This document shows, piece after piece, positions 1-64,000 of a stretch of 64,000 bases of DNA. The DNA comes from Massalongia carnosa (Eukaryota), in the NCBI GenBank assembly GCA_965645245.1, contig OZ287068.1:1984001-2048000 (forward strand). The letters run 5' to 3'. Position numbers and translations under genes: made by a program. Below the pieces are notes generated by a model. The model searched no databases. It saw nothing but the letters and a program-made list of their open reading frames with translations, and was not told where the DNA came from. Numbering within the stretch: position 1 is the stretch's first letter; each line of letters begins with the position of its first letter.

Positions 1-2213
1 ACGCACGCGGAGCCAGCCAGCACGACGGCGATGCCCAGCTTGGAGGTGCGGCTGCTGAAGCCAAAGGCCCAGACGCGCAAAGTGGCGTAGTGATTGAGGA
101 AGGGATGCCTGTCATCTTGGCTCGTGGAGGCGGTGACGTTGTCGGCCCAGTAGTGAACCATGGATAGGGATTGGCTCATGGTGTAAATGTGTAGGAATAC
201 GAACTCCATCTGGTTGGCAGTCAAGTTGTTGTAGTCCCATGGGGTGGTGTAGAGGGTGGGGACGATCCGGGAGAGTTCGCGAGCCATGGGCCGTTGGGCG
301 GAGACCGTGCCGTTGCTTTCGACGGACCAAGCGGCCAGAAGCCAGTAGGGGTTTACGACCAGGGGTGCCACGTTGGCTTCGGGATCGGTGAGGTTGTTGA
401 GTTGCACAAGGCGGATTAAATTGGCGGCCGAAGAGGACGAGGTGTCGAACTGATAGGTGGGGAAACCAAGGTAGGATACTTGGTCGCACCAGACGCTCGC
501 GCTGGCGTGTAATGCAGCTGCCGTTTGATAGGCAGTTATGCCTATGTTGATGGACGAGTTTCTTAGAGCGGAAGGGAGCGTGGTGTCGAAGATCCGATCC
601 CAATCGCAGGCAGCCGTCGAAGTCTTGCCTATGCATTTCGCTATCCCCGAACCAAAGTCTTCCGTGTCGTTGAAAAACGTAGCCTTCTCCGAAAACAAAG
701 TGTACACGGAAACGTCGTTTTTCTTCGAGGTGGAACTCTGCAGAGTGAATGTGCCCATAAGGTTTGCGTCGGTCCATCCCACCGGTACGCATTTGGTATA
801 GTAGCTGATCGCATCGTTCGTCCATCCGGAAAAGCAAAGGACGTATCGATCGTTCGCGAGCTCTGTAAAGGTTATATTGCCGTTGTAGCAGTTGGTTTGC
901 AAACCAATGCTAGGTCCTTTCCGTTGCAGGATCGTTGTCAGCGAATTGTTGTATATCGCGGTTGTGTGGGTCGAACCATCCGGCGAACCATATACGTCCC
1001 TTGAAAGGCCCTGTAGATCGTAGGATAACAGACGCAAGACCTGTCGATTGGGCACCCATGCCACCTCGAATCCCGTGGTGAAGTTCAGGGTAAAATCGAA
1101 ATCCCCTTCCTGTGAGACACCAAAATTCCAGCGACCATAATCTTGGCTGCTTTGCATTCTGGACGAGAGGGTCCCATCGGCCCATGTATCCAGGCTCGAT
1201 CCATACAGGCCGTAAGTGCAGGAGTAGTTAAGGTGCCCCAACTGATCGACGGTACAATCGGGAAACGTGTACTTGTTGGCGCCGGGAAAATCCGCCGCGC
1301 CGGTTCGGTTAAAAATCTGTGTAATATTAGGAGCTGTATCGATCCACTGCAGCGTCGGTAGAACCAGCACGGCGGTAGCAGGACCCATTAGGTTGGTCAG
1401 AATGGTCAAAAACGCTGCGAGAAGGGCAAAAAGGTACAGCTTGACGAAACCCGCCGGCCGCTTTGCCGCCGTGCTGGTTTTGTGCGGGATAGCCGATGTC
1501 CACAGCAACGGATTGAAAAGATTTCGAACGTCGGAAAATTCCAGATGGGTGAGCAGGTACCCCACCGGAAGCCCGCCACCCTTCTTGGCAAATATCATTG
1601 CCACGTCGTACACAAAGGCCGTTGCAATGATCATGAACCATATCTCCAACGCTTTGGCGACGAACTGGAGCGCGCCGAGCGCGTTGTGGTCGTCTCGGTC
1701 CAGCTTGCTTTTCCTTGCAATGGAGTCGGTAGCGAATGCATCAGACGAGCATTTCCCCATGGGACACCACACACTAGCACCGATCACGTGTCCTTTGTAA
1801 TTCAACACCAACAGCGCGGCAATGGGTGCAAGCCAGAGGAAACCGATCAGATGGGAGAATATGTGCCATGTCAATCGCTTGCGCCGGCTTCTGGGGCGCG
1901 GGCCGTCCAGGTGAGTTTCAGTGACCCCAGGCTTCTCCTCGGATGAAGAGAGCGCCTGCATTACGTGGACGGACGGTCGTATATTCTCTTTCCTAGGATC
2001 CGTCTGGTAGGCCGCCTGAGAACCTTGGGGCGGCGATTGCTGATAGCCAAGATTTGGTGTGGACTGATAGGGTTGACCTGATGTTTGGAATGATGGGTTT
2101 GGCGATTGATATGCCTGACCTGGTGTTTGGTACGACGGGTTGGGCGACTGATATGCCTGGCTTGGCATTTGCGTGTACGCCGGGTTCGGCACCGACTGAT
2201 ACACAGGATTCAT
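1..2213 (-). CDS. Uncharacterised multi-pass fungal membrane protein, 3' end runs off the window
   Basis: Not in the ORF track, consistent with no stop inside the window. Minus-strand frame from ATG at 2213 reads MNPVYQSVPNPAY...LTWHIFSHLIGFLWLAPIAALLVLNY...LGALQFVAKALEIWFMIIATAFVYD...GPATAVLVLPTLQW...LRVWAFGFSSRTSKLGIAVVLAG, with several hydrophobic helices. An upstream exon is possible. Confidence 0.8.
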   Translation of the reverse strand, partial: MNPVYQSVPNPAYTQMPSQAYQSPNPSYQTPGQAYQSPNPSFQTSGQPYQSTPNLGYQQSPPQGSQAAYQTDPRKENIRPSVHVMQALSSSEEKPGVTETHLDGPRPRSRRKRLTWHIFSHLIGFLWLAPIAALLVLNYKGHVIGASVWCPMGKCSSDAFATDSIARKSKLDRDDHNALGALQFVAKALEIWFMIIATAFVYDVAMIFAKKGGGLPVGYLLTHLEFSDVRNLFNPLLWTSAIPHKTSTAAKRPAGFVKLYLFALLAAFLTILTNLMGPATAVLVLPTLQWIDTAPNITQIFNRTGAADFPGANKYTFPDCTVDQLGHLNYSCTYGLYGSSLDTWADGTLSSRMQSSQDYGRWNFGVSQEGDFDFTLNFTTGFEVAWVPNRQVLRLLSYDLQGLSRDVYGSPDGSTHTTAIYNNSLTTILQRKGPSIGLQTNCYNGNITFTELANDRYVLCFSGWTNDAISYYTKCVPVGWTDANLMGTFTLQSSTSKKNDVSVYTLFSEKATFFNDTEDFGSGIAKCIGKTSTAACDWDRIFDTTLPSALRNSSINIGITAYQTAAALHASASVWCDQVSYLGFPTYQFDTSSSSAANLIRLVQLNNLTDPEANVAPLVVNPYWLLAAWSVESNGTVSAQRPMARELSRIVPTLYTTPWDYNNLTANQMEFVFLHIYTMSQSLSMVHYWADNVTASTSQDDRHPFLNHYATLRVWAFGFSSRTSKLGIAVVLAGSAC

Positions 2214-4102
2214 GCTGCCGGGATCCAAGGCTGAATAAGTTATATAAGAGACCCTTGGGCCTAGTATCTCAAGCTTGAAAGACCCCCAGAGATAGAGTCC
2301 TTCGCTCGCGTCGGGGGGTTAACCGGGAAGGGATCGCAACTGAAGTTGAAGCAAAGAACGAGAGTGAACGATGAAGGAAAGAGGGGAAGATGGGGGGGGG
2401 GGGATTCTGGGGTGAAGAAGGAAGAAAAGGGCCAAAAGAGCCGCGGGCCAAGAGGGCGAGGACGTAGTGCGGTACTTTCCCAATTCGACATCATAGCTGA
2501 TGAAACGAGGGGCATTTGGGGACCAACTCTCAGCCTGATTGATGCATGTGGAAAAGTCGACGAAGCTAAGGGGACATTTGGGAGAGAGGGTCGATCCAAA
2601 ACGCAAAGACGAGATGATTGGTGGGGGGGAAGGTCGCGACACTGAGCGCCAAGAAGCCAAGAAGCCAAGCAGCCAAAGAATGCTCCTTTCAAGCGATATA
2701 TTTATCAATCCAGGCTCGATTCGGGAGGAGACTGATAGAGACGCGCAACGTGTATGGTCAAGGGGGGAAGGGTGGGGAACGAGAATCACTGATCCGTAAT
2801 CAGTAACAGAGTATAGAGTACCACGGGGACTAGGGTTCGTTCTTGATCGCACAAAGTACTCGGTACTTCGTACAAAGTACGATAGGGTGTGACCCGAGCA
2901 AGTGGGGGGAAGTCTAATCCCGAAGAAGTTATTGATCCTTCGGCCCCACACCACCGCCCCCAATTGCCAGATTTAGTAAAAAACTGCCTCTGCGGACTGC
3001 AAGCCATTATCCTAAAGATCGACTTTGAAAACGTGGTGTACTCTACGCGAAGGAGCAAGGCAGGAGCAAGGCAGGAGCAAGGCAGGTTGCTAAGTCTACA
3101 GAGCACAGAATATCGTGCTGTCAACACTGGGTACCAGATGACGGACAAAGCTCCGTTGTCCCAGGAGAGTGCTTGACAAACCCTGACACTCGTGGCTTTC
3201 TGCGGCGTCAGTGCAAGGATTAATGAATAGCGGGGATGGCGGGAGAAGGGAAGAAGTGTGACTGGAGTACGGAGTAACTAGTTAAGCAGACTGACGGTGC
3301 AAGAAAAGTCCATCCGACGACACCAGTATACCGATGATCAACGAACGACCGTTTAAGTCGATGAACTACAGGGCCGAAGAGAAGGAATTTCGTAGCAAAA
3401 GCACGATACCTCGGTGCTTCATGGAGTTCTCTGTGCATAGCAGAATTCGATCATTCCCGGCGAAAGCAGACGCTAAAGTCATCCGTGCCTCCTGGAATCC
3501 CGAGTGCCTGGCAGCCTGTCTGGCAGATCGTGCCCAACCAATGAGCACGGACTTCGGCTCGGCCTTTCCGATCTATCCCCATTAGCGTCTTGTCGATGGT
3601 TAAAATTAGTAAACCCAGGGGTGAAGATGTACAGTACGATGTAGGTGTCAGTGTCAGGAGTCATACTTACTTATGTAGGTCCCCTTGTACAGAGTACCCT
3701 GTACAGAGTACTCTGTACTTCGTACTATGGTATCCAGCGAGTTTTTTTGCTAGCGCGCTACATACAGGGGTGGTGAGAACAGAACACAACGTTTTTAGTC
3801 AATTTTACATGTACCCACCAATTAAAAATATGCTATGTTTCTAAGAATGGATTCTTCTGCATAAAATCTTAGCGCGTTTTTTATCAGTGCTCGTACCGCG
3901 CTAACAAAGGGACCACAGTATGTGGAGCCCGGAAGCAGCCAACCAGCAACCAGTATTCGGTATTACTGCTACCGAGGTACAGAGTACCAAACATTGCATG
4001 ATGTGCTCTATCTAAGAATCGATCGCTTCGGACCTTTGTACTCCGTTTGAAGCAGTTGTTGCAGGTACCTCCACCCCAAAGCTAGTGAACCTCGTGGTCC
4101 CT

Positions 4103-4932
4103 TCATCGAACCAAACACCCTCGGAATTCCCCTCTCCCTGTGCCTGCCAATCCCTCCCACTGAACCAGTACTCTATCAACCGCCCCAGTTGCTACAAGAA
4201 TTCTTCCACTCAAACTCAAGCCTTTCACACGCGCCCAGGACTCGATGTATATGCTGCGCATTTTTCCAGATGTGCCGCGCACAGCCATGAAACGGAGAAA
4301 GAGAGCAGCAAGAAGAACAATAACGGACGTCGCGGGGCCATTGAGAAGGATGAGATCGGGGTAGCCGGGGGGTGAAGGAGATGATGCTGATTCGGGAGCA
4401 GGATGGAGCGAGAACATACAGGCGACGAAGCATTGAAAAGAGGAAAATGGCGCTGTAAGCAGAGATTGGTGGATTTTGCGTGCGCGAGGGACAAAGTGAA
4501 GAGAGTAAGGGGGGGAAGGTGTCGTGGACCGGGCTTGAGCCTGGTTCGAGGTGATGGCACTGGTTTTCCAAGCTGAGGAGCTCACGAAACTTTTCTCAAA
4601 CTCAACGGCTCTACTGGCGCTAAAGTCATCACCCGAACTGATGATATAGGTGCGGTGAGTATAAGCATTTGGGTCCAGGTCGGCGAGGAGGGAAAGCATT
4701 TCAGCGGTATGGCCGCCGCTGCCCAGAATGACCAGGAGATGAGTCGGGGTGCCCCGTTTGCGAGGGAGAGGGCGTCGTGGGTTGGTGGAAGGGAGGATGT
4801 AGAGAAGGCGGAACTGATCAGGAACTTACTATCAGAAAGGGCGTTTCGAGGCGACGAAGAGAGGATACGTACGAAAAGAAGAGTACCGAGAACTAATGCC
4901 GCTGAAAGCGCGTAGAACTCAGTGGTCGTCAT
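4103..4932 (-). CDS. ALG14: UDP-N-acetylglucosamine transferase subunit ALG14 (2 exons, intron ~4814-4872)
   Basis: Splicing GTACGT...CTGATCAG gives FRLLYILP...HLLVILGSGGHTAEM. Alg14 motifs follow: RTYIISSGD, VPRARKIHQS, PDLILLNGPAT, IYIESWARVKGLSLSG, VLVQW. Confidence 0.95.
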
Positions 4933-5423
4933 GATGCAAGCCCACATTACAGGATTGCTGATGCCGCTACCTATTGCGAATAGCACATGGCGGAGCACCT
5001 GGCTATTGAGACTGTTCGGAAGCTTTGAGTTGAAAAAGACTCGGGAGACATGACGACAGGATTAGAAAATCAAACTCGCAGGAAGAAAAAGCAGTAACAA
5101 AGACCCAAGAGCAACGAACGTGGTGTCGATTGAATAACACGTATTTCTGTTTTGATACAAATGTGTTGTTGACTCTACGTTCACAATTAATTATCTCCAA
5201 CCTCCAAAAAATGGCTGACGCTCCAAACCTTTAACATCACTCAACTCAAGCTGTCTCATCCTCTATGCTGGCTCTAAAGTGGATGTCAATACGAAGTGGT
5301 AAGAAAGTTGTAAAATTTCGTTCTTAGGATAGTGACGGAAGCAAATAGGCGAAATCCTAGCCATATGTACATCCTCCAAGCCGTTCGGTCTTCTCGCCCA
5401 ATGTGAAAACAACTAATGACGCG

Positions 5424-7741
5424 ATGCCTCATCTTTTCCACCAGAAATTATTGTGTTTCTACTGTGGCTCCCGGTCGGTGCAGGCTCGCTCGCCACAGCT
5501 CCGGAAATGGAAATGTGAGAAATGCGAGGCTGTCAACTATTTGGATGAGGTAGCTTGATCGTCATCTTCCCTGTAAACCCCCCGACTTACCGCTTATCAG
5601 AACGGAGAAATCACCGATCCCCCACCTCTCGATACATTCTCTGAAGCTCGGTTTGCTCAGTCCATCCCACGTGCAGTTTCACCGGTGTTCGCGTCTACGG
5701 AAGAGACCCTCTTCTGTCCGACATGTATACAGAATCAAAAGTTCATGACTGAGGCTCTGGCCTCCTACTTTCCTTCTCCCACGGCTTCAGACTACTCAGA
5801 GTATGAGGAAAAGTACCCTGAGTTCCGGAAGAACCTCGAAGCCCGATACCCCCAAGTATGTCGCACGTGCGAACCTCGTGTCAGAGAGCGAATACGGGCT
5901 TCAGGATATGCTGCGAAGACTGATCATTTACGGCGGATGATGGAGCGGTCAAGAGATGGTGGGAGATACCATAGGATTCAGAGCTGGAAAAGCTTTGCTG
6001 CGGTCGTGGGAGCAATCGGATGGGGTGTCAGTGTAATGGGGCAGTTGCTCTGGGATGTTCAGGGCGCTGTGGTAGCCAGCTCAGAGGATACGCTTGGCGG
6101 AGAAGAGTTCTCATCGATATCAAACTGTGTATGGGACAGCTGGAGTACTCTGGAAGTCACTTCAGAATGCGCAGAGGGTTACGACTCTGCTGCTGGTCTT
6201 GCGCTGGGCCTAAGCGTTCTTTTCATCTGGTGGAACCCAAAATTATACGAGAAAAGTAGAAAAGCGAGTGTACGAATAGTTGGTCTGTCTGAATACTACC
6301 AGCTGCAGGCGATGCTGTTGATCTTTCGATTTGCGTCATGGTCTGTATTTGTGAGATTGCCCAGCTATGAGTTCAGCCCTCAGATGGTGAAGGCTGTGCA
6401 TGCCTCTATGATCGTGTTTACTATAGCGGTATGTATCCTCTTACCCATAAGACGTGTTGAAAGTTAATCATCAAACAGTCTACCTTAATATCTTTTTCTA
6501 CCGTTCGAGTGGACTCCACTCCACAAGTCTTGTTCCAGGAAAGCCCAGCGCCCTTGGTGGAGAAAGGCAAACCTATCGCATCCGAATTCCACCCTATTAG
6601 GCAACTTAACATCAACAAAGATCGATCAGCTACGCTTTTACAACCATTCTCTATCAATAACTTTGCTCCGACCCCTCCGAGGCTTCATCAGCCCCAGTAC
6701 AACCCCCCTACACCACCTATGGACGAAGACGAAGACGAGGCCATGGACTGGACACCGTCGCAGCAAGCCCTACCAAGCGCATCAACATACCGCCAACTGC
6801 CTTCGACCCGCATTCAACCATCTCCGTTCTACGGTCATCTTCCCCCCGCTCCCAAGAGCCAAGCGCATTTACTCCGTAACCCCTCAGCTCAGCCAACGCG
6901 CAAAACACCGTCTGCGCCAGTCCCGAATCCTTTCCAACGGCCTCGTAAACAGCCAGATCTGGACGAGCTCTCCGAGATAGGCAGCGACACCGCCGAAACT
7001 CCTTGTACCAAAATCAACCGATCTGGGGTCCCCGTTCAATTCGCGTCGCCGCGGCTTCTCCCCCGGCCCGATAGCCAGAAAGACACAGGGCTGGAATCCA
7101 TCTTTTCCACAACCTTTTCAATCGCCGAAGAACCCCATGAACTGCGAATCGCCCGTCAAGAACAGCCAGCTCACATTTCCATCCCTAGACCCGCATATTT
7201 CCGATTCCTTACCGTCATCGTCAGCATCCTCTTTACCGCAGCATGGTTATACGCCCCCTACATTCCAAGCTGGGCCAAATCATTTCGTCTAGGAAGTCTT
7301 ACTGCGGCAATTGCAGTCGCTGGACGCGGTCTCCTCGATACAATCAGCAAAAATGAGCAGTTCTGGCGATGGAGCGAAATCCTCGTCTACACTTCAGAGC
7401 TCGGCTTTGTAACTTTGCTCGCCAGCGCCGTCAAATATCCCTCCATAGGCGCCGATGCGGGTGATTTGAGGGCCATAGGCTTTGGATTGCTGGCCGCGAT
7501 GGCATGCCAGGAATGCTGGCTTCTCTACCGGGAACTTGGCGACGAGCGCAAGCAGAACCTTTTTGCCCCGACCCCTTCTCCTCGCCCTCCCGCTAATCCA
7601 TTAGCCTTGAACAATAGCCTCGTGAAAACCTCGTCCGCGGTGCAACCTTGGACCACGTCCGTCTCGGAACGGGTCACGCGGTCGAGGTCCAAAGCAGGGA
7701 ATTCCGCCGGCGAGCTGCGGGGGCTTTCGCTGGGTCGGTAA
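5424..7741 (+). CDS. IMA1: Inner nuclear membrane protein Ima1 (3 exons)
   Basis: MPHLFHQKLLCFYCG...WKCEKCEAVNYLDE|NGEITDPP, then FCPTCIQNQ and RYPQVCRTCEPRV (Ima1_N cysteine pairs). Transmembrane segments and an AMDWTP motif follow. GT-AG introns near 5550-5600 and 6429-6477. Confidence 0.9.
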
Positions 7742-8462
7742 CGTGCGTAGGAGGGCGGGTGTGAGCATGGGTGCATAGTTCTGCGGCTGCGGTTAGCGAT
7801 TTTGTTTTTCGGAAAGCGGACTGACGCCTTTTTTTTTGGCAGGGGAATTTTTGGGGTTTGAGGAGACGATTGCCGAATGAAGGGAATGGAATTTACTGTC
7901 CGTGGGATTGGCCGGTCTCGGGAGGGTTGTTTCTTCTTATTTTATTATTGAATTCTCACATATCTACTTTCAACAGGATTAGAGTATCGATTCAATTTTC
8001 ACCGAGGGCGGTTTTTTTTCTTTCATTTTTTGTAAAGAATCATTTTCTATAAAGAAAAATAACTTAGAGCCTATCCACGCATATCTCTATCCATCCACAT
8101 AACCCCCCCTATCTACTCACTCACTCACTCACCCATCCACATCCCGATTTGCAAATAACCAACCACCCAAACCACCCGAACGAACGGAAACATCCCCCCC
8201 CCCCCCAATAGGGCATGTTCTCATTTTGGGGACGGGTAGGTAGCGGATAGGGGTAAATTATGTGGGGTTCGAATGGACTGGGTTGAAGTTGACAAGAGCA
8301 GGTAAATACTACTTAGCAACATCGTAAAATGAACAGCTTAGTTTGTTAAAATCCGTAAGTCAACCAACCAGCCCAACCATAACCATTTCGTGAATCGATC
8401 GATCGATCAATCGATTTCGAAAGCAGCCCCTTCCTTGAAAAAAGAAAACAGGAATTTATAGA

Positions 8463-8548
8463 CACATACATACATACATACATACATACATACATACCTA
8501 CGTGTAGGTAGGTAGGTAGGTAGGTAGGTAGGTAGGTAGGTAGGTAGG
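8463..8548. repeat. Compound microsatellite (CATA)n followed by (GTAG)n
   Basis: Read directly: catacatacata...cctacgtgtaggtaggtagg... Confidence 0.95.
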
Positions 8549-9401
8549 CAGTCATGTGGAGGAATTCAAAGAAAATATGCATAATTCTCCATTCATTCAT
8601 CCATCAATTTTTTTGTTCTTCTCTTCGTTGCTTTTCCTTTCCCTCTCCCCCTCCTGTCAACTCGTCTTGTGTTTGTTTATCTGTGTCAATCATTCTTTCT
8701 CTCTTTTTCTTTCTAACTCAGCCTGATCAACGAAAACGTGAATACATGAACCCCACAATAATTAAAATTTTTTTTAGATAAATACAAAAAACGAACGGAG
8801 AACGCGTGTCTCTCTCCCTCTCTCTCGCGATTGATAATGGATAAGGTATTGCATAAACGGAAGATTGATAAAATAAAAGACATGATCGGGTGAAGAAAGG
8901 GGGATGGGAGGATATGGAATGTAGTAGTAGATTGGGGAAGAAGGAGAAGAGAGAAAAGAAAGAAAAAAAAGAAAGAGAATTTTAAGAAAATCTTGCTGAG
9001 CATGCATGTGAATATTTAAATAATGAAATCAAACGCTTTTTGGATTTTTTTTTATAAAAACTGAATCTCAATATCATTTTTATTCCCTTTCTTTTCTGGA
9101 TGAGAAAAAACAGTAAATGAACGCCATCGACTGATCCTGTTTTGGTAATGCATCCGAATTTTAAAAAATGCAAGCTAGTAGTAGTTCTTTACTGAATAAA
9201 TCCGGTGGGAAGAATTTCTGCGTATAACATACAGGTCTCAACTTGGGTTTGCGTAAATCATGCCATTATATAAGCAATAGAGCATAAATTCATACCCTTC
9301 ACCCCTGTCCTCCTTCCCCAACACCATCCCCACCGCCTCGTAAACAGTTCCCCCCCATTAAATCATGGTTGATGAATAGCATGCTTCTTCCTCCACCCTC
9401 T

Positions 9402-10292
9402 TCATCTCACCAACTTCGCCCCCAAAATCAATTCCCCTAGCGCGCTCCGATTGGTATGCAGGCGCTCAGGATTCAGCGCTGGCGTGGGACTCGGCGCCGG
9501 CTCCGAAGGAGGCTTCGACGGAGGATCGAATCTCAGCAAAGGTCGGAAAAGACTCATCGAGGTCCTCGCGACCTTCACCGCTCGCAATGGACTCTTGACA
9601 GGGATGGAGGGCAGTCGGCGGTGACGGGCAATGGGTGGCGGAGCTGCATCGTCGGGGGACGGGCTGCGCCTGAGAGCTTCACACGGTGCCGGCGGGGCGG
9701 ATGACTGAAGTCGGAAGATGGTCGGGGTGATGGACGGGTTCTCCCATGGCGTCACGGAACAGTCGGCGGCATACGGGAAGGGGCGATGAGCGGCATCCAA
9801 GTCCACGACGCTCTCGGCCGGTAGATGCTCTCCACTTGACGCGACCGAAGCCGATCCGGATAATGTGGGATCGGTGAAAAAGGAAATGGTGGGCGAGCAG
9901 TCGTCATCCTGGAGTGCGGCATCAAAGTCAAAGATCGACGAGAGGGGCGACGGATAGTTACTCGAAAGATCCGTCCAGCATGGCGATGTCGACCGGGGGT
10001 GAGGTGTAGGGATGGATTGACGCTCCGGGGCGTAAATCTCGGTCACCACGGAGGCTGTTGACCGATGGGGCGAGGGGAAGTACTTGTCTGAAGTTCTTGC
10101 GGGCGCTTGAGGCGTGCTGGAGCGAGACGTACGGACGGGTGAAGAACCGGAATCGGCTCTGCATGCGTTTGATGCCTTGGAGTGAGAGAGCAAGGGAACC
10201 ACGAACGTGGACGAGGGAGTATTCGGGAAGTTGATCAAGCCGCGGGACTCGTAGTGTGAAAGAACCAAGGCATGGGAATACTTATTTGCCAT
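9402..10292 (-). CDS. Hypothetical Ser/Pro-rich, probably disordered protein (~296 aa)
   Basis: Long GC-rich open frame from ATG 10292 (MANKYSHALVLSHYESRG...) to stop 9402. No recognisable domain. Confidence 0.6.
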   Translation of the reverse strand: MANKYSHALVLSHYESRGLINFPNTPSSTFVVPLLSHSKASNACRADSGSSPVRTSRSSTPQAPARTSDKYFPSPHRSTASVVTEIYAPERQSIPTPHPRSTSPCWTDLSSNYPSPLSSIFDFDAALQDDDCSPTISFFTDPTLSGSASVASSGEHLPAESVVDLDAAHRPFPYAADCSVTPWENPSITPTIFRLQSSAPPAPCEALRRSPSPDDAAPPPIARHRRLPSIPVKSPLRAVKVARTSMSLFRPLLRFDPPSKPPSEPAPSPTPALNPERLHTNRSALGELILGAKLVR

Positions 10293-10696
10293 GCTGACGA
10301 ACACGCGGATCGAAAGGAAAGAGAATGTGAAAAGAAAGGAAGAACGCTGAGGTTTGGCATTCGGGGAGGGATTACATAACTCACGGCGTGACACCGAACG
10401 AGCTTGAAGTGATACAGAGCCTCAATTCCGCTTTTGCGAAACTTCTTATGCGAAACTTCTTTTGTGAAACTTCCCTTCGAGATATGTATCCCTCGGTCAG
10501 TGCAGCTATAGCAGGCAAACAGACGCGAAAGGGACTAGGAAACGGATGAAACGACGGTTGGAGGCAGCTTGTCATGTCTGACAAAGGAAGTCGCCAGGCG
10601 GGAATGACCTTTTTGGACTTGCTTTAACTATCTACTCTGTAGTGTATGTGCCACTCCACCTGAGCGTTTCTCGTCGCCAGCTACGCGTAGAGTAAG

Positions 10697-10750
10697 TAAC
10701 GTCACTAACGTCACTAACGTCACCAACGTCACCAACGTCACTAATGTCAT
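10697..10750. repeat. 9-bp tandem repeat (YAACGTCAC) x5-6
   Basis: taacgtcac taacgtcac taacgtcac caacgtcac caacgtcac taatgtcat. Confidence 0.9.
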
Positions 10751-10829
10751 TGGGAACTGCACTTTCAACGTCTAGGTCCTGAGCGATGAATTAGGATGGA
10801 AGTTCTTCATCACACAAGGTGAATGTGAA

Positions 10830-10873
10830 GATGGATGAAGATGGATGAAGCTGGATGAAGCTGGATGAAGATG
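10830..10873. repeat. 10-bp tandem repeat (GATGGATGAA/GCTGGATGAA) x4
   Basis: Read directly from the sequence. Confidence 0.85.
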
Positions 10874-12211
10874 GGATGATTGGTTTTCATGATTGAGGTT
10901 GAAGGATCAGTTAAAGGTTAACGGGAATAAGTTAGTGACCGTCACTTTGCGTCATCTTCCATCCTCACCCTATGTCAAAGGCAAGAACGGTAATTGGGAG
11001 CTGGGCTGTGTATCTTTTCTTTCCGAACTAATTGTGCTCTCAACCCCCTCGTATCCTATCCATAAATACTTTATGGAACGATATGTAAGAAATGAAAAGA
11101 AAGAAAGAATAGAGAGAAGAAGAAAAAAAATTGCCGACGCTTAGCGTACATATAGAGCATGAAGCTTTCTCCTCAACTCTCACCCCACGTGACTAATTCT
11201 CCGCGCTCTGCTTATCGAGGACACAAGCTAGTGGTACAACGTAGGAATGGTGTCTGGTCGTACTATATACACCAGCCACCATATACCATACACCCACCGA
11301 AGGATGCACAAGAGTACGAATTCATGGGTAGGAACGCGTAATTGTACCCGTGATGGAGAGTCATCGACGATGATTACTTATTCTCTCTCTTCCTTGGATC
11401 ATCTTTCCCCTAAGTCCATCACCTTGCTTGTATTTCTGGTCGAGTCATGAGAGCATAAAAGCAGCATGACGCTTCAAGCGGGAGGAGCATAGACAAAAAC
11501 GTGAAACAGACGTGTGTGTGTGTGTGCGTTCGCGCGCGGCGGAGCCAAGGGAGTAACGAGGGACATACTTCACAAGCCTCCAATAGACGCCATCAAAGGC
11601 TTCGCCTCCAGAGGGCGATGCATGTTGGATGATCGGTTTGAAAACGCTTTCGAGGAATAACAACGATACAGGATGAGGAAGAGTCGCCCTGCTTGTTTCA
11701 CACAACGCTAGAGCAGGAGCATCACATCCATCCATCAAATCACACCCCCCCCCCATCGCCAGGATCTGGGACTAGAGACTCCGCCCCGTGGAAAACTGTC
11801 ATCGACCTAATCCTATTTCCATGCAGACCGCCAATCCTGCTTCCAAAAACACTTTCAACTTTCTCATCCTTGATCCCTCATGGGCGAGTCGGAGGAAGTC
11901 TTGAGCCCCATGAATTTCTCGGTTCGTCACAGCCTAGCCGTCACGCCAATCGTTCGATAGTCTTTCCCAATCCTTCCACCTCCCGGCTTTTCAGAGCCCA
12001 GAATCCCCTTGGTACATGGTTGGTGTATGCGCGAGCTTATGATGTTTCATTCCATTTGGGTGCTAGCCAAATTTATTTCCTCTAACAAGGGACCGTTCCC
12101 CCATAATTCTTCCCATTGTATCTCGGAGCATGGGGTGGTTGAAGGGAAACCTCACGGCAACATAGGAAAGCCGGTTGGAACGTGATAGTCTGCCACTCAG
12201 GCCAAAACGTC

Positions 12212-13145
12212 CTAATAAGGTCTCTGCCGAAGTTCTGGCGGCAATTGTGGACAGTATTTATCAGGTTTATCCGTGCCGCCGCAGCATGCTTTCATATCGC
12301 ACTTGGAAAAATCGTTCAGCCAGAAGCACACATAGGCCCGGTATATCCAGTTACAGCACGCCCACCGGGTACCCTTGGGGCACTTGGAGTCATCATACCC
12401 GCTACGAACTCGCTCGCCCTCGCCGAACTTTGTGCCGCCTGTCAAGGGCCTTTTGCGCTTCTTTGGCTTTTCGGCGGGGCATGTGTCGGGGGATTCCGGG
12501 GTTTCCTCGGTTTCGTCGGGTTCTCCGTTTAGCTCAGGGGGTTTGGCGGGGGTGTTTTCGATGGTTTGGGCTTGGCTGAGGAGAGAGTGATCGGTGATGA
12601 GAGATGTTGAGTCGTCGGCACCAATGAAGCTACTTGGAGGTATTACGTCACGGGAACCTGTTCTCATGTTTTAGCGTCAATTCGATGCCTTGGAAAGCGC
12701 GGATGGGTTGTACACTTGGGGCCTCCTTGATTTGCGGCAATCACGCTGGGTACGTCTGTGGAGAGAGGTCAGCGGGATCGTGAGTATATCGCTCGGTTTT
12801 ACGAGGGTCCAAACCGTTGGAAGAAATTGAGTCAAACCCGCCCTCCAACTGATTTCCACTGACGTCAGTGGTGTCTGCGGGAGACTGCGTTGTATCGAGT
12901 TCGTTCGTTTGCGTTATTGTACCAGCAAGGTCGACCGGGAAGCTTGTGGCTGGAAGATCTGCCGGATCTACAGTTTCCTGATCGGTTGAAGTAACCAAGA
13001 AATTCGAATTCCTCGCTGTCGTGACAGAGCCCCCGGAAGCCAGGGCCCCATCCGATACCCAGGTGATTGTTGGATTCTGTGAAAGGCAGAGCAACGGTGA
13101 AAGAGCGAAGCCAAAGAGGAGAAAGCGCAAAATGCTGGAGGACAT
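12212..13145 (-). CDS. Secreted protein with acidic S/T-rich N-half and Cys-rich C-terminal domain (probably 3 exons)
   Basis: Signal peptide MSSSILRFLLFGFALSPLLCLS. Two short GT-AG introns with branch-like GCTGAC/GCTAAA join ORF 12741-13145 to ORF 12212-12667. C-terminus is KCPKGTRWACCNWIYRAYVCFW...KCDMKACCGG...YCP. Confidence 0.7.
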
Positions 13146-15787
13146 CTTGAATGTTGTTGAGCGCAGACAGCCGGATTATCGCAGGTTTTGTTTGCAAAGA
13201 TGGTAGAAGAGATGCGACGAACGACCGTCTTATGTATCATCAGCTTCTATATTCTGATGGGAATTCGCAACCGTCTCGGAGCCCAAGAGCTGCAGCGCAG
13301 TAGTCTGTCCTATGCGAGCCTTTGAAACAAACTCCAATAACCCGCGAACCTACCCTTCTACTCCATAGTCTGAGCTCAATGTAATGAAGAATGGACAACA
13401 TTAGGAAGAGCTAGGACCTAATCACCTCTTGCACCCATCACCGATAGCTTGAACATCAGCATGATATAACCCCCCCCCCCTAATGACACATATAAAAAAC
13501 AGGAACCGCAACATCCTCGAACCCTTCCCCACAAACAATCGCATCCGGCATTATTCTTCCGTACCAGCCGCATTTTGAGCCTGATCCGGTTATGCGCATG
13601 ACCGCGATAGCGAACTTATCCTGTAACCACTGCTTTTTGCATCGAAATGTTGAAATACACATACTTGCAAAATCATCAGTCGATCAACCAAACACTAAAA
13701 CTCATCATCGCAACAAACAGGAATTCCTCCACCCTTCCACGAGATCGATATTTTCCTCCAGTGAACCCTCTTCCTTCGAAACAATCATCTTACTCTCTTT
13801 CTTTTTCCCGCCCGAAAAACAAAAGAGATATTTTTTGCTCGTTTATTATTTATCGTGACAGAGGCAAGGCGGTAGATATCAATGCCCGTGAGGGGCCCGT
13901 GAGGGGAAAAGGAACAGTTGGGACTTTGCGATTAGAGTTTGGATGGTTTTGTTTTGTTTTGACTAATTTTGAAATGGATTAGAATCGGATAAAATAAAAC
14001 AGAGTAGAATAGAATAAATCTTTGATATCCGAAAAACCAATTCCAAAAGTCTAGAAAGGAGCGAGGAAATGACGTAGTTGTCTATGCGTGCAACTCTCCA
14101 TTCACGAGAAAGACCACACAAGAATGGACAAGAGGAAGAGGGAAAAGAAGGAACGTAAAATCAGCATATCTATCTACCTACCTGCCTACCTATCTATATC
14201 AGTTTTACCTACCGCCTCTAAACCATACTACCACATACCCATCGGGAATCAAGAGGAAAGCCTAGATAGATAAAATGGATGGATGGATGGTATGTAGGTA
14301 CATGATAGGTAAAAAGGATAAGAATAACCAAAGAATAGAAGAGAGAGTGATTTGATGAATATTATCTGATCAGTTCGATCCCCTCGGTTCCGATATTTTG
14401 ATATGAGTACCAAGCCAACCAACCTAATAACTTTCTTCCCCCACACTCCGTTTCCCGGTTTCGCCCGATTCTTTACAATTTTGCGAACAAGGATCTCGGG
14501 GTGAGGGAAATTGCAAGGAAAAGAAAGAAAGAAACAAAAGTTTTTTTTTTCCTAAAAAAAAAAAAAAAAAGGGGGGGGAAGAAAAGCGAGAGACAACAGA
14601 TGAGGGAGGTGGGAAGGAAAAAAGAAAAAAAAATAAGGAGGAAGGAAAAAGGAGCGTTTGAAGAGTTGAAGAAGAAGGAGGAGGAGGAGAAGAAGAAAGA
14701 TTATAAGTCGTTCAGTGCGGAATCGGAAGACTTACTTACATACAAGTATCAGGTTTAGGAGGTGATTTAAACTGAGTGATTGATTGATTGAATTGATTGG
14801 CTTCCCCTCTCCTACGAAGTCCTCTCGCGTTTTTCCCATAGTTACCCCTCCCCCTCAAAAAAAGAAATCGATGAAGTCGGTAATTGTTGTTCAAGTTGTG
14901 TTATACATAATAACCCTCCTAATTACCCAAGTTGGAAGTTTATAGTCGATGCCCGTACATAGGTGAACTAGGTTGGGTAACTTACCTACTTATTACGTAC
15001 CCTAAATAACATGTTCGTTGCGAAATGCACCCAGTAAAGGGAAAAGAGAAGAAACGGACGGAATCAGTTGGAGATGAGAACCCGTACTACCTATTTATAG
15101 CTCAGGGTTTCTTCAATTGGTAGAATAAGGCATCTATCTACCTAGGTTCTCCAGTATTGTTGAGAAGCGGGATCGCACAAGGAACCCTTGCGCCTTGCCT
15201 TCCGTACTGCCTGCTTGCCTGCCGTGGGGACTGCATTCCCTGATCTGCCTCATGAACATCCACACCAAAACCTTGAAGAAACAATACAAAACGGTATAAT
15301 TGATGTCTCCTAAAATCGATGCCGTATGATACGTGCAAAATCAACTCCATGCCATTCCATCCCTGTCCCGCTTCCCAATGCAGGTGAGGTGTTTACCCTA
15401 TAACCCTAATCCAACAGCCGTGTTAAGGCAATTGGAAGGATGTCAATAAAAGAAATCAGAATAATAATGCCGACAGCCGTAAAAGAATAAAATAATGTGT
15501 CAAATGTGCATGCGTCGCGTCATGCGACCCCAAAGTTCTTTGGACCCCAAAAATAATCAAACGCCACCCGCCCCCAGGACCCATGTTGGGGGGATTGGGA
15601 TGATATGCCGGCGCGTTTCACCCGTTTGTGTGGTAAATAACGCCAAAATTTTTTAATAACGCCCATAAGTGAAGAGGTGAGGCGAGGGTCCAGAGGCGAA
15701 TATGGCTCAATAGGAAGAGATTATGCCAAGAGATGATGTGAGATGTGTGCAACAGCGGAAGCGCCAGAGGGGTGACGTAAGCTCGTT

Positions 15788-16867
15788 TCAATCTTCCACG
15801 GTGGGAAAGCGGCTGTCTCGCATGCCACTACTCGATTTCTTCTTCCATCCTAGCATTTTCTTCCACGTGTTGTCGCCTCGACCTTTGGGGCTGCTTCCGC
15901 CAATATCGCTCGACGGAGGTGTGGTCGGAGGAGTCATCGGCTCCCGGTTGGGACTCGACGGGCTCGTGGAATCATCCGTCAGGCTTGCATCGCCACTCCC
16001 GCTGGAAAAGTGGCTCGGCGCCCGTGAATTCCTGCTGAGGCCGGCGGTAAGGTTTGAATTGGTGGAGAAGCGACTCGTGGAGCCAGTAAGAAGGGGAAAG
16101 GGCACGTCGAGAGTGGAGGCAGGAGGAGACGCTCGTTTTCGAGAACGACTTCGTCGCATTTTGCGCTCTCTTGAGCCAACCCGTGGATTTAGATTGTCGT
16201 CCGAATCGTTCCATTGGTCATAATAGTACTGTGAAGCCGTCGACGATGGCACTTCGTTCAAGAAGGAAACAAGCACGGACTCTTCCATCAGATCAAATAT
16301 TATTTTCACAGCCGCTCCCAAGACCTCAGGATCCGGCGGGGTGGTATGATTAGGTAACGAGAGTAGCCGATTTCGGATATTGCTGGGGATATTGATTTCT
16401 CGCGCGCCATCCGGTATGATGTAGGCATCTAACAACCGTTGCCATAACATTCGTACGAAGTTGTATTCCTCGCAATCTGCCCTTACCGGCGTACCGGCCA
16501 GCTGGGCCAACATCTCATCGTATTTTTGACGGTATCGCTCCGCATCCATTGTAAATTCCAGGTTTTCCAGGCAGTGGTTTTGTGACAGATAAGCTGTGAA
16601 GGCGCTGAGCGTCCAAGGGGGGGGGGCTGAATTTGACAGCACATCTGCCAGCGTCGGTCTCGTTGGGATGCTGTAGGGATCTAGAGTGTAGCGGCTGGTG
16701 TTCGAAGTTGTGACGCTGAGAGCTCGGGAAGGCACGACGTCCTCGGCCGACATGGTGCCTTCGTCGTCTGCGTCCCAATCCGAAACGGTGATAGAAGTAC
16801 GTGGCGAGGACTCTGGTGAAGGGGTACAAAGATACAATGACGCGGGGGTGGTTTTTCGGCGGATCAT
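15788..16867 (-). CDS. rgsA: Regulator of G-protein signalling, RgsA/Rgs2-like
   Basis: RGS domain PTLADVLSNSAPPPWTLSAFTAYLSQNHCLENLEF...AYIIPDGAREINIP...LMEESVLVSFL, followed by a Ser-rich tail with PMTPPTTPP. Start placed at MIRRK. Confidence 0.88.
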   Translation of the reverse strand: MIRRKTTPASLYLCTPSPESSPRTSITVSDWDADDEGTMSAEDVVPSRALSVTTSNTSRYTLDPYSIPTRPTLADVLSNSAPPPWTLSAFTAYLSQNHCLENLEFTMDAERYRQKYDEMLAQLAGTPVRADCEEYNFVRMLWQRLLDAYIIPDGAREINIPSNIRNRLLSLPNHTTPPDPEVLGAAVKIIFDLMEESVLVSFLNEVPSSTASQYYYDQWNDSDDNLNPRVGSRERKMRRSRSRKRASPPASTLDVPFPLLTGSTSRFSTNSNLTAGLSRNSRAPSHFSSGSGDASLTDDSTSPSSPNREPMTPPTTPPSSDIGGSSPKGRGDNTWKKMLGWKKKSSSGMRDSRFPTVED

Positions 16868-19800
16868 GGCGCGCTTCCACGATCGTATTCTGGAGCCTTT
16901 CCAATCGCTTCTTCCTGCTCTTTTGCAGCACTGGGGACGGCTACGACTTATAGTCTGATTGGTAGTGAAGTCTAGGCAAGCCACTTTAAGGGAAAGACGT
17001 CGACGCTTCGAGGGAGGGTTTTTAATGATAAGGCGGGGTGCTTCGCTTTAGACGATCGAAGATGCGAGGTACAGGTTGCGAAAAAGCAAACTCAAAGGGT
17101 CAGAACGTATGTGTCGTCTCTTCGCTTTGCATTTGTACTCCCGGGGCGAGGGGGAAGAGGCGTTTAGGGCCAAGCTGGTGGAGTAGGCTTGATGCGTGAT
17201 CAAACGAAGCAGGCGGCCGAGATATGTACGCTTCCGCTGTCAGTTTAACATGAATTGTTTTTATTTAATAGACAGGCGATGTGTGACTCTCAAGGGTAGG
17301 GCAGGCATTGACCGGCAGACGGCAGAAATGGAACGGTCAAGATAGAGGAAAATGGGTAGCTGCGTTGAATGATGGGACAGCATACGTCTAAGACTGCTGA
17401 AAGGAGTATTTGTTGCTGAGGCAAAAGATTGGTAAAGAAAACGTCTGTCGTGCGAGGGGGGCAGAGTAGAACGAGTGCATATAAAGCGATGTTGATTACA
17501 GTGTTTCCGTTATCGTTTTGGTTTTGATTCGATGAGCAAAGCAAATATAGGTGCTCATACCAGGAATGTGAATTGAATGCGGATGGAATGTTTAATGGGG
17601 GAATTGAAGACTAGTGCAGCGTTAAGTTTGCGTGGTACCAGTGATGGATGCAGCGGGTGTGGATGCGATGGACATGATGGTACTCTACACACTATGCTCC
17701 ACGATACTTTGGTACCGTACTTGGTAATACTAAGTCCCTAATATGTAATACCGATGCGAGTTTTGAAAACGGAGTGGAGACAGAGGCTTGACTAGAGGGA
17801 AGCTGGTAGTGCTAAGCAAACCTGAAGGACGGGGCAGGACCGATTTAGACGGGCTTATTGGATTGTCGTGAATGGCTGGACTATTGGATCATTCCTGACT
17901 TAATTAATTGATTGGACTATTGATGACGGGAAGAGCGACAATGGCAACTCACCCACAACGCTGTCAGCAAATGTTATTTGTTGATGTTTCAATGGTGGAA
18001 CAGCTCCAGCGATGGCTAGAGGGATGGAGGGTTAGAAAGTAAGTGGCTGCTGCAAGGCGATGCAAGGCAAGGTGGGCAAAAGTAGGGTTCGGTAAGGATA
18101 GCTCTTAGTGGAAGAGCTAGCGCCACTGATACTTTAATACCGCGCTAATCATGCCTGTGAGCCTTCTAATACGTTCTTAGGGCCTTCGAGAAGACTGGAA
18201 GGGAAGATGTGGGCAGATGAACTTAATCTGGCCAATCACACCGCACAGATGCTAAGCCTTATCGGACTCTTTCCCTTGTCTTCCTCCTTACGATACCACC
18301 ATTACCCGTTACCAACTAAGCGGAGGGCCGACAGAGTACAGAGTGCCATAATCACTTCATTATCCTGGTCATTAATACCTTGCTAGCTGTAAACGTACTT
18401 TCCAGAGCCAAGCGCTACCAGAACCTGCAGTGCCACCATGACCGAACCAGGGAAAACTGTCTGAATGTGACCATTTTATCCACACTCTTAGAGATGATCC
18501 CCCCAATAGTCATGTTGCCGCTCTGTTCTAATTGAATTCCTTCTTACATGGGGATTGGTTGGTTACAATACGTACGGTGGAAGTCAGAGAAAATCGCTCG
18601 CCAGCAGGGGGATAACGACATCTATCCACTATTTTGTCTCATTCATACATAGTACTAGGGTACGTGTGCAACATGCAACCGGGTGTCTGAGGCATGATTT
18701 TTCTTTGTCTGAAAAAGAAGACGCCTGAATGCTCCAAGAACTTCGCTTCCGCATCAAGCATCACGCGAACCCCACCATCAATTCATGAGCAAGCGGGAAT
18801 ACAAAGGCACTCTGTTGTTAGTGGAGGTGCAAATGAGCTGGCTTCGATGGATTATTGGCCCCTCTTTGGGCATGATGCACTTGAGCGGCATCAATCCGCA
18901 ACTGATTGGACTGACCCTGGTCGAGTTGGATCGCCGCTTTATTGCTTTGTCGCTTTAGGTTGCTTCGCCAAACCTGCTCAACCAGCGTTTGCTGTGTGAG
19001 TCATGTACAGACAGAAGTACTCTTGATGGTTGTGAGGTAGATGGCAGAGATAGAGGTACTCTGTATTCTCTACGGGAGGACAGATAAATTACGCATGTGT
19101 AAATTCATTTCGGACTGTCAGCAGACCAAAAAACCTAGTTGCGGGTAAAGTCCAAAGAAGTGGCAGTGCCTATGTGCATTGCAGGCCTAGAGAATACGAT
19201 CCCCAGCTGAACAGATTTGACAGTTCGTGACGTGTTGACTGCGGAACTACCCCAAGTAACAATCATGTGACTAGGCAACATCCTTATCATTAAGTTTGAG
19301 GATAATCGCCAAAATAATAGCAGATTCGTCCAGATGTTCAATCTTCGCGGTCTTAACTGACCTTGCTGTCATCATTGCGCATAATGAGCATAAAAGTAAG
19401 TTTGACTGCGGGAACAAACAAGGCTGACAAAACTTCTGCGTGTCTTCTGGAAGCCTGCCTCTTGCGGTAGCCGACGGAGATCCTCCCACGTCCCGACAAA
19501 AGGAATTCCATGACTACCTTAGACTGCAAAATGAAATTCAACATCAACCCTCGGGGAACTTCTGAGGCTGCGCTTATAGCTTACTGATTCATCAGCCATA
19601 GGCCTTGGAAGAGATCATAATATTGCCTCGCCTTGGCCTATGATAAGTTACTACCGCTGATGGACTGCTGATCACATTTGTCTTCTGTCACCTCCAATCC
19701 CATTCTTGGAGATGCGGAAAGGACCTGGAATCTATGGCCATGTGATCACACGCGTAGTTGTAGGGTGGAAAGAAATGAGGAATTGAGAGTCAAGCATGCA

Positions 19801-20140
19801 TCGTTGCAAAAGTACTCCCACAAAGCATCATCATCAAGAGCACTAACATGCTGGTGTACGGTCGGGTATGTGTAGAGAAATTGTGATGAAATTCAATTTC
19901 GCCTTGTGGACCTAAGCACGTACTAGTATGAAGCCAGTGGAAGCCGCTCCGGCGTTAGCAGCAAGTATCAACCTTCTTCGCTATAACTAGTAGAAAACTG
20001 ATATCAATTGGTAATACTCATCCTTAATGGACGGGATCTCCTGCTTCACGTGTTTGTCCCACATGCCTCGTGTGTCAATACGACGAGTCATGTCGCCTGG
20101 AGAAGTCCTTTATCTCGAATACGCGTAGACACTTCGTTTT

Positions 20141-22718
20141 TTAATCCACACGGATACGGGTTCCTGGTGCCGTCTCGAGAACTGCAATATCTACATCCCA
20201 TCCAGCAGCTTTCAATTGTTCGGTGCACGTGTCCCAGCATTTGGAGATATCCAACAAAGATGCTTCGACAAGCCCAAACACCTCCTTTGCAGCCCTGGCG
20301 CCTGTCGCAAGTTCGGCCTGGTGCAGGCGGTGAGCCAGTACTAAACCTTGCGCCCACGCTTTCAACTGTGATGTGGGCGAGGCGCTGCCCTTGAGTACAA
20401 TATAGGCTACTCTATCCGAATAGCTATACCATAATAGGTAATCTTCTAGAGCATAAATTCCTAGCAGCTTTACCAAAAGGGATTCCGCGTCGCGAGTGGC
20501 GCCAGTTACTGGAGAGCTCTGTCCCAATGAACTCAAAATCTCTTGCAACGCGACACCTATTTTGGCTTTGGCTAGTGGAGGCGAACTCTTCCAGCGTAGG
20601 ACGCCGTCCCATTCAAATATCCGCTCTTGTTTGGAAACCTCTAATGGGGTTAGCGCTCTGCCGTCTTCTAAGAATGTTGAGAAAACAATGTTGGCCCGTT
20701 GTCGATTCAAGCTACGCATGCTAACCGATCTCACGGCTGCATGGTTCATGGCCAAGTGGATTGAAAGGAGCAGGATTAGTAGCGACCAAGTAGCAGTGTA
20801 CGACGATACTTGCGAGACAACAACGCTACCCGCCTATGGTCCCGCACAATGTCAGACGTCTCCATTCAGCCGGGATGAGTCTTACCAACATTCCCATCAG
20901 AGAGATGATGGTTTCTTGGCTTGAATCCTTCTATTTCATGTCAGCGATTCTTTGACCAAGCTATTTATCCAAACAAGTGGGGAAAGGTGTAACGTGATCA
21001 AATGTACTCTGCTAATAGAGGTCAGCCAACAGTGCGGTAGATAGCCGCAATATGGCCTGTTGCCGGCTGCAGAAGCGAACAACCAGACCAATGGTAACAA
21101 CCGGTATCACATGACAACGAAGCAACTGTACATGGACCAAAGAGGCAAGGCTCCTGATACGATTCTCGAAATCAGAAAATCAAATGTAGCGGCATTTCGA
21201 TTGGAATAAGATCGGTGGAAGAGAATTTGCGAACCACCCACCGCGTTCAACTCGCCTAGATTGCCCCGGCTCGCAAAATGAGCGCTTAGGCTTGCTTTGG
21301 AACTGCCTGCTGCAACGCCGCATAAGGCTCTCAGCACGCTTGAAAAGCTCAGCAGCACCACCCTCGGCCCCTTCGGCAAGGCCGGTGACAGGCAATCCAG
21401 CATCATTGCCGTGTCGTTAAAAATATCCGCTGCGAGCCTGTACATTTTGCATTCCGGCTCTAGTGAGGTGCCGAGCTTGTGTGCGAATAAAATCGTCGCG
21501 ATTCGTCCCATGCTTTCCTGGACCACTGAGAGCAGGATGGCGGCTGTAGGGGAGGCGGAAGCATCGCCTACTCCGACTCCTGGATAGTGGGGAAGTTTGA
21601 TTAAGTAGCTTTTTCTGTGGACGTGATGGTGAATGTTGTGATAACTAGAAGGGGACTAACCTTCCAGTACTGCCCTCGAGGACAGCAGCCCTGCAATAGA
21701 ACTTGAAAATGCCTGCAAAGAATCCTACACGGTGGCATCGTAAGTGGAGAATTCGTTAGAACCAGCAGTCTTGCGTACATATATTTGGTACCTGGCCGTA
21801 CACCATCAGTTTATGACGTAGATATTGAACTTAACTGGATTAGTATGTATAGGAAGCATCCATATGTAAAATTAGGTACATACCACATGTAATCCTCCGT
21901 CACACTCTGAGGATATCCAGCGGGCAGAAACACCCCTAGTATAATTACCCATATGCTACTTTTCTGCTCTGGTACCTTGAGGTAAAAGAATTAGATCAGC
22001 TTTGCAAGTTTTGCAATACAGCACTATGCGTTTTTTCTCGTATGAATACCGAATGGGACAGACGAAACGCCCAAACTAAACCCACTCTCATACAAAATCG
22101 TTACTCGAAGATTCCAAGCCAAATTCCCCGTCTCGACGGACCTATATCCAATTTGGTTTCATCCCACATAAGGATGGAAAGACATGTAAATCCAATACCC
22201 AAATTCATCCCTCCTTCTCTTATGCTCTAATATCATCTTCCTCAACCTCTAATATGTATCCCCTCATCTACAACCCTTCACCGCAAATATCACACAGTAA
22301 TGAAACGAATCACCACCAAAGTCCCAACGACTTCCAAAGTGGAAAAGGAAAACAACATAGTAGAATCTTTTCCGAAGTCTGCTGGAGGTTTACAGCCCTA
22401 TCGTCCTTGTGATATTCGCATGCGAAAACGATTGTAATCACCAGCGAAACGACAACTAGAGGCTACACGTGTAATACACCAAGAATGGAAAGAAAGACAG
22501 GAAGTCTAAAACTCCGAAGGCGGGACCCCATAAAAGCAGTGTAATTAAAATGGCTGGTGAAAACTCACCAAAACATCTATCCTCTCTCCGCCTTGTGCGG
22601 TGGAAGTAGTGGTGGCGGTGGCGGCGGTGGCGGAAGTGGCAGACGAAGAAGACGGGGAAAGGATATACGTCGCATGAAGAAGACCGGTTTCCGCCCGCTC
22701 TTGAATGGTGAGGGGCAT
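20141..22718 (-). CDS. RUS1/DUF647 (root UVB-sensitive family) protein, multi-exon
   Basis: Exon 1 MPLTIQERAETG...RIDVL|GTGAGT. Later exons read VFLPAGYPQSVTEDY, YQIYDSLQAFSSSIAGLLSSRAVLEG, GRIATILFAHKLG...EPECKMYRLAADIFND, SKASLSAHFA...NLGELNA|KDSSQET and LNRQRANIV. Confidence 0.9.
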
Positions 22719-23964
22719 TTTATTTCTTCTTTTATTTTGGTGGTGGTGTGTGAATATTGTGTAGATGAGGGAGGGGATTGGAAATCCGGGGAAAGTAGCG
22801 TGGTTGGTTAAAATATGAAGTTAATGGTGATGATCATGATGCGTAACGGACGGGCAGTTGGAGGAATGTGGATGGTGGAAGTAATAAAGGTGGGCTAGGT
22901 GTCGGGTGAGAAAATGGGAGAGGAGGGGTTAGCTATGTTGGTTGAATGTGGAGGAAGGAGGTGGAATTGGTGGGAAGGGGAATTGGTGATAAAGATGCGG
23001 GGTACATAAGAGGATGGAAGGGAGGAGAGGAGAGTGCGGAATAGTCAAATGTTAAAGACGACGGCTCATCCAAGGCGGCCCGCTTTTAGGGTGAGCAGGG
23101 GTGATGATGAGCATGATGTTTCACTCCTCACTCATCAAGCCTTGGACACTTGGAAGAGATGAAACGGAACGAAGGCTATGAAATTCTGTTCACACAAACA
23201 ACTACGAGAACTTTTTAGGGTGGGTATTCGATTAAACATTTTTTTACTATACATTTGCTACAGATCAGGGGGAAACAAACCACCACCCCACCATTGGGCT
23301 AGCGCTATCAGGAATCGAACCTATTATGATAATCAATGAATATAGCTCACTTCAGGCACACTTCTAGATATGATCCGTTAGTTACATCTGAGGCTTTTTG
23401 CCCTGATGATCAGTTGAGATGATTTACGTCTTGACCAGATGAGGTGAAATGAATGGCATTGATCTATAGATGATTTTCTAGCTAGGTATGCCGCCAGGGG
23501 ATAGATCAAGAGATGTCTCCGAAGGAAGAAAGAATGTGGGGGATGAAGAATTTTTACCTGTGCCGCGGTGGCAATGTCATGTGACTGGCATGTGACGGGC
23601 CTGTTGACCAATGTTGGTTAATGCCAGTATAGCTGACATTTGACATTACATTATCCGGAAGCTTCCGAAGCAGATGTAGGTAAGCTCTAAAGCTATACCT
23701 ATGCAATATGAGGCTGCTGAGAATCGAAGGTAATTGAACTGGATAAAAAAGTGGCCCGCTTTGATAAAGTCAGCTATATAGTTGTACGGGAGTTATTACC
23801 TGATATAGTGACACTGAATCACTTACCCTCTGTACGGGAAGAAATCTAGAGATAAAATATAGCTCAGGCACAAGGAGGAAGCTTGTAGGGCGCCTGCTAC
23901 ATCGGCCCATGTAAAGGCATAAGACATCTCATTTACGTCGACGGGTAGTCACGTGGAATATTCC

Positions 23965-24744
23965 CTAAATGGCTTGACACAACCTTAGCCTCATAAGTCT
24001 AGGTTCTGGGGCGGTAAAGGGCTTTTGGTAGTATACAACGACTTTCATGTCAATAGGCCAGAAAGCTTCACTAGGAGGAGGAGCCGTACTAACGGTGGTG
24101 CCGCCGCTTCCGGGCGACCCGATGCCCGCGCACCTCTCTACCAAGTCTTCCACGATAGTTGTGACAATAGTCCAGTCAGCCAGGTGACTTCCTTGGAACC
24201 GACGGCTATAGCCCATGCGCCGGCGAGTTCGATGCGGGGCTCGGATGGGCTGTATAGAATTTTAGTAGTGAAATGCTTCATTTGATAGAGAGCGTCCAGG
24301 CAGTCAGTTTTCGGTGGGGAGCCAAGGTCCGCACTGCACGCGGGTTTGGCATTGGCAACGGGAATGCATGAGTAACCAACAGGGTAGATTTGTTCATCCC
24401 AGGTGGTGCCAGGGGGCTTGGTCATTACGTTGGCGGCGCCGTCGAGGGCGGCGAGGGAGGCGGCTTCTTGCTGCGTTAGGACGATGCTGGGTGCGATACG
24501 GCGTCGGATACCATTGGCCAGGAATTTTGGGATGATTGGGTCCGCATTAACGTCTACTGGCTTTTCTAACCCGGTGATACTGATCGGGAGGAATGGTTCG
24601 GAACTGGCTGAAGAAATATCTTGCAATGACCATTCGGGCTATTTGTCATAAGAGCGATATATCAGAGGCTGTGTTGGAAGCCAGACTCACTACAATATGT
24701 AGGAACAAAAATAGCATGACTTGGATTGACCTCGCCGACATCAT
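23965..24744 (-). pseudogene. Small secreted Cys-containing protein gene with an apparent 1-nt frameshift
   Basis: Signal-peptide exon MMSARSIQVMLFLFLHIV|GTGAGT...TAG|PEWSLQD... The frame runs to GSPPKTDCLDAL...AIAVGSKEVT, and the protein-like continuation LADWTIVTTIVEDLVERC...GSGG lies in another frame from ~24185. Confidence 0.55.
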
Positions 24745-25335
24745 ACCCTTCAATTTTGTGCTCCTCGTAAAGTCAGACGTTGAAATCGCTGCCTCTAGAT
24801 TGACTAACCATATCTGAGTGCAGATGTATCAATGCAAGATGACAACCATTAACGATGAGCCCGTTCCACAGATAGTCGTACACTAACCCTCATCTAGTGC
24901 CGGTGATGCTGGATTGGCGGACGCTTTTATGACACGCAGTAGGAGGGTAAAGAGGCCTATTCTGCATAGGAGTAGCATTTGGTCGAAGGTCAATAGTATC
25001 TAGAATAGTGGAAGATGGTATACTGTCTTGAAAACAGTGATTCCACAACTAAAGCTAATGTCGAGCTACCTTCATCGGGGTAAAGGAATAATTTTATAAT
25101 TGACGACCAAGCTTTCCCCCTTGGCCGAATCCAATTGCGATCATGATGCTGCCATTGTGGGGAATACACTTTGCCTGAAAGGAGCACATCCAGTTCGAGA
25201 CATTTTGGTATTTGAGTCTCGGCGAGTCTTCGGCACAGCATGTTTCCTATCATCGAAATCTTTGAAGCAAGACATTACGGTCCCGGATTTTCTCAGAAAA
25301 AAATCAATATCGTTTGAGGATACTCAGATTAAGCC

Positions 25336-25854
25336 TGTTGAACAAAAAATCAACCAGGCATACGGCAGCGGGATGCAGGAGAAGAGGGTCTAGGGCTATC
25401 AAGGATAGGCAAAGAGAAGTGCTTGGCAAACGTGATGCAGGTACTCCGTATTTCCAGTGAAGATACTCCAAATTTAGCTATCTGCTGAACTGAATTCTGA
25501 ACGACTGAATAGCTAAATTACATGAGGAATCATCGTCTCTTTATACTGCTTGAGGGCCTCCATCTCGGCCTATATCAAATGCATGAACCTGCTTCCTTTG
25601 AACCTTTTCAGCTGGGCAAAATATACCTTATTGCTGACCGGAGACACCGAGACACTCAGTGATCATGAACAGCTGAATTGCCTCCGAAATGTAGCATTAT
25701 TGCTGCATACCTTTGCCTCCTCGTAGTTGCCGAAGTCGTGCCGATATCTGAAACTTTTCGCATATAGCATATGATTGCCTAATCTGGAAATTAGTAAGCA
25801 GGAGGCAAAAGAACCTCGGTCGCAAATATTCAGGTATCTCGGCAAATTCCAATA
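25336..25854. mobile_element. Solo LTR, family A, copy 1 (519 bp)
   Basis: Begins TGTTG and ends CAATA. Flanked by direct repeat AAGCC (25331-25335, 25855-25859). Near-identical reverse complement at 30888-31406. Confidence 0.92.
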
Positions 25855-26033
25855 AAGCCATTACTAAAACTAGGCGAATGACGCACATGGAGAAATTCCT
25901 GCGATAAGAGTAACATCTTGTCAAATAAAAACCGAAACTAACGGCGCTGGCATGACTCAGACAGGCAAGGAGTCCATATAAGACCACAGATAGGATCTTG
26001 CAGTGTCAATAAGACATTATGCACATTGTACGT

Positions 26034-26105
26034 GAACGCGCTTGAACTCGACTGATATGAAATCGACGGGAACGCGCTTGAACTCGACTGATATGAAATC
26101 GACGG
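26034..26105. repeat. Perfect 36-bp tandem duplication
   Basis: gaacgcgcttgaactcgactgatatgaaatcgacgg x2. Confidence 0.95.
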
Positions 26106-26669
26106 TTCTACTTTGAACTACGATTATAGCTCCCCGGGCGTGACACATTGGCGATGATGGCGTATCTCGGCCGAAAGAACTTTAATTGATAACGAGACGT
26201 GCTGTGGCTCAACCTTCGCCTTTAACTATTAACCTTTTCCGATTAGCTCCGCGCTAACATATTTAGCCTACGAGTCTAACTTTTTATAGTTAGACTTTGC
26301 TTACTAAGTTTGCTGTGCCAGCACGTCTGAGGGCAAAACTCAATAATACAGGCAGGTTTGCCTTATAAATGAGAAAATGTTAAAATACAAAGCCGCCTTA
26401 CCCGATTAAGCGTAAAATATCAACTCGATTGTGTTATACCATACCATCGTTTTCTATGTGTATTATTTATGTGTTTTCCAACTACACGACACGCTGTAGA
26501 ACGCCATCAAGAAACAATGAGCGCGCTTTTTAACCTCGATGCAAGTTAGACAAAAGGCCCGGATCTCAGTCTACACTGGATATCTAGTTGAGTCACGAAA
26601 ATAGTAAGAGAATGACAGCTGCAAGCGGTCATTGATTCATAATTAACTTGTCATCTCTATAGCTAGACT

Positions 26670-28130
26670 ATGTACGGCAAAGCTAGGATCGAGCGGCAAT
26701 CATCCTTCATGAATAGGGTTGGACTTGGGTCGCGGAGGCCCTTCGAGCGGAGCTCAATGCACTGGTTGCAACGGCCGCATTTGGGGTTGTCCACCCACCG
26801 TCGGAGACTGACGAGCTGGGCACCTTAAATAGCTTCAAGGGTGCCGCATCGGTCATCATGAGTAAGGCGCCACGATGGCTAGATCCTATTCAGCGCGTCT
26901 GTTGTGATGCCACCGAGACGAGTCCACTCATCCTCAGCGCGCTATTCCGGTCGGGCGGCAGTTAACTATATTGTCCCTCTTTTGTCACATGTTGCGCCCG
27001 AATACGCCAACAAATTTTCAGAGCGTCATGGGCCTTTATATCTATCAGGGTGGCGCCAGGCGCAGAGTTCTGGATACTTTATGTCAACTTGGCTTGACAA
27101 TGTCGTATTCCACTCTTCAACGGCGCATGTCAAGCTTAAGTGACGAAGCGAGGCGAAAAATAAGGACGATAGGGCGGGCTTCAACTACTGTTGTAATCTA
27201 TGATAATTTTGTTTTTGTAGAAGGCCGAAGAGGCGAGAGAATCGGTGACGTAAGAGAGTTTCGATCAATTACGATCGCTTTGATATTTGAAGGACTGGGC
27301 CTTGGGGTAACGGTCTTGAGACAGAATATGTGGCAACCTGAGAATTATCCTTTGTTCGTCATAGGACTCGCACTAAGATTGAAACCAGATAACATAGACG
27401 CACAGGTAAGCATCAACTGTCACGGACAAGGTCCAGATAGGGAGATATACAAGAGTTACTATTTAGAAAGCTAGGTCTAGGGATAGTATACAAGACGTCC
27501 GACGAAGAGCTCCAAACACCTGAGAAACCACATAGGTTTTATAGCCATGGCTTCCAACTCCCCTATTCTTGACTTGCCCTCATCTCTGTTCCTGTTCTAA
27601 TTTCCTAACCATGATCGCTTTGACCTGTTCCGCCTTTCTCCATGCCGAAGCAATCTCTCTCTGCTGGGCAATCCCAGTCGTAGGCTTGGATAGTGGAGAC
27701 GTTGAGATTGGATTCGGGATATAGGAGTTTGGGAGTGCACTGAAGGCAGCGGAAGAACGTCTGAACACATGGGGCGAGGTTTCAGGATAGTTCGGAATAA
27801 CGGGTCACGGTTCTATTCAACATGCAGGGCAGGTTTCACGGCAAGAGAGCCTGTTAAATACTAACCCGATCAGGAAACGTGGGAGGGTGCGAGGTAATTC
27901 CATGACATCAACCACTTTTTCAAGCGGCTTACTTGAAACTGATGAAATGTGGACGAAGACTCAAATTCATCATGTCGAGTCGGCAATCCAAGCCCTTTAC
28001 AATGCTAAATTCAGCGACTTCAAGTTTCTTCGGGTTACATCTATGCCTGTGTTGAAAAGACTGAATCGCCTTCGAACGAAGTATCATCCGTTGAAGCCGG
28101 TTATGAAAGACGAAAGCACAACTGTTGAAG
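26670..28130 (+). pseudogene. DUF6589/Academ-type transposase remnant, truncated
   Basis: NFQSVMGLYIYQGGARRRVLDTLCQLGLTMSYSTL...VVIYDNF, later HPLKPVMKDEST. The 5' part has stops and frameshifts; the C-terminal part is lost. Confidence 0.7.
27418..27907. mobile_element. Solo LTR, family B (490 bp), inside the transposase intron
   Basis: TGTCACGG...CATGACA flanked by TCAAC direct repeats (27413-27417, 27908-27912). Removing it restores a short GTAAGC...CTGAT...AAG intron linking IDAQ to TQIHH. Confidence 0.88.
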
Positions 28131-28890
28131 ATCAAGCATTTCAGCTTGTGATTTCAACAAAGAACTGACTTGAATGTAAATCTCTGGTCGATCAAGAGGT
28201 GTTTTGATAGGTCGAGTTTCATCATGAAACCCACATTGACTTCTGACGCAGTTCAAGGTTTCTTCATTCAAAGTTGCAGAAACTCTCAAAAAGGGTATTC
28301 CATTTGACAATCGGGTTCGAAGCACCTCAAGATTGAAGTATTCAGGTCGAAAATCACGCCATTCCGATATCAGATGCAGCCCGTCGATAGCCAACAGACA
28401 AAGATTTGAGAAATAAGATGAATGACTGAGAACCATTTCGTTAAACAATTTCGACGTTGCTATTTCTGGACTCGTGAATACTGTAAGTAACAATTAGAAC
28501 GCTGACTTGTTTACAAACAGATTTATTCGACTTATCATGAGCGTAACGATTATGACGAATAGTAGTCAAGGTAGACGAGTTGTTATTGTCTCTGTTTAAC
28601 ACTATGGGTCGACAGTTGTCGATGAGAGTAAGTTTTTCACATTGCTCTTCTTTCAGTGCAATCAAAGGCATGATTATCAACACTGACTTGCAAGGCGAAA
28701 ACATCAAAGGAGCAGCTTGAAATAGTATGCTTTTCCGGAAGCCTGTTTTTGCTACCAAAATCAAATCCATCTTATCGCACAACAGATGATGAAGTGCATC
28801 CACCTGCGCCCTCTTTAGACGAAACCCGAAATAACGATCAACAACGCTCTCGATCTTCTCAAGAGTCAACGCCTGTATCGCGTCGTTCAT
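28130..28890 (-). pseudogene. RecQ-like superfamily II helicase remnant (first RecA domain only)
   Basis: Motif 0 FGFRLKRAQ, degenerate Walker A AKTGFRKS, motif Ia IIMPLIAL, FTSPE, degenerate DExH AIDGLH, aromatic loop EWRDFRPEY, motif III SATL, and LDRPEI. Confidence 0.85.
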
Positions 28891-30040
28891 ATTGATGTAA
28901 TAGCGCTACACTCGTGATCGAGTTTCGAACTGTCAAAAAGCACGCTAGCAAGGACGACGACGAGATTTTCGAGTTCGGAGCCCTGAAGGACTACAATAAC
29001 TTGATCCGTCAAGGCAATAAGATGGATATAAGCGCCGACCGTTGATTTGAAGAGCAAGACTCAGTTTGATATTGTCGTGCTGTTGTCGGGATTTGAGAAA
29101 CAATTTGAGTCGATGTTGCTCGACGAGGAAGATATTCGCGTAACGCATGTAGGGCGTTTAAATTTTAGGACATTCAATAAAGCATATCTGAAAGTAGCGG
29201 CGACAATGAAGTATTATATAACAATTATCATGTGTTGTCGTTGATCCTGTCCTGAACGTGAAAAACGATGATTTTTTATCTTAAGCACGAAATCTGCATG
29301 TGTTGTCACCAAAATAACGCGAACCTGTGCAGAGTTTGCCTCAGACGTGCCCGGCTAAGCCCCTTCGGGCTAGCCTTACAGAACGTTAAGCCCCTTCGGG
29401 TTATATCTCAGAGAGGGCACCCTTTGCTTGTTTCCTTTCTGTATTTTCGAGTGCATAGCTTCCCAGTAGATAGTCAATTCCACATCCCGGTTGAACCGTC
29501 ACAATTATAATTAAAAAAATTTAAGTGTGCAGTTCGAAAGCGCAACATTGTTGTAGCATAGGATTCTACTATTAAGAAAGATAGCATAAGATTTCGGAGA
29601 AGAAGAAGTCAGGCAGATGAACTAACTCTGTTTAAATGTACATATACGGGCTGTCTACAGAAAAACAGTACCCCCTTTCAGACTAACCAGATTAGGCTTA
29701 ATATTAGCAATAGAGTTGCTAACAATAGAGACCTGATACTATAAATAGAAGTTATCAAGCCTGATCTATTTAGTCTGGAAAGGGGGTGCCAATTGACTAT
29801 CGAGATGGATAAACTTTCCCAAAGTCATTCTTACATTTTTGCACTCGTCCCACTTGATACCATGCTCAAGGCAATACTGTACGAAGTAGTAAAAGCGACC
29901 TTGCTATCAATACCATTTATTAACTTTATTGATCGCTTAATCCCGCTTTGTCCTCTTTCTCATATCCTAGCTTCAAGCAGCTTTTTTGCTTGATCTTGCC
30001 TCTTAAGCTTCAGAATTTCATTATTACATGCCCAAGATAC

Positions 30041-30180
30041 TGTGCCAAACTTTGAACCCTGAAACTGCGCGGTAAAATAATAACAATAAGAAGCGAATGA
30101 ATTGGACCATATATCAAAATTTGGTGCAGTAGCTAATGGCCCTTCTCACCTTCATACCGCCTTTTGCAGTATGTAGGATA
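30041..30180. mobile_element. Orphan, diverged TIR related to the 52958-55557 element
   Basis: tgtgccaaactttgaaccctgaaactgcgcggtaaaa...aattggacca...tttggtgcagtagctaatggccc...ccttttgcagtatgtaggata aligns with 52976-53111. Confidence 0.85.
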
Positions 30181-30887
30181 CATACGGAGTACCACTGCCT
30201 GCAATCTTTCTGCACGCACTGTACTTTAGGTGTATCAACATTTGTGAGTGTTGTTATAGCATGCCTATTCAATACTGATAACATGACTCGATCGTCTACA
30301 AAATCTTCATCGTACTTACCATGGTAAGCACTGCGTGCTACAGCTTCCGCTTTTTCATCTTCTCTGCTGGCAGTGGGTAAGCTGGAGGCCGCGCCAGATT
30401 TTGTAAGCTTTACTGTGCTAATCAGCCTACTCGTCTACTATTTCAGGGTGAAAAAACCATGTATCATAATCGCCTGGTGGCTATTATTTAGCTCCGGTGT
30501 GCTCACCTTCAGCTTCTCTACCCGCTTCTCCCTCCATATAGCCTGTGCCCCATAGATAGTCCCTGCAACTGCAACACCAGATAGAACAGCTACTGCCGCA
30601 AGTTGTACTTGACGGGAGGAGGCTTGACGTTTGAACTAGGAGGCTATGGATTCAGCGTAGAGGGTTCGCTACCGAAGTGGATGTACTTCTGCTGCTTCTT
30701 AAGAGTTCTTTGCAGCTTCATACCGGAAGAAACGAAATATAACTAGGCGGTATTACTTCCAGTCTTGGGGGGAAACGGACAAAAATCTTCTCCCAGCTTA
30801 ACATAGGCCTCACCCCGAGCTGCCGCTTTTAGGATGAACGGGGTGATGCAGCAAAACTTCTGGTTGATAATGCTCCTCCACTCTCCT

Positions 30888-31406
30888 TATTGGAATTTGC
30901 CGAGATACCTGAATATTTGCGACCGAGGTTCTTTTGCCTCCTGCTTACTAATTTCCAGATTAGGCAATCATATGCTATATGCGAAAAGCTTCAGATATCG
31001 GCACGACTTCGGCAACTACGAGGAGGCAAAGGTATGCAGCAAGAATGCTACATTTCGGAGGCAATTCAGCTGTTCATGATCACTGAGTGTCTCGGTGTCT
31101 CCGGTCAGCAATAAGGTGTATTTTGCCCAGCTGAAAAGGTTCAAAGGAAGCAGGTTCATGCATTTGATATAGGCCGAGATGGAGGCCCTCAAGCAGTATA
31201 AAGAGACGATGATTCCTCATGTAATTTAGCTATTCAGTCGTTCAGAATTCAGTGCAGCAGATAGCTAAATTTGGAGTATCTTCACTGGAAATACGGAGTA
31301 CCTGCATCACGTTTGCCAAGCACTTCTCTTTGCCTATCCTTGATAGCCCTAGACCCTCTTCTCCTGCATCCCGCTGCCGTATGCCTGGTTGATTTTTTGT
31401 TCAACA
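30888..31406. mobile_element. Solo LTR, family A, copy 2 (519 bp, opposite orientation)
   Basis: TATTG...CAACA, reverse complement of 25336-25854 with about four substitutions seen by eye. Own TSD CTCCT (30883-30887, 31407-31411). Confidence 0.92.
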
Positions 31407-32267
31407 CTCCTTTCACCGGCAGTCTCTCGTGCAGCCTCAGATAGCCCTAAAAGATAATTTTGAGGCGGATACAATGGGTAATCCTTCATATTTGGCTGCG
31501 CCGAAACTCAACCGATCACCGCTCTTCAAGTCTTGCTCTAGCACTGTTTCTCTGACCGCCAACAAACCTTCCTGCTATACGGAAGAACGTTACCTGACTC
31601 GTTAGCCTAGCAAACCTATATCCTCCACCAGTCTAATTCTCGACTCCCCCCTTTATTCGAATGGGTTATGGGCTACAAAGACGCACCGACGGGGAAGTCA
31701 CTGGAAAGGGCAACAGCTAGTAGTCACAATCATTGAGCTCACCAGGCGGAGGGAAACAGTTAAGAATGCACAAGGCTGCAGACCTGAACTGATACCTTTA
31801 AGTGACGTTTTGATTATCAGTGGCGGGTACGGCCAGCCTAGTGTTCAGATGCACTCTCAAACCAAGCCAGCTGTATGCAGTGCGCTTTCTTGACGATCCC
31901 ACCAGAAATGGCCGAAATGGCATAAGGTTGAGGGACGTAAACCTTTGATCTTTGGCAGGGAATAAGACCATAAGCCCGAGAGTTGTAATGGATATTCTGA
32001 CAGCGTAAAATTGCTCAGATTGGTTAAGATGGATGGTGAAGCACTAGACGACCTCTACGGAGAGACTTGGGTTTCTGAGGCGTCATAGTGCCCGGAGAGT
32101 TTCAAATAACTGAATGGCGAGGCTGAAACCTTAGACTACAAGGCGATGACACCATTTGAAAGTAGGTAGTTGGCAAAGACCTGCATTACGTTTATTATCA
32201 TTGTAAACACCGCTAAATTTCTTCCATAGTGTTTACTTTTCTACTTTGGCAAAGTCGATTACTGCCC

Positions 32268-35203
32268 ATGAGAGATTCCATTCGTTCTGTAAGACCAGCA
32301 GATATGCTAAGGGCCAATGAGGCGTCGTTATATGATGCGGCTAATATCAGGTCGTTGCTTGCAGGTGGATCCAGTGGACGGCATTCTGATTTGATAGAGA
32401 TGGATGGACTACCTTTCCATGAGGAAGCAAGTACTGGACCTTCGCTTGCAGAAGATGCTCATGATATGGACGCTGATGGTTGGAAAGCCGATGGCTTTCA
32501 GCAAGACTATGATAACCCTGTGTATGTGAACGCTACGCCCTGCGTGGAGCTATTTCTGACAACTCTAGTTGGAACGTATGCCCGTCTTTGAGCATACGTA
32601 AACTATCCACCATATTCAGAAAAGAACTGCTTAAGAGTGGCAATTATACATTGTTGAAAAGTATGCAGGATGGGTCGGCTACGGCTGCGGTCATAACTGA
32701 AGGCGACTTCTTAGAGGCACGGTTTGCAACTCTACGGCTCCTGGGACCCTGGTTCCCAGAATCGGATCCACAGCATGAGAGGGCACAAACCTTTAGGACT
32801 TGGCATTCGAGAAGAGATGTTATGCTGCTTACCTGTTCCTTGACTGCCGTTGTGATTTTTCTAATTAACTTTTCAAGCACAATTGTTTTGAAAATGAAAT
32901 GGGGTTCCGCAAGTGATATTAATGATATCTTCAAAGGCGATTGCTCCCGTACAGAGCAGATTAGCACAGGCCTGCACCTGGTGATCAACTTGCTCAGTAC
33001 ACTATTGCTCGGCGCCTCGAATATGTGCATGCAACTTCTGGTGGCGCCTACACGGTCAGAAATAGATAGAGCTCATAAGAAATTTGCCTGGTTGGACATT
33101 GGGGTGCCGAGTCTTCGCAATCTCAGATATATCGGCCGAGAAAGACTGGTAATCTGGGTTCTGTTGGGTTTTTCCTCTGTCCCTATCCATTTCCTGTAAG
33201 CCCAATGCAATTTTGAGCTCTCATGAGACTAAAATAACTTGACAAGTATAGATACAATTCAGCCGTGTTTCCTACTGTGGCTAGTAATAGCTACGACTGG
33301 TTGGTCATTACTCCAAATTATTTAGACGGTGGCAATTGGGATCTGACCGCCACAAACGCAACGCTTCAAGAGCGCGGAAGTATCCAAATGCTGGGCCTCG
33401 TTAACGACATGGGCTCTCCGGTACTGCAGCCTTTATCGTCGTCTATCATCAAAGTTAGTTTACTTGGCTTGCCTACTCCCGACCGAGTTGCGAGTCTACA
33501 GGCTGCTGCGCAGAATAGCACAGGCTTTACAAGATTAAACAAATTGCAATGTTTCAAGCAGTATTCATCTCCCTTTGGGGACCGTTCGGATTTGCTCATG
33601 ATCGCTTCGGACACCTCCAATAACTCGGTCCTAGCTTGTGGGATAACTGGCGCCGCGGGTACCGCTCTGCAAGGATGGATGTGTCAACAGTCAAACACTT
33701 TCAGCTGTAAAAAGTTGGCATCAGGTGGTTATGAGGACGAAAAGGAGGAACAGCTGGTTATGACCCACTGGAACATACTTGGCTATGAAATCGAATATTG
33801 CATGGCTTCCCACCGCCAGACTGAACGTCTCTGCAGTGTGGCATCTTCTTTTCGCATTATGATTGGTAGGCTTATATCTTCCTATGCCGTGTAAAGGTTT
33901 AGCTAAAACACTTACTGTCGTTTGCTGTTTCAACTATTGCAAATGTATTTGCATAATATATACCGCCATCCGCTACGCCAGGCATTCAGACCCACCACTC
34001 TCGATCCTCGGCGATGCGCTGGCATCTTTCCTTAAAGTACCCGACCTCTTTACTAAAGACATGAGTATTGTCTCCAAAGCGGACATCACAATGCACTTCG
34101 ACAGCTGGAAACGACCCTCGCCAAAGATATGGAAGCCTTCCAGATTACGCTGGGCTTCGGCGGCCAGTCGGAGAAGATGGTATAGCATTTTGACATTGTA
34201 AGTGTTTGTCGGGTTTGAATGGGATGGAACCTCTGCTCAAAGTGTTCTCGCAGCTTTGTACTTCTCTTGGCGACAGCGAGTACCTTCCTCGGCATGGGCT
34301 TAAAAACTCTTAGGAATGAGCTGGCCCGAACAGATATGAAGTCGCTGACTCACCTGGGTCTGGGCAATCTTAGTTTCTTCACCCTCGTCAACTTTCTCCC
34401 CCGGCTCCCAGTAAGCTAATCTTCTATGCATGCCATTCGGAGCGCAGTGATGAATGCTGGTCTGCTTCTAGGGTAACTCCGCGCTATACTCCAACATCTT
34501 CTTCGCCAACCTCGCGCAATTCCTTGTCTCATTTATCTATCTATCATCCAATGCACTCCTCACGTGCCTCCTCGTAAGCAATGAGTGGGCCGGCTACCAG
34601 TTCACCCGTAAAACTCTACGAGTCTCCTTCCCCGAGGGCATCCAGAGGTCCACGTATTTCATCTCTATGCCGCTTAAATATGGCGTTCCACTTACGGTCT
34701 CGATGATGCTGTTGCACTGGACGGTCTCTCAAAGCGTCTTTGTGGTACAAATCATTAGTCACTTCAGTGATGGCACGCTAGATGGGAAAAGCACGCTTAC
34801 TGTGAGTGGGTATAGCCCTTTGGGGATAATTATATGTTCGTTATACTCCAAACCCTTCCATTTTCCTGTTTGAGCCAGCAACTCATATAGACAAAACCGT
34901 TTCAAACATCCCTGACTGTTTGTACACACAGCGTTCATCATCTTCGGCGCCTTGATAATAGCCTTGTTACTCATCGGCCTACGAAGATATCCTGCCGGTA
35001 TGCCATTGGCGTCAACTTGTAGCGCCGCCATTAGCGCTGCTTGTCACCAGCCGCTTCCGGACGATCAAGAGGCGTACATGTTTCCAGTGCAGTGGGGCGT
35101 GGTAGGTGTGGATCGGAACGCGGACGGGGTAAGGGTGGGACATTGCTGCTTTAGTACGGCGAGGGATGTGAAGGGGCCGGTTGAGGGAGATGTGTATGCG
35201 TGA
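32268..35203 (+). CDS. DUF6536-family multi-pass membrane protein, multi-exon
   Basis: FKGDCS...LHLVINLLSTLLLGASNMCMQLLVAPTRSEIDRAH...WLDIGVPSLRNL...SSVPIHFL|YNSAVF. Later PLSILGDALASFL, RKTLRVS...QRSTYFISMPLKYGVPL, MPLASTCSAAISAACH and VQWG...GHCCFS. Confidence 0.88.
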
Positions 35204-35483
35204 GGTTGGGGAAGTCGAAGGGTGGAAGAAATGATTTTTTTGTTTATCTGAGGGCGGAACGGTTGTAAGGAAATGTTGGTCCGGAACCACCTACACTGCT
35301 TCACACTTGACCAATACAATTTGCGGGAATCTACCATGCAGGGTATAGGAGCCATTGATATGAGGTGCTCGTTAGCCATATGAATATGCTGTACTCTGTA
35401 GATACTCTATATATTCTGTACATATTAGACCTGCTCGGGTTATGTAGGAACGCATAGGGGCCGATAATCATCCTCAGGGCATA

Positions 35484-36818
35484 CACTACTAGGCCAAAAG
35501 TCTGCGGCCCCGCACCCCACCAACATTTCAATCATTCTATTCAATCAACAATCAACCACGTCACGATTGCTGAAATGTCTTGAAACTTTACATAATGATT
35601 ACATACATACTAAACAAGAATTCCCCCAAAAATTGATTTTTAATATTTAGTATACCATCCTTCCGACGCTATACACGCTTTTATCCTCCTATTCATGCTC
35701 TCTATTAACCTCCTCATCATTTTCACATCTATCAACGTCCAGGCTTCTTCTAACGCTTTCTAAAGTACCTCACGAACAGTTTCATCACTGTCGATCACCA
35801 AATCTATGTTCGGGTTGACTTGATAGACGAGCTTTTTGAGCACATACCAAACGTGCTCGATGGGATTTAAATCAGGTGAATAGGGGGGCCAATCGGTGAC
35901 CTCTATGCCGTTCTCATTGAACCATTCCATCACCTTTTTAGCCTTATGTATAGGTGCGTTATCCTGCATGAAAATGAGGCCCGGTTGCCAAATTCCAAGC
36001 AGATTATCGTTCAATAATTCCATATATGAGTTCGCCGAGTACCCCATCTTCTTCGCAGCAAAATCACGAGCCAATTTGTAAAGATCTGACCTGTCATCTC
36101 CCCAAAAAGCTGCCCAGACCATGACACTGACTCCTTTGCCTTTGGGGACAGGTTGTATCATCTCTTTATTCCATTTTTCTTTCGGCAATCTGAACACCCA
36201 CTGACGCTGTTTTCCTGACCCCTTTTCCACCGAGCACTCATCTGACCATATAACTCTTGACCACTGCTCAAAAGTCCACTCACGCCGCAGCAAGCACCAA
36301 TCCAATCGTTTCTTGGCCACCTCAGGCGTCAATAAAGGTCGTTTTTAGCCACCCAGTTGGTTAAACCATACAGTTTGAGTGCCCGATAAATAGTCGTACG
36401 ACTGCAGCCGAGCCCCACTTCTAGTTTGATTTGTGCATAAGTGATTCGTGGATTGATTCGTGCATGCTTGATGATATAACGTCGATCGCGTTCTGACAGC
36501 ACTTCAGGCCATCCAGAACGTGATTTAGACACGCCGTCGTTGCGAATTGAGTGCTTCTGAATGGTGCTCTGCACGGTCGATTTAGTGAAATTAAGAGTCT
36601 TCCCAATCTCGGTCGGTGTGTGCCCCAACGCCTGGGCCCCAACAATCATACCACGTTGATATGGCGTCAATTCAGTGTTACGAGGCCGATTACCACTTAT
36701 GGGGGTCAAGGAAGCTCGAAGCATGGTGAAATGATGAGGTGGAAGATAGGGTTGATGAGTTGAAAACGCGAAATCACGAAAATTACGGGTTGGGCCGCAG
36801 ACTTTTGGCACGGGACTG
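35484..36818 (-). mobile_element. Tc1-like DNA transposon (1335 bp), non-autonomous copy
   Basis: TA|CACTACTAGGCCAAAAGTCTGCGGCCC at left and GGGCCGCAGACTTTTGGCACGGGACTG|TA at right: imperfect ~27-bp TIRs with TA TSD. Confidence 0.92.
35640..36724 (-). pseudogene. Tc1 (DD34E-type) transposase with a frameshift and a premature stop
   Basis: HTH region ELTPYQRGMIVG. Frameshift in the A-run of WVAKKRPLL (~36345). Catalytic motifs WSDEC, FMQDNAPIH, WPPYSPDLNPIE. Stop at 35760 precedes the natural end ...EGWYTKY*. Confidence 0.93.
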
Positions 36819-37308
36819 TACATACCTAGTGCCAAGACTGGAAACTGTGACGTACATAAGCGGTTAGACTCTAGGGTAATCTGTACAGATAGATTACTCT
36901 GTATGAAACCCTATTCTTGTATACGGTACTCTGTTCTCTGTAACTCTGTACCCTGTACCCAAACATCTCTTCTGTAATTGATTTCATAAGCACCCCCATT
37001 ACCAACCTGCCAAACAATAGGTAGCAACCGGGTTCCTCAAAAGAACCCCTTGTCCTCGGAAATAAGCACTTACCTAACTAACATAAATCCCTCCGCTTAC
37101 GCGAACCTAAATATTTATATTTAAGTATTTGTAACCTCTTCGCCTCCTCCGCTGTCTTCATCTTTCCTCCGTAAAACCGTGTCGTGAATCTTCTCTCTAC
37201 CGAGTAATTAAACCTACCTACCTACACAGCGCACACTCCTCTCCTTACCACCATCGCTCGTAATCTCCCCCACCTCGCAAATTCCCGTCACGCTTAGATA
37301 GAGCTAGG

Positions 37309-37765
37309 ATGGCCGAAACAGCAGAGCAGGCCCACCACTACAAGTTCAACATCGCCATGTCCTGCTCCGGGTGCTCGGGGGCTGTGGACAGAGTACTGAA
37401 GAAAACCGAAGGTTAGCCCCGTTTTCCCATTTTCCATTTCCGTTTCTTTCCTCGTCACTCTCTCTCTTTTTTTCCCTAGATTTATGTACTCCGTCCTCCT
37501 GCCTGCTCTCTTCCTCCCCCCAATCTATTTCCTTCCTTTCCTCCTCCTTCTTCTCCAGCTTCAGAGGCACCAAGCTGACCAAGTGTGCGACCCCCCCGCG
37601 AACCAAAAACAAACAGGTTTAGACTCTTACACAGTCTCCCTTGAGTCGCAAACCGCCGACGTGTACACCAGAGACGTGCCTTTCGAGACGGTGCTGGAGA
37701 AGATCAAGAAGACAGGGAAGGCGGTTAGGGGCGCGGAGAGGGACGGGGAGAGCGTGGAGGTTTGA
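37309..37765 (+). CDS. ATX1: Copper metallochaperone Atx1 (2 exons)
   Basis: MAETAEQAHHYKFNIAMSCSGCSGAVDRVLKKTE|GLDSYTVSLESQTADV...VLEKIKKTGK, with the MxCxxC and KKTGK motifs. Confidence 0.96.
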
Positions 37766-38806
37766 AGGGGGCTGGAGTGGGGGCTAAGGTTTTGGGGATT
37801 GAGAGAGGATTGGGAAACTAGCAAGGGCGAGAGAAGGGGAGACTTGACGATGATAAATATTCATGTGATCGATGAACCGGGAGGATGATAGATAGAAAAT
37901 TTTATGAATTGCTGGAGCTTTCTAGCCCTCGCTCGCCCTTTCCTTAATAGAGATCCTCAGGGGTTGATCGCCGGTTAACTCTCTTTCCTTCCTCACCCCT
38001 TTTCATATGTCATATCTCGTTCATTTTTCCTCTCTAACCCCCCTCCCTTCTTCCCTTAAAATCAATAATCCCCTCTTCCAACTCCTTTCATCCGTTTTTC
38101 AAAAATACACCCTTCCCCCAACCCCTTCTCCCCCCAATACCATCCCCCCATTCATTGATACATAGGTAATGCCACCACACCACCTACTACTTAAAATAAC
38201 CGGGGATGGGTGGTGATAACTATCTCTAGTAGTAAGATCTACATGTAACAACTAGTATGGTAAGCTTCTGTCCGCAGCTGCTGTTGAGGGTGAGAAACAA
38301 AGAGAAGAGAGAGGTGGCTGAGAAATGGGGGATGGGAATGGAAGAAAGAGAGAGATGTGGGGGATATGGAATATTTCAAATCGCAATAGGAAAGGGGGGT
38401 TAGGGAGTGAAGTGTTGGAAATATATTTTTTTTAAAAAAAAGGAAAAAATAAAAGATGGATCAAAGAAAAAATGAAGAGGAGAATAAGAATAGAGACAAG
38501 TATGGAGACGGAGACGAGGGTGTTCGGAAACGACATACCTGCTCTATATGTGTACATGTACATGAGAACAGGGGATCAGAAAGGGGGCTCAGTTGATCTA
38601 GAGTGTGGCGGGATAGATAGATGTGGGGGGGGGGGGGGGGGGGGAGGAGTGAACAGACAGACAAATACCAAACAAACAGTTCGAGGTGCGACCGCTTCGT
38701 GATCGGAAATACAAGTATAGGTACTCCTAGTTCTATTGCTAAGACGCGAACCGACCGACCGGTATAACCAAATAGTAGAGAGCGCAACGACCACGACACC
38801 GCCAAA

Positions 38807-40134
38807 CTAACCCTCCACCTTCCTCTCCTTCGCCCTCGCCCCCTCCACCTCCGTCACCTCGGCCGGAAAGACCCTCTTCGAGACCCTTGGCAAACGGGCG
38901 CGAGCCGCCTGCCTCGCCTCCTGTGCCAGCAGCGCGTCCATCAGCACCAGCGCGGCCATGGCCTCCACGATAGGCACGGCGCGCGGGACGACGCACGGGT
39001 CGTGGCGGCCCTTGGCCTCGAGCACGCCGGCCTGGCTGTCGTACATGGCCGTCTGCTGGGCTTGGCCGATGGTGGCGGGCGGCTTGAAGGCGACACGGAA
39101 GTAGATGGGCGCGCCATTGGTGATGCCGCCTTGAATGCCGCCGGAGTTGTTGGTCTTGGTCGTGAGGCGCGGGCGGCCGTCATGGTGGGAGGCGGTGCCG
39201 CTGCCGTTGACGATGGGAGGGGAGGAGACGAAGGCGTCGTTGTGGATGGACCCTGGGACCTCGCAGCCGCCGAAGCCGGAGCCGATCTCGAACCCTTTGG
39301 TCGCGGGAATGCTGAGCATGGCGTGCGCGAGCATGGCTTCTAGTTTGTCGAAGCACGGCTCCCCTAACCCTAGGGGTGCGTTTCGGATCACGCACGTCAC
39401 AGTACCGCCGATGCTATCCTTGGCGTCGCGGTAATGGGCGATTTTCTCGGCCATACGCTCGGAGGCGGAGGCGTCGGGGCAGCGTACAGGTAGGAAGCTG
39501 TCGACTTCCGCGCGGGTGATGGTCGAGAGTAGGGAGAGGTAAACTGGGTTGGTGGCTGCGGTTGGGTGGGTTTGGGTTGGAGGGAAGAGATGTTCGTTGC
39601 CGACGGAGGAAACGAAAGAGACGATCTCAACGCCATGGGCGAGGGCCAGATATTTTTCCGCAATGGCTCCCGCAGCCACGCGGCCGATGGTTTCTCGGGC
39701 ACTGCTTCGACCGCCGCCGCTGCTGGCCTTGACGCCGTATTTTTCCTGGTAGGTGTAATCTGCGTGGCTGGGGCGGGGGAACATATCCATTGTGCTGCCT
39801 CCATAATCCTTGGGTCTTTGGTCTTCGTTCTGCACCACAAGGCCTATGGGGGTGCCGAGAGTGATGCCGAATTCGGTGCCGGATTGGATTTGCACGCGAT
39901 CTTTCTCGTCGCGGGGGGTGGTGAGTGCACTTTGACCGGGGCGGCGGCGGGTCATTTGTGGTTGGATATCGGCTTCTGTCAGCTCCATCCCTGGAGGACA
40001 GCCATCGACTATGGCTCCCACCGAGCGACAATGGGATTCACCGTAGCTTGGACGAGTCAGTAGGAACTTTGGGTGTAAGATTGGAGGATCATGACATACG
40101 TGGTGACCCTGAAATACTCGCCAAAGGTTGACAT
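38807..40134 (-). CDS. ARO2: Chorismate synthase (2 exons)
   Basis: [80 protein letters not shown]. Confidence 0.98.
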
Positions 40135-40710
40135 GGTGAACAGGAAGACTGAGAATGCTGAATGAAACCACGAAGAAAATGGGGTTCACAGGTCTCGCTG
40201 GCCTTGTGGTGGAAAGAGAAATTAGTATTTATAAAACAATGCTGTCTGTGGACATTGGGGGGTTGTGAAGCGCTATGATGAATATTGAATAATCAGACAT
40301 AGTATTGTTCTGTGAAATCAAGGTAGTTTTTGTATTACACGACCAGGAAATAGGCTTAGAAGCGGCCACTTTTCGAAGACTCAACATCCTTGTGCTTACG
40401 GCGGAGATGATGTCGGATTTGATCCTGTTTTGAGTCGGGGTCCAACACCCCGTACTCTGTATGTTGATGAAATATGGCCCTCATGCACGCCCAATGACAC
40501 ATAGTCCGAGTTCTGACCATATTATACTCGTATGCGTGTCGGCTGAACGCTGATTTGCGGTCAATCTCGGCCCCCGTTCCTTTCAGCCCTACTCGGCACT
40601 CTTCCTTTCCAAGTTCACATTGCTACTCTACGCTCTACAGAGTACCTACACAGAGTACCTACTCTGCATGTTCTTCACTCTCTGGCCACTCTCTACTTCT
40701 ACGTCAAGAT

Positions 40711-42218
40711 ATGCTTCTGAAGTCTGGCTTCTCATCCATCCGTCGCTCACTAGGGTGGAAGTCTCAACAGTCCCTATTCCCTAATGTGTCAAACTATCAC
40801 TCATTCACCACACCCGTTTTCAAAGAGACCGTCATAGACCCCAAAGCTAAATTTCAAATATACCTCTCTCGTTCCCGAGACCCGTATGTGAATCTTTCAA
40901 TCGAGCATTTTCTGCTGCAAAAATCCTCCCCAGATTCAACCATTCTTTTTGTGTACATCAATAGTCCGTGCGTAGTCATGGGGAGAAATCAAAACCCTTG
41001 GCTGGAAACGAACTTAAGATTAATGAGAGAGACTCCTGTAATCGGACTTGTAAATCATCAGGAAGGCTGGGAAAACGTGCAGCTGGTTAGAAGAAGATCT
41101 GGAGGTGGCACCGTCTTTCATGATTATGGCAATGTCAATTACTGTGTGATATGCCCAACGGCAAGCTTCACCCGTGATAAGCATGCAGAAATGGTAACAC
41201 GAGCGCTACGACGGCAAACCCCACGTGCGCGTGTCAATGAGAGACATGATATTGTGCTTGATCAAGATTCTCTCGAAGAAGGCCATCAGCCAGACCCCTC
41301 GGACATGCATCATACGGGGTACCATCGCGAAGGCGAAAGTCCTCTGCCATTGAAAGTATCAGGATCAGCGTATAAGCTGATTAGACAGAGATCACTTCAT
41401 CATGGAACATGTCTGCTTGCGTCGTGGAACATTGATCACATGTCTGATTACTTACGTTCTCCCGCGCAGCCCTTCATAAAAGCAAGAGGAGTGGATAGCG
41501 TCCATTCGCCTGTAGCAAATATACATGATGGCTTTGAATTCGATAGAAAGGAAATCACTGATGCGTTTCAGATCCACGTAGCAGAGGCTTTTGCGGACAT
41601 GTATGATCTTGACAAGACCGGCCTCTCTCGGCTGGGGAGCCCGAACGACGAGACCAATGCGCAGGTGAGCATGCAATACATGTGCGGTTTCGTAGGTGAT
41701 GAGGTCGCAAAGATGCCGGAAATCAGTCATGGAATAGGAGAGCTCAAGGTCGGATTCTGATACATCAAATCTGCTGCCTCCTCTGCTGATCATGACAACT
41801 TGTAGTCTCTCAACTGGATTTTTGGTCAAACGCCTCAATTCACTCTATCCAGCCATCCAATCGAGGAAGATGAACGAGTACGGCCTCCACTACCCAAAGA
41901 ACTCCCTCCGTCGGTATGGTTGCACTTTCCCACAACTGATCCCTAAAAGGAAAACCTAATAATTGGAACCGTCAGGCTCGGGTATATCTAAACATCCGAA
42001 GTGGAATAATTATCTCCAGCAGAATATCATTTTCTTCCGATCCAGGCACCGCTAGGGCCGAAGCTGAAAGGTTCGACCTCGTTCTCAAGGGACAAAATGT
42101 GCAGCAAATTCGAGATTTCGGAAAGACCCTTGAAAGCGACAACTATCCTGGAAACTCTCAAGAGTTGTCGGCATTGGCAGCTTGGCTCGACATGGTCTTT
42201 GGTAATTCTGGCCGGTAA
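40711..42218 (+). CDS. Lipoate-protein ligase A family, mitochondrial (Lip3/Aim22-like; 3 exons)
   Basis: [66 protein letters not shown]. Downstream exons [12 protein letters not shown] and [10 protein letters not shown]...WLDMVFG. Confidence 0.93.
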
Positions 42219-42297
42219 TAGATCGAAGGAAAGGTCCCGGAAGAATTATTTCTTCAGTAGATGTTGTCAGAGATGGTTGTTGGACTTCTTCCATGCT

Positions 42298-43614
42298 TCA
42301 TTTTATTTTCACCAACTTCTCCAGGTGCTCCATCATATCCTTGACAGAGGTGAAGGCAAGTGTAAGCCGTGTGATCCGCTCTTCCCATTCGGCTTGTAGC
42401 TGTGTTCTCGTCCGTCCATTCTTCCTAATGATCGACTCGAGTTCCGGAAACAGCTGTTTTGTAGCTGGATTCGCTAGAAAATAGTCCAGGACTTTGGATT
42501 CTTCCCGACTCGCTACAAAGTACGCGGCTCTCACCGCCGTCCTGGTGTATTCGTACCGTCTCATGTCAGGAAACTCGTGAATATGGTCTCTTCCGTACTC
42601 CCAAGCTACTTTGCTCGTACCGGCCCATATCATCAACGTGGTTCCAATCATGTCTCGCAATCTAAACAGTTCGGGCTTCATAATGTGGATTTCTTGGCAG
42701 GTATATCCAAGATCAAAAATTGATTGGCGAACGGGCACTGGAAGGGCTTCAGGCACTCGACAGCCGGCGTAGGTGACATCGGCCGCGAGAGGAGGAACTT
42801 CGGGCTCTTCAACGCGAACAAGCTTATTCACCGCTCGAATTTCCTTGATTGCAAGCCCGCCAAGGCGTTTCTGATCCGCCAATACGGCCTTGATATCACG
42901 CTTTCTCCGTTGCGGTGGCTTCTCCACACTTCCATCGGACAACATAATGTTCCTTGGGTCTTTGAACATGTGCCGCAAGGTTGGTGGATCCTTCTTCACC
43001 TGACTTCCTGCCCACGCCTCCGCTTTATATCGAACGTGCCTGCAGTCTTCCTCGAAAAAGCTAAACCTCTTTTCTAAATTTAGCAGCTGAACGATGCACA
43101 CGGCGTGATTGAGTATCTCGTTCCACTGCTCATACCGCCCAATCGTACACACCAGCTCTGCCTTTAGACTATCCGCAAGATTTAATCTCGCATTTTTTAC
43201 CCTTACCGCCTCGACCACCCGCCTGGTGAGCACTTCCTGCTTGGTGAAATACATTCGGTTGAAGTACCCGAACGAGCTCTCAATATGCTGCAACGTCGCC
43301 TCAATATCAACCAGCTTGAAAGTGCTAGCGATGTTATTCCGGTCGCTTTGAACCGCAGCTGTCTTCTCCTCCTGCGCACACTGCGCCTTGAGCGACCTGA
43401 TCAATTGCTCAAACGTGTAACAAGCAGCTCCCATGTTGAGACCGTCGTCGCCGGTTGATGATGGATGGGAGAGTCTGGTGCTCTTGGAACGGTGCGCGGC
43501 GCCGGTGAAGGAGCCTTCGCAAGCTTCGTTGACGCAGGGGCAGTAAATGGCGGAGACTTGCCCGAAGAAGACTTGTGTGTAGACTTTTTCGCGATAATCC
43601 TTTTTCGTCCGCAT
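42298..43614 (-). CDS. Hypothetical protein (438 aa, intronless, probably helical)
   Basis: Long uninterrupted ORF with protein-like composition, ending about 80 bp from the lipoate ligase stop. No family recognised. Confidence 0.7.
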   Translation of the reverse strand: MRTKKDYREKVYTQVFFGQVSAIYCPCVNEACEGSFTGAAHRSKSTRLSHPSSTGDDGLNMGAACYTFEQLIRSLKAQCAQEEKTAAVQSDRNNIASTFKLVDIEATLQHIESSFGYFNRMYFTKQEVLTRRVVEAVRVKNARLNLADSLKAELVCTIGRYEQWNEILNHAVCIVQLLNLEKRFSFFEEDCRHVRYKAEAWAGSQVKKDPPTLRHMFKDPRNIMLSDGSVEKPPQRRKRDIKAVLADQKRLGGLAIKEIRAVNKLVRVEEPEVPPLAADVTYAGCRVPEALPVPVRQSIFDLGYTCQEIHIMKPELFRLRDMIGTTLMIWAGTSKVAWEYGRDHIHEFPDMRRYEYTRTAVRAAYFVASREESKVLDYFLANPATKQLFPELESIIRKNGRTRTQLQAEWEERITRLTLAFTSVKDMMEHLEKLVKIK

Positions 43615-45542
43615 GGTGGTCAGAGAATGGACATGCTATTGAGGAGGGTATGAAGGAGGGAGGAATGGGGGTGTCCCTAGCAGTATGAAAGGATTCGGGA
43701 CTCGTGTGTGTGGCAAGATGTTGATGGACCGCTGATAATGATTCCAAAACGAGAACCTTAAGTTTTGTTAACAAAAACGACGAATCTCAAGACCAGAGAA
43801 AGTGTTCCCGTTGCCATTTTTACATTGGAGCTGAGTGTTGAGCTTTCCATGACAGATATATCGCGTCATTTGCCTAATTCCCTTGAAGCGATATAATGTC
43901 TATACAATAAACCCCTCTTTCCTTTTCTTTCCAAAATCTCATCACAATCGTCAACAAGAAACCAATGAAAAGCTATCCCAATATGCTACATACCGTTCAC
44001 TCTCATACATAATCTCATATTCTTCTTTTTCTAATAATGTCCCTCCCCTTAGACAAATATAATTCCCTCTATGTCGACGTGCGACTCCATCATCCTCCTG
44101 CTCCCCTTCAATTTCCCCCCTCCCTTCCCCCCTCTAAACAACATACCCACCCATCTACCTACCTATCTATCCAAGCCACCAGAACCCTATTCTCGGGCAC
44201 CGAAACTTAGGATTTGAAAGAAAGATATCTTTCTTAGCTGCCCGTGTACCTGCCTGCTTCTGCTTTTCGCAGACCTACGTACTGTACCGTACCGTAACGT
44301 CCTCTAGGTAGGGAGCTGGTGGGTGGGTGAGAATTTTTCGTGAAAATACGAGTAGTGGTAGAATGGTTTTCTCTTTTTGGGGGGGGGGGGGTCCGGTTTA
44401 TTTTTGAGGAGGAGGTTTTGAGGGGGGTGAGGGTGAGTTGAGGAATTAGATGGATGGATGGATGAATAGATGGATAGATAGATGAATAAGTTCTATTATA
44501 GAAAGGGATCCGGTTTTTTTTTAAAAAAAAAAAGACGACAAAAAAAGAGACAGAAAATATGCTTTTCGTTCACTACTAGCCATACTTCCTTCTCCGCTAT
44601 TATCAATCACCCACACATATATTCATTCACCCGTCAAAGTCCAGGTTGACCCCTTTCGTTTATTAAGATCGGAAATCAAGTTCTCTTTTCTATCTACGTA
44701 ACGCTTCCCTGTAGGAGGTTATGCTCTGCGGGCTCCGCGCCTCCCGGTAAGGGGTGGGGTTTTCCTTCTCCTTTTTCCTTTATTTAATTTTTTCCGAGTC
44801 GGGGAGAGGAAGGGACGGGAAAAGTTAGTTAGGCACTGGGGATTAAAAAATTGGGCGCTGGAAATGCTCGAGTAGGTGCTGGACAGGGGAAGATGATGGG
44901 GGGCGGGAAAGTTATAGAGGAGAAGGAGGGACTAGGAAGTGGTAAGGTTTTCCGAAGGCTTCAGGAAACAGAACCTCGCTTCTTTCGCGGAATTTTCTCC
45001 CCTGATGTCAAGGCTCGAGAACTGGGAGGAGAGGTTTATCCTGTAGTGGAGATAGAAAATGGAGATGGGAGGGAAAGAAAAAAGTACTCGTGTTTGGTTT
45101 TGGGGTAAAGGGGGAGGAGGGAGTAGCGAACAGCCAACCAGGCAATGCAGCAGCTACTCATGAAACAATCAGAAACCGGACAGCTGAGGAAATGGGATAC
45201 TGCCTCTTTAACATTCATGGTTTTTGGGTAATGTGTCGCCTGCTGGCAGGGCTTGCCGGTTGGGGGGATTGAGAATGTGGAATTTCGCAGGGTAAATTTG
45301 GAGAAGAACGTGCCATGGGGAGGTTCTCGGGGGGTGGGGGGGAGTGGTGAGGTGGGGTAGGTAATAGGTTTTTCGTTATTTTCTTGGGGGTTCTGAGCAG
45401 CTGTAAACCTAGTTAGCGAGGTAGCAACTGGAACATTAGGAGAGCTGAGTTTTTTCCAAGTATGAATGTAAATCGTTCGATCTATCCACCAGCCAAGCAG
45501 AAAACAAATTAATTGACCAGTCACTCCGCCGTGCTGGCACCT

Positions 45543-46303
45543 TCATCCCTCAGCAACAACCTCAACCTCAATCTCCTCCTCCCCAATACCCCTCTTTACC
45601 TCCTCCAATATCTCCACAGTAGCCGTACCACCCACCCTCGTCACCCCCAACGCTTTGATCCGGATCAAGTCGTTCAACGTCCTGACTCCGCCCGCGGCCT
45701 TGATCTGCACCCCGTCCCTGCAAACTTTGCCCATAAGCCTCATATGCGGCATGGTGGCGCCCTCGTAGCTGTATAAGCCATCATCTCGCTTCACGAAGCC
45801 ATACCCCGTACTCGTCTTTACAAATGCTACGCCAACCCGCGTGTAGATCTCACAGAGCGTGATGATTTCGTGGTCCCGCATGTAGTCGTTCTCGAAAATC
45901 ACCTTCAACAGTACACCCCGAGCGACGACCGCTGCATTGACTCTCTGGATCTCCTCTTCAACGTAGGTCCAGTCTCCCCAAGCGCTTTCCCAATGTTGAT
46001 CACCATGTCAACCTTGTGTGCTCCGCTATCGACGGCCTCGGCGGCTTTGAAGACTTTGGTTGCCGTGGTGCTGTTTCCATGCGGGAAGCCGATAACGGGG
46101 CAGATCTGCGCGAAGGTGCCAGCGATGGCTTTGCGTGCTTGGGCAATGGCATAGGGTTTTATGCAGGCCGTTGCAATGTTACATTTAGCGGCGGTTGCAA
46201 GACCCGCGACGATGGAGGCATCGGTCATGGTTAGGTGGAGGAGCGAGTGGTCGATCATTTTAGCAAGGGGAGGGAGACTGGTTTTCAGGGTTTGGGAGGA
46301 CAT
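45543..46303 (-). pseudogene. deoC: Deoxyribose-phosphate aldolase (DERA/DeoC) split by a 1-nt frameshift
   Basis: MIDHSLL, VIGFPHG, DMVINIG in one frame; LKVIFENDY, FVKTSTGY, IKAAGGVR, TRVG in the next. One extra G in the GGGG run near 45977-45980 would restore ALGGDWTYVEEEI. Confidence 0.85.
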
Positions 46304-46904
46304 TCTTGCTACTGTTGTGGTAGGGATATTTGAAACGGTAAAAGTGACTGAACATTGCCAGATAACTTATTAGAATGTTGAGAAAAAGGGAGAGAAACCG
46401 AGACCTAAAGGTCATTTATATATTCTGCCAGTAGCCGTTTGTTCAAGTCGGATCGAGGTCCATCATTTGGCTGCCCGCAACTCGTCTTAATTTGGATGAC
46501 TTACGCCTGCAACATTTGTACTCGCAAAGCGGATCATACACCAGCCCGATAAGGAGTGTATACATGCACGTCGGTGAGCAGTCTTCAGCCGAAGTCCATC
46601 TGTCCAACGTGATGAGCTAGTTTCTCTCAAGATAAACGAATGCGAATGCGAATGCGAATACGGTTAGTTGCGACAGCGAAGCGCCAGCTTAGGCCAAAGT
46701 AATCACTTTTCAAAACTGATAGATTTTCACCTCCTTCCGTTTACGGATTTCTTCTCGGCTTGATTGAGCTATTGATTATTTTCAACTGTAGCTATAGATT
46801 GTGATCTTTCCCAACGTAAGCATTCATCCACAAGAAAATACCTGATCGTCAGGCTGGCTCCAATATTACGAGTATTTTAACATTGAGAAAGATTTGATAG
46901 CATA

Positions 46905-48557
46905 ATGCCCTCGAACGAGACCATTGATAAAGCTTTTGCGCAACAAAAGAGTCTGAAGAAGCGAACTTACGCGGCTATAGGTATGTTCACTATCTAGCCC
47001 TGTTCATGATGTGAACATAAGTACAAACTTCTAGGACATATTTCAAAATATCATTTTCTAGAAGTGCAAAATTTAGCCAGCTGATTTATATTGTAAAACG
47101 TTGTAGCTGAAAACTCGAATTTGGAGCCTCTGTTTGTAGATATTGCTAGATTTATTCAGGATGTGTGCGCAGAAGGGGCGGCACACATCCAGGCAAACGG
47201 TGATGGGCCAACTTCAAAGAAAAGAAAACTGGACCTATCCCACGACTCCGAAATCCAAGGAGATGGGTCTATGTATGTAGACTGGGCGAGTGATTCTCAC
47301 AGCGTTATCAAAGACATTTCCTTCTCAATACCTCAGCGTAAGAAGCTCACATTGGAGATTGGCAAGCGAGAAGATCAAGGGTTACGTGCAAGGAACCCCC
47401 CCACTGGGGAAGTAGAATTTGTAGTGAGTTGGAAAGATATACGTGAGTGTTCTTATGATAACTCTTTCGTCTCAATAATCTGCAACTCGTGCTAAAACTT
47501 GGCCTTTTCAGAGCATATTGTTTGTCTCCCTGTTCCGGAGAAAGCCCAGGCGCAATACAGCTTTTGCGTCTTTCCCCTACATGGTGATGGGGTGATAGTA
47601 CCTTCAGAAGGTGATGTAGCTGCGGAGCAAATTCTATGGATAGTCCCTATTACTCCCCCCAAGCCCGGCATGATCGAAGCTGGGAAAGCAGCTGCAGATG
47701 AGTCTTACAAAAGTGTGTTGTTAAGATTGTTGAACGAAGGCCTGCGAAGGGTGGGCAAGAAGGTTATAGAACCAAGCGAGAAAGAATTTGCGAGCAAAAC
47801 AGTTCAAGCTTATCGCAACGGAGAGAAGGCCGTTCATGTAAAAGCATTTCGTGGGAGTAAAGAAGGTAGGCCGCTATCATAGTTCTTCCTTATTCAATGT
47901 CAATATTTCACCTTTTAGAATTATTTAGCACAACTTTCTCTTTCATTACATCTCAATGAGTCTTATTAGTGAAGAAGAACCGTCTTCATTTCTATACGCT
48001 AACCATACTGGCCGTCAGGATTTATTTTTTTTCTGCCTACCGGTATCGTTTGGGGATTCAAGAAGCCTCTTTCTTTCTTCGCGTTCGACTATATCGATTC
48101 TTTGTCCTATACATCAGTTTTGCAGCGGACGTTCAATCTAAACGTCATCACCAGGAGTTCCGACTCCGCTGACACAAAAGAGTTTGAATTCTCGATGATT
48201 GATCAGGGAGATTTTGCAGGCATAGATGCGTATGTCAAGAGGCACCAGTTGCAAGATGCTAGTATGGCCGAGGAAAGACGTGCAAAGAAGCTTAATCTAA
48301 ATGGCGTGAAAGGAGAGGATAACGCCGACCAGGACACCAGTGATCAAGAAGGGCATTTGGAGAAAGCTACGAGAGAGGCCGAGGATCTCGAGGATGAAGA
48401 TGAAGAAGAGGATGAAAATTTCGACCCAGGAAGCGAGGGCGAGAGCGAGGGGAGTGAATCTAGTATTGAAGAGGATGATGGTAGTGATGGTGGACCCGAG
48501 GGTAATATCATTCAGGATGAGTTGGGAAGCGAAGCTGAGGAGATGGAGGAGGATTGA
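46905..48557 (+). CDS. RTT106: Histone chaperone Rtt106 (multi-exon)
   Basis: [80 protein letters not shown], then an acidic tail. Confidence 0.92.
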
Positions 48558-49445
48558 TGAATAGGTATTTATTACATACTATGTGACATAATCATCAACT
48601 AAACTGACCTTGGGATTAATATCAGTAGCTAGAGCAACAGGCCGATATTGATGAATAAATAACAGATCTTAACATATTGATCTTCGCATCAAGCCTCGGT
48701 AGGTTGATACTTTGATGAGAAAATTTAGTTAGATATCTAACAACCTAACCATTATTGGAGGCTAATTCTCCAAGGGCTGATCTGGATGGTGCTCCTAGCC
48801 TGACATGAAAGTTTGGTTATAGTTAGAGATCGTGCCACTGGGTAGTCGCTTAGGGTATATATTTTACCATCCATCCACTCAGCACCAGTCACGCCAAAAC
48901 CGTTGAATAAGCTGTTCTTAGCTTTAGTTTCTAGCTCCTAAGACATCTCTTATTTCTCGCATCAATAGCTCGTGTTGCCAATAAGCGAACGCACCGTTCG
49001 CTGGACTTTGCTCTTGAGGAAAATCCGTTGGCGAGCAGTCATGAGCCTGGCCAATCTCCCGTCAAAGAGAAGCCTTATTTTAGCAATCAGGTTAGGTTTC
49101 ACCTTCGCGGGCTATTTTTGCTCAGACTTATTTATTTCTCTACCTTTACCTCAGATCACCACCTTGTGTCTTCTATGTTCATAGACTTTCATATTCTTCA
49201 TCTACCCGATGAAACTTTTTTCGAGCGCCCACAGTCGCCATCATTAAAACACTTCGCTACACTTGATTGAAAGTTTGAGACGACTAGGAGTCATTTCTCG
49301 AATAGCAACGAACAGTCTATCGAGCGAAGTATCAGATTCACATTGCTATCAACCGATTCAGATGTGAATGGATGTCGCTACGACTGATCATATTTCATTC
49401 AAGGTCTTTAGTGAAAACGTGGCATTGGCTCGGGCTTAAATCGTC

Positions 49446-52104
49446 ATGGATCTCAGCGTCTACGAGGGCCGCGTAATGGAGCACTCGTACAGTGCCGGTT
49501 ATATCGTCCTGTCATATATTATCAGCTTTGCAGGATGTTGGACCGCACTGGAGCTTCTTCATCGAAGAACACATTCAGCAGGAATGTACAACTGGTAAGC
49601 GGATCTGAGGCAAACGCTTTAAAGAGGTTGCGTGACCCTTCAAGTCTAGCTAACAACTTTCAGGTTCCTCTTGATTGGGGCAGCAAACGCTATGGGTGCG
49701 GTGGCGATATGGTGCATGCACTATATTGGTAATCGGGCAATTCAGATGTTGAATGGAGAACCAGGTCTTCAAATTGAATACAGTGCTAGATACACCGTGG
49801 GGTCCTTTTTCCTACCCATCTGCGTCGTAGGGTTGGCATTTTATTATTTTAACCAATCCGAGATGGTCAGCATATTTGGGACAGTCATCGGAGGACTCAT
49901 CATTGGATTAGCTGTCTGCGGAATGTATTATACAGGCCAGGTGGGCATCTTGAACTATTCGATAACCTACTCGTGGAAGCATATTCTAGGTTCGGCTATC
50001 ATTGCTGTCGTTGCGAACACCGCTGCCCTTGGCATTTTCTTCTACTTCAAAATGACATGGACAGCCAGCTTAATCAGGAAAATAGGCTGTGCCGCATTGC
50101 TAGCCATGTCCGTGTCGGGAATGCATTGGCTGGCAATCATTGGTACATTTTATCAGTATAAAACGCAGTTAGGTCCCCCAGACGGTCTGTCAAGAAAAGG
50201 AGTCGTCATCGTGGTGCTCTGTTTGGTAGGTGTCTTGAATTCTAACCTGCAGAGACTGCGCATTTACCCATTCATGAAAGGCTATAGGATGCTGCCTCTC
50301 GCTTCTTCTCCTCGCCGCGTACGGGGAGCGTGCAAAGCAACGTTACGCAGACCGAGCACGACAAGTGGTCCTAGCGTGTGCTACCTTTGACCGCGAAGGG
50401 AAAATTCTGGTTACTCCTGAAGGGCTGTTACCTGGTTGTAAGATCACAAACTCATTTATTGAACATGTAGGCAATAACCCCACGCATTTCATTAAATATT
50501 AATTGACTATTTCGACCTAGTCTTTTGATGACGTTTTCGATGTTGGTCACCAAACCTTCTGTTGGATTTTTCGGGTATCCCACTGCTGGCAAGATGTGGT
50601 AGAACTCATACCCGGCATACGCGCACATCTCCGAGCCGCAACCGTCGTCAAAGTGTCGCGTCGTGAAAGCAAATCTACATTCTCCGGTATGAAGTCCCTC
50701 TCCACTGGAGATAGCTCAGAAGGCTCCATGCTCTTCAAAGAGCTTTTCTGTGTTGCCGCACAAGACCTGGCAACTTTGCTTCAACTGCCACTGGAGAACA
50801 TTGGCGTATTGTATGAAGGAATTATGAATACTGGAACCATTCAACGATCAAGCCGGAGGAACCTATTCTTCAAGCGCAAGAATCGTTACCCTGTCGACAT
50901 TGATGCGGCTGAAAAAGGAAATGCTAACGTAATCATTGGACGTGGCCAGCTATTGTTCGTGGTTCGTCGAGTCAATAGAGCCGACGCCACACAGATTCAA
51001 GCAGCAGGATATCGATTTGCACTAGTTGAAAATGTGATAGATACTCTGGCTTGTAGCATGGAGGTTACGAAAGAAGAATTATCCCCATACCTCGAGAATT
51101 TAAAGAGGCATTCGGAGAAGGAGCGCATACTAGAGCCGGGTGTTCATTTAGCCTGCTTCGCCCTACGTCCCGTTTTTCACCGAGGATTCGACATTGCTGT
51201 TCGTCAAGACGCGAAAAACCTTCTTCCCACCTTGCAGCTACCCATGAATAGGCTTGAGGCCTGGCATCTAGACTTCTTGAAAGGAATGGATAATTGGAGC
51301 GTTACCATGTGTTGTGAAAGGTTGGGTGATCAATCCCTCTTTCTACCAGCAAGGGAGCTGAGATTCGCCCATCAGTTTCTCGAGGCTATGACTGAGATGG
51401 GAAAGCAGATTGAGAACTCATTTTTTAGAGAGGCCCGCCTCATAGCAAGTCCAGTTGAGGCACCGTGCCGGAGCGCCAGCAAAATTCATTCTTTGGAATA
51501 TGCCTCAATTATTGCTTTCAGAGTCATTGTTGACGCCCATGAGCATGAAACAATCAATCGAACCTTCATTTTCTCTGCGTCCCGTTTTTTTCTCTGTCAA
51601 CAGCACGTCTATAGAAACTCGCCTGATCACACCGCCTTTGCGCGTACAATTCATCGGGAATTAGCAATACTAGCACATAACATGGATCAGAGGACTAGGT
51701 ATTCAGTCATCTCGAGCCCGCAAAAATCCCCCCGTCGTTACCCCTCTGTCCGTCTAAGTTCTATACGTTCCGAGCCACGATCCTTGTCGACCAATAGGAG
51801 TTATTCTATGCCAATTAGGCCATCACTCAGCATTAGCCCGACGCGCGCAAATTCTAGGACTAAGAAAACCTCGCTAAAAGCCAGTCCAGCGGCGGTCTCT
51901 GGCGGAAGTCATATATCAAGCGAGGCTCGAATCGATGTCAGCGGCTCCAATCGAGAAACTAACAGTCCAGATATCGAGCTGGCAAGTTTAGGGATTCACA
52001 GCGAAGCTGGTGTTGCCCTAATGGAGTCCGAGACTTTCGCAGATCAACTGATGGCTCAAACAATCGCTGAAAGAGGACAGCTGCGCTTTGAAGGCCGAAA
52101 TTGA
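49446..52104 (+). CDS. MHYT-domain integral membrane sensor protein (multi-exon)
   Basis: GYIVLSYIISFAGCWTALELLHRRT, AIWCMHYIGN, VCGMYYTG, VSGMHW, followed by a long cytosolic region (FKELFCVAAQDLA, GRGQLLFVVR). Confidence 0.9.
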
Positions 52105-53174
52105 CATAGACGGGCGGGACCTACCTACTACTGTGGGGATGGAAATTCTTACTTAATATGACCTACGGAGAGATATGTAATCTATCCGTTTTGTTATCTT
52201 CTCATCAACTCTATGAGTATGGCATTGCCCATTGCCGTTAGTTATCGATGGAATTGACATAGCGACGGTACATACTCATTATCCAATAGTTCTTTAAAAC
52301 AATCATAGACGTTTTCCGGCGGATTTGAGAGCTATGACGGAGGAGAAGACTTTCATCAATGGCTTTGGGTAGAAGTAACATAGGTTGCTTCAAAGCTGAA
52401 GATGAATACGGAGAAGAGGGAGGCATAGCAACGTCGGAATACAGTAATAGCAAAATACTTGAGTGTTCGATCGCAATCAAGCTACCTATCCAGTTTTCGT
52501 GTAAACATGATTCTCTGAACCCTGTCCAATTTCTGCCTCATGGGAAAGACATAGGTATGAAGATATTACCTACCTAAAGTGCATTAGCTGCTAAAAACTA
52601 CACTCAAAAACACCCCCCCTTTCTAACTTATAGAGTACATCAATTCTTTTTCGGAAATAATTTGAAGTCTATCTGTCCACTAACACTTCCAAACTCCTTG
52701 ATTCTTCGAAAATCCTTCTCATAGCTTCTCAAGAGTAGGACTCGAACTTCTTTCATAAACATCCAAAACGGGGGAAACATTAAGATGGTTCTCGTAGAAA
52801 TAGGCTTCTAAAGAATCCCGTAAGTACATGTCACAGGACTATTGTGATAGTATAAAAAGCACCCTCGATAGCTTCAGGTTGAACGGCTTCAACAAAGCTG
52901 ATGACCAATCCCTCGCCCGCTTGAGGTGGGTTTAGGGTTTAGGGTTCAAAAGAAATGCACCCGTTTGCAAAATGGTGTGCCGAACTTTGAACCCCGAAAC
53001 TGCGCGGTAAAAAAAAATATTAAGCGACAGAATTGGACCACACAGCAGAATTTGGTGCAGTAGCTAATGGCCCTCCTCCCTTTCACACCACCTTTTGCAG
53101 TCTGTAGGATAAATGATATGTAGTGTTTTCATGTAGATCTTTATTCTTGCTACCTCGTAGTTTCAAAAGCAAAC

Positions 53175-54482
53175 ATGGGACGATCATTCAGCATCATCAA
53201 ACGCCAGGCTATAAAGTTCAGACTGGAATCGGATGAAGATGCTACTGGTGTCAGCATTAGACAACTACGTAAGATGAGACATAATTGGGAACATTTCAGT
53301 GAGGTTGCAAAACCTCAGCTTGCTAGTGGCCGGCGCAAGAAAATGAATCAACAACAAATCGAGCAACTACTCATGTATCTGGATCAGAGACCTACCTCTT
53401 ATTTGGACGAGATATGCTGGTTTTTGTATGATGAATTCGACGTCTTGGTGAGCGAGTCTACGGTTTCTCGAACTCTTAAGCAGATGGCCTGGAATCGAAA
53501 GATGGCTATTCGTATAGCATAACAACGCAACCAATCTTTGCGTGATGAGAAGATGATTAGACTGGGAGGATGGAGGGCTGATCAGTTGATTTTCTGGACG
53601 AAAGCGCTACATGCGAGCATACTGGTCAGTACTATTTGAAGAACTTCAGTTTCTTTGCTAATTGTTATTACTTTAGGTGATCGTCGATATGGATGGGCCG
53701 CACCAGGAATCAAACCGACCATGATTCAAGCGCTCAAACTTTCTAAGAGATGGATTATATTACTAGCGTTCACCATCGACGGTTTCATAGCTTGGGAGGT
53801 GCATCATGGCTCTATAATATCAGATATTCTGAATGAATTCGTCAGGCTCAAGGCTTTACCATATGTATTGCGCTGGAGGTAATGGTCCTCGTTCGGTTTT
53901 GATTATGGATAATGCCTCTATACATTGGAGTGAGGAATTGAGGATCATGTGTCAGGATGCATATGTTTTGCTGGTTCATTTGCCTCCGTAATCACCCGAT
54001 TTTAATCCAATAGAGACTTCATTCTCTATTCTTAAGGCCTGGATTAAACGTCACAGTAGTTTAATTGATTCATATATAGAGGAATCTGGTGGATTTGGGA
54101 GATTTTTAGAAGATGCACTTGTTAGATGGTAAGGACTAACATCTAACATCCATCTAGTTATTAGATGGTAAGAACTGTTAGACTACCATCATGGGCATCC
54201 GTCTAGTGCCTATCTTTGGTGACCCTACCACGGGGGCCGAAGTGACCTCTGGGGACCGAGAATCAGTGGACCAGCTGACTCCCTATGAAAGAGGGTCGCC
54301 GGAAAGTCTTCAATGTGACTGCTATATAATGAGTAGATAGCTCACATATAATCCACACCTTCAATGACAATCATGCTATTATACCTACAAAGTGAAGCTA
54401 TATTTTCATAGCACTACAGGCTATAAGTGAAGATGTTTCACATGATGCAGGTGCATTGTTTCGACAGTCTAGTATTGAATAA
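53175..54482 (+). pseudogene. IS630/Tc1-like DDE transposase, disrupted
   Basis: HTH YLDEICWFLYDEFDVLVSESTVSRTLK, then LDES, RRYGWA, IMDNASIH, LPP*SPDFNPIETSFSILKAWIKR. Has stops, frameshifts and an LTR insertion. Confidence 0.9.
54120..54410. mobile_element. Solo LTR, family C (291 bp), nested in the transposase 3' end
   Basis: TGTTAG...TTCATA flanked by GCACT repeats (54115-54119, 54411-54415). Removing it restores FLEDALQAISEDVSHDAGALFRQSSIE*. Confidence 0.85.
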
Positions 54483-54506
54483 AACTCATAAAAATCAATT
54501 TCCTCA

Positions 54507-55332
54507 TCAGCTACTGTCTTCCGTATCATCCTCCTCGTCCTCCTCATCCTCCTCATCCTCCTCGTCCTCCTCGTCCTCCTCGTCCTCCTCGTCCTCCTGA
54601 TTGTCCTCCTCCTCTTCCTCCTCCTCGTCCTCGTCAAGGTCCTCCTCCTTCTCCTCTCCCTCCTCCTCGTCATTCAAAGCCTTTTGTGTAGTCCTAGTAG
54701 TTAGCGGACGTACATTGAAGCTTGGCCGGAAATTCTTTGGCAAAGATTGACTGGAGGAACGTGATTCTGATGGAGGAGGAGGAACAATTATAGGTTCAGA
54801 ATCGTGCTCGGATGATTGCTGCTTCAATTGTCTAGCAAATTTGCTGACATCGCGAGCCAAACGTATGCCGATGCCAGGTTCGATTCCCATTTTCTCCCAT
54901 TTTTCCTCATAAACAGTACCTTTCCACTGCTGAATGGTTTGGTTTGTAAATCAGAGTAAACAAATCAGGCTCGGGCTCAGGCTCAGGCTCAGGTTCAGGA
55001 GCACTAGATAGCTCGGAAAGACAAGGAGAAGGCGTACTACTGCGAGTCGGACGAACATTCCTTGGCTCGGGGAGGAGGAGACGATGAGGAGGTAAAGGCG
55101 AAGCCGAAGGAGAAGCTGGAGGAGATGGTAAAGGTGGACGTGATGGAAGATCAGGAATACGGGCATTTAAAACTGGTGATGATGATCTAGGAGGATTGAT
55201 TCTAAGCCTTTGTTTAAATGAAGGTGCTGAGTTCCTAGGTAATTCAGTAGTAGATGCTCGTTTTCATGATTGTTTGGAGGGCTGTTTGGGGGGCTGTTTT
55301 GAAGGCTGTTTAGGAGGCTGTTTTCGAGGCAT
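54507..55332 (-). pseudogene. Second (accessory) ORF of the TIR element, disrupted
   Basis: MPRKQPPKQPSKQPPKQPSKQS*, Pro/Ser-rich, PEPEPEPEPE, a frame break near 54945, then QWKGTVYEEKWEKMGIEPGIGIRLARDVSKF and a long (EDE)n tail. Confidence 0.7.
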
Positions 55333-55852
55333 GATGACTGGAATAACTACGTTGAAAGTTCATACAAACGACAATCAAAAGGATATCATTAACCATATTA
55401 TCCTATAGACTGCAAAGGGCAGTGTGAAGGGGAGGAGGGCTATTAGCTATGTACTGCACCAAATTCTGGTGTGTGGTCCAATTCTGTCGCTTATTTTTTT
55501 TTTTTTACCGCGCAGTTTCGGGGTTCAAAGTTCGGCACACCATTTTGCAAACGGGTGTAGCACATAGAAATCCGATCAGATGATTGGATAGTAAACATGG
55601 CTGAAGCCATTGCCAAGACTAGATACACGACCACCCATCAATCTTCACATTGGATGAAGACGGTTGCTCCTGTTTTCTAAAAGCTTCCAAGTCTTAGCTA
55701 TGCAACACATCTGAACATGTTATCATCGGCGCGCCTATAAGGTGCTTCCTGGCTCCCGATACCACTGCCAGTTGGACGATCTAATATACGGGGCTCTGTA
55801 ATCGAGACTCAGGTCGTCCGGCTTGAAAGTTGGCTCCAGGTAATCTTATCTC

Positions 55853-56956
55853 ATGTCTCTTCTTTCTGTTTTAACGTCCTCATCTCTATCTCGTGCTTGG
55901 TCCTCTGCTGCTCACCCCCAACTGCCTATTATTGCAACCTGCTTCGCCGACAAATCAGTACGCATCTATTCACTCACTTCATTCACCCTACTCTCTACCA
56001 TCAGCGGCGGGCATAAACGTAGCGTGCGGACATGCTCCTGGAAACCCAATCTCAAGGGCGAGAGCGTGCTCGCAACTGGAAGCTTTGATGCCAGTGTAGG
56101 CATCTGGAGAAGGTGGGATGGGGATATGAATATGCAGAATGAAACCCAAGTTAGCGGAATTGTACCTGAGAGCGAAAACACTGAGGAAGAGGAAGACTCC
56201 GAGGAATGGCGGTTTGCAATAGTCCTGGATGGACATGAGTCGGAAGTCAAGTCCGTGGCATGGTCGGCAGGTGGTAACTTCCTAGCCTCATGTTCGAGGG
56301 ACAAAAGTATTTGGATCTGGGAGGAGATTGGTGATGATGATTTTGAGACTGTAGCGGTGCTGCAGGAGCACGATGGGGATGTAAAGTGTGTCGCGTGGCA
56401 TCCGGAGGAAGAGCTGTTGGCAAGCGGGAGCTACGACAACGATGTCAGGTTGTGGAGAGAAGATGATGACTGGGGGTGTGTGGAAGTTCTGAGAGGCCAT
56501 AAGAGCACCGTGTGGTGCGTTGAGTGGGAAAAGCCTCAGGGTAGACGGCTTGCTAGCTGCTCGGATGACATGACGATACGAATATGGTCCAAGCAAAAAG
56601 GCTGGGTTGAAGAATGTCAGTTGCCCCAGAGGCATGAAAGACCCATATATGCCGTTGCGTGGAAGAATGGCAAGATAGTAAGCATAGGTGGTGATGGAAG
56701 GATCGTCGTCTACGAGGAACAGCCCGGTCAAGGGTCAAAAAGTTTTGACGACGAAGAATTGAAGGAATATATTGGTGGCGAACATCATGCAACAGAATCT
56801 CTAATCGACTCAGCAACGAATTGGACAGTCACTGCCCAAATTGAGGACGCTCATGGTGCGTTTGAGATCAACCATGTATGTTGGGCATCACGGGGCAAAG
56901 ATGAAGTCATCATTACTACAGGTGATGATGGTCTAATCAAAGTATGGAAGCTGTGA
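55853..56956 (+). CDS. CIA1: Cytosolic Fe-S cluster assembly WD40 protein Cia1
   Basis: GGHKRSVR, ATGSFDA, LDGHESEVKSVAWS, LASCSRDKSIWIWE, VLQEHDGDVKCVAWHP, AHGAFEINHVCW, TGDDG. Confidence 0.96.
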   Translation: MSLLSVLTSSSLSRAWSSAAHPQLPIIATCFADKSVRIYSLTSFTLLSTISGGHKRSVRTCSWKPNLKGESVLATGSFDASVGIWRRWDGDMNMQNETQVSGIVPESENTEEEEDSEEWRFAIVLDGHESEVKSVAWSAGGNFLASCSRDKSIWIWEEIGDDDFETVAVLQEHDGDVKCVAWHPEEELLASGSYDNDVRLWREDDDWGCVEVLRGHKSTVWCVEWEKPQGRRLASCSDDMTIRIWSKQKGWVEECQLPQRHERPIYAVAWKNGKIVSIGGDGRIVVYEEQPGQGSKSFDDEELKEYIGGEHHATESLIDSATNWTVTAQIEDAHGAFEINHVCWASRGKDEVIITTGDDGLIKVWKL

Positions 56957-57898
56957 AGTCCTCTGATTATACTTTATCCTGGGAATCATATATTGGTCGC
57001 CAGAAAAATCTCCGATGGGAGTGCTTACTTCATCTTCGTTGGTGTAATCTTCTGGTTTTTTTCGGTCTGATCTAGATTCCCATCTCTCATGGCAACCATA
57101 TCTCTGCTATCATGAAAGGTAAGTCGGAATGACTGGCTCCATGATAGCGATATATTTGAAATTTTTACGACTTTTTCATCTCATCCGTCCTGGCAACTAT
57201 ATCTTTTTCACCCAATGAATAGTTTCGACAAGAGGACTAGTTTTATAGTTCCATTCTATCCGAATTTCCTTCGGGTTTTCGTCGATTCCGCTCCGCGAAT
57301 TGCTAGACTTAAGCCCTTCTCTTCCACGGGTCATCATTCACTTTATATATCACCCCTTTTTCCTCTCTCGAGTATCTATGGCTCGGTACATCTTCCGTTC
57401 CATGCTCAAGACCCCTTCTCTTAAGAGTATCCAAGGCCTTCCTAGAAACTTTTCATGATGAGGGATTTGACTACTGTAATTGGTGGTTTGAGATGTAGTC
57501 TCAGTGATAGTATATAAATTTGATATATTATATACACCCGTTTGGATTCTTTCAACTTGAAAAATATAATTCAAGATCATGATGCCGTACTACAAACTGG
57601 AAGCTTGTGTTCTGGCTTTGGAAATACTCTGCTTGTTTCCTTTTTGCTCTATGGTTTTTCATCATTATCTTCGTTTACCCCCCCCGGGTTAAATCCGATT
57701 CGCACCTTCTATATTGCGTAGTTATAGAAACAAGTACAAGCCACGAAAGTTTCGTGTTTTCTAGCCTATACTTATCTATCAGTTCACTCAAAGAAGCAGG
57801 AGCAAACTGCTTAGTGCGCCTCCAGACTCTGGGTATAAATACAACCCCCCCCCCAACTTCTTCTGCTTCTTCTTCTTCTTCCTTAAACATTTTTTACA

Positions 57899-59339
57899 AT
57901 GTCTTCCCGCTTTATTGCACGTACTGCTTCTACCAAGCCTTCTACCATCCCAACACAGCCCAAATCCCTTCCTACTGCTGCTCGTGTTCTAGAGCGTTGC
58001 GCTGCAATGTCTCGCCCTCGAGTGGTCCCTTCTCGCCGTCCTCGCCCTATGTCGCCTGACATTTGGCTTCCTCTTCCTGCCCCTCCTCGTCCAATGTCGC
58101 CAGACATTTGGATCGAACCCTCCACCGCCAAGGTATTGGCGAATTCCAAGCGGGTGCAAGCCCGTGCGGTTCGTCGTACCAAGGTGCCTACGGCTGCAGA
58201 GGTCGCCGCGACTACCAACCGGATTGATGCCCGGATTGCAGCGCGGACCGCCAAGATCTCTGCCGCCGCTCTTACTCTCAAAAGCAACGAGAGAAGCGTG
58301 AAGGATAGGTATAAGCCTTACTCCTTCACCGCTAACGCACGACCAGTCGTTCGGTCTGCAGCTCCAGCGCAACCAGCCAAGCCCAGCGCAGCCAGAGCAC
58401 AGATAAGGGATGTACAGGTTGGCGTTCTACGCCCACAGGACTTCAGTAAGCCACCTTCTCATCCATCTGCTTTCTCCTTTGCAACATCTCCTGCCTTCCA
58501 CCTCACCACCTCACCACCTTACCACCTCAACACCTCAACGTTTCTATAAATCGCCTCTCACTGCCATTCTTCATACCTTACCACCTTGGCATGTCACTAC
58601 ATTATCGCTTCTATACCTCACTTCTCACCTCCATATTTTCATACCTTACCACTTCACCTCTCCCCTATCTATGAACCTCACCACCTCATCATCCCATCAC
58701 CTTACACCTTACCATCTCAATACTTCACTGCCTCCTACCGCCTCCCACCACAACACCCCTCTATACCTTCCAATCTCGCTACACACTAGCACGTCCTTCC
58801 ATTAGTCGTGCATCAGATGCTAGCTTGAGTTCTTGGATGTTTCCTTGCTGAGCATTCCTCTAGTTGTCGCAGCGCCCATGGCTCCTAGAGCCTCAAGATT
58901 TCGCCGCGTTGATGCCGAGCCCCTCGCCTTTGTGCTTCCACCGAAGGGTATCCTTCGGAAGGCCAGCAGCAAAAGCGCAGGGAAGAAGACCGTCACCTTT
59001 GGTGGGGTAGATGTCCGGGAGGTGGAGACCTGGATTGGGATCGAGCAGGTATGCCTACTCACCTAAATCTTTCTGTTAGCAAGTCCTAACTCATTCAAGT
59101 AGGGCGTTGAGACTGCCGATCAGTTGATGGAGGACGGAGTGAGGATTCGCGGTAAGTGCCTGCATGTGGCTCCTAAGCCATGCAGGATTATCGGTTCCCA
59201 CCTCGTCGGGTGGATCGATAAGAGCGTTGGAGAAGAACTCGACTGGTGCCATCTTTTTGGACCTGGTCGTGTGTACGGCGCTCATTTCGACTGCCCTAAC
59301 AAGGAATGCAACAGGTTGCGCCCACGTTATACGACCTAG
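57899..59339 (+). CDS. Orphan basic protein (~322 aa; exons 57899-58445, 58864-59048, 59103-59339) with PP1-docking-like motifs
   Basis: TATAAAT about 60 bp upstream. Two in-phase GT-AG introns (GTAAGC...GCTGAG...TAG; GTATGC...CTAAC...TAG) join three ORF-track fragments. Contains KGILRK and KKTVTF. Confidence 0.72.
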
Positions 59340-59401
59340 TCGTAAGTTGTGGACTTCCTGCCCTGCTTCGCTTATGTGCTTGATTATAGATCTACTTGAC
59401 A

Positions 59402-59702
59402 CACAGAGCGGCTTTGCCAGGTCGTGTATCGCTATCAGAAACGGGGCTACGACCTCACCAAAAAAAATTCAACACCCCAAAATCATCCTAAAGTATCTCC
59501 GACTGACAATGTCGACTTCTATTTTCGCACGGTCTCTACCATCGCGCATCTATCTGGCACACAGAGCACTTCGGCTCATTGGGCATCGCTATCAGAAACG
59601 GGGCTACGACCCCGCCAAAAAAACTTCAACTTCACCAAAATCATCCCAAAGTATCTCCGACTGACAACGTCGACTTCTGTTTTCGCACAGTCTTTACCAC
59701 CT
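59402..59702. repeat. Imperfect tandem duplication, period ~159 bp
   Basis: atcgctatcagaaacggggctacgacc...aaaatcatcc(t/c)aaagtatctccgactgacaa(t/c)gtcgacttct(a/g)ttttcgcac occurs twice. Confidence 0.9.
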
Positions 59703-61099
59703 CTCCTAATATCTAGTTTGCGAGCTTTCATCCTGCAGGTCGACAATCTTTGACGTTTTGAAAGTTTACGGTACTCGGATATTGCTGGCTTGTAGCTCGT
59801 TGTGCTAATCTAGCCGTAGCGGTATATTAGCTCGCTGCCCGACTATTTAGGTATGATTCATTTGGATACAGCTCTTTGTGGCCCTGTGAGTCCAGTAAGT
59901 TGCATCTATTTCTTTCTACTTCTTGCATATCGACGACTAATAGTTCTCCCTTTCTGTTACCAGATATTGGTCACTTGGGTTTTTGCGCAGGTTACTAGAT
60001 TGGCTCTCCTGACGGGTTTTACTGTTAACGAATCTTGAACTCTTGAACGCTTCTTACGGGCTTGGGTTAGATGGTTGTTGTATATTTCGTGGCCTCGTAT
60101 GTCCGGTAAGCTGTTCTTCATTTTACCTGATGAGCCATGGTCAATCGCTGACCTTTTGTGCTTTATTCTAGAATATCAGTTGCTGATGTCTTTTTCTTGG
60201 AGCTGCTAGAAAAATGTAGTTGGCCTTGTTCTCGATTTGATGGTTTGGTTGGCTCTTGTCTCTCTACCCGATTTTTCAAAATTAGCTAGCTAGTTCAGTG
60301 TTGGTGGTCAATCTTGTATATTTTGTTTCCAGTTAACTAGACTGTAAAACAAAGAAGATATCTATCTTGAGACTCATCCTATCCTATCTTGATCTTGACC
60401 TCTCTGTATTTCTCCCCTTGCTAGCGTGGGAACCTAGACTGACTATCTCCACCAAGCCAGCTAAGAGCTCCGCAAGATATATACGTATGTAAGTAAATAA
60501 GTAAAGCAAGTAGGAGAGTAGAGGAGAAAAGGAGGATCAGACAGACTTCCTCAGTAATGCGAATGAAAAGGAGAGGGGGGTATGAAATCATGGTTGCTAG
60601 ATTATTTATTGTTTATTACCACCAAGGCAATTCGCAGGCCTCCCATCATGTCGGCTAAATATACAGATATTATATATAACTATCATCTATTAGTCGAGCA
60701 ACCTCCTTCCCTCTCGAGGGTGCTGTCTTCACTGCTGACGCGCTCAGTTTTTGCTAAAGAGCCCTCCTTCCTATAACTAATGGCTTGACTTGTTCGCTTT
60801 GTGTTGGCTTTTATTGGCGGCAGTGAGGGGAGGGAGGAAAAGGGGGAGAGAGAGATGGGATGGGGAGGGAGAAAGGGATGGGATGGATTTAGAGAATGTT
60901 GAATGGACGAAAAGAGAATGATGGGAAGGAAGACGTAGAAACTCGTAAGGTTTCTTTTTTTTCTGCTTCACTAATCTTGAGAACAAAAGTTGTTCTTAAA
61001 AAGTTCTTGCGTCGGTGGGGGCAGCGGCACGGAGAGATTTTGCTCAGTCACAAACAGTAAATTATATAAATACCTAGCCTACACGATAGAGCTCGCGGA

Positions 61100-62433
61100 T
61101 TATCCCGCCCTTCCGGATCCTGTCGCTATGCGTTCCTCGCAACAGCGTCTACCGTTCGCAAAGCGCTGTTCCCCTCTAGCTTCAAAGGATCCGGCTCCTC
61201 CCGAGAGCCAGCGAGTACGCCACCCCCGGCACTCTCTGGATCGGCGCTGAGGCCCGAATGGACGCTGCCAAGACGGAACGCGTTCTCGCCCTGATGTCCC
61301 GGACTGGGAAAGGGGTGGTTGCGGCGATTAAAGGCGGACGAGGTGCGGGAGTTGAGGAGGACGTGGAAGGAGGGGAGGGAGGCTACGATGACGGCTATTT
61401 GGAGATGGACGGGTTAACGATTAGGTGAGAGAGGGAGAACCTCGTAGGAGTGATTTTGAGCCAAAAAAAAAACGGTGCGGCTTGCCTACGCTGGCTTCGG
61501 TCATGGACCACAGCGCCAGCCAGATGGGATCGACGTGGTCGAAGGCGGGGCTGGTCTCGATGACACGGACGATGGCGAAGATCATGATGATGATCCCGAG
61601 CGAGAACACGGCCGCTAGCGCGCACTTTTGCTTTTTGTTGATTTGGAGGTTCCAGAGTAGACGGAGGGGGAGAGTCATGACTTTGTGATGTGGAGTTTTA
61701 GTATAGGGGAATTCGGGGCGGAAGCGATTTCTTACTCAGGAGGTCGCATGTCAAATCGGCGGCTGTAGAAGTGTAGAGGCTGAGATTCGAGACGTAGATG
61801 TCTCTTTTCGTTTGACAGGCGCCTGTTTTTAAGGGTTGTCAGCGATAAGCTCGGACGGGGTATGGTTAGGTGTCTACCTAAAACAAAGTAATAAGACAAC
61901 GGCTTGCAGGATCCCAAGTTCATGCCCTGGCAGCTAAGATACGCTAGCATCGTGAATCCACACACGCCGTGCCACATCATCATGCTCCTTGGCAGCCCCA
62001 CCATTAATTTCTTATAGAACATGAGAAATGAGAACTTGACGGCCCACAGGCTTGTCCAATACAGGACGATGATGGCGAATTGCAGCCTCAGGAAGAACTC
62101 GGCTCTTGTCACGAAGCCAAGCGTCAGGCTTTCTTCCCCATGCTCGATATGGATGGCCTCGAACATGATCGGGATTGCGTATGTGTATAGTGCGCCGATT
62201 GCGATAAGCACCACCAGCGCGAAGTAGACGCATGCATCGTCGAGGAACAGCCGGTGGAAGACATGAATTCGAATTGCTGTTCGGAGTATTACGAAGATAA
62301 TAGCGAGACCGATGCCAGTCCATATGATACCCTGGAATGTAGGTGAGCGGGAGACTTGGGAAAAGCTCATGAGGAGGAGACTGACAAGGAGATTCGACGG
62401 CGTGAGTCCGCCAATACCACCCACAATTGACAT
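61100..62433 (-). CDS. PTH11-like (fungal rhodopsin-domain) membrane receptor without CFEM, multi-exon
   Basis: FVILRTAIRIHVFHRLFLDDACVYFA, LYWTSLWAVKFSFLMFY, MTLPLRLLWNLQINKKQKCALAAVFSLG, LWSMTEASV|AVIVASLP. The stop position is tentative. Confidence 0.88.
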
Positions 62434-63774
62434 CGTAGCATGTTGTCGAAAAGGTATGGTTGCGCCCAAGGGTTCTAGATATGGAGAAGAGCAATAAGAG
62501 AAACAAAGTAAACATTGTCATTGTATGTCTTTCATTCCGCAAGCAGCCCTTGCATGGAGAAAGTCCCATAAAGGTAAGCCATCGGTAAGTTGCAGACCCG
62601 ATCCAACGTGAAAGAAATCCTCATGAAAATAATGCCATAGACATCGTTGCTTTGGCTCGACAAGATAAAAGAAACCGGAGGTCGGGCTTGGAAGGAGTGA
62701 CGGGTCGTCATGGAGAGTTTCCACATCGACTACAGGGGGGAACGACAGATTTAATTCAACGAGCTATCTTCACCGTCTAAACCGCAATGACAGCTATACA
62801 CGCGGATAATAAAGCCACCTGAAACTCAGAATGAGTGTTTATAGCCTTCCGCCCTGTAGCACTTTCTCAGAGAAGGTTAACTCCAAATCCAGCTCAAACT
62901 AACCGCTCGAAGTCAGACGAGGTCGAACAGTTAAGTGTGAGTTACTGCTCGCCAGGAACACTTCTAGCGTCAACACCACATGATGTTGTGGAGGTATGAA
63001 GGCAGGGCTTAATGCAACGAGAAGATCACTCGCAGAAATTATACATACGGATCAGTGTATTCTGTTATGATCCAGCAAGGAGCAGATCGCGGACAACTGA
63101 CTGCTTCTCTTTTAGCTGTGCCGAATCCAACAGCTCAATGGCCGGGAGTGTTCAGTTCATATTTGGGCAAGCTGAAAGCCAGTTGTTTTAGTTCTGATCA
63201 TCGTTCACCTTGGATCAGCGGTCCCCGAGAATATGAAAATTAAGCGCGGTATACACAGAAACGGATACCAAAGGATACATTTACCAAGGAGGGGAGAATC
63301 ATTTAGATATTTCCATAACAGTGTAAAAATGCGCAACTGCCGCGTGCGGTTTTCTGCACGAATTACAATCTAAAATTTAAAGGGTTTCTCCTAGGACCTT
63401 CGCCTCTTTGACTCTTATCTCAATTTTTATCTCATCCAATGATTCTCCTTAGAGATTTAAGACTTTTGGTGGGTGGCGTCGGCGGCGACAGAAGGTGGGT
63501 GCTTAGTGCTCGGAGTTAATTTGTATTGGGGGATAGTGGCTGTAATATGAATCTGTTGTTGATGCCTAAGTTTCTTGAAGGGAGCGCGTGGCATAGGCAT
63601 TTATCTAGAAGGTTTAGAAATCGCGATAGTGAGGGCTGACTTGCTGCACCACGACCGCTAACAAGACACCATAGTCCTTGCTCCTATCTCAAGCTTCACT
63701 GACCATCCGGCAAGGGGTTTCTGAACAAAAAAACAAGTCTAAGTAACCAATAGTTACCATTAGACGCATTTGAT

Positions 63775-64000
63775 TTATCCGCTCATAGATTCACCTAGCC
63801 CGAACATAGCCATCGAGTTATTCCACGCCGCTTCGCAGACCTCCTCAACCGGCAACCCCTTGATGCTCGCAATGGCATAGGCTACGTGCACGATACCAAC
63901 CGGCTCGTTTCGCCCTTTGACCATTAGGCCCCGCTCCCACTTCTCCTTCTTTACAGCACGCGGCAACGCCGGCGCTGCAACTTTATGCTTGGCCGACGCG
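63775..64000 (-). CDS. TatD-family nuclease, C-terminal part (gene starts beyond the window)
   Basis: KKEKWERGLMVKGRNEP...VAYAIASIKGLPVEEVCEAAWNNSMAMFG is typical of the eukaryotic TatD C-terminus. Confidence 0.88.
   Translation of the reverse strand, partial: ASAKHKVAAPALPRAVKKEKWERGLMVKGRNEPVGIVHVAYAIASIKGLPVEEVCEAAWNNSMAMFGLGESMSG

Follow-up and report, generated by a model that had tools for sequence, protein, structure and literature searches.

A damaged helicase-transposon copy in the window

The window analysed here is a 64,000-nucleotide stretch of the Massalongia carnosa genome (contig OZ287068.1, positions 1,984,001 to 2,048,000), and all coordinates below are counted from its first nucleotide. 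It contains a DNA transposon copy, dead and with internal deletions, in which a DUF6589 transposase fragment on the + strand and a RecQ-like helicase fragment on the - strand are convergent, cut and fused, as an earlier note made from the sequence had recognized. Searches of the genome (52 Mb, 25 contigs) reveal that the locus is a damaged member of a non-autonomous family of ~2.9 kb, which we call B1. The features of the locus are as follows.

26195..26683, + strand: B1 left end; BLAST homology with other B1 copies begins at 26195
26301..26307, + strand: Yap/AP-1-type word TTACTAA within the end, 24 nt ahead of the inner-site core
26321..26341, + strand: inner inverted subterminal site, ~140 nt inward of the true left end (the left 'TIR' of the earlier note)
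26683..26685: first deletion junction; ~135 N-terminal transposase codons and upstream DNA lost
26685..27405, + strand: transposase exon 1 remnant, from translation and tblastn with the family A transposase
27406..27958, + strand: predicted transposase intron, GT...AG, matching in position a 63-nt GT...TAG stretch of family A
27418..27907, + strand: solo LTR, TG...CA, 490 bp, TSD TCAAC, inside the predicted transposase intron
27959..28122, + strand: transposase exon 2 remnant, truncated ahead of D475, H511 and E732 (family A numbering)
28122..28123: blunt junction of the second deletion; ~2.8 kb lost by family A coordinates
28123..28480, - strand: helicase exon 2 remnant (remainder of the first RecA domain); Walker B is DGLH, not DELH
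28481..28535, - strand: predicted helicase intron, from comparison with B2; donor GT changed to AT in the window copy
28536..28890, - strand: helicase exon 1; Walker A is GFRKS in the window copy only, GFGKS in others
28891..29327: B1 right non-coding region; 12 related loci continue into the family right end
29336..29403, + strand: damaged end from a related MITE (682 bp, same group), 98% identical over 65 nt to MITE ends

The fusion of the two genes can be placed at 28122/28123. Translation confirms the stopping points given earlier, with the transposase ending at ...KDEST and the helicase ending at ...MLDLQQ after its first RecA domain. This junction is evident in 10 of the 11 other B1 copies inspected, the eleventh aligning across it by BLAST, and each side runs on normally in a longer relative (L084, L081). 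Likewise, the 26683/26685 junction is common to all nine other B1 copies inspected, and both of its flanks map to the longer relatives L081 and L084. The sharing of these junctions indicates that the deleted form was amplified after it arose. The view that the locus holds a dead copy of a helicase-transposon family is sound as to its death, but the copy is not a one-off. Thirteen other loci match it at 92-97%.

Some of the damage is private to the window copy, including the lost helicase splice donor and the Walker A change. At Walker B, each of the 11 further B1 loci that were scanned reads DGLH, the two B2 copies read DELH and family A reads DEMH, and to judge from these residues the motif is dead in every B1 locus scanned. 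The transposase exon 1 remnant keeps the first catalytic Asp (YDN) and is interrupted by a stop codon around 26714 and by a frameshift around 26960. The solo LTR at 27418-27907 derives from an unrelated LTR retrotransposon, whose 99-100% matches elsewhere occur as direct pairs ~6.2 kb apart. It is not present in 11 other B1 copies, and an LTR-free joint is found in three of the four public runs examined. From the sequence we infer one intron per gene. This LTR, the 26683/26685 junction and the introns are features beyond those in the earlier note.

Both termini of the window copy have been lost. Other B1 copies carry TTGCCTCAGTACCTC ahead of 26195, whereas these outermost 15 nt of the TIR are missing here. 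At the other side, the last ~180 nt of B1 are missing and 65 nt of a MITE end stand in their place. The MITE piece lacks 8 nt of its terminus, and the MITE body would lie rightward. Consequently, bounds of 26321 and 29350 for the element cannot be retained, since B1 homology begins at 26195 and the right end of the copy has been replaced. The 12-bp inverted pair (26321-26332 and 29339-29350) that had been taken for TIRs does exist, but its left member is an inner site and its right member belongs to a MITE end. The copy retains no TSD, and because both termini are gone its own target site is unreadable. The flagged copy itself is ordinary debris.

Three other readings of the locus were rejected. 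A 520-bp inverted pair flanking the locus is a pair of solo LTRs rather than element TIRs. Decay by RIP was dismissed because the contexts of C>T changes (CA 16, CG 15, CC 12, CT 11) carry no RIP signature. By inspection, the spacing between the right junction and the internal word misfits a normal targeted MITE insertion.

Families, ends and proteins of the transposon group

Among the longer relatives of B1, B2 keeps the helicase and B3 keeps the transposase, and a PhyH-like gene is also kept; a complete B parent was not found in the genome. A sister family, A, is ~65% identical in protein and is represented by at least 30 near-complete copies of 6.0 kb (6027 bp), with two-part ends of ~140-170 bp and 30 near-complete transposase matches at 97-100%. 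Thirteen family A copies that we compared are 99.6-99.9% identical, and in 5 of the 13 both genes are full-length frames. The two genes thus do occur together between such ends, in the 6-kb copies. MITEs of about 215 and 682 bp have the same ends.

The 12-mer that had been read as a TIR is far from single-copy, with 258 genomic occurrences against 1 for the control. At most of the loci retrieved it faces outward, within an end ...GCACGTCTGAGGTACTGAGGCAA, and is followed by TACTGAGGCAA and then by unrelated flank, from which the true terminus, read inward, is TTGCCTCAGTACCTCAGAC. This terminus lies at both ends of families A and B and of the MITEs, which accordingly possess TIRs. In A, B1, B2 and the MITEs each end has two parts, an outer terminus and an inverted copy of its core 100-155 nt inward. 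All families of the group in this genome (the 6-kb A, B1, B2, B3 and MITEs) share TTGCCTCAGTACCTCAGAC, the two-part end and an 8-bp TSD.

The TSD length was measured from 67 end pairs, of which 47 have an exact 8-bp TSD, one has 9 bp and 19 have none. In many of these 19, nested ends had been paired with ends that are not cognate. The 9-10 bp anticipated from the AcademH assignment thus disagrees with the 8 bp found in the relatives. A one-base shift of the terminus was tried as a way to recover 9-10 bp and rejected, as the base before the TSD is A in 7 of 29 cases, the base after it is T in 9 of 29, and both hold in 2 of 29. In one relative from the metagenomes, L223, whose terminus is similar, the TSD is 9 bp long, which suggests that TSD length varies within the lineage. 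L223 gave no match to the helicase region of another relative, L212. A related terminus is present at 28 of 80 metagenome transposase loci.

On the window fragments the Pfam matches are weak (DUF6589, E 0.028; DEAD, 2e-5 and 8e-4), and on full-length relatives they are strong. DUF6589, at 3e-62, is the only domain found in the family A transposase. A structural model of this protein, with pLDDT 82.8, shows a helical insertion in an RNase H core, on which D298, D475, H511 and E732 are candidate catalytic residues. In the model, D298 and D475 are each placed on a strand or after one, and E732 is part of a helix. The best structural match is P-element transposase (Z 9.8, rmsd 6.4, 357 aligned), followed by Hermes (Z 8.5, rmsd 6.5, 295 aligned) and then by other DDE enzymes; these Z values are middling. 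With the model as query, Foldseek found no match that reached E 0.001; at the head of its list stood a helical transporter, which is unrelated. Those relatives of the transposase that carry a name come from lichen fungi, and the host is probably a filamentous ascomycete. Our two alignments (A1 and A2) show G-L-W/F-H where a C/DxxH signature would follow the second Asp.

The element helicase carries Pfam DEAD and Helicase_C domains, and its closest solved structures are RecQ, WRN, RECQ5 and RECQ1. Pfam gave no match to RQC or RecQ_Zn_bind on this protein, whereas host Sgs1 has both. In a quick tree (38 rows; SH-aLRT support without bootstrap; long branches flagged; P0015 omitted as identical to family A), the window fragment has the B2 helicase as its partner (99), the two lying within an element clade of 31 rows (92), and host Sgs1 and RecQ form a separate group (96). 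The helicase therefore clusters with element-borne proteins and is separate from both host RecQs, Sgs1 and a second one. On this point, on the copy number of the end motif and on the co-occurrence of the two genes, the results run contrary to what the earlier note said would refute it. In metagenomes a helicase gene adjoins 38 of the 80 transposase loci, many of which come from few samples, and in 37 of these 38 cases it is downstream and convergent.

Insertion beside a Yap/AP-1-type word

Insertions of the group strongly favour sites at which, to one side, a particular word starts 26-27 nt away from the end of the element. This 7-mer belongs to the Yap/AP-1 type, reads T[TG]A[CG]T[AC]A and was first spotted by eye as a recurring flank word. 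In the first set examined, it starts at 26 or 27 nt from the element end in 28 of 108 flanks. Among 81 unseen flanks from 60 newly fetched regions, held out from that set, it does so in 14, where 0.08 are expected.

The flanks were then cleaned by removing those that overlap element DNA (21 of 189) and by collapsing repeated targets, which form 11 clusters among the clean flanks. Of the 145 independent flanks that result, 27 have the word at 26/27, where 0.10 are expected; the cleaned hold-out alone gives 10 of 60, against an expectation of 0.04. These expectations are to be read with a word background that was taken from the same flanks and the window, and with a motif that was defined on part of the data. 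Five hundred permuted-motif controls gave a mean of 1.75 and a best value of 17, attained by a single control, compared with the 27 observed. Five further clean flanks have an 8-bp word of the TTACGTAA type at 26/27, and 11 of the remaining 118 are one mismatch off (1.7 expected).

The position of the word is sharply defined, with 31 occurrences at 26, 11 at 27 and no more than 3 at any other position. Independent insertions into the same repeated target lie 1 bp apart, in agreement with the 26/27 spread. Of 47 paired insertions, for which both flanks are considered, 22 have the word on a single side and none has it on both. The exact 7-mer is lacking at 26/27 in the other 25, and targeting is therefore partial. 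By family, A has the word at 26/27 in 23 of 61 flanks and B in 2 of 23, and the MITEs and others together have it in 17 of 105. The 38 ends examined from related elements of metagenomes include two with the word at 24, both of one family, and not one with it at 26/27.

The same word resides within the elements themselves. In all eight ends examined (A, B1, B2, MITE), it lies 24-25 nt ahead of the inner-site core, a spacing that reproduces the geometry of the preferred target. MITE insertions into inner sites do exist (L171, L273). Three words, TTAGTCA, TTACTAA and TGACTAA, account for 32 of the 42 exact matches, and the available portion of one report lists each of these as a Yap1 response element (PMC6545440). 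The words found here, including the 8-bp TTACGTAA, fit this Yap response element set, and the genome encodes a Yap1 orthologue. A complex prediction for the transposase with the host Yap1 bZIP gave a score of 0.00, which is evidence neither for nor against contact.

Proposed mechanism and comparison with known systems

The B1 parent stock was a cut-and-paste DNA transposon with two convergent genes, one for a DDE transposase of RNase H fold (DUF6589), the other for a RecQ-like helicase. The fold of the transposase and the TSD indicate that this enzyme cuts and pastes through an 8-bp staggered attack. From their common ends, B1 and the MITEs were very probably moved in trans by an intact relative, be it family A or a lost B parent. 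A distance rule only 2 nt wide argues that a protein seated on the word positions the complex, and such a word-bound protein would in all likelihood place the transpososome ~25 bp away, centre to centre. The predicted tether is a host Yap1-like bZIP dimer that would also bind the same word in the element ends, an identification to which we assign an even chance. Taken as a whole, the best explanation, and one we hold to be reasonably probable, combines a damaged B1 copy, families moved in trans, word-biased insertion and a putative host tether of this kind.

The helicase might, speculatively, serve as an adaptor or as a remodeller of the strand-transfer product. Accessory ATPases act in target selection for some bacterial transposons. 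By analogy, Yap1 may fix insertion ~25 bp off while the word in the end helps assembly and the RecQ-like helicase is the target-selection adaptor, a scheme that we advance tentatively, as possible rather than probable.

The target bias could instead be real with the word read by a protein of the element's own making, either a transposase dimer or the helicase, and no host factor involved. The constant distance between word and inner site in eight of eight ends is what a transposase site would show, and the bias differs between A and B, whose transposases differ. However, the word has dyad symmetry, its 7- and 8-bp forms agree with the set of Yap elements already known, and Pfam reveals only DUF6589 and helicase domains, with no bZIP on either protein, so we consider an element-encoded reader rather unlikely. 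An indirect bias would require chromatin opened by bound factors, better survival within other repeats, or host repeats copied together with the insert. The 11 clusters of repeated targets and the 21 of 189 flanks that overlap element DNA are of the kind that such effects would generate. Nevertheless, the peak is merely 2 nt wide and persists both after repeated targets are collapsed and in the hold-out, making an indirect origin very improbable.

Least plausible of all is that the locus holds one isolated dead copy of AcademH whose bounds are the 12-bp repeats at 26321 and 29350, or that it is a host RecQ gene in broken form. The inverted pair and both gene fragments are indeed present, but the 12-mers belong to an inner site and a MITE end, the junctions recur in other copies, and the helicase stands apart from host RecQs in the tree. 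Moreover, no copy bounded by the 12-mers and possessing a TSD was seen among the fetched loci.

The target rule is the result worth following. The young, intact family A copies (99.6-99.9% identical) make helicase function testable by deletion, and the sharp 26/27-nt rule offers a read-out for dependence on the helicase, on host Yap1 or on neither. In addition, Pfam DUF6589 becomes tied to a DDE fold and to a lineage with an 8-bp TSD. If the host tether is true, insertions would favour sites under stress regulation, and site-directed integration would gain a natural model in this system. If the targeting is by Yap1, a host regulator of the response to oxidative stress, this would be a eukaryotic cut-and-paste element naturally aimed at stress-regulated sites with base-pair precision.

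AcademH was reportedly defined by Kojima in 2020 (Mob DNA 11:15). In published accounts, AcademH is fungal and joins a DDE transposase to a RecQ-like helicase, as is the case here, and the gene content thus fits the label given in the earlier note. The defining TSD length does not, being 9 or 10 bp for AcademH (PMC10045372) versus 8 bp in our families. AcademH is also described as 'low-copy', whereas the present group has a high copy number. An autonomous Academ element of Marasmius measures 6026 bp with 167-bp TIRs, close to the 6027 bp and ~140-170-bp two-part ends of family A (PMC8290104). According to the same excerpt, six Marasmius Academ families have a 9-bp TSD, one of them queried, and termini of TAG; the termini here start TTG or TTA. 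An Academ profile block, W-x-x-P-x-x-G-x-x-H-x5-L-x-x-I (positions 214-232; PMC5751038), matches our transposase in register, a match of this one block made by eye in a comparison that covered 3 of ~19 profile parts. Additional AcademH background is given in PMC10799480, and further background in PMC12210899, PMC4592977, PMC12730594 and PMC4455052. The group works like AcademH, but it is at most a candidate member; because the TSD length differs, we do not file it there.

Other superfamilies share some traits with the group. According to PMC9587614, KolobokH is fungal and carries a RecQ helicase, and the end units of KolobokP contain inverted repeats of their own, both as seen here. However, Kolobok elements have TTAA TSDs and RR..YY termini, compared with our variable 8-bp TSD, TT..AA termini and DUF6589, and identity with KolobokH is excluded by TSD and termini. 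The transposases of the P element and Hermes share the RNase H fold with helical insertion, at 10-12% identity. The hAT elements usually have an 8-bp TSD in the accounts available, as do ours. Yet hAT, P, MuDR and Kolobok transposases, as well as those of Dada, carry C/DxxH after the second Asp, in contrast to G-L-W-H and a separate helicase gene in our elements. For KDZ (Zisupton, Dileera) the 8-bp TSD length fits; Pfam gave DUF6589 alone on our transposase. Sly1 of Neurospora was considered as a relative and set aside as a CMC element.

In the literature searched, which placed most subscription journals outside its scope, we found no target preference for Academ and no report of DUF6589 as a transposase; the paper that defined AcademH may mention 8-bp TSDs, these termini or a target preference. 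Closer parallels for the target rule come from unrelated elements, again as given in the available portions of the sources. TnGBS (p-MULT) inserts 15-17 bp upstream of bacterial sigmaA promoters (PMC3942029), and Tf1 (with Atf1 and Sap1), Ty3 and Ty5 are LTR retrotransposons targeted near a host factor (PMC5371812). In each, as here, a nearby protein-binding word sets the position of insertion. TnGBS is bacterial and the yeast elements are LTR retrotransposons, whereas ours is a eukaryotic cut-and-paste element that uses a Yap/AP-1-type word. Fixed-distance insertion, known before for these systems, was not reported for a helicase-carrying, Academ-like group in the literature searched.

Solo LTRs and neighbouring features of the window

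The damaged B1 element of the window, which retains remnants of a DUF6589 transposase and a convergent RecQ-like helicase, is accompanied by solo LTRs and several further repeats.

Features of the window (window positions)
25336-25855 and 30887-31406: pair of solo LTRs from one retrotransposon family, inverted to each other, 99% identity
26030-26101: 36-bp tandem duplication, immediately left of the B1 copy
30033-30183: diverged end related to the element at 52958-55557
52958-55557: separate element with inverted ends of more than 100 nt, in two arms (100% and 94%)
54499-54680: low-complexity repeat with a 9-nt period

The retrotransposon family that gave rise to the solo LTRs is young, and its LTRs have 40 scored matches across the genome. 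The LTR carries a Yap-type word (T[TG]A[CG]T[AC]A) and has been hit repeatedly by families A and B, as seen at loci L140, L142 and L171.

Rearranged and shared insertions

Two copies of family A, the 6-kb sister family with both genes (L038 and L178), have lost the TAG at the end of the inferred transposase intron, which leaves a single 898-codon frame, and they share a frameshift in the helicase. A third copy (L040, 530-7076) has flanks that are inverted repeats of one another and no target-site duplication, and is a rearranged insertion. Identical flanks in opposite orientations border an element of 6 kb and a 682-bp MITE on separate contigs (L031 and L045); either one site of a repeated target was struck twice, or one locus was derived from the other.

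Additional frames in relatives

Deletion subfamilies among the longer B2 and B3 relatives are complementary, in that L081 and L082 keep the helicase and have lost most of the transposase, while the reverse is true of L083, L084 and L172. In all five, a PhyH-like dioxygenase frame (L081 2290-4700, G000:C1:3080799-3083199; Pfam E-value 4e-5, above the cut-off) and further frames occupy the stretch that separates the left end from the transposase; they may be cargo or a nested element. An additional RecQ-like helicase frame elsewhere in the genome (L168 2503-3366, contig G000:C20) forms a long branch in the tree and is adjoined by a retroelement-like frame; it was possibly derived from a different mobile element.

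In the distant metagenome family represented by L201 and L202 (~30% identity), the Yap-type word occurs 24 nt from the end in two of eight ends.
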